In this document: positions 1 through 64,000 of the stretch, piece by piece
Position numbering within the stretch: position 1 is the stretch's first letter
Layout: each line of letters opens with the position of its first letter
Source of the DNA: the human T2T-CHM13v2.0 reference genome, Homo sapiens
Assembly: GCF_009914755.1 (NCBI RefSeq)
Contig: NC_060946.1
DNA length: 64,000 nucleotides
Direction: 5' to 3' (one strand)
Notes under the pieces: model-generated
What the model saw: the letters and a program-made list of their open reading frames with translations, nothing else
Databases searched by the model: none
Told to the model about the DNA's origin: nothing
Program-made: the position numbers and the translations under genes

Positions 1-77
1 GGGAGCAGCAGCCCACCTCTGGGACTCACTGCACGCACAGCAGGGCCCAGGAGAAGCGGGCTCCGGGCCCTGGCTCA

Positions 78-260
<183 letters not shown>

Positions 261-298
261 TCAGGGAACCCCTATGAACCTGACAGGGCAAGAGCCTA

Positions 299-898
<600 letters not shown>

Positions 899-1663
899 CT
901 ACACTGGGTGCTAAGGTCATCCCCAAACACAGCGGGAAGCCAAGGGGGATGCAAAGGCACTGGGCTTGTCTCTTGGGGAGCCATGCATCTGCCACGGCCA
1001 CCTCACCTTCCTGTCACCTATCTTCAGCCACTCTCGAAGCTCTTATTTCCAAAAAGACTCAATGAAGCTAGTCATGTATTTTGGAATAGTGAGAATTCTA
1101 CTAGCCTGGCTCTAACGAGGGGTGTGAAAACCTGGCTTACGGAATCCTGCTGTCCTATGGTCACAGTTAGAAAAAAAAAAAATCAGTATCTTGAATTCTC
1201 ACTGACCCTGTCATAAGAGCACTCGGCTGGGAGTCAGGAGGCAGAGCTTGGGGCCACCCTGTCACTGTCTGCAGAACCTTGCAGGGTCCCCTCTATATCT
1301 ACGCAGACATCTCAGGAAGGGAGAGCTCCAAAGAACTGCTCTTGATTATAAATACTCCAAAGTTTAGGGATCTCTTCACGTACTTGTATTTCATTTTGTC
1401 TCCTGGTGCACGGGTCTTTCTCATGTAAACCGACCCTCAAGGGAAGCAGCCCCTAGCACTGGAACTCACACCCAGCAGCAATTAAACCAATTGCATCCTC
1501 CAAGGTAAAAAACAAACAAACAAGCCAAACCAAAGTGGCCAGCGATTTGAGATCAGTTTAAGCAAGAGCTAATGTTAAATGTGAAGCCTTCTATTACTGG
1601 ATATAAAAGTGAAGAATACTGACGAAGCCCGTTTCGTATTCCTTCACGGCCAGATTACTATTA

Positions 1664-2052
<389 letters not shown>

Positions 2053-2419
2053 GGGAGTCATCTTTGACCTTATGTACCCACCACAGGGTCAATATTCCTG
2101 GCTACCACAGGTTTCCTGGGCGTGGTAACTTGCAAAAGCCACTCAGGTTGTCCAGAGAAAGGTTAATGTGGCCTCATCATAACTGGCCCTTTTAGCTGAG
2201 TGTGTCCTGGCCCCACCCCCATGGAGCAGACCTTGCCGAGCAACTGTTGAATGAACACACAGATGCCACTTCAGCTTTCAGGTGCACAGACACAGCAGTG
2301 TGCATACCTGAACCTCATGCTAAGACACTCGCAGCCATTCAAGCAGTTTAAGACGCTGTCTTTAGGCATGAAGCTCTAAGGAGGATACAAATTTTTAAAC
2401 AATTTTTGCTGTTTTAAGA

Positions 2420-2700
2420 TTTTTTTTTTTTTTTGAGGCAGGGTCTCACCCTGTCACCCAGGCTGGAGTACAGTGGTGCAATCACAGCTCACTGCAGCCT
2501 TGACCTGTGCTCAAGTGATCCTCCCGCCTCAGCCTCCTGAGCAGCTGGGACTACAGGCATGCACCATCACACCCAGCTGATTTTTTTTTTTTTAATTTTT
2601 TTGTAGAGATGAGGGTCTCCCTATGTTGCCCAGAATGGTCTCAAACTCCTGGACTCAAGCAATCCTCCCGCCTCAGCCTCCCAGATTGCTGGGATTACAG
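2420..2700 (-). mobile_element. Alu (AluJ-like), 5'-truncated
   Basis: Antisense dimer; TSD TGTTTTAAGATTT. Confidence 0.88.
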
Positions 2701-2957
2701 TGTTTTAAGATTTGAATGTGACGTCTCCAAATTCCAGACACAGCCCCTCATTTGCCCAGTTTGCTACTACAGGCCGGCGATAGGCACAGTGCGGGGAACC
2801 TGCCCAGAAGCCCAGGGGCAGATCAGGGAACGGGGGTGTAAGCAGGCAGGAAAAGCCAAGGCAAGGGGGGGGCGCGAGAAAACCTAGGCAGAAGCATTTC
2901 TTGCACAGCTTTGGACGCACCACACACACAAGAGACACCACTCGGGCGGCCAGTCAC

Positions 2958-3020
2958 CTGGTTCTAGGTGGAGAATAGGAAAGCGATGATAGAAATAGGC
3001 TCTCTGAGTGCTCTGCATCT
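2958..3020 (-). CDS. MYH9: Alternative loop-2 cassette exon of MYH9 (IIA2-type insert EMQSTQRAYFYHRFPILHLEP)
   Basis: 63 nt, phase 1-1, no stop; long pyrimidine tract, ctttaac branch site, ttgcag| acceptor, CAG|GTGACT donor; peptide resembles the 21-aa MYH10 B2 insert. Confidence 0.85.
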
Positions 3021-3084
3021 CTGCAACAGAGAGGTTAAAGCAAAACCCAGGCAAAGGAAAAGGAGAAACCAACAGAAAGAATTA

Positions 3085-3555
<471 letters not shown>

Positions 3556-4089
3556 TCAGAGAGGCAGGAGTCACAAGCTGCGCTGGGGACATGTGTGCTC
3601 ACAGGGTCTCCGGAGCACAGGCTAACCCCATGCGTGGAAAAGTCAGAAAACGTGAAGACCCTTTGATCCAGCATTTCCACCCCTAAGAAGGAAGTGGTGA
3701 GGATAAGGGGAGCGAGGCATCAAGACACTCTCTGCGGCGTCTCGTGCAGAGCCAAAACCTCAAAGCAAGGCATGGCCAACAACGGGAGCCTGGCTCTAGA
3801 CATGGCATGGTGGCCACACAGTACCGTGCTGGGTTTCAGCTTTTTTAAAATTTTTAGGTAATATGAACAAAGAAAAACAATCCTGGAAGGACAACAAAAT
3901 GTTACTATTTCTTTTTAGTCATAAGACAAGTAATTTTTGTTTTTTCTTTGTCTTTTTAGAATGTTCACATTTTCTCTGAGTATGTGTCAGTTTCATCTTT
4001 TTGGAAATATATTCTGTTTTTAAATATATTTTTTTAATTGGGCAGCCTCCTAAACTAGAGGGTTCAGAGAGACTCCCAGAAATAGATTC

Positions 4090-4555
4090 CTTTTTTCTCA
4101 TTTTAAATAGAGATAGGGGCTGGGTGCGGTGGCTCATGCCTGTAATCCCAGCACTTTGGGAGGCCAAGGCGGGTGGATCACCTGAGGTCAGGAGTTCGAG
4201 ACCAGCCTGGCCAACATGGCGAAACCCCATCTCTATTAAAAATACAAAAATTAGCCGGGCGTGGTGGCACGTGCCTGTAATCCCAGCTACAGGGCTGTAA
4301 TCTCAGCCCCTAGGGGGGCTGAGGCAGGAGGATCGCTTGAACCTGGGAGACGGAGGTTGCAGTGAGCCGAGATCGCGCCACTGTACTCTAGCCTGGGCAA
4401 CAGAACAAGACTCTGTCTCAAAAAAAAAAAAAAAAAGATAGAGATAGGGTCTCACTATGTTGCCCAAGCTGGTCTCAAACGTCTGGGCTCAAACTGTCTT
4501 CTTGCCTTGGCCTCCCCAAGTGTTGGGATTACAGGCATGAGCCCCTGTGCTCTGC
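4090..4555. mobile_element. Plus-strand Alu (~4118-4436) inserted into an older minus-strand Alu monomer
   Basis: TSD ATAGAGATAGGG flanks the inner Alu, which has a small internal CTGTAATC duplication. Confidence 0.82.
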
Positions 4556-5499
4556 TAAAATATATACTTAACAGAACAAGTAATACAGCATGACATCTTC
4601 ATTGCAAAAGGTCCCAGAACAATACCCAGAGAGCATCAGGGACCTAGGCCTCCCTCTTCCCAACACAAACTGCAGCCCAGAGGTGCTCCCCTCAGTATGC
4701 AAGCGAATGCACGCTGCTGCATCCCAGGGGTGCTCCCCTCAGCATGCAGGCGAATGCATGTTGCTGTTTATCATGAGGTAGGTGATGCCAGTTTCCTTTC
4801 CCCAGGCTCAGACCCTCCCACCCAGGCCAACATCCTTGTCCTTTTAGCGGCCACAGCACAGCCCACGGAAAGACGCACCACAGTTGATGCCATCGTGCAG
4901 GCCCCTTGGTGGGCTTTAGGGTATTCCTAATTATTCAGCATTACAAATAATCCCACAGCAAAAGCCTTCCTGGAAGCTTCTGCAATGATGAGCGTGTGCG
5001 TTTCCCAAAGGTGAGAGTGGAGAAAGGAGGCTCGGGAAACATTCCTTGGTTAATGGTGTAAATCGCTTTTTTGGCTTTATTATTTTTTTCATGGGTAGTT
5101 TAAGACAGTTGCTTCCGCAGCCCCAGGAACCAGCCAAGCTAAATAGAAGAGGACGGCACAGGTGTGCTAGAACCGGGCCTGGACTCCTTGTGGCTTGGGA
5201 ACAGACCTGTGAAAGCTCCCACATCTCCTCGCCAGTCATCACCAACTAGTCACCACCAACAAGGAGATGGCGCAGCCCCTGCCTAATCACAGCAATTAAC
5301 TGTTACGGTCTTTGTGCAGGAAGCACACGATATGCTGAGAAAAACCAGCTTTTGTCTAAGCATGCACCTCTATGGACTAAGTTGGGTCTAAGCCCCAGTC
5401 ACATGCAGACTGGGAAGATGTCTGCTAGGTAAGTGTTGAGGGCAGGTCCACCACTGACTGACTGTGGCAGACTTGGCAACAGCAGCTGTCACCCACAGC

Positions 5500-5711
5500 A
5501 GTGGCAATACCCCGCACCTCCCCCCCCGAAACTAGGACATGTTTGGCGATGTCTGGAGACATTTTGGGTTGTCACAACTAAGGACGGTGCTCCTAACTCT
5601 AGTGGGTAGCAGCCAGGGATGCTGGTAAACATCCTAGCATGCACAGGAGGGTCCCACAACAAAGAATGACCCAGCCCGCAATACCAGGAATGCCGAGGTT
5701 GAGGAGCCCTG
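5500..5711 (+). mobile_element. MER20 (hAT-Charlie)
   Basis: GTCTGGAGACATTTTGGGTTGTCACAAC...GCCAGGGATGCTG...GCCGAGGTTGAG core. Confidence 0.85.
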
Positions 5712-5779
5712 CCCCGGAGCACTGATTCATGCCACATGTTGGGCCTCAAGAGCTTGTTTAATCCACGTAATCCTGTATG

Positions 5780-5900
5780 GTGGGTGGTCATTCTCATTTT
5801 CCAGATGAGGAAACCAAAGATCAGAGAGGTTAAGTAACTGACCCGAAGTCAAACAGCTTATGACTGGCAGAGCTCTATTCAAACTCTGAGCCCATGCCTT
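5780..5900 (-). mobile_element. MIR fragment
   Basis: CATTTTCCAGATGAGGAAAC..CAGAGAGGTTAAGTAACT core. Confidence 0.7.
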
Positions 5901-6199
5901 TAGCCAAAGCTCTGCACCTGGCAGACAGGCCCAACGATAATGCATGATGACAACCAGCCTGGGCACCACGGTGGAGTGTCGCAGGCTTCTAACAGCATGG
6001 AGCAGGTGAAGGGGCTCTGTAAGCTGTGTAAATGATGATGCTGTCACCGGCCACATCACTGGGTGAGTCATTGTGCAAGAACCGTACTCAGGTCACACCC
6101 CTGCGTCCCCAGCAGCTGCCCGGCTCCTGGTCCTAGAGAGCCTCGACTCCACCTCTCCTGTGAAGATCTGGCCAGCACCTCCCCGTGAGTGCTCCTCAC

Positions 6200-6373
6200 C
6201 TTGCCGGCATAGTGGATAATGCAGAAATCAGCTTTGTCCTTCAGCTGCTTGGGCTTCTGGAACTTGGGGTGGGTGCCCTGCTCCTGCATCACCTTCTCCA
6301 CGAAGCTCTTGTCGGTGGCTTTGGGGAACCAGCACTCCTCGTCCAGCAGGGCCAGAATGCCCGGGGGGCCTGC
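6200..6373 (-). CDS. MYH9: MYH9 exon 14 ([18 protein letters not shown]...IIHYAGK)
   Basis: 174 nt; ctccag| and AAG|GTGAGG. Confidence 0.98.
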
Positions 6374-6947
6374 CTGGAGGAAGCGCAGCATCAGCACAGG
6401 TGAGTGCACCCTGGGAGGGGCACCCCACCCTTCAAGAAGCCAAGGCCCGGACATCAGAATCCCCTGAATCCCACAGACGGTGGGCGACACACTCCCCAGG
6501 AGAAGCAAAAGCACTGTTGAAGATTTCTAGCTTCTAAAGAAACCTCTGGGGCCCAGGCTGCGGCTGACACCTTTACCCAAGGATCCATCACGGTGGTTCT
6601 CCAGCATTAGTGAAACCCTCAGTGGGTCTGATGAAAAGTGCACATCCGCTGACCCGCGGGGCCAGAGTCTGACTTCACAGTGCACTGGGGTCTGCCCAGG
6701 AGGCTGCCCTCAACAAGTACCCTGTGATCCTGCCACGGGAGATGCCACCCCACATGCTTTGCGTCTGCATGTCTATGATGAGATGGGATATGTAGGAGGA
6801 GCCCCTTGAGGAAGATAGTCCCAGGGACCCAGCAGCCTTCTGCACACTGAGTTTACAAGGCAAGAAAGCAGGTTTGGACACTGCAGAGAGGCTGACAAAA
6901 CTTGAAGCCCAGTGGGTTCCTATTAGTTGGAAAATTCAACTGATTAA

Positions 6948-7254
<307 letters not shown>

Positions 7255-7334
7255 GGAAATTTTTTTCAAACTGAAAAAACTTTGTCCTAGGCCTTCTGAT
7301 CAATTAACCATAATCAAAAGAAAACCCAGAGACA

Positions 7335-7673
<339 letters not shown>

Positions 7674-8152
7674 TCATACCCCCAACAAGCCTAAAACACA
7701 AACAGGCGACCCAACCTCTACCTGGCAAGAGGTTTAAGTATGAACTCATTGGAAAGGGTTCCTCTTTTCCATCTTCACACAGCTAATGCTGGCGATAAAA
7801 GCACTGCTGCTTGCTGGTTTTATGGGGGGATGAGCTGAGCTTTGGTACGTGTACACCTGGGCAGAGCACTCAATGCCCAGGGTCTGCACTGTTCCATGCT
7901 ACAGTGAAAGCAGCCCGCGATAGGGCCTTACTACATCCATGCATGGCTGTTTCTTTAAGACAAAGAAATGCTTATCGAGCCCAGCCTTCAGGAGGATGCT
8001 GGGTGGTCTTCTGGGACTGAAAACAGGATGCTAGGGCCCCCGCCACATATGCACCTGGTCCGGCAGCTGGGAAAAGCCCAGCCCACAGCTGCAGCCCAGA
8101 GCATCTCCTCTAATGGAGGCACCCACCCAGGCCTCCCAGGCACTGGATCTCA

Positions 8153-8494
<342 letters not shown>

Positions 8495-8794
8495 TCAGAG
8501 AGACGCCAACCCTGCACTAAAGAGGCCCAGACACCCCTTGAGAAGGAGGGTGGGGCAGGGATACAGGAAGGGCCTCCTTGGGCACCTCCATGCCGCTGCC
8601 TTTAGAGCCCGGATGCTCCTGGCCTTCCATTTATCCACCCAGCAGTGGGCGACATTTACTCTTTGGAGCCAGTGACCGCGGGCAGTCTGGTAAAGCCTTT
8701 TCAGAATAGTGCTTTAAATTGCATCCAATAGATTACAAAGAAAGTAGTTATTTTGAAATATAATCATCAAAATATTGTGATCGAGTAATACATT

Positions 8795-9238
8795 GTTTTT
8801 TATTTTTATTTTTTATTTTTTGAGACACAGTCTCATTCTGTCACCCAGGCTGGAGTACAATGGCGCAATCTCAGCTCACTGCAGCCTCCGCTTCCTGGGC
8901 TCAAGTGATCCTCCCAGCTTAGCCTCCCTAGTAGCTGGGACCCCAGGCACACACTATGGTACATGGCTAATATTGGTATTTTTTGTAGAAATGGGGTTTC
9001 ACCATGCTGCTCAGGCTGGTCTTGAACCCCTGAGCTCAAGCAATTCTTCTGCCTCAACCTCTCGAAGTGCTGGGACTACAGGTGTGAGCCACTGCACCAG
9101 GCCCTTCTATTTTTTTATTGAAGAGATGGGGCCTTGCTTTGCTGCCCAGGCTGGTCTCAAACTCCTGACTTCAAATGATTCTCTTGCCTCAGCCTTCCAA
9201 AGTGCTGGGATTACAGGAGTGAGCCACCGCACCCGGCC
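8795..9238 (-). mobile_element. AluJ-like dimer plus adjacent left monomer (FLAM-like)
   Basis: Two tandem antisense Alu units. Confidence 0.82.
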
Positions 9239-9592
9239 TCTGTGCTTCCTTATTAACAAGAACTAGCCATGGGCTTAATAACTTCCAAAATTTTGAGGTA
9301 GCGATGCATAAATGACACTACCAGATCTCTGCAACAACCGGAATGTAACACGAAAACATCTGATTTCTATTGGTGACAGATCACAAGTACTGCTAATACA
9401 ACTGTGGTTTGTATAGTTTGTTCAGTTCGCAACTGGAAAAAATACATGATTTCAATGAGAGGTTAGTAAAAGATAAAGATGTAATTTTCTCATCCCAGCT
9501 CATGGCTCCTCTCAAACCTCCCGTGGACTCCAGGTTAAGAACCTCTAATCTACTGTAAGTATCGGTTTCCCTACTAGACCTCAAAGTCGTCA

Positions 9593-9989
<397 letters not shown>

Positions 9990-9996
9990 CTAACTG

Positions 9997-10883
<887 letters not shown>

Positions 10884-11109
10884 CTATGCCCCAGTAATTT
10901 CACTTTTAGAGTCCTCCCGCTAGAGGAACAGCCCTAAGTATGTGGGGGAAAAAAAAAAATCTTCGTACACAAATATGTTCACTGTGGTGTTATTTAAAAT
11001 GATGAAAAGTACAAACAACCTAATATCTAACAATATGGGGACAATAAACTTAGATCTTTTGAAATAAAATGGGGACACACTAAAGGATTTACAGAAAAAG
11101 TGATGCTTC

Positions 11110-11335
11110 AAAATAAGGCAGTGGTCTATGGCCGTACCACCCTAAATGCACCCGATCTCATCAAAATAAGGCAGCAGTCTACGGCCATACCACCCTAAAC
11201 GCGCCCAATCTCATCAAAATAAGGCAGCAGTCTACGGCCATACCACCCTAAACGCGCCCGATCTCATCAAAATAAGGCAGCAGTCTACGGCCATACCACC
11301 CTAAACGCGCCCGATCTCATCAAAATAAGGCAGTG
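11110..11335 (+). pseudogene. Tandem array (4 x 53 bp) of a 3'-truncated 5S rRNA pseudogene fragment plus its 14-bp target-site duplication
   Basis: 39-nt unit GTCTACGGCCATACCACCCTAAACGCGCCCGATCTCATC matches the 5' end of 5S rRNA; copies at 11124, 11177, 11230, 11283, separated and flanked by AAAATAAGGCAG(TG/CA). Confidence 0.92.
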
Positions 11336-12245
11336 GGCAGAGGGGCAGGGGGAGATAAGACAAACGATGAGCCAAGACTCGCCGTGAGTTAGTAACTGCT
11401 GAAGCCGCCTACGTGATGGGCACGTGGGGCTCTTTACACTCTCCCCTCTTCTTTGTTTTGCACATTTGCAAAGCTCTGTAATTAAAAGCCAGAAGGAGAA
11501 CTAAGTTTAATTCTTTTTTTTTTTTAAGTCTTGTAGGAAAGAGCTGCCCAATGATATTCATCACTGGGAATTGTTTTCCTTCTCTCGATTTTTCTGTATT
11601 AAGAGTCATGTAGTATTTTTGTAATAGAAAATGGAGGTTTCTCCTTAATGGTCAGGGAAACGAACAGGTGGCAGGAATAATACGCGATGTCTTTTGAAAA
11701 CAACAGTCTTGTCTTTCATGCAATGCTTCTGCACAGAAACAGCCGTGAGCTGTCAGTGTACAGTGAATGGGAGAAAGACTAACAAAATGAGCTTCCAAGT
11801 ATTTTTGAGAGATGGGTTTGGCACCCTAAAAACCCCCATGGCCAGCACCATAAAAGAAACTAGAAACCCCGGAGAGAGGCAGAAAGCGGTCCGCACTGGG
11901 CGGGACCTCCACTCCAGGGGCAGGCAGGCACATCAGTCTGGCAGGAAGGAGCAAGCGCTGCTGCTCGTCTCTCAGCACACGTGGCAAGCCCAAGGCAGCA
12001 GGTGGTAGAGAAACAGCCGCTTGGCACAGGCTCGAGGATGGCGGGAGCCGCCACCCTGGCACCAGAAGGAGTTCAGCTACAGTGGCATCAAGTTCCTGCT
12101 TTTATACCAGACAGGACATGCCTATATCCTTGATGACCAATCAGCCAAAATACCATCTCAATGTAAAGAGGCACAATGCAGTCTCAGGATGGCACTTCCT
12201 GGGCGTGAAGCCTTGAGTGTGCCATGAAGCTTCTCCAGTGCTCTA

Positions 12246-12542
<297 letters not shown>

Positions 12543-12974
12543 TCAGAGAATAAGAGAGGGACAAAAAGTCCTAATTAGACCCAAGAGAGAAAGTTCTAAT
12601 TAGACCCAAGAGAATAAGTCCCTCTGCTTGACTTGGGAGCAGAGAGGAAGAAAGCCACGGGGTGAATGAGCAATCATTACCAGGACAACCGCATCTGGGC
12701 CCTTCTTTAGCAGGGCCACAGACACCTAGCACCCCCCAGACTCAGCAGCCACATACAGGTCAGTGGGCAGGGCAGCTGTACCTCCCCTGAGCCCCACGGG
12801 GCAGAGAGGAAGGCGTCCTGACTGGAGGCCACAGCGGCAGCAGTGGTTCCTCTGTCCACTCTCAGCCGCACTCCTCAGAGTGTAAAAGCAGGTCCCTACC
12901 CACCAATGGGGCTGAGAGGAGCAGGCCAACCTGGTGCTGGGGCACGGAACAGCACAGGATCCCACAGGAATGTC

Positions 12975-13268
<294 letters not shown>

Positions 13269-13645
13269 AGGAGTGTCTTTTACAATCCACACACCCATGC
13301 GTTACATCTTTAGAGAGACCCTAAGGAGGGCACATTAAGACTGAATAACTTGCATGGGGTCATTTGCAGCAACCCTAACAAAGGGGCTGAATCGGGTGTG
13401 GCAAGGACATAATTTCAAGATCTCGACATAGTCACGGGCAAGGCTCCCATTAAGGAGGAGCTACGGCAGAAATCATTGGTGTCCTGACGAATGGTTTGGT
13501 CTCAGGAATGAATAAGGGAAGCCCTGGTCCACATGATCACAAGTTTAAGTTATTCTGAAATGCTTACTTGGTGAGAAAAAAAAGCAGGGTCATGTTTACG
13601 TGTGTTTTACATCTGTATAGAAAATACCGACAGATACTAACATTA

Positions 13646-13882
<237 letters not shown>

Positions 13883-14202
13883 TCATGGTGATTCCCGGGG
13901 GTGGGGGCCACTCATCTAGGGATCCTCAAGCCAGACAAGCCAAGCAGGGACACCCCCCAACTCCCTGGGGCCACAGGGGCGCCAGGTCTGCGTCTAACGG
14001 TGTGCGGTGGGCCCAGCCACCCTAGAGGGCTCACCCCTCCTGGCCGACATGGCCTGTCCGCACTGCCATTCATGCTGGGCTTCACCAGCACAAAGCACCC
14101 ATCTATCCCCAGCTTCTTCCACACTCCCCGAGACAGGACGTGAATATTCTACTTTCAGCAAATGGCAAGGGCTGTGCAGTGGACCCGAGCCCTGGGCAGT
14201 TA

Positions 14203-14640
<438 letters not shown>

Positions 14641-15004
14641 TCAAAGGTTGGAGAGACTGGGACAGACCCTGAGCCCTGACGCACCCTGGAAACCGCAGAG
14701 TAGCCAGTGACGTTCAGCTTTCCTCAGTGTCTGAGACTCTGACACTCCCGTCTCCTGGCCCAGGAGAGCGCCAGGTCCTGTGATTTGCAGCTACATGTGC
14801 AACCCACCCTAGCTTTTCTCTGGCATGGTCAGAAACAGAAGACCAAGTCCTTAGGATGGCGCAGAGAACAGGAGTCACTCTCACTTCTCCCCGTTAAACC
14901 CAAGGCCAAAAGTTTTCATTTCCCAAATGATGTCTACGGTCCAATTCTGGCAAGAGGCCCAGAGCCCGGCAGCCCCGGTGTCAGGCTGCAGGCCAACTAC
15001 TCAC

Positions 15005-16028
<1,024 letters not shown>

Positions 16029-16635
16029 CTAAGTAAGAAAGGATAGCAAGAGATCAGAGGTGCCCCTGACATGGGGAGCTAGAGAGCACGGGGGAGACCA
16101 CAGCCCCCCGCCCCACCTCCGGTGGGCACAGCTTGGAGGGAGAAAACCCAGAGACGGGACCCATGTACCAGGCCAGGGGCCCCCTACGCCCACACCACAC
16201 GGGACCTCGGGACTCAGGCGCCACACTGCCTAAGGCCATGAGCCTGAGACAAGCTGATCCCACACCCAGGTTCCTCCGCAGAGGGGGAAAGAGACCAGTT
16301 ATGTGGAAGTGTTCCTCTCTGCCTGACCCGGGAACTAACTGGCTACTGGTGACAGCTGAGCACTCTGGGGCACAGCAGGCAGCGCCCTCACTGGCCTTTC
16401 CACCTCTCATGAGGGAGGCTGAAGAAGCTACTCGTGGCCTTCGTCCTTAAGAGGGGCAGGGCAGGTCCACACCAACTGGCATTCGGTCTGGCCTAGTCCA
16501 CACGACAGGCCAGATAGCACCGAGTCTGAACCGTCCTCGGTTTTGAGGGGAGGGCACCCAGGAAAAGGCAGCATGAGCCAAAGCTCCGGGCAAGGCCCTC
16601 TGTCCCCAGAGCCGGGGCGCCGCCGCGCTACTCAC

Positions 16636-16728
16636 GAAGCGGGAGGAGTTGTCATTCTTCACGGTCTTGGCGTTCCCGAAGGCCTCCAGGATGGGGTTGG
16701 CCTGCAGCAGCTGCCGCTCCAGCTCGCC
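16636..16728 (-). CDS. MYH9: MYH9 exon 6 ([31 protein letters not shown]; switch I)
   Basis: 93 nt; ttgcag| and |gtgagt; peptide visible in ORF 16447..16908. Confidence 0.98.
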
Positions 16729-18575
16729 CTGCAAGGAACCCAGGGACGCAGTGAAGGCCGGGCAGCGACCTGGGCTGCCGAGCCTGCCCTGCCTGGAAGG
16801 GGGACGATGGCAGAGCCGTGTCAGCATGTCCAACGTGCCAGGAACAGAGGTTTCCGGGTGGGCTCCAGTGTGCGACTCCAACCAAGGCCAGGCCCCGGTA
16901 TCATCCAAGTGCGGCCTTCCCGCCAGGCTTTGGAAACCTTGGTCAGTTTGAACTTACTTCCATGGCCCTGGAAACGGCAGGCAGGAAGCTCCCTCAGCTC
17001 TAGGAACCTGGCCCTGGACGACCCATGTGAAAGCAGCACTTAAACTAGGGAGCCGGCGGCACAGACACCCTGGGACAGTGTCTCCACCCTGTATACACCA
17101 GCTTCCCTCTACCTCCTTGCCTCTAATCCTCACATTTTTATTCCTTTTCATAGGAAAAGCAAATGAGGGGATCAGATCTGGAAAATATACACGCTCATCT
17201 CATCTGTGTCCTGATAAATGCTTCACTTTCTGTACCAGCCCCTCCACTGCCGCGTCCAAAACCACCATGACAGGCAGTGAGCACGGGATCCATGAGGCCC
17301 ACTTTGGGCTCCAGGCTGTTTACTGAGAATGTCAATAAATCCTACTGTGAACTCCAGGGTGCTTTGTGGTAGACAAAATGCACCCTTGTGCCTTCTTATC
17401 CCTGGATCCCCACCATACTCACGGGGCAGGACAGAGCAGCCCCATTTCACAGAAGAGGAAGCTGAGGCCAAGGGAGGGGTGCTCAAGGTCATCCAGCTAT
17501 CAATCCGCAGAGCGGGGTGGCGGAATTCCAGTCCCCTCCCTAACCTGTCAGCCACTGCCCTGTCTTCGCACCTGTGCAACAGGCCCATGCCACCAGGGAC
17601 TAACTAACGCTGGCTAAGGAAACTAGGGAGTTGGTTCCCCTTAATGCCTGAGTGCCCTCTGGGGGAAAGAACGTCACACAAGGGCCAGGCAAGCCTTTGT
17701 ATTTATTAAAGACTGGAGGCAAGCCAGGGTTTTCCGGGAACAGCAGCCGCCTGTGAGTGATGACAAGGAGAACTAGGAGGAGTAGGAGCTCCCAGGAGAG
17801 CCATGGACCCTGGCCTTACAAGCACACCTGCCACAGACGAGACCCATCTGCAGGGCACCGGGGACACTCTGGAGTCTAGCCGAGCCAGATTGGAAGCCCA
17901 CCTGAGACCACAAGGGACACAGCAGAGACTCTTCCTCTGGCAGCCCTCCTAGGCCAGGACCCCCCAACCCAGGGCTAGGAAGCCTTCCGCTTGTGAACCA
18001 TCCAGACAAGTGAGGGCATTGCTCTAGTGCCCGCCCCTGAAGGAGGGTCAGCAGGGCCAGGTCAGAGGGCAGGGGTCAAGCCCACAGAGCAGGCTCTACG
18101 TGTGCGCTGGGCACCAGTGGTAACTGGACACCGGGCTTCCACCCACAGGCCTCGGGCGGGCCTGGGAAGTCGGCTGAGGCAGCCCACGGAGCCAGACTTG
18201 GACGAGAATGGCTCCCCCACCCACTACGCCGTTCCTCTCAGAGCACAGGCCAGGCTGCCAGGCTGGCTGAACCGCTCCCATTCCCGCAGACAGAAGGGAG
18301 CGCGGCCCCTCCATTGCCTGTGCTCGCCCTGGCTGGGAGGCGAACTGAGGCCTCTGTTTGGGACCACACGCTGTTGCCGTGGAAAGTGGGGCCGCGGGGC
18401 CAAGTCGGGAGCAGCCACTTCAGATTCCAGAGCTGTGTTCCCTGCTGACAACAGTGATGACTAACCTATGGCTTTTTCTCTACTGACATCTAATTGGGCA
18501 CAGAAGAGATTTTAATTTTTCAATGAAATCTGCGTAACATGAAATGATGCGGTACTGTATGAGGTTTGGGGTTAC

Positions 18576-18611
18576 CCATCGGTTTTTGAAGGGCTTCACT
18601 GGGTGGTGTTT
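18576..18611 (-). other. MYH9: Candidate 36-nt in-frame loop-1 exon (KHHPVKPFKNRW)
   Basis: ggcag| acceptor, TGG|GTAACC donor; phase 0-0; weak similarity to MYH10 B1 insert. Confidence 0.35.
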
Positions 18612-19306
18612 CTGCCAGTGGGCCCCAGCTCGTACACAAATAACAGAGCAGGGAGAGTCAAAGGTCACCGTTCAGGATCCGGGCATCTGCCTGGAAAGCC
18701 CCTTGGACCAAGCTCTGCTTTGCCAACCTGTGGCCCAGGCCAAACCTGGCCTCCCCGCAGCAAGGTGAGGTCTGGAACAACCCCTCTGCTGGTGTTGGGA
18801 GGGTCAACTCGGTCACTGCAAGTGAGAGAGCGCTGGCTCCCAAACCAATTCAAGGGTGTTCTGTGCTCCGGCAGCCTGTGGAAAATCACAGCACAGCTTC
18901 AGGCAAGGAAATCAACCAAACCGGCCAATGGTCTTTCACGTTGACAGCCTGAGCTATGACTGGAAGCCTGGGGCAACCTACTCCCTCACTCTAGTGGGCT
19001 CAGGGCAGGGACGGGGTGCCTACCAAAGTCTGCGTTTTGACAACGTGGCTCCCACTGTCACCCCCAACCCCAGCATGCTGTCTTTGCTGAGTGCTGCCTT
19101 CCCCTCTACAACAGGAACCCCAGATGTAAGGCATATGATCTATTTCACTGCTCTCCGTGTCCTGTCTCCTGTCTTTCAGGACAGGAACTCCAATGTCACC
19201 CTCCCAAGAACCAGTCACATACTAGGCAGTCAATAAATACTTGGGAAATGGATTTTACTGCAAATTCAGAGATGGAAAAGCACAGCTAGAGAACTCCTAA
19301 CCTCAC

Positions 19307-19330
19307 AGCTCTGTTTTTAAAATAGGCCTC
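19307..19330 (-). other. MYH9: Candidate 24-nt in-frame loop-1 microexon (EAYFKNRA)
   Basis: ACTAAT branch site, ~80-nt AG-free CU tract, tttttag| acceptor, GCT|GTGAGG donor. Confidence 0.4.
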
Positions 19331-20230
19331 CTAAAAAGAATGGAAAATCGGGGGTAGGGAGGGAGAGAGGGATGGAGAGAGAGAGAGACAGAGAGGGAGA
19401 CAGAAGAAAAGAAACTGTATTAGTTTCTAAATATAACTCCTGACGCCCCATGGAAAAAGATTCCAAACGTCTTGAGAAGCTTGGCACATGAAAAGTTACT
19501 TTTGGTTCGGTTCCAGAAGACTGTACTCATTAGGCCATTCTGCAGGCCACACCCCAGACCTGCATGCAGACTCACACCCCTCCTTACTTACGAAGGCCGC
19601 ACACGGCACGCCAGTAAGGTGGAGCCACCGGGAGCGGCCAAGCTCCCCTGATGGCTTCAAGGAACACCACTGGCACTTAGCTTTCACAGGGGAGGTTAAG
19701 AGTGTGTGCTTGAGAGAGAGCATCCCACAGCCATGCTTAAGTCTGATCACCCCAACCTCTGAAAAACTCCAACGTGAGAACTCCCCGGCACTGCTTCTGA
19801 CTGGCACGGCGGTGGCAGGTGAGGGCAGCCGGCCATCTGCATCTGGTCTGGACCACAGAGCGTGGAGGGCTCCGTGAGAGCGGAGTCCCCATCCACCGTG
19901 CCGGGGTCAGGTTCCGCATGGGACATGACAGCTATGGTGCGCTGTGGGGAAATCTGGGCATGACTGGAGTTTCTGAGAACAACTAGGTGTGAGGCCCGTC
20001 CCCATTCTGCAGGAGCTGTCATTTCAGAGTGCACAGGAGGTCACTGTGTGCCACACCCAGCCCCTCCTCCCAAGACAGTCAGTGAGCTGAGCCTAAAAGA
20101 AGAGTTCTAGCTGCAGAAAGTGACAAGTGTGGGGTGAAAAGCTGCTTAGAACAAAATACAGAATTCAAGGGCACACGATGGGCAGAACACGCATTCCCAG
20201 TGCAGAACGTGCAGTAAACGTGCAGCTCAC

Positions 20231-20245
20231 CTAGCGAGGACACTG
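20231..20245 (-). other. MYH9: Candidate poison microexon in intron 5 (12 or 15 nt via CAGCAG acceptor, ends in TAG)
   Basis: pyrimidine tract ...cccag|CAG|TGTCCTCGCTAG|gtgagc; in-frame stop after phase-0 exon 5. Confidence 0.6.
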
Positions 20246-20774
20246 CTGGGTTCAACCATAATCCATCAAAAGGGAGAGGAAAAAAATGGAGGTGAGATGA
20301 CTTTCCAATTGCCCTTTCTGTCTTCGCTGGGGTGGTGGGGGTGGGTGGCTGTCCACCCAGAGGCATTTCAACAGCAGGGAAAAGAAATGGAATCAAATAC
20401 AGGTCTGCCTGAGACCTTTCAAGCCTCCATCAACTTGAGGACCAAGTCTTGGAATCTGCCTTCCAGCCTCAGAAGGGGAGGACACACAGCAACGAGCTGC
20501 AAAAGCCAAGAGGGCTGCCATGCAAACTCCAGGACCTCGCCAGTTTCCATAGCAACTCAGAAGGCTAGGAGGCCAAGGATGGAATGGGCTTGCTACCGCT
20601 GGACCACTCCCAGGACAGGCCACGCCACTGCCTCAATGGAAATGGGCCCAGCCTCTGCTTCATTCCCCAAAGCATCCTCTTGTAAAGCTGAAGCCAGGAC
20701 CACTAAGTGCTCTTCCTCCATCATCCCACCAAGGCCAAGCAGGCGGCCACAGGGACAAGGGCTGCAGCACTCAC

Positions 20775-20868
20775 CTGGTCCTTCTTGCTCTTGTGCGAGG
20801 ACGCCACGTACGCCAGATACTGGATGACCTTCTTGGTGTTCTCCGTCTTGCCAGCTCCAGATTCACCA
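20775..20868 (-). CDS. MYH9: MYH9 exon 5 (P-loop GESGAGKT...HKSKKDQ)
   Basis: 94 nt; Walker [11 protein letters not shown]; donor CAG|GTGAGT; ends phase 0 at loop 1. Confidence 0.98.
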
Positions 20869-21666
20869 CTACCAAGAGAGGCAAGGAAGTCCCGGGCTTA
20901 GGCATGGCCAAGTCCTTGACCTCTGTCCCTTCCCACTGCACGCTCCACTGCCTCGCATTCTGTTGGGTGCCCGTGAAGGACCCAACGTGTGGCAGAAAAC
21001 GGACTGCCACATAAACGCTCTGGAATCCTCAGGCAGTTCACTTCCCATGGCTCTCCAGGGGCCAGACAGAAGTAAACTGAAATCCACTGCCTGTCCTGGT
21101 CACTTGTCAGGGCAAGTGACTTCACATCCAAGTGTTTTAAAAATCAGTTTTAGGCAGCTGTGGACTTAGGGGTCAAAGGCACTTGTACATGTTCCTTTGA
21201 AACGTCACTTAAAGGAATGTTCTGTGCCATTAACTCTCTTGGCAATGGGGTTTATGGATCTCCTTGTTAAGTTCAGAGGCTGAGAGGCCCCAGTGTCTAC
21301 TTCAATTCAGGTAAAGAAAAGCCACCATCCAGAGCAAGAAGGAATGCCTTCCACCCAGAAGTTACGGAGGAGCTGGTTCCCAGCTGGATTGTGGAGAGAT
21401 CTTGCTTTTCCTTTCTGCCATAAGCTCCACCCTCCTTCCCACTGGCTCCTTGAGGAAGGATGATTGAAATTGAGCTCATCCATGCAGTGGGACCACTGAG
21501 TAGCAAACACACAAACTGAAGTCCTATCCCTTGGAGAAGTGGAGGAGGGGCCTTGAATTGGGAATGGGGGACTCTGCAAGCCCCAGTTGTGGTTTCAGTA
21601 GGAGACCTCAAGAATGAGAACAGACTGGGGTGAAACGAACCACTACCCAGACGGAGAAATACTTAC

Positions 21667-21694
21667 GTGCACAAGATGGATTGATCTTCTCGGT
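21667..21694 (-). CDS. MYH9: MYH9 exon 4 (DREDQSILCT), 28-nt exon
   Basis: tttcag|ACCGAGAAGATCAATCCATCTTGTGCAC|gtaagt; leads into the P-loop. Confidence 0.97.
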
Positions 21695-23813
21695 CTGAAA
21701 CAAAGAAGACATCAGATTAACTCCCGCCAGATGCAAAAGCCTCCCCACCTTGCTCCCAAAGAGCTGCCCGTTTCCCAGACAGGGAGCACAGTGTCACAGA
21801 TGCTGTCTTTGTGGGGATCTCGCAGTCTACCCTCACACCTGGCTAGGAGGAGCATCTGCGGGGGAGAGTGCCATTGGGCAGCTGCTCCTGCCGCCCAGGA
21901 GCTCAGATTGTCCACCCACGCTGTTCAGCCCCCACCAGAAAACCAGAAATAGTTCTGTGTCTCCCACCTTAGAGGAACTAGTGTGTGGAAAACTCTCCAG
22001 GAGTCGACTTCCCTGGGAGCTGAGTGGGACCTGCCCTGTGTGTTTATAACGGGGTGGGGGGCTGAAGCTGTTAGAAAGAAGCCTGCTGCAGGTGCTCTAA
22101 ATACCATCCCCACTGAAGGAAGGAGCACCATTTAAGAGGCTGGGGAAGGAGGGGTGACGAGGCCTGGCTTTGCAACGGGACAGCCCTGGGATAAGATGCT
22201 GCCTCACAGCCTGAGACCCGGGACAGGTGCGCAGGCTTCTCTGAGCCCCAGCTCCCTCCTCCGCAGCGTGGGATAACAGTACTTGTGTCCACAACACATG
22301 TGAACACACCAGCACGGTGTCTGGCAAGTGGAAGGCGTGCAATGATGTCACTTTAGAGGCAGCTTGTAAAGAATGACAGCTTCTGATGGGTTTCTGTGAC
22401 AACCTGTTCTCTAGCCGGGTGTCAGGAACTTTCAGCAACTATCAACAGCTCTATGAACTGCTCGGCAAGGAAGGTTATAAATACCCACCCTCCCCCAGTA
22501 CAGGAGGGGCAGTAATGCCCACACTCTGAAAGCTAAGTTTGCCAGAAACACTAAGGCATCCTGGCTGTTCAGTACTGGGTATTCAAGCAACAGCTGAAAA
22601 TATAAACTCATTTTTTTCCGTTTTATCCCGCCCCATCTAATAGCCTCACCGTCCTTGAAGTCAAATTGGCCTGAATCCAGGATCAGGCTACTTACAAATA
22701 TTTGAGCTGCAGTGAGGTATTTAATTCTGAGTCTCAGTTTCTACATCCACAAAGTAAGATCTGCTACTAACTCCCTTGCAGGATTAGTTTGAAAAATAGA
22801 AATAACACATAAAATGGACCTGCCGCAGTCCCTGTAAAGACAGTAAGCTCCACAAACGGTTGCTGTCTATACCGACTTCCCCAACGCGACGTCGCCACGA
22901 TGGGTGGCAGTGGCGTTGTCAGGGCAGTGGGAGCATCCGTGGCTGTTGGTACAGTATCAGCCCTGGGTGGAAACACGGATTCAGCGACGTGTGAAGGACA
23001 CACTGAGTGGCTCGCACCACCTGGTCAGGGCCCTGCGTGACTAGGCACTGGGAGAATGACTCACGGCTTTCCACGTGCATGGCCTCAGGAGACACATTTA
23101 ACCGTTCAACACCAGTAGCCACCGACCAGCTAGGCTGCCTGCCTCTTCCGAGGTGAGCTTTCTAGCATGCCTGACCTCAGCAGCGTGTGGGGCTGGGCAC
23201 TGCCTCCAATCTCTTCTTCTGCCCACTGGTCATTCAGGAGGGAAAAGGAAGCCCAGACAGAAAGAAGAAAAAACAAACCTCACACCCAACACCAATGGCA
23301 GCTGCCCCTGCCCTGGGCCGCAGCTTCCTCCCAGCCCCCTAAGCATCAACGGGGTGGGGGCGCAGAGGGGCTGGGTCACTCTCATTCACAAACACACCCC
23401 ACACCCTGCTCTCTGATGTGGAAACTACTCAGGAGGCAAGCTCTAGGGGAGGCAAGCCTTACTCCCCCTTGCCTTTCTCAAAAAACACAGAGTCCTTCAA
23501 GCCTGCACAGCGAGGACAGAGATTAGAGACCTGCATCCTCGACTAGACAGACGGGAAGACAGAAGGGAGGGAGGCGGCAGGAACCACAGCCTGGGGAAGA
23601 CAGAGCAATTTCATTGCTGGCCCCTAACGACAGTGTGGCAACCGATAAGGGTTTGGAACAAACATTTTTGTCATCCCAGCCCCCTGCCCTCCCCCACTGC
23701 GTCTCCCTGTGGTCTGCCCCAGCTGTGGGCATGTTTAGTCACCGGCTCTACTAGCAGGCAAGAATGTACCTGCGAGTGCTGGCAAGTCGTGAGCAGCCAA
23801 CGGCCCAATGCTA

Positions 23814-25916
23814 CCATAAAAGGAAACATTCCCCAACCCTTCCAGAGGAACCGTTTTCCCAGGGCTGTCCCTAGGATGGCTGGAATTCCTCTAATTGTGT
23901 GAGGAGGAGTCAGAGGCTCTGCTGCTGAACAACAGGAAGCAGAGCCCCCAAACACACTCGAGGGCATGCACACAGAGGCGCACGCACGCACAGGGGCATG
24001 GACACACACATAGACACGCAAGCATCTGTGCATACACAGTCACATATGGAGGTAGGTGTACAGAGGTACGTGTGCACAGAAATACATGCGCACACACGTG
24101 TGCAAAGCCATATACATAGATCCACACAAGGCACACAGCTGCACACGCATTCACAGATGCATATCCACAAGCACAAGTGCAAACACAGGCACGCAAGGCA
24201 CATGTATTCACAGGTGAATGTGAACATACATGTATGTACATAGCCATGCACACACACGGATGTATGCACAGGCACACACACTTCAAATTCCGAAACCCCA
24301 GAGCCAAATTCAGTGTCTCCTCTCCATCCACCCGAGCGTCCCTAGCTCTCCCACTTCTCCAGCCTTCCCCGTCCAATTCCTGAAGCCAATTTACCACTGT
24401 CAACACAGCCTAACCATACCTTAAAGAAATCTGGATTTGTTCTGCCAGGAACATTCATCTGGACAAATGCTTTCTGAAAGGCAAACTGCTGGGAGGCCTC
24501 CTCATTGCATCTCTTACCGCACTGCTTAGTATCCTAAATCCACCGGCCGGATGCACCACGAATCGTACCATGGCCCCATGCAACCGAAAAGGTCTTTCCA
24601 ATGCTCAGGAAGGGTTTTGGTCTGTTATCTTGTGTGGCCTCCAATAACCTTACAAGGTATTGTATTGTAATGTACAAAGCAGGTATTATCATCATTGTTT
24701 TGCCATCTTTCCACACAGCGGTTCTTCTGGATTTGTTCCTGATCTCAGAGGCATCTCTTCTGGGCAGTGGGGTGGTTAGAATTCTTAGCAACCAGTGGGC
24801 TCTTTGGCCTACTCAGTTTACTCTGCAGCCCACCTCCCCACCCTATGCATTCTAGTGGAGACTGCCATTGGCGCCCACCCCATCAACCCTTCCCCGCACT
24901 GTCATCTCACAGGATGAGCACATTCAGAGTCCGGCCCAATCTGCTTGTTTTGGCTCGAGTCCTTATTTGGCCTGTAAGGACTGAAGGCTTATTTGAAAAC
25001 GCCCTTCCTTCCTCTAAACGGGAGGAGGCCGCCAGGGACAAGCCTCTTCTGGGACACGAGCCCCCTGCCAGATGAAAGTCTAGCCGTGGTAGGCGCCTGA
25101 ACCCACTGCCCCAGCCCCTCTCTTGGTGAGGGTGGGGTAGAGATGGGGTTATGAGTCACTCTGCAGTAGTTTTCAGACTTTTCAAAAAGCAGCGGCAGTC
25201 CTTCCTCAGATAAAATCTTCCCAAATTCCTGAGCAAGGGACAGTGGGTGGTGGAGACAGGGTTCCTCAGAGCACAGTTTGACAACCACTAGTCCATGTGT
25301 CTGGAGCAGTTCTGCAAAGGAGGAAGCCACAGCCGAGAGCGCTGTGGCCCTGGGTTCCGCTCTTCCCCACGCAATGCCTGGCCCCTTGACCTCTCTGGGA
25401 ATGAAGGGACTGCTCTGAGGATGGAAGGAAATGGTGTTCCTGTCGTACACGGTGTGAGGCAGATGCCCAGACATGCCGTCCTCACCCGCCTGCTGTCTCG
25501 GAGCTCCCAACTGAGCAATTCCCTGGCACCGCCACGAGAAAGTCTTTCATAAAAGTTACAAATTCAGGAACCAGGCCATTTTCTCCCTGGATTTCATTTT
25601 CAACCGAAAATGTCCTGAGGCCAAGCCCATGCAGTGAGGGCATCTGAGCTGATGTGGCCATCTACCTGTGGACAGGTGTTTCCAGCCAGCTCAGCAGGCT
25701 GGGCCCAGGAGGTAGGAAGGGGAACCTGACCGCAGGTATTTCATCCCAGGTGCAGACTTCTGCTGGGGGCTTAAGCCTCACTTCCTCTGTGAGAGGAGCT
25801 GCAGCTCACTCTTGTCCATAAAAGGCCACGAGGCTCGCAGAGCGGTGACATCAGCCCAACAGGAAGTACAGAGGAAGGGGCCTGCTTCACCAGCAGCCAC
25901 TGCTGGGACTGACTCA
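23814..25916. promoter_or_regulatory. Putative SRF/TEAD/AP-1 enhancer cluster in intron 3
   Basis: Perfect CArGs at 23814, 24961, 25816; ACATTCC at 23826; TGAGTCA at 25152; TGACTCA at 25910; ACAGGAAGT at 25859. Confidence 0.55.
23955..24281. repeat. Degenerate (CA/TG)-rich low-complexity tract
   Basis: CACACA/CATG/TACA repeats. Confidence 0.85.
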
Positions 25917-26864
25917 TCACCCAGCTCCCAAGATCACACCTCCCGAGGTTCCAGCATGGAGCAGCTCTCTCGGGCTCCACCTGGGAGAGGTCCCTGCAGG
26001 ACCCCATCTTCGGCTCCACTGGGCTTCTTGAGAAATGGGTATGGGCCAAGAAAGAAAAACAGGAAAAAGGGCAGTTTCAGGTTGGACAACATGCCCACGT
26101 TGGGTGAGACTGATGGGATAATCTGAGACAAATGGGACCAAAACTTTCCACCACCAGGGAGTCTTCTGCTTTCAGGGAAACTCCAGAGTGGCCCCTGGGG
26201 GGTGGCTTGCTATATGTGTTGGCACTGTGAGCCCTGCCCTGCGTTGCCAGGATGGCTTGATCAGAGTTGCACAAATGGGGCTGAGAACTCAGGTCTCTGG
26301 AAACCTCACGCACCCCAGGACTCCCCTCCATCGAACACCCCTATGAGCACAGCACTCGGCACCTCCCGCAGGCCTGCCTCAGTGCTGCAAAGAAAGGGCC
26401 GCGACACTCTCATGACGGGAAGCTCTGCTTCTCCACAGCCAGCTCAATTCACAAGCTTGGGTTACAAGTCTTTGGGAGGCAAACAGAGAGGTGAAGAAAA
26501 GCAAGTGCAAAATGATGCTTCATATTAGCAGAGGCTGCAGATCTGTGCCGAGTGGGGTGGAGCTTCCTGGCAGCCTGCCTGCCTAGCAATCTGCCAGCAA
26601 AGGAGGAAGCCCCTTCCGTCGCTCCCAGGCACACAATGTGGTCATGGGCGAGTGTGCCCTCCAGGCCACCACGGTAGGCCCAGACCAAGGGACATGCCTG
26701 CTCAGCAGCATCCACACCAGAAGCCAGTTCGACTCGGCCCAGTGCCTCTGCCCCATAGCCCCTGTGATCTCCCAGGTGGAACCTGGTTTGAACCTGCTGA
26801 GACCCAAGTCCCCACTTATAGGAGGCAGAGAATGGGTAGCCCTCCCCCTCCAGGCACTCTGGAT

Positions 26865-26901
<37 letters not shown>

Positions 26902-29900
26902 CAAGGTATTGCTCTTAACTTTCATTATGTCAGACTAAGCGAGGCCCCAAACAAGCCTTCTCTTGGCCAAAATGCATTAGGAAAACACAGGTAAGTTCCC
27001 AGCACACAGGCAAATCTGCCAGAAACAGCACTGCTGTTTCTGTGGGTGGGGCCAGGAGGGGGAAACTTCTCCTTCTGGGGTTGTTGCCAAGGCAGCTCCA
27101 ACAGGTTTGTCAGACTGGAGGGAAATTCAAAACCACATACGAGTGCTGACCACCCACAGCACATGCCACCGGGACACTCCCAGTCCGGTTCCGCCTTGCT
27201 CCTACCTAACATTTCCCTTGCGAAAAGGAAAGACAAGGCAGGAGGGGCCCCTGTTGACTTCTGCAGAGGGCTGGATCAACAGGGAATAAGAGGGAAGGAG
27301 CTGGGACACACACAGGGAGCATGGCAGACACAGCCAGGCACTGCTCATGACAAACTCAGCTCCCTGTTGGAGCACAAACAGGCCTGCAAAGACAGCAACC
27401 AGCTTTGTGAAACTCCTTTTGATGAGTCAAACGTGCTTGAGAGCACCAGGGACATCAATGGTAGGAGGTGAACAGTTAACAGCGCATGAACACGTTGCCT
27501 CGGAGGAGCGGTCGGTAGAAGGAAAGGCATGTCGGTGACTGTTAGGCTAGGATTCACTCCTGGAGCACGGCTCACGCTTCCTCTCCTTTCAGCTTAGACC
27601 TGTGCCCTGTTGTATCTGTGGACCAGCTCATGTGGAAGAGACAAGATCTTCAGGAAGAATCCCAAAGCCAGGTGGGAATGACATCCTGAGCCCCCATCAG
27701 TACTGTCTGTTTGCCAAAAGAAAACCTGGGGTCTCAAGAGTTTATGGAGTTTATGATCAAGGTCCACACGGGGCTGACAGCCTTGGTCAAGACTAAACAA
27801 ATTTGACAGAAGCCACGTGCAGAATCCCAACTTTTATACCTGCAGCTTTTCAGTTCATTTATCTTTCTTTAGTTGTAGGGAATTACTTTGGTTCTCAACT
27901 GATAACTTCATTCCAGAAATCAGGTATGTAAAAGAAAGCAACTCCTTTCTCTGAACACACTGTTGTTCAGCCCTGACAAACTGGGACACAGTTCAACTGA
28001 AGTCTCTAAGCCAGAGCTGGAGAGAACAGGAAAAACGGGCTGGTAGGTGACACTCACCAGGCAGCAAGAGAACTCGTCACGGGAGGCCAAAAGCACGAAG
28101 TGGCTTAGTGATTAGGGATTTGATGTGAGTTTTTGTTGTTGGTTTATTTCAGGGGATGGGGAGCAGAAACAAAAAACACTGGGCAAAGCTTCCAAACACC
28201 CCCACCCAAAATTTCAGGTTCTAAGAGGCCACTTCCTTTTTATCTCCCGCTCAGTGGGCCCAGAGCAAAGCATGGTGGGCCTGTTGGGTTGGATTTACAA
28301 AAAAAAAAAAAAGTAAGCCTAACGCTGAATCCTTGAAAAGGGCCCGTTAACTGCAGATTCCTCTTCTAGAAAGAAGAAGTTCTAGAAATGAGACTGACAG
28401 GCAGGACCATGGGTAGTTCAGCAGCCTCATGCTGGGGCCGGGCTTTCCTTCCTGGAGGAGCAGCACAAAGCAGCCAGCTCGCATCAGCTCGAGGACAGCG
28501 CCTCCCGGCTGCAGCCATGGTGTTGGGTGGTGGCCCAGGGCCTGCTTCCCACAGCACCTGTCTGGTCCACCAGCATCCCAGGGAACAGAAAAGTGTCTCA
28601 GGGCTGCAGAAGAACCAACTCTGGATCAAGCACATCTCCTAAAGCTCCACTGAGGCCACATCAGCCCCAGGCCTCAGCTCTGCGTGGACCAGACCAGATA
28701 AGCCAGGACCGCGTCTGCTATCGCGTTCCAGTGTGTGGCGCGGTCGCTGCAGGGGCGGCTGTGACAACTCACTTCCTGCACCTGGACTCTCGGGAGAGTG
28801 TTTTTGGGGAGATTCAAATGGCTGCCTGGAAGATGCATTTGGCCATCACCTTCATTAAGCGAGCAGGAGTGTGGACGGAAGGAATGAGCGATTTGAAGCC
28901 TCCGTGGAAGGCGGGGCAGTTCAGTCAAGAAGTGTTTGGACTCCTACTGCCAGCTCTAACAGGTACTTATCGCAGGCATCACACACACGGCGTCTTACTT
29001 CTTACCATGGCCCTGCCCAGGAGTGTCATGAAGCCCAAGAGGAGGACAAGAGGACAAAGGCTCAATTAGAGTGAGTTGACTTGCTCCAGCCAGGTTGCAG
29101 TTAGGAAGCGAAAGAGGCAGATTCCTGCTCTGTCTAGTCCAAAACCCACAGTCTCTCCTCCACGACACACTTCCTCTTGCTCAAAGGCAATACGTGGCAC
29201 TATTCCCAAGTCTAAGGCTGAGACAGGCCCAGCAGCCCCTTTTTGGTGCCCTATAGAAGTGCTGTGTCATCTATCAAAGGCCCGTACCCACCCCAGAAGC
29301 TCTCGAGGCTCGGTGGGGCGCCCCTCCTCTGTGCTAGTCTCTGGCTCTCATCTTGAAGCTGATTTGCCTGTCTCTGAGCACGAAACAGTCACCTCCTCCA
29401 GGCAGGCCCCAGCCTGCTGTCTGTACACTCTCTGCAGAGTGCCCGGCACACACACAGTAGGTGCTCAGCTCAGCCAGCACAGAGAGACCAGCAGGTGCAG
29501 ACACAGAACACGCCCCATCTTGGAGAGCCCACGCTGCCTCCACAGGCACATTTAGGCACACAGGGCCTGCTCCCGACCTCCCCAGCAGACAGCGGTGCCT
29601 TTGTGTGCTGACGGCTGGCAGGGCTGGCGGCCTCCCGGCTGGGTGCATTCCTGCTTCAGCAGAGTCATCCCATCTGTGGCTTCCATGGCGCTCCTTCCTC
29701 AGCTGCCTGTCCCGGTGAGTCGATTCAAACAGAGCTTTTCTGCCCCTTGAAGCTTTTTCCTGAGCCTCTGCCAAACATGGCACTTTTCCTCAGAAAGACA
29801 TTGGAAAGCAGACAGTTCCACAGGAGACACAACTAGCGGGGCAGGGAGAATGTGGAGAGAAGGAAAGAGAGGGCCTCTCCTCCCCTAGTGCCCCCCAACC

Positions 29901-31338
29901 ACTGAGCTGGAGATAAGAATTCCTTCAAGACCAGCCAGAGAAAATGAGGGGCACCAATGCCCCACGGGCCTGTGCCAGGGTAACAGGCACCAGGACAGGA
30001 AATCAGGAGACTGCTTTCTGGGGCTGGCTCTCTGCGGGCTTTTCGACAAGCCAGTTAACATTATCTGTGCCTGCCTCTTTACGTATGAATTCGAAGAGCC
30101 ATGCTCAGACGTGAAGATACACAAAAATTCTACCCCTCATTGTTTACAGAAAAAGGTCAGACACCGAGGGGCATGTGCACACTCACTGGCACTCTGAGCG
30201 GCTGCTGGGTGACCAACCACCTCTGGTGCAGCTTCCCTTGGGAACCAGGGATCGGGTGGGAAGGGAGACTGGCACAGAGCAAAGGGTTAAATTGCTCTCA
30301 GACAAGTTTAGGCCTAGAATGAAAGCAGATCTGCTTCCCCCAAAATGCTGGGAACTCATTAAAATATTAATACCATAAAGTCACTGAAAGTGAACCAAAC
30401 CTGGCATTCTACCTAATTCACATAGAAGGGGCTTTTTCTACTCACTGGGGAGATAACTGGGCTCATGTCAAATTCCTCAACCAGTGAGTTCTCCTGTAGA
30501 GACATACACACCTTTCCCCATAGGGGAGACCCCAGAGGGTCTGGCCCGGGATCCAGAAGCACCATTTCCTAGGCGAGGCAGACCTTTTGCAGACCACAGC
30601 TGCTTCCACCTGAACTTTACAGCAGACCATTGTGCCTGCCCCGGGACACAGTCCCACCCATCCCCCGCTGCCTGGCAAGGGCCAGCAACACAACGTTTAT
30701 GCTCTCTCACTCTCCTGGCCTTGGCCAGTTCAAAGCCTTTGGTGCCATCACAGAGTTCCGAGGAACAGTCCAATCCCCAAGGCAGGAAGACCCAGGAACG
30801 GCCATGACAACGAATTAACAACATGGGAAAGCCAGGGGCAGGAGGGTGAACCGACCATGTCACCCAAGGCCACGCTGGGCACGTCTGGGATGCCCTGTAA
30901 CTACTTACTGACTGACACACACCACCGCCTTTCTGCAAGATCCGACCTCGCCACACCTGACAAAACTCCCAGGACACCTGACATTGGCTCAGTCGTGCTG
31001 GCGCAGGTGTAGGCACCAAATGTCTTGTTTTGTAGCTAGGGCCACAAATCTCTGTCTATAAACATGCCTCGTCTCTCCACCTGGACCGCCAGGGCATCCA
31101 GTAACAGGATAATGTCAAAACCTCCTGGCATTCTGGCACCTTCTGTCACCTACCTCCACGGCCTAATCCAAGGCACTACATGCTGTGATGCCCCACCCGT
31201 GCCCACGGCAGACAGCACTAATCCATCTCAGAATTCCTGCATCGAGTCTCAAATCCTTGCCAGCACAGGGCTCCAGGCAGCCACTACTGATCGATCGGAG
31301 ATGACACTCAAAGTAAAACTAATCTGCAATGCTTAGTC

Positions 31339-31562
31339 CAGTAGTTCTTAACTGGGAATAATCTTGCCCCCCACGGAAACTTGATGGCAATGTCTGAGAA
31401 TATTTTTGGTTGTCACAACTGGAGAGGGAAGGTGTAGCTGGCACCAAGTGAATAGAGGCCACGATGCTGCTAAAAATCCTACAGTGCTCAGGAAGATCCC
31501 CCACCCCCAACAGAGAATCATCCAGCCTCAAATATCACTAGTGCCAAGAGTGAGAATCCCTG
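31339..31562 (+). mobile_element. MER20, near full length
   Basis: CAGTAGTTCTTAAC start, GGCAATGTCTG..TTTTTGGTTGTCACAAC core, GAGAATCCCTG end. Confidence 0.88.
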
Positions 31563-32198
31563 GCTTAGTCTGACAATAGGTGAGTGACATATAATTTATC
31601 CTCCAAACTGGGATGCTTCTGAAAGTGAAAGAGAGTGCTATTAATAATAACTGTGGAACAACAGGCATAAATCAGGACTGTACAGGCAAACCAGTACACT
31701 GAACAGATAAAGGCAGATGGAGGTCCCCAGGAAGGGTCAAAGAGCTCCTCTCCTACAAGTCCCCAGACAGAGCCACCAACTGCCCCGTTTGGCAGAATAA
31801 ATGCTAGTATGTCATAAGGCACAGCCAGCTCAGGAAGGAAATCTTTGTCTAGTTCTTGTTTAAAGAAAAAGCACAAAAGGAACTTTCCGGCTGTGCCTTT
31901 TAAGATGTAAGTGGCAGAGAACAAATCTGTTTCCCTCAAAGCCAGGGGGGCAGCATGCACTAAGACTTCACTCCAAAAGACAGGAGCAGATTTTAACAGC
32001 CTGCAGACCCCGAGGCTCCACGGGTGACACATGACCCAGGGCAAGAACCAAAGGTTCCTCTGGATATTTTTCTTTTACTAGTGAACCAGCTTGTCATAAC
32101 GTGGACAACTTCTGTTACTAACTTCCTCCCTGCTCCAAGAGCAAGAAACCTATTAGTATTTGCTTTGCAGGTCAGCTATATACAAAAAGAAGGAACTT

Positions 32199-32622
<424 letters not shown>

Positions 32623-32745
32623 TAGAAAACACATGGACCCAATTCCTGCACGGACTGCTTTAAAGGAGGCATCAACAATACAAGTTTCCCGTGCTCACAA
32701 ATGTATTTCCTATCCCTGGTCTCCAAAAGATGAAATCGCCCACCT

Positions 32746-33060
<315 letters not shown>

Positions 33061-34372
33061 CTACCTGCCCTCATAATTTGCAAATCTGATCAAACCACTT
33101 GATTCAGAATCTTGACAAATCATGAAGAGACCCTGAATTGCACAGATGTACGAGGGTGGCCCCTAAGTTCCTATGAAGGCCATTCGGTATGGCCAAGAAA
33201 AAGGAAAGCTCTGGTTCTCTGCATCCTTTTTTTTGTCCCCCAATTACTTTCAATGTATGGAGCTTTCAGGCCACCACCAAATTTTTGTTGTTGTTGAACA
33301 AATAAAAATTGAATGAATCTCTTGGAGAAGGAGTCCCACAGGTTAACTGAAGACAGTCTGAAGTCCAGATCTGAAGACTGTCTCCTGCCTCATCAGTACA
33401 CATTACTCAGTCTTAATGTCTTGCCTAAAAGCAAAAATGCCCAGTTGCTAGATAACCATCCCAATCCAGGATCCAAGTGTGAGAACAGGCCCTTACTCAG
33501 TAGCTCAGATCTCAAGATGACTCCGGAGTACACTTTTTGCACTAGGCCAATTAAGAGAGCTGGGAGCAAACTGACTCATAACCTCTAGAGACAAAGAATC
33601 AGACCTTTCTGGAATCCCACAGAATGTTTTTCCACCAGGCTGTTCTAGTTAGCATTTTGAAACAGACATTCTACTTTAGAACTGAAGGCCTGACTTCCTC
33701 AAGATATTTTGATAGACGTGAACATAAGCCAAAGACTCGGCCAAACTTGAGCATCCTACATAATGCATCAAGCTCAACAGTAAAATGCCTCCTTCACAGC
33801 ACAGCGTGGGTGGTGGAGGACAGGCTGCAAGCTGCCACTGTAAACCACTAAACCAGGGACAAAGTGGTTAACCCAACAAGATGCATTACCACCACTGTCT
33901 AGATAGACTGCAAAGTTTAAAGAAAAAAGGATCCATATGTAATGGGACATAACAAACCACTATCCATACAAGATAGGAGAACACGGCCCTGCCTGAAAAT
34001 TGGGTTTGAGTCAGGATTACATATGCCAGGTACTTGGCTAAGCTCTGAGAATATAAAGGCAACATGGGCCCTGTCTGTATCTAGGAGAGAAAAAGAAACG
34101 TGTAAACACTGCAGTCAAATAAAGCACTACCAGGGCTCTGATGCAAATCTAGCCCAGATATTCTCCTTGGAGGCCCTAATGCTTCAGTCATGTTTTTAAA
34201 AAAAGAATAGGGATTTGCCAGGCATTGCAGGCAGATGGAGCAGGTAGGGTGTTCTGAAGCAGAAAGAGCTATTAGGGAAATGTAAGGAGTTCCACATAGC
34301 TAGGAAGGTGGGAAGGTAGGCAAGGGGCCAATTTTGAAGGGCACTGTACACTAACACAGAGTCACAGTGTTA

Positions 34373-34452
34373 TTAGGCTAGTGCAAAAGTAATCGCGGTC
34401 TTTGCCATTACTTTTAATGGCAAAGACCGCGATTACTTTTGCAGCAACCTAA
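34373..34452. mobile_element. MADE1 (Hsmar1-derived 80-bp MITE)
   Basis: TTAGG...CCTAA palindrome of 80 bp flanked by TA at 34371-72 and 34453-54; perfect 29-bp stem. Confidence 0.93.
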
Positions 34453-34586
34453 TAGCTCTGGGGGAATGAGGAGCCTTTCTATGATTTGTCAAGATTTCAA
34501 ATCAAGTGATTTGATCACATTTACATCCCAGAAAGATGACCAGCTGGTGGAAGCACAGGGTAGGGGGCTCTATTAAGAGTAAAGTT

Positions 34587-34893
34587 GGCCAGGCACGGTG
34601 GCTCACGCCTGTAATCCCAGCACTTTGGGAGGCCGAGGTGGGTGGATCACCTGAGGTCAGGAGTTCGAGTCCAGCCTGGCCAACATGGCAAAACCCCGTC
34701 TCTACTAAAAATACAAAAATTAGCCGGCCATGGTGGCACAAGCCTGTAATCCCAGCTACTAGGGGGGCTGAGGCAAGAGAATCGCTTGAGCCTGGGAAGC
34801 GGAGGTTGCAGTGAGCCAAGATCATGCCACTGCACACTCCAGCCTGGGTGACAGAACGAGATTCCGTCTCAAAAAAAAAAAAAAAGAAAGAAA
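34587..34893 (+). mobile_element. Alu (AluS-like)
   Basis: Full dimer with tail. Confidence 0.9.
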
Positions 34894-35572
34894 GGAAGTG
34901 GTAGAGACTGTCCGATGCTGGGGAGAGGTGAGGTAGGAACTCCTGAGAGCCGTGGACTTAGCAACACACAGGTCATACATAGGTGACCTCTGTTGGCCAG
35001 TCTGGAGAAGGGGTGGGGACAGACAGCCAGGGCGAGGGGAGTGACCAGGAGGTGGGGATAGAGGCAGTGAGCACAGACACTTCCTCCACAAAGCTTCACT
35101 GCGATGGAACAGAAGGGGCACAGAAGCCAGAGTGACAGGGGGGCAGAAGCCACCCGAGGCTCTGCATCTGTTTGTGTAGAGATGGGAAGAACTCGAACGT
35201 GTTTCTAGACTGTGGGGAAGAAGCAAGAAAGGAAGAGGGAAAAACACAAAGGGAAGGGAAGAACAGGAAGAAGAAGGGGCCTAAAAGAAAGCAGAGGGGA
35301 CAGGCACAAGAGCTCTTGAAAAGTATGAGAAATTGAGAGAAAGATTAGGAAATGTATATTTTAAAGCTTCTAGAACATTCTATCAACATATAAACATGTC
35401 CTCTGGATAGCCACTGGCCCTGGCTTTCATACAGAGGTCTACAGACCTCCATGATGCACTGCCCATCACCAGCCACTAGATCAATGTGGCACCAAATGTG
35501 ACTTAGCACCTGCAAAGGTGTCAATGAGGCCCCAGGTGAAGATTCAGCCCCAGGTGGGCACACACTACGTCA

Positions 35573-35734
<162 letters not shown>

Positions 35735-37474
35735 CTAAAGAAAAGAGCGGCAGATAGGAACAGGTTAGGAAGTTTGATTCTCAGTAGTGTACAAACTTTG
35801 TAGCAAAATATCTGCGGCTTCAAAGGACCCCTGAGTCAGCCTGATGTGAAGGCACTCCCTGATGGCCCTTGCTCCCAGTGGCCCAGCTCCCGCAGCCCTG
35901 CTGCAGGTGTGAAGCACCGGCATCCTCCTTCTGCCCTGTAAGTGAAGATCCTCCCTCTCCACTGCAGGAGTGCTCCAGCCTCATAGGTCAGTGAGTGTGC
36001 GTATCCACCAGGCAAGGTCCGCGGCCAAGCAGACAACAGCAAAGTCCAGTTACAAAACTCAGATCCGAGGACAATGAGAGATGTCTTTGTCATCGTGAGA
36101 GAGGCACAAACAGAAAAGGGCTCAGCTGCAGCGCAGCAAACTGTAGAAACACAAATCATTCCACACTGAAGGACGCTGAGAGATAGTGAAGCTTACACCT
36201 TTCTAGCACTGGAAAAACGCACTGTGTCCTAAACCAATTAGATCCTTTGTGGGATAGTGGGTCCCTGACAGACACCTCTTTCTCTGGAATCTTCTAGAGA
36301 CATTCACATGCAAATCCCTCAAACACTTTAAGACTATTTCACGTCCCCCGTGAGCCTTCTCCAAGACTTCCTCTCTGGAGGGGAACCCAATTAATCAACA
36401 TCCTTAATGTGAGGTACCTAAAATATACCCAATACTCCAAGTGTGACTTGATCAAATTCAAATAAGACCCCCAGAGTCAGATATCCTGAGTTCAAATCTC
36501 AGCAAGGGTAAGGTTCTTAACCTCTCTCCCCCTCCATTTCTCGATGTGAAAAACGGGGACAGGCAGAGCTCTAGACCTCATTGGGTGGTTATGAGGATTA
36601 AATGAAGCACATAGCACAGCACGCAGCATAGCCTTGGAGAGGAGCTCTGGGTAGGCGAGGAGAACCATTTCCAACAGCAACAGTTTACACACATCTGTCC
36701 TTCCTCATCTTCAGGTAAATACACCTTACCTTGTGACTACCTCCGTGTCTTCAGGGAAATATACTTTACCTTGTGACTACTAATTCTTTTTCTAATAAGT
36801 TTCCTGTTACTTTTTCTCCCAAGATCCCTTTCCCCCACCAAAAAAAAAAAAAAGATTCCTAAAAGCTGCGCAAGACTCCCAAGACCACCCAGGGTGGCAG
36901 ATGTTCAGTTGGGGAACGCAACCCTCTTCAAGCAACTGGAGTGACCCAAGTACCCTCTTCCTAAGAAAATGGGCCTGAGGGGCCTGGCGAAGTGAAGCCG
37001 GGGCTCCACGCACCACATCACCTACGGCCCTGCCTCTGTGAAGTGATGATGGAAGGTCACAAGGCATTGGGCAGAGCTGGGAGCAGACTCGGGTCTCCAA
37101 TGCCAACCTCCTTGGTCACGGAGGCCAGTTCTCCGAGCTCCTTCCAACCTTTTGTTTTCTCCATCACAAGTGGCCTGCACCTTCATTGTTCATGAAGCAG
37201 CCACCATCTGAGGGACTGCATGCACTACAGAGTCAACCCAGCCCCCTCCACCTGTGCCCTCTCCAGTCACTCCAAAACTGGGGATGGATCTTGTGGCTGA
37301 ACCCAAAGACAGGGTCCACATAGGAACCAGTCATGAAGAGAAGGCTCTTCTCAGGCACTGGCCAAAGGCTATGGCACAGGGAATTTCCAAGCAGCAATTG
37401 ACTAAAGGCAGAACCCAGAGGGCCCCAACAACCACACAATGGTATGCATTCAAAACAGCTGAGGCCACACACAG

Positions 37475-37776
37475 GGGCTCACACTGGAATTCCAGCACTT
37501 GGGGAGGCCAGGGTGAGAGGATCGCTTGAGGCCAGGAGTTCGAGACCAGCCTGGGCAAAAAAGCAAGTTTCCATCACTACAAAAAATTAAAAAATTAAAA
37601 TAAAAATTAGCTGCGTGTGGTGGCATGCACCTGTAGTCCCAGCTACTCAAGAGACTGAGATAGGAGGATCACTTGAGGCCAGGAGTTCGAGGTTGCAGTA
37701 AGCCATGATGGCAACACTGTGCTCCAGCCTGGGTGACAGAGGGAGACCCTGCTCTTAAAAAAAAAAAAAAAAAAAA
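37475..37776 (+). mobile_element. Alu (AluJ-like)
   Basis: Diverged dimer with A tail. Confidence 0.85.
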
Positions 37777-39220
37777 GAGCAGCTGAGCTTAGAAATGGAC
37801 AAGCGTGTTTGGCTGCTTGGAAAAGGAGATGCAGGGCCCTTGATTTCCTTTCTTCCTGGGATAATTAGTCACTTGTTTTCCCTCCAACTGCTCTTTTCAC
37901 AAGAGACCAGGAAAGCTCTGAAGAAGTGTAAACACGGTATTGGCAACCTGCGGGCCCAGGCATTTCAGGAGGAAGAGACACGGGAGCCTGTTCTGGTTTT
38001 TCCTCTGCGTGAATGTTGAGTGGGGACAAGAGAGAAGGCCAGGGAGCAGCAAGGTCACCCCAGGAGCTCAGAAACAATCAAGCTTTGTTCCTGGACTTTG
38101 AGAAAACCCACACTCTAGGAAATCCAGCCCAGGAAAACCAAGGACACGTGGTCGCACACTAAGGGAGTGCCATGGAGCCAGATGTTTGGAAACAGCTGGT
38201 GCTGACAGCAGAAGGGGACCACGGGTCATTAGGACAAGTCTTTCTGACAGCTGGGTGGGCACATGGTCCTATGGAGTGGTCTACGGGAGCTCAAAGTTCT
38301 CTGGGCTAATCCCGTCAAAGCAGTGATGATGGAGCTAAGCCCTGCGGAAAGAGCACTGAGGCTCAGGTGGGAGGAAGGAGATTCACTGGATGCTCGTGGA
38401 GGCAAGACATCGAGCAAGCGGCTTCGCGCCCACGCGGCGCGGCCACGACACGGCGCTGCTCCATTCACAGGCCACAGAGGCTCTTTGTGCCCATCCGCCC
38501 CCATCCCAGGGCCTCACCCCCTGAAGAAAAAGACAGAGCAGCTGTGGCTCAGAATTAGCCACGCCACCCACAATGCTGGGCAAACAGGCTGCACGAAGGC
38601 TCCTGAGGTCATGATTTGGAAGCTTGATGGAGAGATAGACCATGAATGAGGCAGCACCTCCCCATCCAGGCGGCCCCGCCCAGGGGCGCTGACATGCTAA
38701 TAACTCTGCACCTGCTGGGGTCTCCACTAGAATGACTACAGAGGCCATCAATGGGCCTCTTAGTGATGATGCTTAGAAGAAGGCTGGTGAGAGGCAGGAG
38801 GAACTGCACACCAGAGGTGACAGCAAGGAAGCAAAAATGAGAGTTAATGCCTCCAGCCAAAGAGTTCTAGAGAAAAGGTGTGGGCACTACCCACCACGCC
38901 CACCCACAGTAAAACCTCTGCGTGTGGCTTGCAATGGAAAGACGCAGCCACTAACACTGAATGTATCTGAATAATGACTGTTCCCTTTCGTGGGAGGGAG
39001 AGGCCCTGTGCAAGCTCAGGCAGGCTCAGGTGCTCCACTTGTTTTAATTCATATCCAGCAGATCCCAAAAGAGACTCAAGTTAAAAAGGCACCAATAAAG
39101 AGCCAAGGAGAGAAACAGGAGTTATTTTCACTTGTAACACACATCAGCAGCCTGAGTCCAGGCCCCCAGGCCTTGCCCCGAGCCAGGTGCTGGCTGGGTA
39201 CTTTAGAAAGTTCCCATGGA

Positions 39221-39705
<485 letters not shown>

Positions 39706-40055
39706 CTATAAAGCCTGCCAAGAGGAGCGCCTCCCAATCCCAGACAGTGAGGCTGCAGCTCCCATGTCACCCCCACAGACACACTGTGCTTCCTTAAAGC
39801 ACAGTCTGCCATTCATTTATTTGCAAGTCACTAATTCTGAATTTCAGTGGTTAATACTCCTTAGGGACAGGGGCCTTTAATTTCGTCCACATGATAATCT
39901 TATCAAGCAACAGATGAGACACAATAGGTCTGAAAATCAGGAACCCAAGTTCCAGCCTCAGCCTGGCCAACACCTGGCTGTGTGACCCTGCTTAAGTTCC
40001 TTGCTATCTCTGGGCCTCAATTCTTCCCACCTGCCATGTTAGAAGGCTGGGCTGG

Positions 40056-40356
40056 GGCCGGGCGTGGTGGCTCACGCCTGTAATCCCAGCACTTTGGGAG
40101 GACGAGGTGGGCGGATCATGAGGTCAGGAGTTCCAGACCAGCCTGGCCAATATGGGGAAACCCCGTCTTTACTAAAAATACAAAAATTAGCCGGGCATGC
40201 TGGTGGGCACCTGTAGTTGCAGCTACTCAGGAGGCTGAGGCAGGAGAATCGCTTGAACCCGGGAGGCAGAGGTTGCAATGAGCCAAGATGGCACCACACC
40301 ACTGCACGCCAGCCTGGGTGACAAAGTGAGACTCCGTCTCAAAAAAAAAAAAAAAA
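40056..40356 (+). mobile_element. Alu (AluS-like)
   Basis: Dimer; TSD AGAAGGCTGGG. Confidence 0.9.
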
Positions 40357-40789
40357 GAAGGCTGGGTTGTAAAGGAGACTGTTCCACATATCTACTTGTT
40401 GATAGGTCTTTGATGAGCCAGGTTCATCCCCCAAAGGGTGGGCATCGATGGCAGAAAACAAAGACCTCGTTGTCACAGACTGATTTAGCAATCAACAAGG
40501 AAATGCAGTCCTAGTCAGGAGTTCCGGGCAAATACAATGGCCCATGGCTCCCATTGAAGGCTTTAGCACATTGCAGGGCACTCAGAAGCATGAGTCTACC
40601 TCGTAGAAATGTGCTTAAGTCTGTCTGAAGTCACACAGAAAATTAAACGGCTGACCCTTTCAGAGCTGCTGTCTCTGTAACAGAATGAGCCTGCCACCAC
40701 CTGCTTTTATTACATATGTGACCATGAGCAAAATCCCTCAGTCTGAAAGTTGGTCTTCCCATCTGTAAAGTGGGAAGGCCATAATAATC

Positions 40790-41093
40790 TTTTTTCTTTT
40801 TTTTGTTTGAGACAGGGTCTCACTCTGTCGTCCAGGCTGGAGTGCAGTGGTGCAATCTCGGCTGACTGCACCCTTGACCCCCTGGGCTCAAGTGATCCTC
40901 CCACCTCAGCCTCTAAGAAATAGCTGGGACTATAGGCACGCCACACTATGCCCATCTAATTTTTTTATTTTTTTGTAGAGATGGGGTTTCACCATGTTGC
41001 CCAGATTGGTATCAAACTCCTGAGCTCAAGCCATCCTCTCGTCTTGGCCTCCCAAGGTCCTGGGATTGCAGGCATGCACCACCATGCCCAGCC
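40790..41093 (-). mobile_element. Alu (AluJ-like)
   Basis: Antisense dimer. Confidence 0.87.
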
Positions 41094-41638
41094 TATAGTA
41101 ACCTCTTCATGGCTTTTTTCCACTAGGTCAAAAACATTTTGAGGACTGTTTTATTCAGCCCAAAGTTCAAGGTGGCTAGGGCAACATAAAGAAATAAAGA
41201 GCTATTTTAGGAATAATAACAAGCAGATATTTCTTTCCCACTGGGGACAAAACCAGAAGGAAATATCTTTGAGTTGAACAGAGGAATTTGGGGTTGATAT
41301 TGGACAGGACTTTGTGACCCCAGAGCCCGTTGCCTCTGGGATGCATAAATGCTCATCTCCCTGTCTCCTAACTTGGTGATGGACTGCGTTTCTGCATTTT
41401 CTTTCTTGCCAGAAGAAAGAAAATGACGCCCCTGATCTGCTGCATGTGCTGGCCCTTTGCACATGCTGCTCTCTGGACTCTCAATACACTTCCCCTTGGT
41501 CAAGCCTGGCAAGGGACCAGCACTAAAGTGCTGGACAGAGTCCCAGAGCAAGTCTTACTCTTGGTGGCTCACCTCTGCTCAAAGCACACTCCCTAGGGAA
41601 GTAACCCACACCAACAAGCATCCGTAAAGAACAAGATG

Positions 41639-42008
<370 letters not shown>

Positions 42009-42179
42009 TAGTAAGATGGCAGAGATACCAAAAATGGGCTTGGGGCAAATGGTGAAGGGAGAGGAGATCCAGTGATGCAAGAGGAACAAAGCAGGAAACC
42101 AGGAACTGGCACTCCCTACTTTAGAAGGAATCTACTACATTTTTAAAGTGCAAAAAGCTTATTGGAAAGAAATCAAAAG

Positions 42180-42412
42180 AGATAAAGATATTTTTAAAAA
42201 TATCTTTTAAAATATTTCATTATTTTAATAATATAATAAATAATAAATAAATAAAATATTTAAAATATTTTATTTTAAAAGATATTTTTTAAAATATTTT
42301 AAATAATTAAGATATTTTATTTAAAAAAATTTTTAAAGATATTTAAAAAATAAAATGTTAAAAAAGAAGATTTTTTAAAGATATTATTAAAAATAATTAA
42401 AATTCAAAAAAA
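42180..42412. repeat. AT-rich low-complexity tract with nested palindromes
   Basis: Almost only A/T; perfect 24-bp palindrome at 42184-42207. Confidence 0.85.
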
Positions 42413-42414
42413 CA

Positions 42415-42735
42415 GGCCAGGTGCGGTGGCTCGCGCCTGTAATGCCAGCACTTTGGGAGGCCGAGGCGGGTGGATCACCTGAGGTCAGGCATTCAAGACC
42501 AGCCTCGCCAACATGGTGAAACCCCGTCTCTACTAAAAATACAAAAATCAGCCAGGCATTATGGCAGGTGCCTATAATCCCAGCTACTCAGGAGGCTCAG
42601 GAAGGAAAATCGCTTGAACCCAGGAGACAGAGGTTACAGTGAGCCAAGATCACACCATTGCACTCCAGCGGGGGCAACAGAGCAAGACTCCGTCTCAAAA
42701 AAAAAAAAAATTAAATTAAATTAAATTAAATTAAA
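42415..42735 (+). mobile_element. Alu (AluS-like) with (TTAAA)n tail extension
   Basis: Full dimer. Confidence 0.9.
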
Positions 42736-42969
42736 AAAGAAGGAATCTACAACATTGACCTGAACCTTCATATTTCCACCAAAACTTGAGAACGAAGGCC
42801 AGTGGGTGGCCATCCCTCAGACAGGGCCATATTCTTCTCCCTACGTATGTTCTAAAACAGGCTTCCTGTTTTGCTTTTGGCTGCAAAGGGAAAAGAATAA
42901 TGCTATAAGAACATCCCACTAGGATGTTCAGATGTCAAAGTTCAAGGATGTCACCCCAGCACTCCTTCA

Positions 42970-43428
<459 letters not shown>

Positions 43429-43633
43429 TTATAGCCAGGACCTAAGCGGGGAGGAGAAGGACAACACATTACATACAACTACGTCAGCCACACAAGATCA
43501 CTCATGCTCACACCTCTTCTCTTTGCAAACTGTATAGGATTAAGACACAGTAAAACTCTATATAACCAGGCTGCACAACTTTCTTGCTCCACACTTTTGG
43601 GATAAAGATGTGCATCACTGAAAAAACAAGTTG

Positions 43634-43898
43634 GGCCCAGGACAGTGGCTCATGCCTGTAATCCCAGCACTTTGGGAGGCCAAGGTAGGCATATCACCTG
43701 AGGTCAGGAGTTCAAGACCAGCCTGGCCAACCTGGTGAAAACCCATCTCTACTAAAAATACAAAAATTAACCAGGCGTGGTGGTGCACACCTGTCATCCT
43801 AGCTACTCGGGAGGCTGAGGCAGGAGAATCGCTTGAACCCAGGAGGCGGAGGTTGCAGTAAGCCAGCTCACACCACTGCACTCCAGCCTGGGCAACAG
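43634..43898 (+). mobile_element. Tailless Alu with TSD
   Basis: Ends at GGGCAACAG; flanked by AAAAACAAG(T/C)TG. Confidence 0.85.
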
Positions 43899-44441
43899 AA
43901 AAACAAGCTGATAGCAGGGATTTTGTTAGCAACTAATGGTAAGGTGTATCGCCCTAGGGTCAATCCACAATCAAGAAAACTATTGTGCCAAATGAACATA
44001 ACAAGAGTCTCAAAGACAGATGCAATTCAAGTCGCTATGCTACAGATACAAAGGTAGCAAAGTAGCCACACAGTTTGGGAGGATTTCCAACAAAAACAGG
44101 TTTCTAATCAGCCAAAAAACACAACTGACTACAACCCCACATAGTGGAAGTTTCCAGTTTAAAAAACTTGTTATTAGTTCATGAAGTCAACTAAGACAAG
44201 AGAAGAAAATAAAACATCAATACATGTTGCCACCAGATTTTAATTCCATCTTGATAATACAGCCCAAAAAAAGCACAGAGAAAAGATGCCAGGTTCCAAG
44301 AAACATGGAGAATGCTAAGAGTGCTTCCCTTTGGGGACACTAAGGTCAAAAGTGACCCTCACAATTCATGAGCCAAGAGAACTTAAGTTCATGTGTGTTT
44401 GCTTTTTTCAAAACTCATTTGCAAAATGAAGATATAAAATA

Positions 44442-44731
44442 GGCTGGGGACACTGGCTCAGGCCTGTAATCCTAGCACTTTGGGAGGCCGAGGCAGGCAG
44501 ATCACCTGAGGTTGGGAGTTTGAGACCAGCCTGACCAACATGGAGAAACCCCGTCTCTACTAAAAATACAAAATTAGCAGGGCGTGGTGGCGCATGCCTG
44601 TAATCCTAGCTGCTCAGGAGGCTGAGGCAGGAGAATCACTTGAACCCAGGAGGCGGGGGTTGTGGTGAGCCGAGATTGTGCCATGGCACTCCAGCCTGGG
44701 CAACAAGAGCAAAACTCCGTCTCAAAAAAAA
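44442..44731 (+). mobile_element. Alu (AluSp-like)
   Basis: CCTGACCAACATGGAGAAACC diagnostic. Confidence 0.87.
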
Positions 44732-47286
44732 GACATAAAATAACAATGCCTTATATATCTGTATGGTTTTATAGTTTATGAAATGCTTTCACACATATTT
44801 CGCTATCTCGAAAGGTCTTTGTAGTAACAACTCTGTAAACCAGGTAAGGTATATATTATTACCACCAATTTACAGATGAGGAAACAAGCTCCCTGGATGT
44901 AAGGGGCTTCTCCATAGTCATCCAGTCCTGTGGCCTTTCCACGACTAACACCATCGTTATTCCTGCTCAGAGGCGCAGGCTGGGATCACCTGAGGTGACT
45001 ACCCTAGTGTAAAACTGACTCAGCTTGTGGCCACCAGAGGAGGCAGCCCAGAAGCTCACTGCCCAGCTCCCGCTGGGAAATCAAGGAAGATCAGGAAGGT
45101 TTTTTTTCCCTCTATGAGATCAAGCCCCCTCCCCTCAGGCCCCTGCAATCCAGGAAGTCCCCAGATCCAAACACGGAACACCATGGGCTTTTGTGCTTCC
45201 AGATTCCAAGAGGGACTTGGATCCCAAGGAGGCTGGGGGCATGGGAGGGAAAGAACAAAGGGAAAAATCTAGGCTGACCAGAACTTTTCATCTGGGCTCA
45301 TTAGTGGTTTTCAGTCAAGGCCAAGGGGCTCCCCTGGACTCACTCCAGAAGGGGCGGTTTTCCAGGAAAAAACCTTTTTGCTGGCTCCCTTTCGCCAGGA
45401 GGGACACAAGTCCCAGGAACAGAGCTTGGCAGCATCACCAGCTTCCCCGGCCGGTGGCTCTGTTGACATTTCCCAACACAGGCAAACCCCACAGACCCTT
45501 GTGGGGGCCAGGGGGCACATCCACTCTGCAAGGACCACCCTGAGAGCAGGCCGGGCTCAGAATGAGTCAGAGCAAACAAGACAGGAACGGTGGCTGTGAA
45601 CTGCCTGGCCGCCCCTCGTCTTTGCTGCGGGTCTGAGGTCTAGGGTCTATACCAGGAGCAGCCCCCAGGGCACCACCAGCTTATTTTCAGCTGTCTGCAC
45701 TTCACCCTGGCCAGTCCATTCAAGCAAATCCAAGGTTTCTCCCTGCCAGGTAAATCCTAGTTGTTCTTTCTCCCTACCATGTGTCTAACCACTAACTAGT
45801 CAACAGGCACCCCTAGGGTCCCAGCACCCAGGCTCCCCAAAGTCTCCCCATCGCGCCCCTGCCCTGCTCAAGACCTTGCAGCAATCACAGAACACAGGTC
45901 TCAGGCTGCGGGTTCTCAGCCTTTTCATAGACCTCAAACCCACAAAGGATAACTCCATGAATAGCAGAGAGACTCACTTGAACCCCATGCCCCCAAACCC
46001 TAAGTGTGTTGCTGACCCCGCCAATGAACGCATCTGAGGACATCGGTGCCCCTCACGAGACTCCTACCGAGAGCAGAAGGGGCAGGGGATGGTTACTAAG
46101 TACCTCCCAGCACCACGCTCAGTTTATTCACCACCTCACCTAACTGGCAACCATCCTGGGAAAGAGCTGTCTCATCATCCCCAATTCATAAACTAGGAAA
46201 CAGACTCAGAAAGGGCAAGTCACTTGCCCAGAGTTGCCCAACCCAGGCATGGAGTGGGACGCTAACCCAGGGACGCCTGGCTCCTGTGCCTGGCCTCCTC
46301 CCAGAACAATTGTGCCTGGGGTCCCTCGGAAGCCAGGCCGGCACTGGAGCTGGGCCCTAACTGTCCCCACGAGCTGAGTGTGATGTGGGGAGTGGAGAGG
46401 AATGCATTCCAGAGCGTTCAACAAATATTTGCCGGATGTTATCAGGTAGGCAGGAAGGCTGAGTGAGCCTTCCCAGTGTGGACCACATGGCCCGTCAAAA
46501 AGCAGGCACGTTAGAACTCAAGATTTACTCCCTCGGCCCGCTACTGTCGGCGCAAGCTTGCAGCCCATCAGCAGTGGCAGAATGAGCTCTGACCGTCCTC
46601 AAACGCTGCTTCGCCCCAGCAATGCCAACCCTAACAGCAAAGAACCCATCTGGTAGCCTGGCTTCTCGGCAGCCCATGGGCACCCTCAGGCTGCAGGGCC
46701 CAGGCACTCAGACTGCCCTGGAAATCCGCTCTGGAGGGTCACAAACATCACACCAGCTGGCGGGGAGGAATTCCACCCAACCAACTGCCCTCAGAACCTC
46801 ACCCTGTCCGACTTTCAGGCTTTGGTGGGAGGGCAGGGGACAGTCACAGGCCAGTGGTGTCCACTTGAAGACTAGCAGAGGCCTGGCCACCAAGCCACAG
46901 TTCTTGCAAGAGGAAGAGAGAATGCATCCCACCAGGGACACCCCCCGCCTCCAAGGACCAAGGCTCCAGCTGAAGGTCAGAGCCCCAGCTTGCTGGGCAC
47001 CTCCCTCCCAGAACTTTTCATTAAGCAAGGCTGGGCTCTGCTCAGCCTGGCCAAGGACAGGGCTATTTGGTTTCAGCAACTCTGCTAGAATGACGTGGGT
47101 GAGCAGCGGCGCCAAGATCAATACACGGGTTAGACCGGCAGGGAGAGCCGCAAAGGTCAGGATAAACAGTGGAGTTTCTATGAAAGCCCCCTCGGCCACC
47201 TGGGCAGGATCAGCCACATTCAATGATGGGGAGCCACAGGGCTGCAGCAGAGCTGCTGTTTCCACTCGTATCCTGTGCCTCTGGGG

Positions 47287-47288
<2 letters not shown>

Positions 47289-47318
<30 letters not shown>
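47289..47318. repeat. (GT)n microsatellite
   Basis: ~15 GT units. Confidence 0.95.
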
Positions 47319-47321
<3 letters not shown>

Positions 47322-47477
47322 AGTGTGTTCAGTCAGGTTAATACTCAGACCTCTCCAGGATGCATGTGGGTTAAACCACCTTATCTATAATCCATATGCC
47401 TCATTTATGAATGGGGGATAGTAAAGAGCTGCTAAAAATTCAATAAGGGGCACGACAGCGGGATACCCGGGAGGTAG

Positions 47478-48929
<1,452 letters not shown>

Positions 48930-49139
48930 GTAGTGTACCACCACCTTGAGATACATTCCCAGGAGTGGAGTTACGGGAGAAAAGAACATACAAACACTTC
49001 TACAGTCCTGGGATGTCCCATCCAATTGTTTTCCAAAAGGGCTGAATCGACATGCACTGCCATTTGAGCAGGATGTACATGTGAAAGCAACCAACCAGCA
49101 TCATCATCTACCACTTAAAAAAACAAAAAAACAAAAAAC

Positions 49140-49142
<3 letters not shown>

Positions 49143-49185
<43 letters not shown>
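49143..49185. repeat. (AC)n microsatellite
   Basis: ~21 AC units. Confidence 0.95.
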
Positions 49186-49188
<3 letters not shown>

Positions 49189-49379
49189 GAAAGATCTCCG
49201 TGGCTCAGAAAGTCCCGAGCTCCTGTGGGAATGGGCAGGCCAGCAAGAGGTTCAGAAGGAAGCAAGCAGCTCTCGCCCCTGGAGATGAGATTGGATCAGG
49301 CTGAGGCCATCCCCCAGCGCTTTCCTTCCCGCCGGCTTCCTGCGGGTGCCAGTCCAACTCCAAGAAACCCAAGCAGTTG

Positions 49380-49455
49380 CCTTTTTAGGCCATAATCGAG
49401 CGGGACACAACCAGAGGCTAAATTAGGACTCTCAGGAAATGATGAAACTGAAAGT
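49380..49455 (+). promoter_or_regulatory. CArG box plus ISRE/IRF element in intron 1
   Basis: CCTTTTTAGG at 49380-49389; GGAAATGATGAAACTGAAAGT at 49435-49455. Confidence 0.55.
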
Positions 49456-50433
49456 AAATAGGTTGACCAAAAACATCTTCTTTCAACCCAAAATGTAATG
49501 CCTCAATTATTTGCCTTCTCCCCTTCCCCACAAACATCATATGGATCTTTTATTTCTCCCTGTTTTCCCAGAGAATACTCTCCCTCCCTCCCTCCGTTTC
49601 TCTTTTTACTTATTTGTGGGTTTGTCTGGAAAATGAACAGCTAGCACCTTAAAGACAGAATGTATTCTACTCTCAGATCTTTGGTTGAAACGTTGAGAGC
49701 ATTTCCACTCCCAGACAACGAGGGCTGATGTAAACCTTTCTGTGGGCCAAGTTCTAGGCTGGGAGTGTCCAAGTCATCACCTTCACCGTAAAGCTGCATA
49801 GACCAAGGACCTGCTAGGAAGCGCTGCATGTTCTCACTCAATCCTTGCAATAATTTCATGAGGCACATACATACTCATTTTACAGGTGGGGGAAATGGGG
49901 CTCAGACAAGGCACAAAACCTAGGGTCAGACTCAGCCCCGTGTGGCTTCAATGCCCTGCTCCGTTTCCCCCTTAGCTGCCTTACTGGTGAGGTCAAGGGG
50001 GCTACAAGAAGCAAACAAACAGAGAACCCCCCCTTTATTAATTAAGCAGACATTGATAATGCCACCTCAAAGCTGTAAACCCCATCTCCCCATGCTGGCT
50101 TGCACAAGGGACTCCATCCTTCCGACCTAAATTGCTGGGTGCTAAAAGTAAGAAAGAAGGTGGGAGTGTGACCTTGGGTGAGCCATTTGAGTTCTCTGTG
50201 CCCAGTCTGCCAGGAGTTGACCTAACCAATCTCCAATGGCCTTGGGCACGCCAAGGCTTCAGTTCAGACACCCCAGCGGCCTCAGCCCAGACACTGGAAG
50301 CCCTATTCCAGCCTCACCACTGATGTATGCAAGCAGCCCCTCTGTTTGTTTTTTTCCATCCCCACCCCCATCCTGGAGAACACAGGTGAACATGTCCTTT
50401 CTCTTTCTACTTGCGGCCGTTGGTTTTGAGTTA

Positions 50434-50829
<396 letters not shown>

Positions 50830-51564
50830 TCAAGCTCATTTGATTCACTTATTCAATCAACTAATACATAGAGAATCCACATGCAAAAAAATCATGACAA
50901 AGGCATAAAGATCCCAGGGGGTTTCTAATGAGGTCGCGCGGCAGGACGGACATGAACCTAGGTGACTAGGTGGAGTGTCCACCTGGGCAATGTGGTAGAG
51001 TAGACAGAAAGCAAGCTCCTGGGCTTCCTTCTGTCCTGTTCACTGCTGAATCCAACACCCAAACGCAGTAAGCACCCGCTAGACAGATCTGCCATGTGGA
51101 TGAATGCAGAAACTCCTTGCTGTGTGGCCTTCGGCCGGTGCCACCTCTCTGGCCTCAACTGTAAATGCAGATAATATTTTATGCTGCCTTCCCTGCCTTG
51201 CAGGGCTGCTTAATGCAGCATGTATTCCTTAAATACACATAATGATGAGACAGGACACCTACCATAGTGGAACATTCATGCAGAGAGGAAGAACCACGTC
51301 AACAACCGGCTCCACCACTGACTCAGCGAAGAAGAGGAGAGGAACATGCAACTTGCCGTGGGAACAAAGAGAAAGGGACACTTCCTTGGACACTCAAGCG
51401 AAGAGTGTCATGGAGGATATGACATTTAAACTGGGTCCTGGAAGATGGGTAGAATATTGGCAGGGAAGGGAAGAGATGGTGGAAAGGTATCCCGGGCCGA
51501 GGGAGAAAAGCAAGAGCCAACGTACAGGAAGAAGGTACGATCGCTCAATAACCACATACAAAAC

Positions 51565-51790
51565 GATGCCACGGCACTATGGCTATCTGGGGCCAGAGAA
51601 TCCTTTGTGGTGGGGCTGTCCTGTGCCACGTGGGGTATTTAGCAGCAGAGCAGCACCCCTGGCCTCTACCCACTAGATGCCAGTCGCACCCTGTCCCCAG
51701 TTGTGACAACCAAATACCTCTCCAGACATCACCAAAGGTGGAAATTGGGGGTTGCGGGGGAAGACAAATCACACCCGGTTGAGCCCACTG
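51565..51790 (-). mobile_element. MER20
   Basis: Reverse-complement core CCTGGCCTCTACCCACTAGATGCCAG...GTTGTGACAACCAAA...GGTTGAGCCCACTG. Confidence 0.85.
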
Positions 51791-52196
51791 ATTGAAGGGG
51801 TTCGTGTGAACAAACGCAGCACTATGAAGCCAGACCTCTCAGTCGTCATCCTCCCCCATCTCTGAAGTGCACGGGCCAAATCTCCTTAACAAAACAGAAA
51901 TCCTCAGGGCAAAAGGATTCCCAGGACCCCATAAAAATGGCCATTATGGATGGCATTGTCACCAAGGAATGACAGCTCCTTGTAACATACTGTATTCTAA
52001 GAGATCTGACCTAGATTCTCCTGCTGGACTGTGCTTTAAAGATCCTGAATACCCAATTTAAAAGTAAACCAATCAACCAGGCAGAAGAGACTGATGTGCC
52101 TCCCCAGGCAGGCAAGAAGCACCTTCAGAACCTCCAACACGGCAGCTCAGCCTGCGACTCATAAGCAAAGTCACCAGCATCAAAGGGTCCAGATGA

Positions 52197-52674
<478 letters not shown>

Positions 52675-53329
52675 TAATAAATATATTTAAACACCTACCA
52701 ACGAGCCATCTCCACCTGGTGGATGCACCATCACACCTGAACTCCCCCACCATCTCTCCCCAGACCCATACCCTCTTCTGGGTGTCCATCTCTGGGAGAC
52801 ACCATCCATCTGGCCACCCAAGACAGTCACCGTAAACTCCTCCCCAGCCCTCCGCCAACACCACTGCCCGTGCCCTGTTCCAGTCCAGGCCCACAGGCCC
52901 TCCCTTCTGGACTGCTCCAACTGCCTCCCTCCTGGCCTCCCCTGCCACTTCTACAGAACTCCTTTCTGATGACTCACAAATTCAAATTCCTATTTATATG
53001 ACTTCCTATTTCATTGATATTATTTGATCAGTTCAAAATGGTTCGACAGCTCCACACCTTCACCAGAATAAAATCTGCATGCTAAGCAAGCCCTCTAGGA
53101 CCCCACCCATTCATCTTGCCCCTGCCCTTCCTTTTGCCACAGTCATTCCCAGCGGTATATAATCAATTCCCCAGTCACACTACACTCTGCTCAGGCCTCC
53201 AGGCCTTCAAAGAAGGCAGAGAAGTGTCCTTTGTATTAGGAACCCTCTCTGAGATCAAAGCTCAAACGCTCCCTTCTCTAAAGACTTTTTGCAGCAAAAA
53301 GATGTCTCATATCTATGGCCCTCCCGTCT

Positions 53330-53490
53330 GTGCTCTGTACTTGTTCCACTGTAACCAAACAGCTAAATACTCATTATTTGTAGTTTTATTTGAGGACAGG
53401 AATTGGGTCTCATTCATCAATTCCAAATGTCTGGCACAATGCCTGGCCCAGAGCAGGTGCTCAGTTAAAGTGTCCTGAATGAATAAATGA
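53330..53490 (+). mobile_element. L2 3' end
   Basis: GGCACAATGCCTGGCCCAGAGCAGGTGCTCAG..TGAATGAATAAATGA terminus. Confidence 0.7.
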
Positions 53491-54213
53491 GAAACAAGGC
53501 CAAAATGAGGAAGAAAGACTTAATGGGGAAGGTCCCCAGAGGCTGGAAAATCCCCTTGGGCTGTGGCTGTGCAAAGAGGGACAGGGCTGGAGAGCTGAAG
53601 GTAACAGGAGAGCCAAGTTGAAACCACACACGCGTAAGGGTTATAGCCACCTAATTTGTTACAAACACCAAACCATTTATGGACTAATTTTTATATCCTC
53701 AAAACAAAAAGGGAAAGAATGCATACTGGGGCTTTCAATCTACAAAGAGAAATAGGACTGAGGATAATTTACTGGTTTTACATATAGTTCAACCATCTCT
53801 GTTTTCTAGAACCTTCTAGCACCCCCTGATTAACCAGTGTAGAGGCACCTACCACCTACTACCAGTCCGACATACCAGAAAGAATCTTGGCTGGCATGGC
53901 CTCTGCTCTTGCTAGGATGCCATGAGAAGGTCGTGTGCCCTCCTGGAATGCTACGCCTCCATCTATCAAGTAGGTGCTGGCAACATCAACCTTTGGTATC
54001 AACTCAGAAGTGACAGACAGAAGTGGAAAAACCACAGCCATGTGAGGTCCTGGTTCTGCAAACCCTAAGATAAATGCTTGTAATGTACCACAATGGAGTT
54101 TATGGCTTTGGGGCCAGACAGACCTGGATTGGAGTCCCAGGTCCCCTGCTCACAATTCCTGTGACCTTGAAGCTGTTAGCACCCCAATTTCCTAGCTTTA
54201 GAATGAGGACAAA

Positions 54214-54259
54214 CACCACCACCACCACCACCACCACCACCACCACCACCACCACCACC
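54214..54259. repeat. (CAC)n trinucleotide repeat
   Basis: ~15 perfect units. Confidence 0.95.
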
Positions 54260-54614
54260 TAACATCAGAAGAGTTGTAGCTCAAGCTCCCAGTGGAGAAT
54301 GGCATGATAGGAATTTCCCTCCCAACTCCTCTATCTTGTGATTCTGAGCTATTTAATCCCCATTCTTCCTAGGAATGACACCTGGGCCCTCTGAAAATCA
54401 GTTACCAGGAGTCTAGTGACTCTTTCTGCAGGTTATATCCATCCATAGAGGACAGTTCTCAGGGACAGTGACTATAAAGACAGCAATTTGCAGAGGGAAG
54501 AGGGTTTCGTGGCCGAGTAAGGATGGAATGCCGTCTCCCTATGGCCCTCTTGCAATCACAATATGCACAAAATGTTGTAGGAAGCAGCCTGCAAAAAGAA
54601 ATCTGCTTAACTTA

Positions 54615-55122
<508 letters not shown>

Positions 55123-55974
55123 CTATCTGCTCACAGGTATGCACAAGGCCACTCTCTGCAATACACACCAGGGCTGTCAGAGCAGTTATCTACAGGGTGG
55201 GTCAATAAAGTGGCTCCTCTGTCACCCAGGGCTAATAACCTACAGCAGCCTCGACCTAGGCCCTCACTCTCCCCAGGCTAACAAGGAGTGGGGGGCTCCT
55301 CCCAGCTGCCAGTGCCCAGGAGGTAGGAGCTGAAGACTGCGGGTGGGCCCCCCTTCCCTTTCCACCTCAGGAATGTTGTTTGCTTACAGAAGAAGCTGGA
55401 ACTTGTTTCCATTAGCAGTATTCCAACCCAAGCCTGTGTTGATGCTTAGCAGATAAGAAAACCAGAGAGGAACTTAGTGCCCGGGCCCCAGAGCCTGCCC
55501 CATCTGCAGGTTCTGCCTTTGCCTCCTTGAAGCGGGCATGGAGGGGGGCTCAGGTGACTGCTGAAAGTCCAGGAAACAATGAAAGATGATGGCATTTGCC
55601 TGTCCAAGGGAGGGCCTGTGGTCACTTTCACTTTGCCTGGCACCGAAGGAAACTCAGGCTATCAAAAACAACACCAGTACGTATTTCAAATCATGTTGTA
55701 CACAATGGATATAAACAATTTTTGTCAACTTAAAAATTAAATGAACAATTTCTTTTAAAAAAAAAATGACACCAGAAACCAGAATGTGGTACATAGAGTC
55801 CCTCCTCCTGCATGGGAAGGGGTGGGGGCAATAGCTTGGGACAGGCTGGAGGAGATAAACTGGGGCAGCTAACCCAGGATCTTATCAGCCATTTAGGAAT
55901 GTGGACTTTATTCTAGGGATAATTGGGGAGGAGCAGAGGTGACATCAGATTTGTATTTTAAAGTAATTGGCTGG

Positions 55975-56265
55975 GGGTGTACGGTGGCTCACGCCTGTAA
56001 TCCCAACACTTTGGGAGGACAAGGCAGGTAGATCACGAGGTCAGGAGTTCAAGACCAGCCTGGCCAACATGGTGAAACCCCATCTCTACTAAAAATACAA
56101 AAATTAGCCAGGCGTGATGGTGTGCGCCTGTAATCCCAGCTACCCGGGAGGCTGAGGCCAAGAATTGCTTGAACCCAGGAGGCAGAGGTTGCAGTGAGCC
56201 GAAATTGCGCCACTGTACTCCAGCCTGGGGGACAGAGCGAGACTCTGCCTCAAAAATAAAAAAAA
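55975..56265 (+). mobile_element. Alu (AluS-like)
   Basis: Dimer with A-rich tail. Confidence 0.88.
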
Positions 56266-56697
56266 CAGAAATCATCCTCCCTTACCTGCATGGAGGGGGC
56301 AATGAGAAGTCAGTGGTTGGAAAATACTGGGGACTTGCAAGGAGGGAGCTTCCAATCTAAGAGAAGAAAAGACAGTTCCCTGACCAGGCTAGGTGGAGAG
56401 TGATTAAATGACACGAGAGGGACAAGTGCAGCCATAGACTTTACCCTCTGATCTCCTACTCCATAGAGCCTGGCTCGAGGAGAGTCCTGGAATCACCGTC
56501 CTACGACAGTGAGAAGTGACCAAGCAATCCCAGGAGCTCCAGGGCCAGTGTTTCCAGAGCATCTTAGGCACAGATCTCATGTGGCATGTGTCACACAGAC
56601 TACACAATAAAGTGTCCAATGGGGTGTCCTCCACTAAGATACCAACTTCAGGACCACAGAGACATGGCTTTAGATCCTCAGCACAGAAACCATTTCT

Positions 56698-56959
56698 GAG
56701 TCGCTCTGTTGCCCGGGCTGGAGTGCAGTGGCACAATCTTGGCTCACTGCAACCTCTGCCTCCTGGATTCAAGTGATTATCCCGCCTCAGCTGGGACTAC
56801 AGGTGCATGCCAGCACGCTCGGCTAATTTTTGTATTTTAGTAGAGATGGGGTTTCACCATGTTGGCCAGGATCGTCTTGAACTCCTGACCTCAAGTGATC
56901 CACCTGCCTCAGCCTTCCAAAGCGCTGGGATTACAGGCATGAGCCACTACACCCGGCCT
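56698..56959 (-). mobile_element. Tailless Alu with TSD
   Basis: GAAACCATTTCT at 56686-56697 and 56960-56971; no poly(A). Confidence 0.85.
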
Positions 56960-59634
56960 GAAACCATTTCTTAATGAATAAATCAAACAACCAATGAGCC
57001 AGGGCAGAAAGCAGCAAAAGTTTGAGGCCAGCCCTGCCATCACCCCAGAATGATAGCCCGCCCAGCATGGATAGAAGTGTGCCCCCTACAGCCTTTATAA
57101 CCCCACCCCAATGCCTTCCACCAGTGCCTCTCAACCATCTTTCCAGCCACACCTCTCTTATCCCCTGCTACAACCCTCCATTCCAGTCACTAGAGCACAC
57201 TCCCCAGAGCAGCCTTTGCTTCAGCTGTCACCCAGAGACAAGCTGGAGGGCCCATCTCCCCAATTCTCCACAGACTGAGAGTCCCCAAAACCAAGTGGAC
57301 ATGCCATCGCCCCCAGGCAGCCTCTCCTAGTATGAATTACTCATAGTATGAATTACCCTAGTATGAATTACTCACCCTTCTCCCTCCTCCCCAACAGGCC
57401 CAGCGCAATCTGCCTTATACAGAACCATGGCTTCATTGCCTGTGTCCTCTGCTGTCTCTTAGAACTCTCTAGAGGCAGGAACTGTCTCCCCAACCCTCTT
57501 GCTCTTGCCCAGGGTGCTGCAGAGAGAGCATCAATGCTTGTTGAAAATAACTGAATTGTTGAAAATGCTTGCAAGTATTTTCTGGGAACCTGGCAGTCCA
57601 AGAGAATGACCACTCCAAGGGTAGCTGGAGGGAGAGACAGAGGGAGGCAGGAAGGAGGGAAGGAAGGAAGGAGAGGAGGAAACAATAGGTTAAGCAGCTT
57701 TTGCCCCATGTTAAGAGGCCAGGCAGACAGACCTAGGGCTGGATCTGCAGATAAGTCATCTACACTGGACCCTTGGCTTTGCTTTTAATTGGTTCAATAT
57801 TTGCACAGTGACATCACACCTGCGCCTTACCTACTCAATAACAAGCTTTCTCTCAGTCACCCAGAAGAAACTGCAAAGAAAAGCAAATTGTTTCAGGTAT
57901 GGTGGGGACGTCCCCTCCTAAATAGTGAGGGGCAGATGATCCCCTTTGACTCACCCCCAGGTTGGAAGCGGCTGACAGGGGAAGGGTTTGGTTGGGTTCA
58001 CCAAGCGCACCAAGCATGTCCCCCTGCAGATGGTATCTCCCCAGCTGGCTGGAGGCTTCCCACACCCCCAGGAGGGGGAACTTGAACCCTTCAGATTCCT
58101 GCAGCAAAGTTATTCCTTCCCTTAGCTTCTGCTGATAGAATGGTTTTTCTTTCCTCAAGCATGTGAGCACAGTTTGCTGAAACCCAATGCAGAAAAATAA
58201 CCATACTCAGAAGATGTAATTATACGGCCACCGTCTCAGTGGGAAAGTGCAGCATGAGGGCTTTCTGAGTCCACATCACGACTGCTGAGAAGTGCAACCA
58301 GAGACCAGAAACAGAAGATCACTTTTGAAGGTTGCTCAGCCTAGAACCCTTCAAGCCTTCAGCAGCTTGTTATCCTCTGAGTGATTATTTAAATCACACA
58401 AAAAAAGCGAATGAATGAGAAGCCACTTTCCCCCAGTAGCCATCTCACCTCTAGTCCTGCAGGGCTGAGGGCTCCAAGGCAGAGATCGGGTCACCACTGC
58501 ATCCCCAGTGCCCCACATATGGGAGGTGCTGAACTAAAGTCATGGGAGAGGCTCCCATCTTCCCAAAGGTCCAGACTCCAGGGACCAACTCCAGTCAAAT
58601 CTGCGTCACCCACTCTTAAGTGCCTGATGTTAAGCCCAATCATCTTCTATCTTATTGTCCAAATAAGTCCACATGACTATGGTGTGGCTCATGTCTCCCC
58701 TTAGCAGGACAGACAGCAAGGGCCACCCACAATGGGCCATAGCTTCTCTGTGGCCATCCAGGGTCCTCACCCTCCGCCCCACCCCCTGCCTCACTGATAA
58801 CTATATCTGCCGTACACTAATTTTTATTTTGTTTCCAAGAGGCACATCACTGGCCAGGGGTCAGCAACAATCTCCCTGCATTGATCAAGCGGTCATTACA
58901 GTGGACTCTGATCATGGGCTTCAAAAGGAGAGGGACCTGCTCATGGTGATTTTTCACTTACAGCCTTCACAGAAGGCATCTGAGGACGAGCCGCAGCCAG
59001 GAGGTAGACAGGCTGCCTGTGGAATGCCAGAGCCACCACTTAACTAACAGCAAACTTTGCAGCTTGACTTGGGCCCCAAGCCTCAGTTTCTCCACCTGTA
59101 AAATGGAGCTGATCCCAGCTACCCCCATGGACAGCTACAAGGAGCCCCAGTGGGTCTAGCTGACAGCCCCCACCCCCACCCCCACCAGCCCCTACTTCTG
59201 CATTGGATCGGAGTATCGTCTAACTCACAGTGCCACTGTGATGACAAAATAAGCTCCCAGAGCTGGGCTCGGGGCAGCCCCGAACACCAGCCCCTCCCCC
59301 ATGATCTTTGCCTCCTCTCAAGACAGCCTGTGTCACCACTGAGCTCATAATGAGTCAGTCACAGACGCTGCCCTCACACAGCCCACTTCGAGGGTTTGAA
59401 GTCACATCCTGCCTAACCCAACTCGACATGATTTATTCCACCCCAGGAAGGTAGCTCATTTCCCAGAATTTTGTTAAGCCCTTTAGTAAAGGAGTCTGAT
59501 CTGGCAAGGGGCTCCCTTTACAGCCCTGGCTGAACATGCAGCTCAGCTCGGGCCTGGAGGCAGGAACCACCCTAAGTCAGGGCTGCCAGAGGCGCCAGGG
59601 CATCTCATCCTTGGGGCCCCAACATTTATCTTAA

Positions 59635-59943
<309 letters not shown>

Positions 59944-60090
59944 TTTTTTTAAATTTTAATTTAAAAACTTTTTGTCATAAATACAAACATGTCTAACAAA
60001 ACTGTCACAATGTGACATACACATGCTATTCACTCTGATTCTTTTCCATTCAAGTCTATTTTATTTCATTTCTAAACACACTGGTTGCCC

Positions 60091-60435
<345 letters not shown>

Positions 60436-60619
60436 TCACTTGAAAGTTCTTGAAAAACACCACCGTGACTTATCTACGCTAGGAAGGAGAGGAACGATCT
60501 GCCTAAGATCACATAGCCAGGCCAAGCAGAAACTCAAGTCCAAAGCCAAAGGGAAACTCAGTGAGAGGTGGGGGGTCGGGGGGAGTGTCCCACTCCAGGC
60601 AAGTGAGACTCAGCTGTAG

Positions 60620-60712
60620 CAACCCAATCACCTGACACATTCATCTCGTGGTGTTTACATCATCTGATCCCGCCAGCCTTGGCAAAGTGAAGGGTCACGC
60701 GGCCCCTCCCCC
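60620..60712 (-). promoter_or_regulatory. Intron-1 enhancer module (GC box plus E-box-like element)
   Basis: Minus strand GGGAGGGGCC-GC-GTGACCC (60692-60710); nearby TCAGGTGA and CCAAT; matches Sp1/USF elements recalled from MYH9 intron-1 enhancer studies. Confidence 0.6.
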
Positions 60713-62079
60713 TAAAAAAGGAGAGAGCCTCAGAGGCTCAGGGAGGCTAAGTGACTTGCCTAGGTACAGGGTTTCCCGGGAACATCCCTGCCGATGTGCA
60801 GGGGCAAGAGCACAAGAACGAAAGAGGAGCCCACCTTCCTCAGCATCCAAGGTAACAAGAGATCAAGTCTGGCATCAGAAACATCACCCCTCCCATCTCC
60901 AGGCCCAGCCCCACACTGAAGAGATACCCAGAAGTGACGGTGTTCTAAAGGCTTAAATACAAGAAGGATCATCAGGGAGGGGAAGGCCACTGTGCTGGAG
61001 CTACAGTGATGAGCCCCAGGAAAGTGATCACCCCTGGGGTGGCACAACTTAGACTAGAACAAACCCCCATCCTGATCCTAACGGCCCCCAGGCTGCATCC
61101 GTTATGCGACACTCACGTGTGCACACTCTACAAATGGAAAACCCAAAGCTTCTATTTGTCTAGGTCAGTGGTCAAGGACCCCTTTGAGAACTTGTGAGAG
61201 GTGGTGAACGCCTTGCATACCACGTTAGGGGGCTCGCAGAGACTCTGCAGTGCGGTCCATGGACTTTTAGGAGTCCCCTGGTCACAAGCTCAAAGGTAAT
61301 GGGGCACTAGTGCGGCCTCCTTTTCTACCAAGGCAACATGAACAAAGACTTGAGGCAGGATCTCTTCCTTCGTCACCCTCCGGAGGGTTAAGCAGGATCT
61401 CGCTGAGGAAGCAAAGCTGTGGACAGAATAACCCAATAGCAAGAGTCCACGTGGCACGGGAGGGAGGCCGATTCTCCTGCACTGCTCTGGGGTGCCCTGG
61501 ACTCCAGGAACAAGAAGCCCAAAACTGAAGGGTGAACGGTCTCTCCTCCCGACATTTCCATCCCTTGCTCCGGTTCTCAAATGAGCAAGCACACAGCCAG
61601 CCCTGGACATATAGAAGGCATGGCAGGCAATGCCAAGCTTTCCAGAGAAGCATCCCAGAGCCTCCTGCATTCCCCGGGGGAAATGATCAAATACAAGTGA
61701 GGATGAAATCCACTTATTTTGCACTTTACAGAAAAATTAACTTACCGCTCCTAGACTGGGTTGCGGCAGCACCCTTGTCTGAAAGGCTGGCCAACCCCAG
61801 TGTCCTTGAGCAGGCAGCCTGGCCGGCAGGATGACCTTACCAAGTCCTTCCCCAGAAACGTGACTACCGCTTACTTTACCACTCACCAAGCAGCACTCCT
61901 TTGCCCAGGCCACAGTCTGGTTTGAAAGTGGCCAAAGCTGTGGCTGCACATGAAAGAAGGAAGCAGCAGCGGCCCCTGCTCTAGAGAGCTGCCAGATTTG
62001 GGCCAATGCCATCCTGCCCTGGACAGAGCCCCAGGCCCCCTCCTCCCCTCCCCAGTCCAAGATGGGTGCATACAGACTT

Positions 62080-62220
62080 GCACACACACAGATATGCATG
62101 CACACAGACACGTGCAAAGATCTGTGCACACAGAGGTGCAGAGACATGCACACAGAGACCTGTGCAAACAGACATGCACATATACAAACACACACACACA
62201 CATGCCTGCATACAGACACC
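62080..62220. repeat. Degenerate (CA)-rich tract
   Basis: CACACAGA/CATGCA repeats. Confidence 0.8.
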
Positions 62221-64000
62221 CCAGAGGATGCTGGGATATGGCCGAAGTCAGGCCAACCTGGAGGTAAGCGCTGGATTCTCCTCACTGGTTCAGGAAATCC
62301 GGCAAATTATTTAAATGTCCTGAACCTCCCTTTCTTCATCTGTACAATGGGAATGAAAAGGCCCACCTCCCAGGACCCTGTTGGTAATTAAATAACGGCC
62401 ACTTGCACTTTATTCTGAGTGCTTTTCACCAGGAATCTCACTTTAGCACACAGCACTCTTGTGAGGTAGATTCTAGTGGTATCCCGTTTTGCAGATGGGG
62501 AAACAAGGCCAGAAGGCTTACTTGCTGAAGGACACACAGGCACTAGCTGCCGGTGTCTGTACCCTGCAGGTCTCACTTGGGGCTCCAGGTCTTCCATCCC
62601 TAACCACTCTGCTCCACTGCCTCTAGGGGTGCAATGAGACAGCGAATGCACACAGAGCATCTGGCAAGGCGTCACATAGGACCTGGTCAACAGCAGTTGC
62701 TCCGTGATCAGGAAGGAGAAGCGCAGAGGTGGACCCGCAAGCTTTCCAGTAGCCCAGGGCCAAAGCACCAGTATCTGTCCTCCTGTCTGCTACCAATCCC
62801 CTCCAGCAGACTCACTTTTAACCCAATTTCTCTAAGATAACAGTGCTGGGAGGTGGAGGAGTGTTATCTCCCCACCCTTACCCCTCCCAGCTGTCTATAT
62901 CGCCCTAAACAGCCAGGAATTTAATAAGCCTGGAGTTGTCTCTGACTCCCAACCACAACCAATTCGGAATGCCCCAGGTCCTGCAGCACAACAAAGGCTG
63001 CCCTGCAAAGCCCGGAAGAGCCTGCGAAGCCTGCCCCGTCCGCGATAGAGCATCACATTCTTCAGATTCTTGTGTAAAAGCCAGAAGTAAGGCAAGGGGG
63101 TGGGGGTGGGGGGGCTCTAATTTCAACCTAAGGGTCATTAAAGCCTGTGACCTGTATTAAAAGGGAAGAGACCCACCCCTCTGCAGCCCCTCTGTACCAC
63201 GCTGGTCCTCCAAGGTGTATGATACTGCACAGGTCAGCACACCCAGGCCTCACAACCAGAAAGCGCCCTCAGCCTAGCGTCCCCACTTTGAGGACATCAA
63301 GCCTCCAGGACACACAGCTAGTCAATGGCAGGAGGGATTTTGCCAGACTGATCTTCAGCATCGTACTGGTGGCCACTATCTATTTCTTTCTGTCTAACAT
63401 AGGTTTAAAGTTCTAGCCAGAGAGTCCACAGAACTAACCCCAGGTAGAGTTCAGGGGAAGACGTTGAGGTGCTGATGGAGACTCGTGAATTCCACAGTGC
63501 TCGGCAGCAAGTAATTAATCTCATGATGAGGCGTTTTTCATGAGCATTTGGCATTATATACCCACCTCCCCCTCGCCCTGGCAAAGGCAGGAAACAGTGG
63601 GCGGCAGGCCGGCTCTGGGCAGAAGGCGGGCTGAGAACAGCATGCTGGTGGGCTAGGAAGGTACGAGGGGGCGGTATCCATTCTTCAGAGGGAGGACAGC
63701 AAAAACCCAGGTTCCCCACAAGGACCAGGCTAACCAGACCTCACACCAGCCTGCCAGCCTTCACCTGCTGTCTACCCGACAGGTCTCTTAGGATGGAACA
63801 GGGAGGGCTGTAATTTACAGCTGGTGCCATAAAGCCAACTAGGTAACGCGACCCAGCAACCACCACTGTGAGGCTATGTGTGGAAGTCTACAAAAACCCA
63901 ATTTCACAACTATTGTCCACATAGTGGTTGAAGTGGGATGAGAAGGCAGGAGAGGCGATGGAAGTAGATATGGAAAATAACTGGCCTGAAAATGAGGAGC

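What the first reader, a model, noticed from the sequence alone, without database searches (positions are those of the whole stretch)
2958..3020. Hidden intact 63-nt loop-2 cassette exon (IIA2), homologous to the MYH10 B2 exon
Seen in sequence: between exons 15 and 16 lies ttgcag|AGATGCAGAGCACTCAGAGAGCCTATTTCTATCATCGCTTTCCTATTCTCCACCTAGAACCAG|gtgact. It is phase 1-1 and inserts EMQSTQRAYFYHRFPILHLEP at WKD/VDR, the start of actin-binding loop 2. It has a ~70-nt AG-free U/C-rich tract with TCTT motifs (PTB-like), a ctttaac branch site, a UG-rich downstream flank and a distal TGCATG at 982-987. Established (from memory): MYH10 has a neural 21-aa B2 insert at the same site (approx. EIQNIQRASFYDSVSGLHEPP) that strongly alters motor activity. 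I recall a 63-nt Myh9 loop-2 variant reported in mouse, so this is probably known but absent from the canonical isoform. Inference: human NMIIA has a tissue-regulated isoform with altered actin affinity or ATPase.
Basis: partly seen in the sequence, partly recalled or inferred. Interest (0 to 1): 0.8.

Follow-up and report, generated by a model that had tools for sequence, protein, structure and literature searches.

The report
Known MYH9 loop-2 exon A2
This 63-base alternative exon in the human MYH9 gene is real and very well conserved, but it was already published as exon A2, which produces the motor-inactive, brain-expressed myosin isoform NM IIA2.

Summary
On the minus strand, 3020..2958 is a 63-nt, stop-free, phase 1-1 cassette between MYH9 exons 15 and 16. 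It inserts EMQSTQRAYFYHRFPILHLEP between WKD and VDR.

It is far more than chance:
- It is the best of 221 open candidates in the intron.
- It matches the MYH10 B2 exon, which I located on chr17, at 10/21 aa and 42/63 nt; 0 of 100,000 shuffles reached that score.
- An A2-type insert sits at the same site in 120 of 120 long named protein records returned, from primates to teleosts.

It is not new. Das et al. 2023 (PMC10480317) named it A2 / NM IIA2. They detected it in mouse and human brain and skeletal muscle, and showed very low actin-activated ATPase, no motility, and braking of NM IIA0. Mallick et al. [quoted passage not shown] A human record named "nonmuscle myosin IIA2" carries exactly this insert.

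Only the downstream UG run stands out.

Verdict: real, ordinary, already known; low interest.

The parts
2958..3020 (-). MYH9 cassette exon A2: 63 nt, phase 1-1, encoding residues 615-635 of the 1981-aa isoform
   Evidence: Sequence. Exact match to P0036, named 'nonmuscle myosin IIA2 [Homo sapiens]'.
3021..3094 (-). 3' splice site with a 72-nt AG-free, 76% pyrimidine tract ending ttgcag
   Evidence: Mallick 2026 score the mouse 3' site as optimal at 9.02.
3034..3040 (-). CTTTAAC, a candidate branch site with A at -16/-15. The only other adenines in the tract are at -63/-62 (3082-3083).
   Evidence: The read-through translation CFN is kept in 17 of 20 unnamed ORFs. Mutating the mouse branch point at -54 had no effect. 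Function is inferred only.
2952..2960 (-). 5' splice site CAG|GTGACT, matching the recalled MAG|GTRAGT consensus at 8/9, with the mismatch C at +5
   Evidence: In mouse, a C>G change at the 5' site raises MaxEnt from 6.60 to 10.67 and raises inclusion; GUGACU is proposed as the RbFox3 site. GD (G|GTGAY) is kept in 20 of 20 read-through ORFs.
2921..2930 (-). (TG)5 run at +28..+37 downstream of the exon
   Evidence: TGTG 5 observed against 0.53 expected, with 1 of 2000 shuffles reaching it. Function untested.
3432..3546 (-). Constitutive exon 15, ending ...WKD + G
   Evidence: and the hub annotation.
563..756 (-). Constitutive exon 16, starting TG + DRIIG...
   Evidence: and the hub annotation.

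Best explanation
This is MYH9 alternative exon A2. When it is included between exons 15 and 16, it adds 21 residues (615-635) at the start of actin-binding loop 2 and gives the heavy chain of NM IIA2.

From print:
- The exon is mostly skipped. Mallick 2026 attribute the skipping to a weak 5' splice site.
- RbFox1/2/3 raise inclusion, and MBNL1 and NOVA1 do so to a lesser degree.
- mRNA is detected in brain and skeletal muscle.
- The inserted motor still tethers actin but has roughly 20-fold lower actin-activated ATPase and does not move actin.
- It co-assembles with NM IIA0 and slows it.

Shown here: the exon's anatomy, its homology to MYH10 B2, and its strict conservation across bony vertebrates.

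Inferred: the near-invariant core QRAYFY..FP.LH acts by a specific contact that blocks actin-activated phosphate release, rather than by loop lengthening alone.
For: - Anatomy and frame.
- It is the best of 221 open candidates in the intron.
- P0036, a human record named 'nonmuscle myosin IIA2', holds exon 15 peptide, then E, A2, V, then exon 16 peptide in direct succession. All 16 of 16 coding exons in the window match it exactly.
- The mouse A2 peptide printed in Das 2023 is 19/21 identical to the window's.
- Expression and biochemistry.
- Splicing mechanism.
- B2 homology: 10/21 aa and 42/63 nt, with 0 of 100,000 shuffles reaching the score. B2 scored 43 among 957 candidates in the chr17 intron, against best scores of 25 (chr16, 212 candidates) and 23 (chr19, 251 candidates).
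- Conservation: 120 of 120 long named records carry an A2-type insert, 118 of them 21 aa long. E1, Q6, R7, A8, Y9, F14 and H18 are invariant in those 118.
Against: - Inclusion is low: 15% in mouse brain and 5% in muscle. No protein was detected in muscle, and no mRNA in three neuronal cell lines.
- The brake role rests on in vitro mixing and overexpression. The texts I read report no knockout.
- The 120 records were found by similarity to the insert, so they say nothing about species that lack it. Many are automatic gene models, not evidence of expression.
- RbFox binding at GUGACU rests on RNA immunoprecipitation of the whole minigene transcript and on a motif prediction, and there is no GCAUG within 300 nt of the human exon.
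- I counted no junction reads myself.
Confidence: 0.95

Rival explanations
1. It is a pseudo-exon included only as splicing noise, with no selected function.
For: Low inclusion and a weak 5' splice site. It is absent from the one RefSeq transcript listed by the hub.
Against: Length and frame are kept in 118 of 120 records from mammals to teleosts, with seven invariant columns. It is homologous to the functional B2 exon. Protein was detected with an insert-specific antibody.
Confidence: 0.02
2. It is a real, conserved exon, but its role in the animal is not to brake NM IIA0 filaments. It might instead act as a static actin tether or scaffold in a rare cell type, or through a specific partner of the insert.
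For: Abundance is low and restricted to certain brain regions, and no neuronal cell line expresses it. The core is far more strongly conserved than inactivating a motor would seem to need. The authors themselves suggest structural roles.
Against: As little as 20% IIA2 slows gliding several-fold in vitro. No partner is known.
Confidence: 0.2
3. The main tissue switch is PTBP1 repression through the upstream pyrimidine tract, rather than RbFox acting at the 5' splice site.
For: There is a 72-nt AG-free pyrimidine tract with two TCTT and CTCTCT. From my own knowledge, brain and muscle both have low PTBP1.
Against: TCTT and CTCT are no more frequent than in composition-matched shuffles. Deleting part of the left intron in the mouse minigene did not raise inclusion. 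Strengthening the 5' site alone rescues inclusion.
Confidence: 0.12

Closest known systems
MYH9 exon A2 / NM IIA2 (Das et al. 2023, PMC10480317; Mallick et al. 2026, PMC13158602)
   Same: The same gene, the same intron, 63 nt and 21 aa. The human database record has the identical insert. The mouse peptide is 19/21 identical.
   Different: Nothing: this is that exon. Li et al. 2008 (DNA Cell Biol 27:117) is cited by reviews for MYH9 A1/A2 variants, but I could not read it.
MYH10 exon B2 (NM IIB2)
   Same: The same phase-1 intron after WKD, 63 nt, and the shared pattern E.Q..QRA.FY.....LH..P (10/21 aa). Both give motors with little actin-activated ATPase and no motility.
   Different: The C-terminal half differs: FPILHLEP against VSGLHEPP. 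The B2 5' splice site is reported as optimal and the A2 site as weak. The intronic flanks do not resemble each other by eye (no alignment was run).
MYH14 exon C2 (NM IIC2)
   Same: The same intron position. It is neuronal.
   Different: It is 99 nt and 33 aa, and gives a constitutively active motor. The 99-nt candidate I found on chr19 has no clear similarity to A2; the best alignment score in that intron was 23.

Membership tests
Published MYH9 exon A2 (NM IIA2) | A 63-nt exon between exons 15 and 16, beginning at the second base of a GAG codon | tested here: met
   The description in the Das 2023 Figure 1 legend matches.
Published MYH9 exon A2 (NM IIA2) | Insert sequence identical to the deposited human IIA2 protein | tested here: met
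   P0036 residues 615-635, and 16 of 16 exons in the window match it.
Published MYH9 exon A2 (NM IIA2) | Inclusion in brain and skeletal muscle RNA | not testable with these tools
   Literature only. No RNA-seq data were available here.
Non-muscle myosin II loop-2 cassette exons (A2/B2/C2) | Located in the phase-1 intron after WK[D] at the start of loop 2 | tested here: met
   The same boundary is present on chr22, chr17, chr16 and chr19.
Non-muscle myosin II loop-2 cassette exons (A2/B2/C2) | In-frame, with no stop, preserving the downstream frame | tested here: met
Non-muscle myosin II loop-2 cassette exons (A2/B2/C2) | Sequence homology to B2 | tested here: met
   10/21 aa and 42/63 nt, with 0 of 100,000 shuffles reaching the score.
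Non-muscle myosin II loop-2 cassette exons (A2/B2/C2) | Changes the motor's actin-activated ATPase and motility | not testable with these tools
   Literature only.

The most novel reading that the evidence does not exclude
The A2/B2 cassette is an ancient module. It predates at least the split of ray-finned fish and tetrapods in MYH9, and probably the MYH9/MYH10 duplication. Its near-invariant core QRAYFY-xx-FP-x-LH has been kept despite inclusion of 15% or less. That would mean the insert makes a specific, selected contact, with actin, with the motor's own cleft or with a partner, rather than simply disabling the motor by lengthening loop 2. A second, smaller possibility is that the (UG)5 run at +28..+37, rather than GUGACU, is the element through which RbFox, CELF or MBNL factors act.
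Probability: 0.4. Interest if true: 0.35.

Novelty: already known. Interest (0 to 1): 0.1.

Why it matters
NM IIA is the main contractile motor of most non-muscle cells, and MYH9 is a disease gene. A motor-inactive, filament-competent isoform could locally damp contractility in neurons. That point has already been made and tested in print.

- the exact T2T coordinates of the exon;
- a statistical test of the A2-B2 homology;
- a residue-by-residue conservation profile across 120 vertebrate records;

Tried and rejected
- Searching the window's own genome with the 20-aa insert found only the exon itself. I therefore located B2 through the flanking exons.
- The crude splice-site filter found only repeat-derived candidates in the MYH11 and MYH14 introns. 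The chr19 99-nt candidate for C2 came from a length listing and is not verified.
- TGCATG as an RBFOX site is rejected as evidence: 50 observed against 49.75 expected in the window. The nearer copy lies in a repeat that matches eight other masked stretches at 71-77% identity.
- PTB-like motif enrichment is rejected.
- Li et al. 2008 is not held.
- No structure prediction, complex prediction or RNA folding was run, because the function is already measured in print.
- Supplements of the two JBC papers (human GEO check, human splice scores, the 10-species alignment) were not opened.

Full report
**Observation**

On the minus strand, window 3020..2958 reads AGATGCAG...GAACCAG. It is 63 nt, preceded by ttgcag and followed by gtgact. 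Exon 15 (3546..3432) ends TGG AAG GAT G. Exon 16 (756..563) begins TG GAC CGC. Inclusion therefore keeps the frame and inserts EMQSTQRAYFYHRFPILHLEP between WKD and VDR.

- The AG-free stretch before the 3' splice site is 72 nt and 76% pyrimidine.
- CTTTAAC lies at -20..-14.
- TCTT occurs twice, about 60 and 70 nt upstream of the exon.
- A (TG)5 run lies at +28..+37.
- TGCATG lies at 987..982.

**Is it more than chance?**

The intron holds 3120 AG..GT pairs of 24-300 nt. Of these, 1045 are multiples of three and 221 are open in phase 1. Ten pass a crude filter: at least 7/9 match to the recalled MAG|GTRAGT consensus, and a pyrimidine fraction of at least 0.70 at -20..-4. This exon is the only one with 8/9. 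The other nine lie at 1669-2034, in or beside a masked repeat.

The motifs fare differently:
- TCTT and CTCT are no more frequent than in composition-matched shuffles.
- TGCATG occurs 50 times in the window against 49.75 expected.
- A nearer TGCATG at 2563..2558 sits inside a repeat that matches eight other masked stretches of the window.
- Only the downstream UG richness stands out: 12 TG in 60 nt against 5.8 expected, with 1 of 2000 shuffles reaching it.

**Paralogues**

The window's genome could be searched. Peptides of exons 15 and 16 found the same pair of exons on chr17, chr16 and chr19. From recall, these are MYH10, MYH11 and MYH14. All four genes have the same phase-1 boundary, WK[D] G|gt ... 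ag|TG GA.

- **chr17.** Of 957 open phase 1-1 candidates in the 14-kb intron, the one most similar to A2 is a 63-nt exon at 8436759..8436697. It encodes EIQNIQRASFYDSVSGLHEPP and scores 43. The best scores in the chr16 and chr19 introns were 25 and 23.
- **A2 against B2.** They share 10 of 21 residues and 42 of 63 bases without gaps. None of 100,000 shuffles of A2 reached that score or that identity.
- **Named MYH10 records.** Nine of nine returned carry this identical insert at WKD|..|VDRI.
- **chr19.** A 99-nt open candidate at 53342734-53342832 has the length reported for C2. It shows no clear similarity to A2.
- **chr16.** Only repeat-derived candidates appeared.

**Conservation**

A search with the exon read through into its flanks returned 65 proteins. 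Forty-five are long named myosin-9 records and 20 are unnamed short ORFs. A second search used residues 605-644 of the human record P0036. It gave 130 proteins at E <= 0.001 among 509 candidates, of which the best 120 were listed.

Together these gave 120 long named records. All 120 carry an A2-type insert at the same site; 118 inserts are 21 aa and 2 are 22 aa.

- The source names cover primates, rodents, bats, carnivores, ungulates, cetaceans, a colugo, a marsupial, birds, a crocodile, turtles, squamates, a gar and teleosts.
- Among the 118, E1, Q6, R7, A8, Y9, F14 and H18 never vary.
- F10, Y11, P15 and L17 each vary once.
- Position 12 is H in 28 records, including all 25 primate records, and Q in most others.

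There are caveats. These records were found by similarity to the insert, so species lacking it cannot be counted. Many are automatic gene models. No amphibian, shark or lamprey record was among those listed.

The 20 unnamed ORFs read through the exon into the introns. They keep CFN (the TTTAAC region) in 17 of 20 and GD (G|GTGAY, the 5' splice site) in 20 of 20.

**What is known**

Das et al. 2023 (PMC10480317). I read the abstract, four of the five Results subsections, the Discussion and one Methods paragraph.
- They found a 63-nt exon A2 at loop 2 by RT-PCR in mouse and human brain and skeletal muscle.
- Inclusion was 15% in mouse brain and 5% in muscle.
- An antibody raised against the mouse peptide, which is 19/21 identical to the window's, detected protein in brain.
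- Phosphorylated HMM IIA2 has Vmax 0.017 s-1 against 0.38 s-1 for IIA0, and gliding of 0.24 nm/s against 274 nm/s.
- It still tethers actin. At 20% of a mixture it slows IIA0 to about 53 nm/s.
- The abstract states that it forms heterofilaments with IIA0.
- Its expression varies over the day.
- They also compare A2, B2 and C2.

Mallick et al. 2026 (PMC13158602). I read the abstract, all Results, the Discussion and the in silico Methods.
- They score the mouse 5' splice site at 6.60 and the 3' site at 9.02.
- A C>G change raises the 5' site to 10.67 and raises inclusion.
- A branch-point mutation and deletions in the flanking introns have no effect.
- RbFox1/2/3, and less strongly MBNL1 and NOVA1, raise inclusion.
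- They found no UGCAUG and propose RbFox3 binding at GUGACU.

The human window has the same GTGACT, with C at +5 as its only mismatch to the consensus. It has no GCATG within 300 nt on either side of the exon.

The human protein record P0036 is named 'nonmuscle myosin IIA2 [Homo sapiens]' in nr and is also a UniProt entry. It holds the insert at residues 615-635 and matches all 16 coding exons in the window.

Reviews cite Li et al. 2008 for MYH9 splice variants. That paper is not held, so I saw only its citation.

**Mechanism**

- Shown here: the exon's anatomy, its homology to B2 and its conservation.
- Shown in print: regulated inclusion, loss of motor activity, retained actin binding, and slowing of IIA0 in mixed motility assays.
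- Inferred: the invariant aromatic and hydrophobic core acts through a specific contact that hinders actin-activated phosphate release. The authors also favour direct interference by the loop.
- Untested: whether the (UG)5 run or PTB proteins contribute.

**Verdict**

The finding is accurate, and its interpretation is essentially right. The exon, its function, its relation to B2 and its regulation by RbFox are all published. Novelty: already known. Interest: low.

Noticed in passing
L005 (G000:C19:53342734-53342832, + strand): A 99-nt open phase 1-1 candidate in the MYH14 intron at the same site. It encodes 33 aa beginning EHGGFQQF, has a 173-nt AG-free tract and a 5' site match of 6/9. The length fits the published C2 exon, but its identity was not checked against any record.
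   Followed up: partly
L004 (G000:C16:15755267-15758331): The MYH11 intron at the same phase-1 position has no A2/B2-like open cassette. The best alignment score was 25, and all candidates passing the splice filter look repeat-derived.
   Followed up: partly
window 1669-2034, minus strand: Nine open phase 1-1 pseudo-exon candidates with a 5' site match of 7/9 and good pyrimidine tracts lie in or beside a masked repeat in the same intron. These are possible exonisation substrates.
   Followed up: no
P0126, P0130, P0112: Two cetacean records have a 22-aa insert in which L replaces the otherwise invariant H18 (...LLLLEP). One bovid record (Budorcas) has three unusual changes. These could reflect relaxed constraint or gene-model and assembly errors.
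   Followed up: no
P0075: A Sarcophilus record that its source labels 'Myosin-10' carries an A2-type insert, not a B2-type one. The label is probably wrong.
   Followed up: no
PMC10480317, Results text against the Figure 1 legend: The paper gives mouse-human insert identity as >90% in the text and 85.71% in the legend. The printed mouse peptide against the window gives 19/21, or 90.5%.
   Followed up: yes
It is unlikely to be a conserved RBFOX site.
   Followed up: partly
P0001-P0020: In 8 of 20 unnamed read-through ORFs, the translation downstream of the exon contains VCGAS-like words. That is consistent with a conserved GTGTGTGG... element about 30 nt into the intron. The inference rests on back-translation and is weak.
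   Followed up: partly
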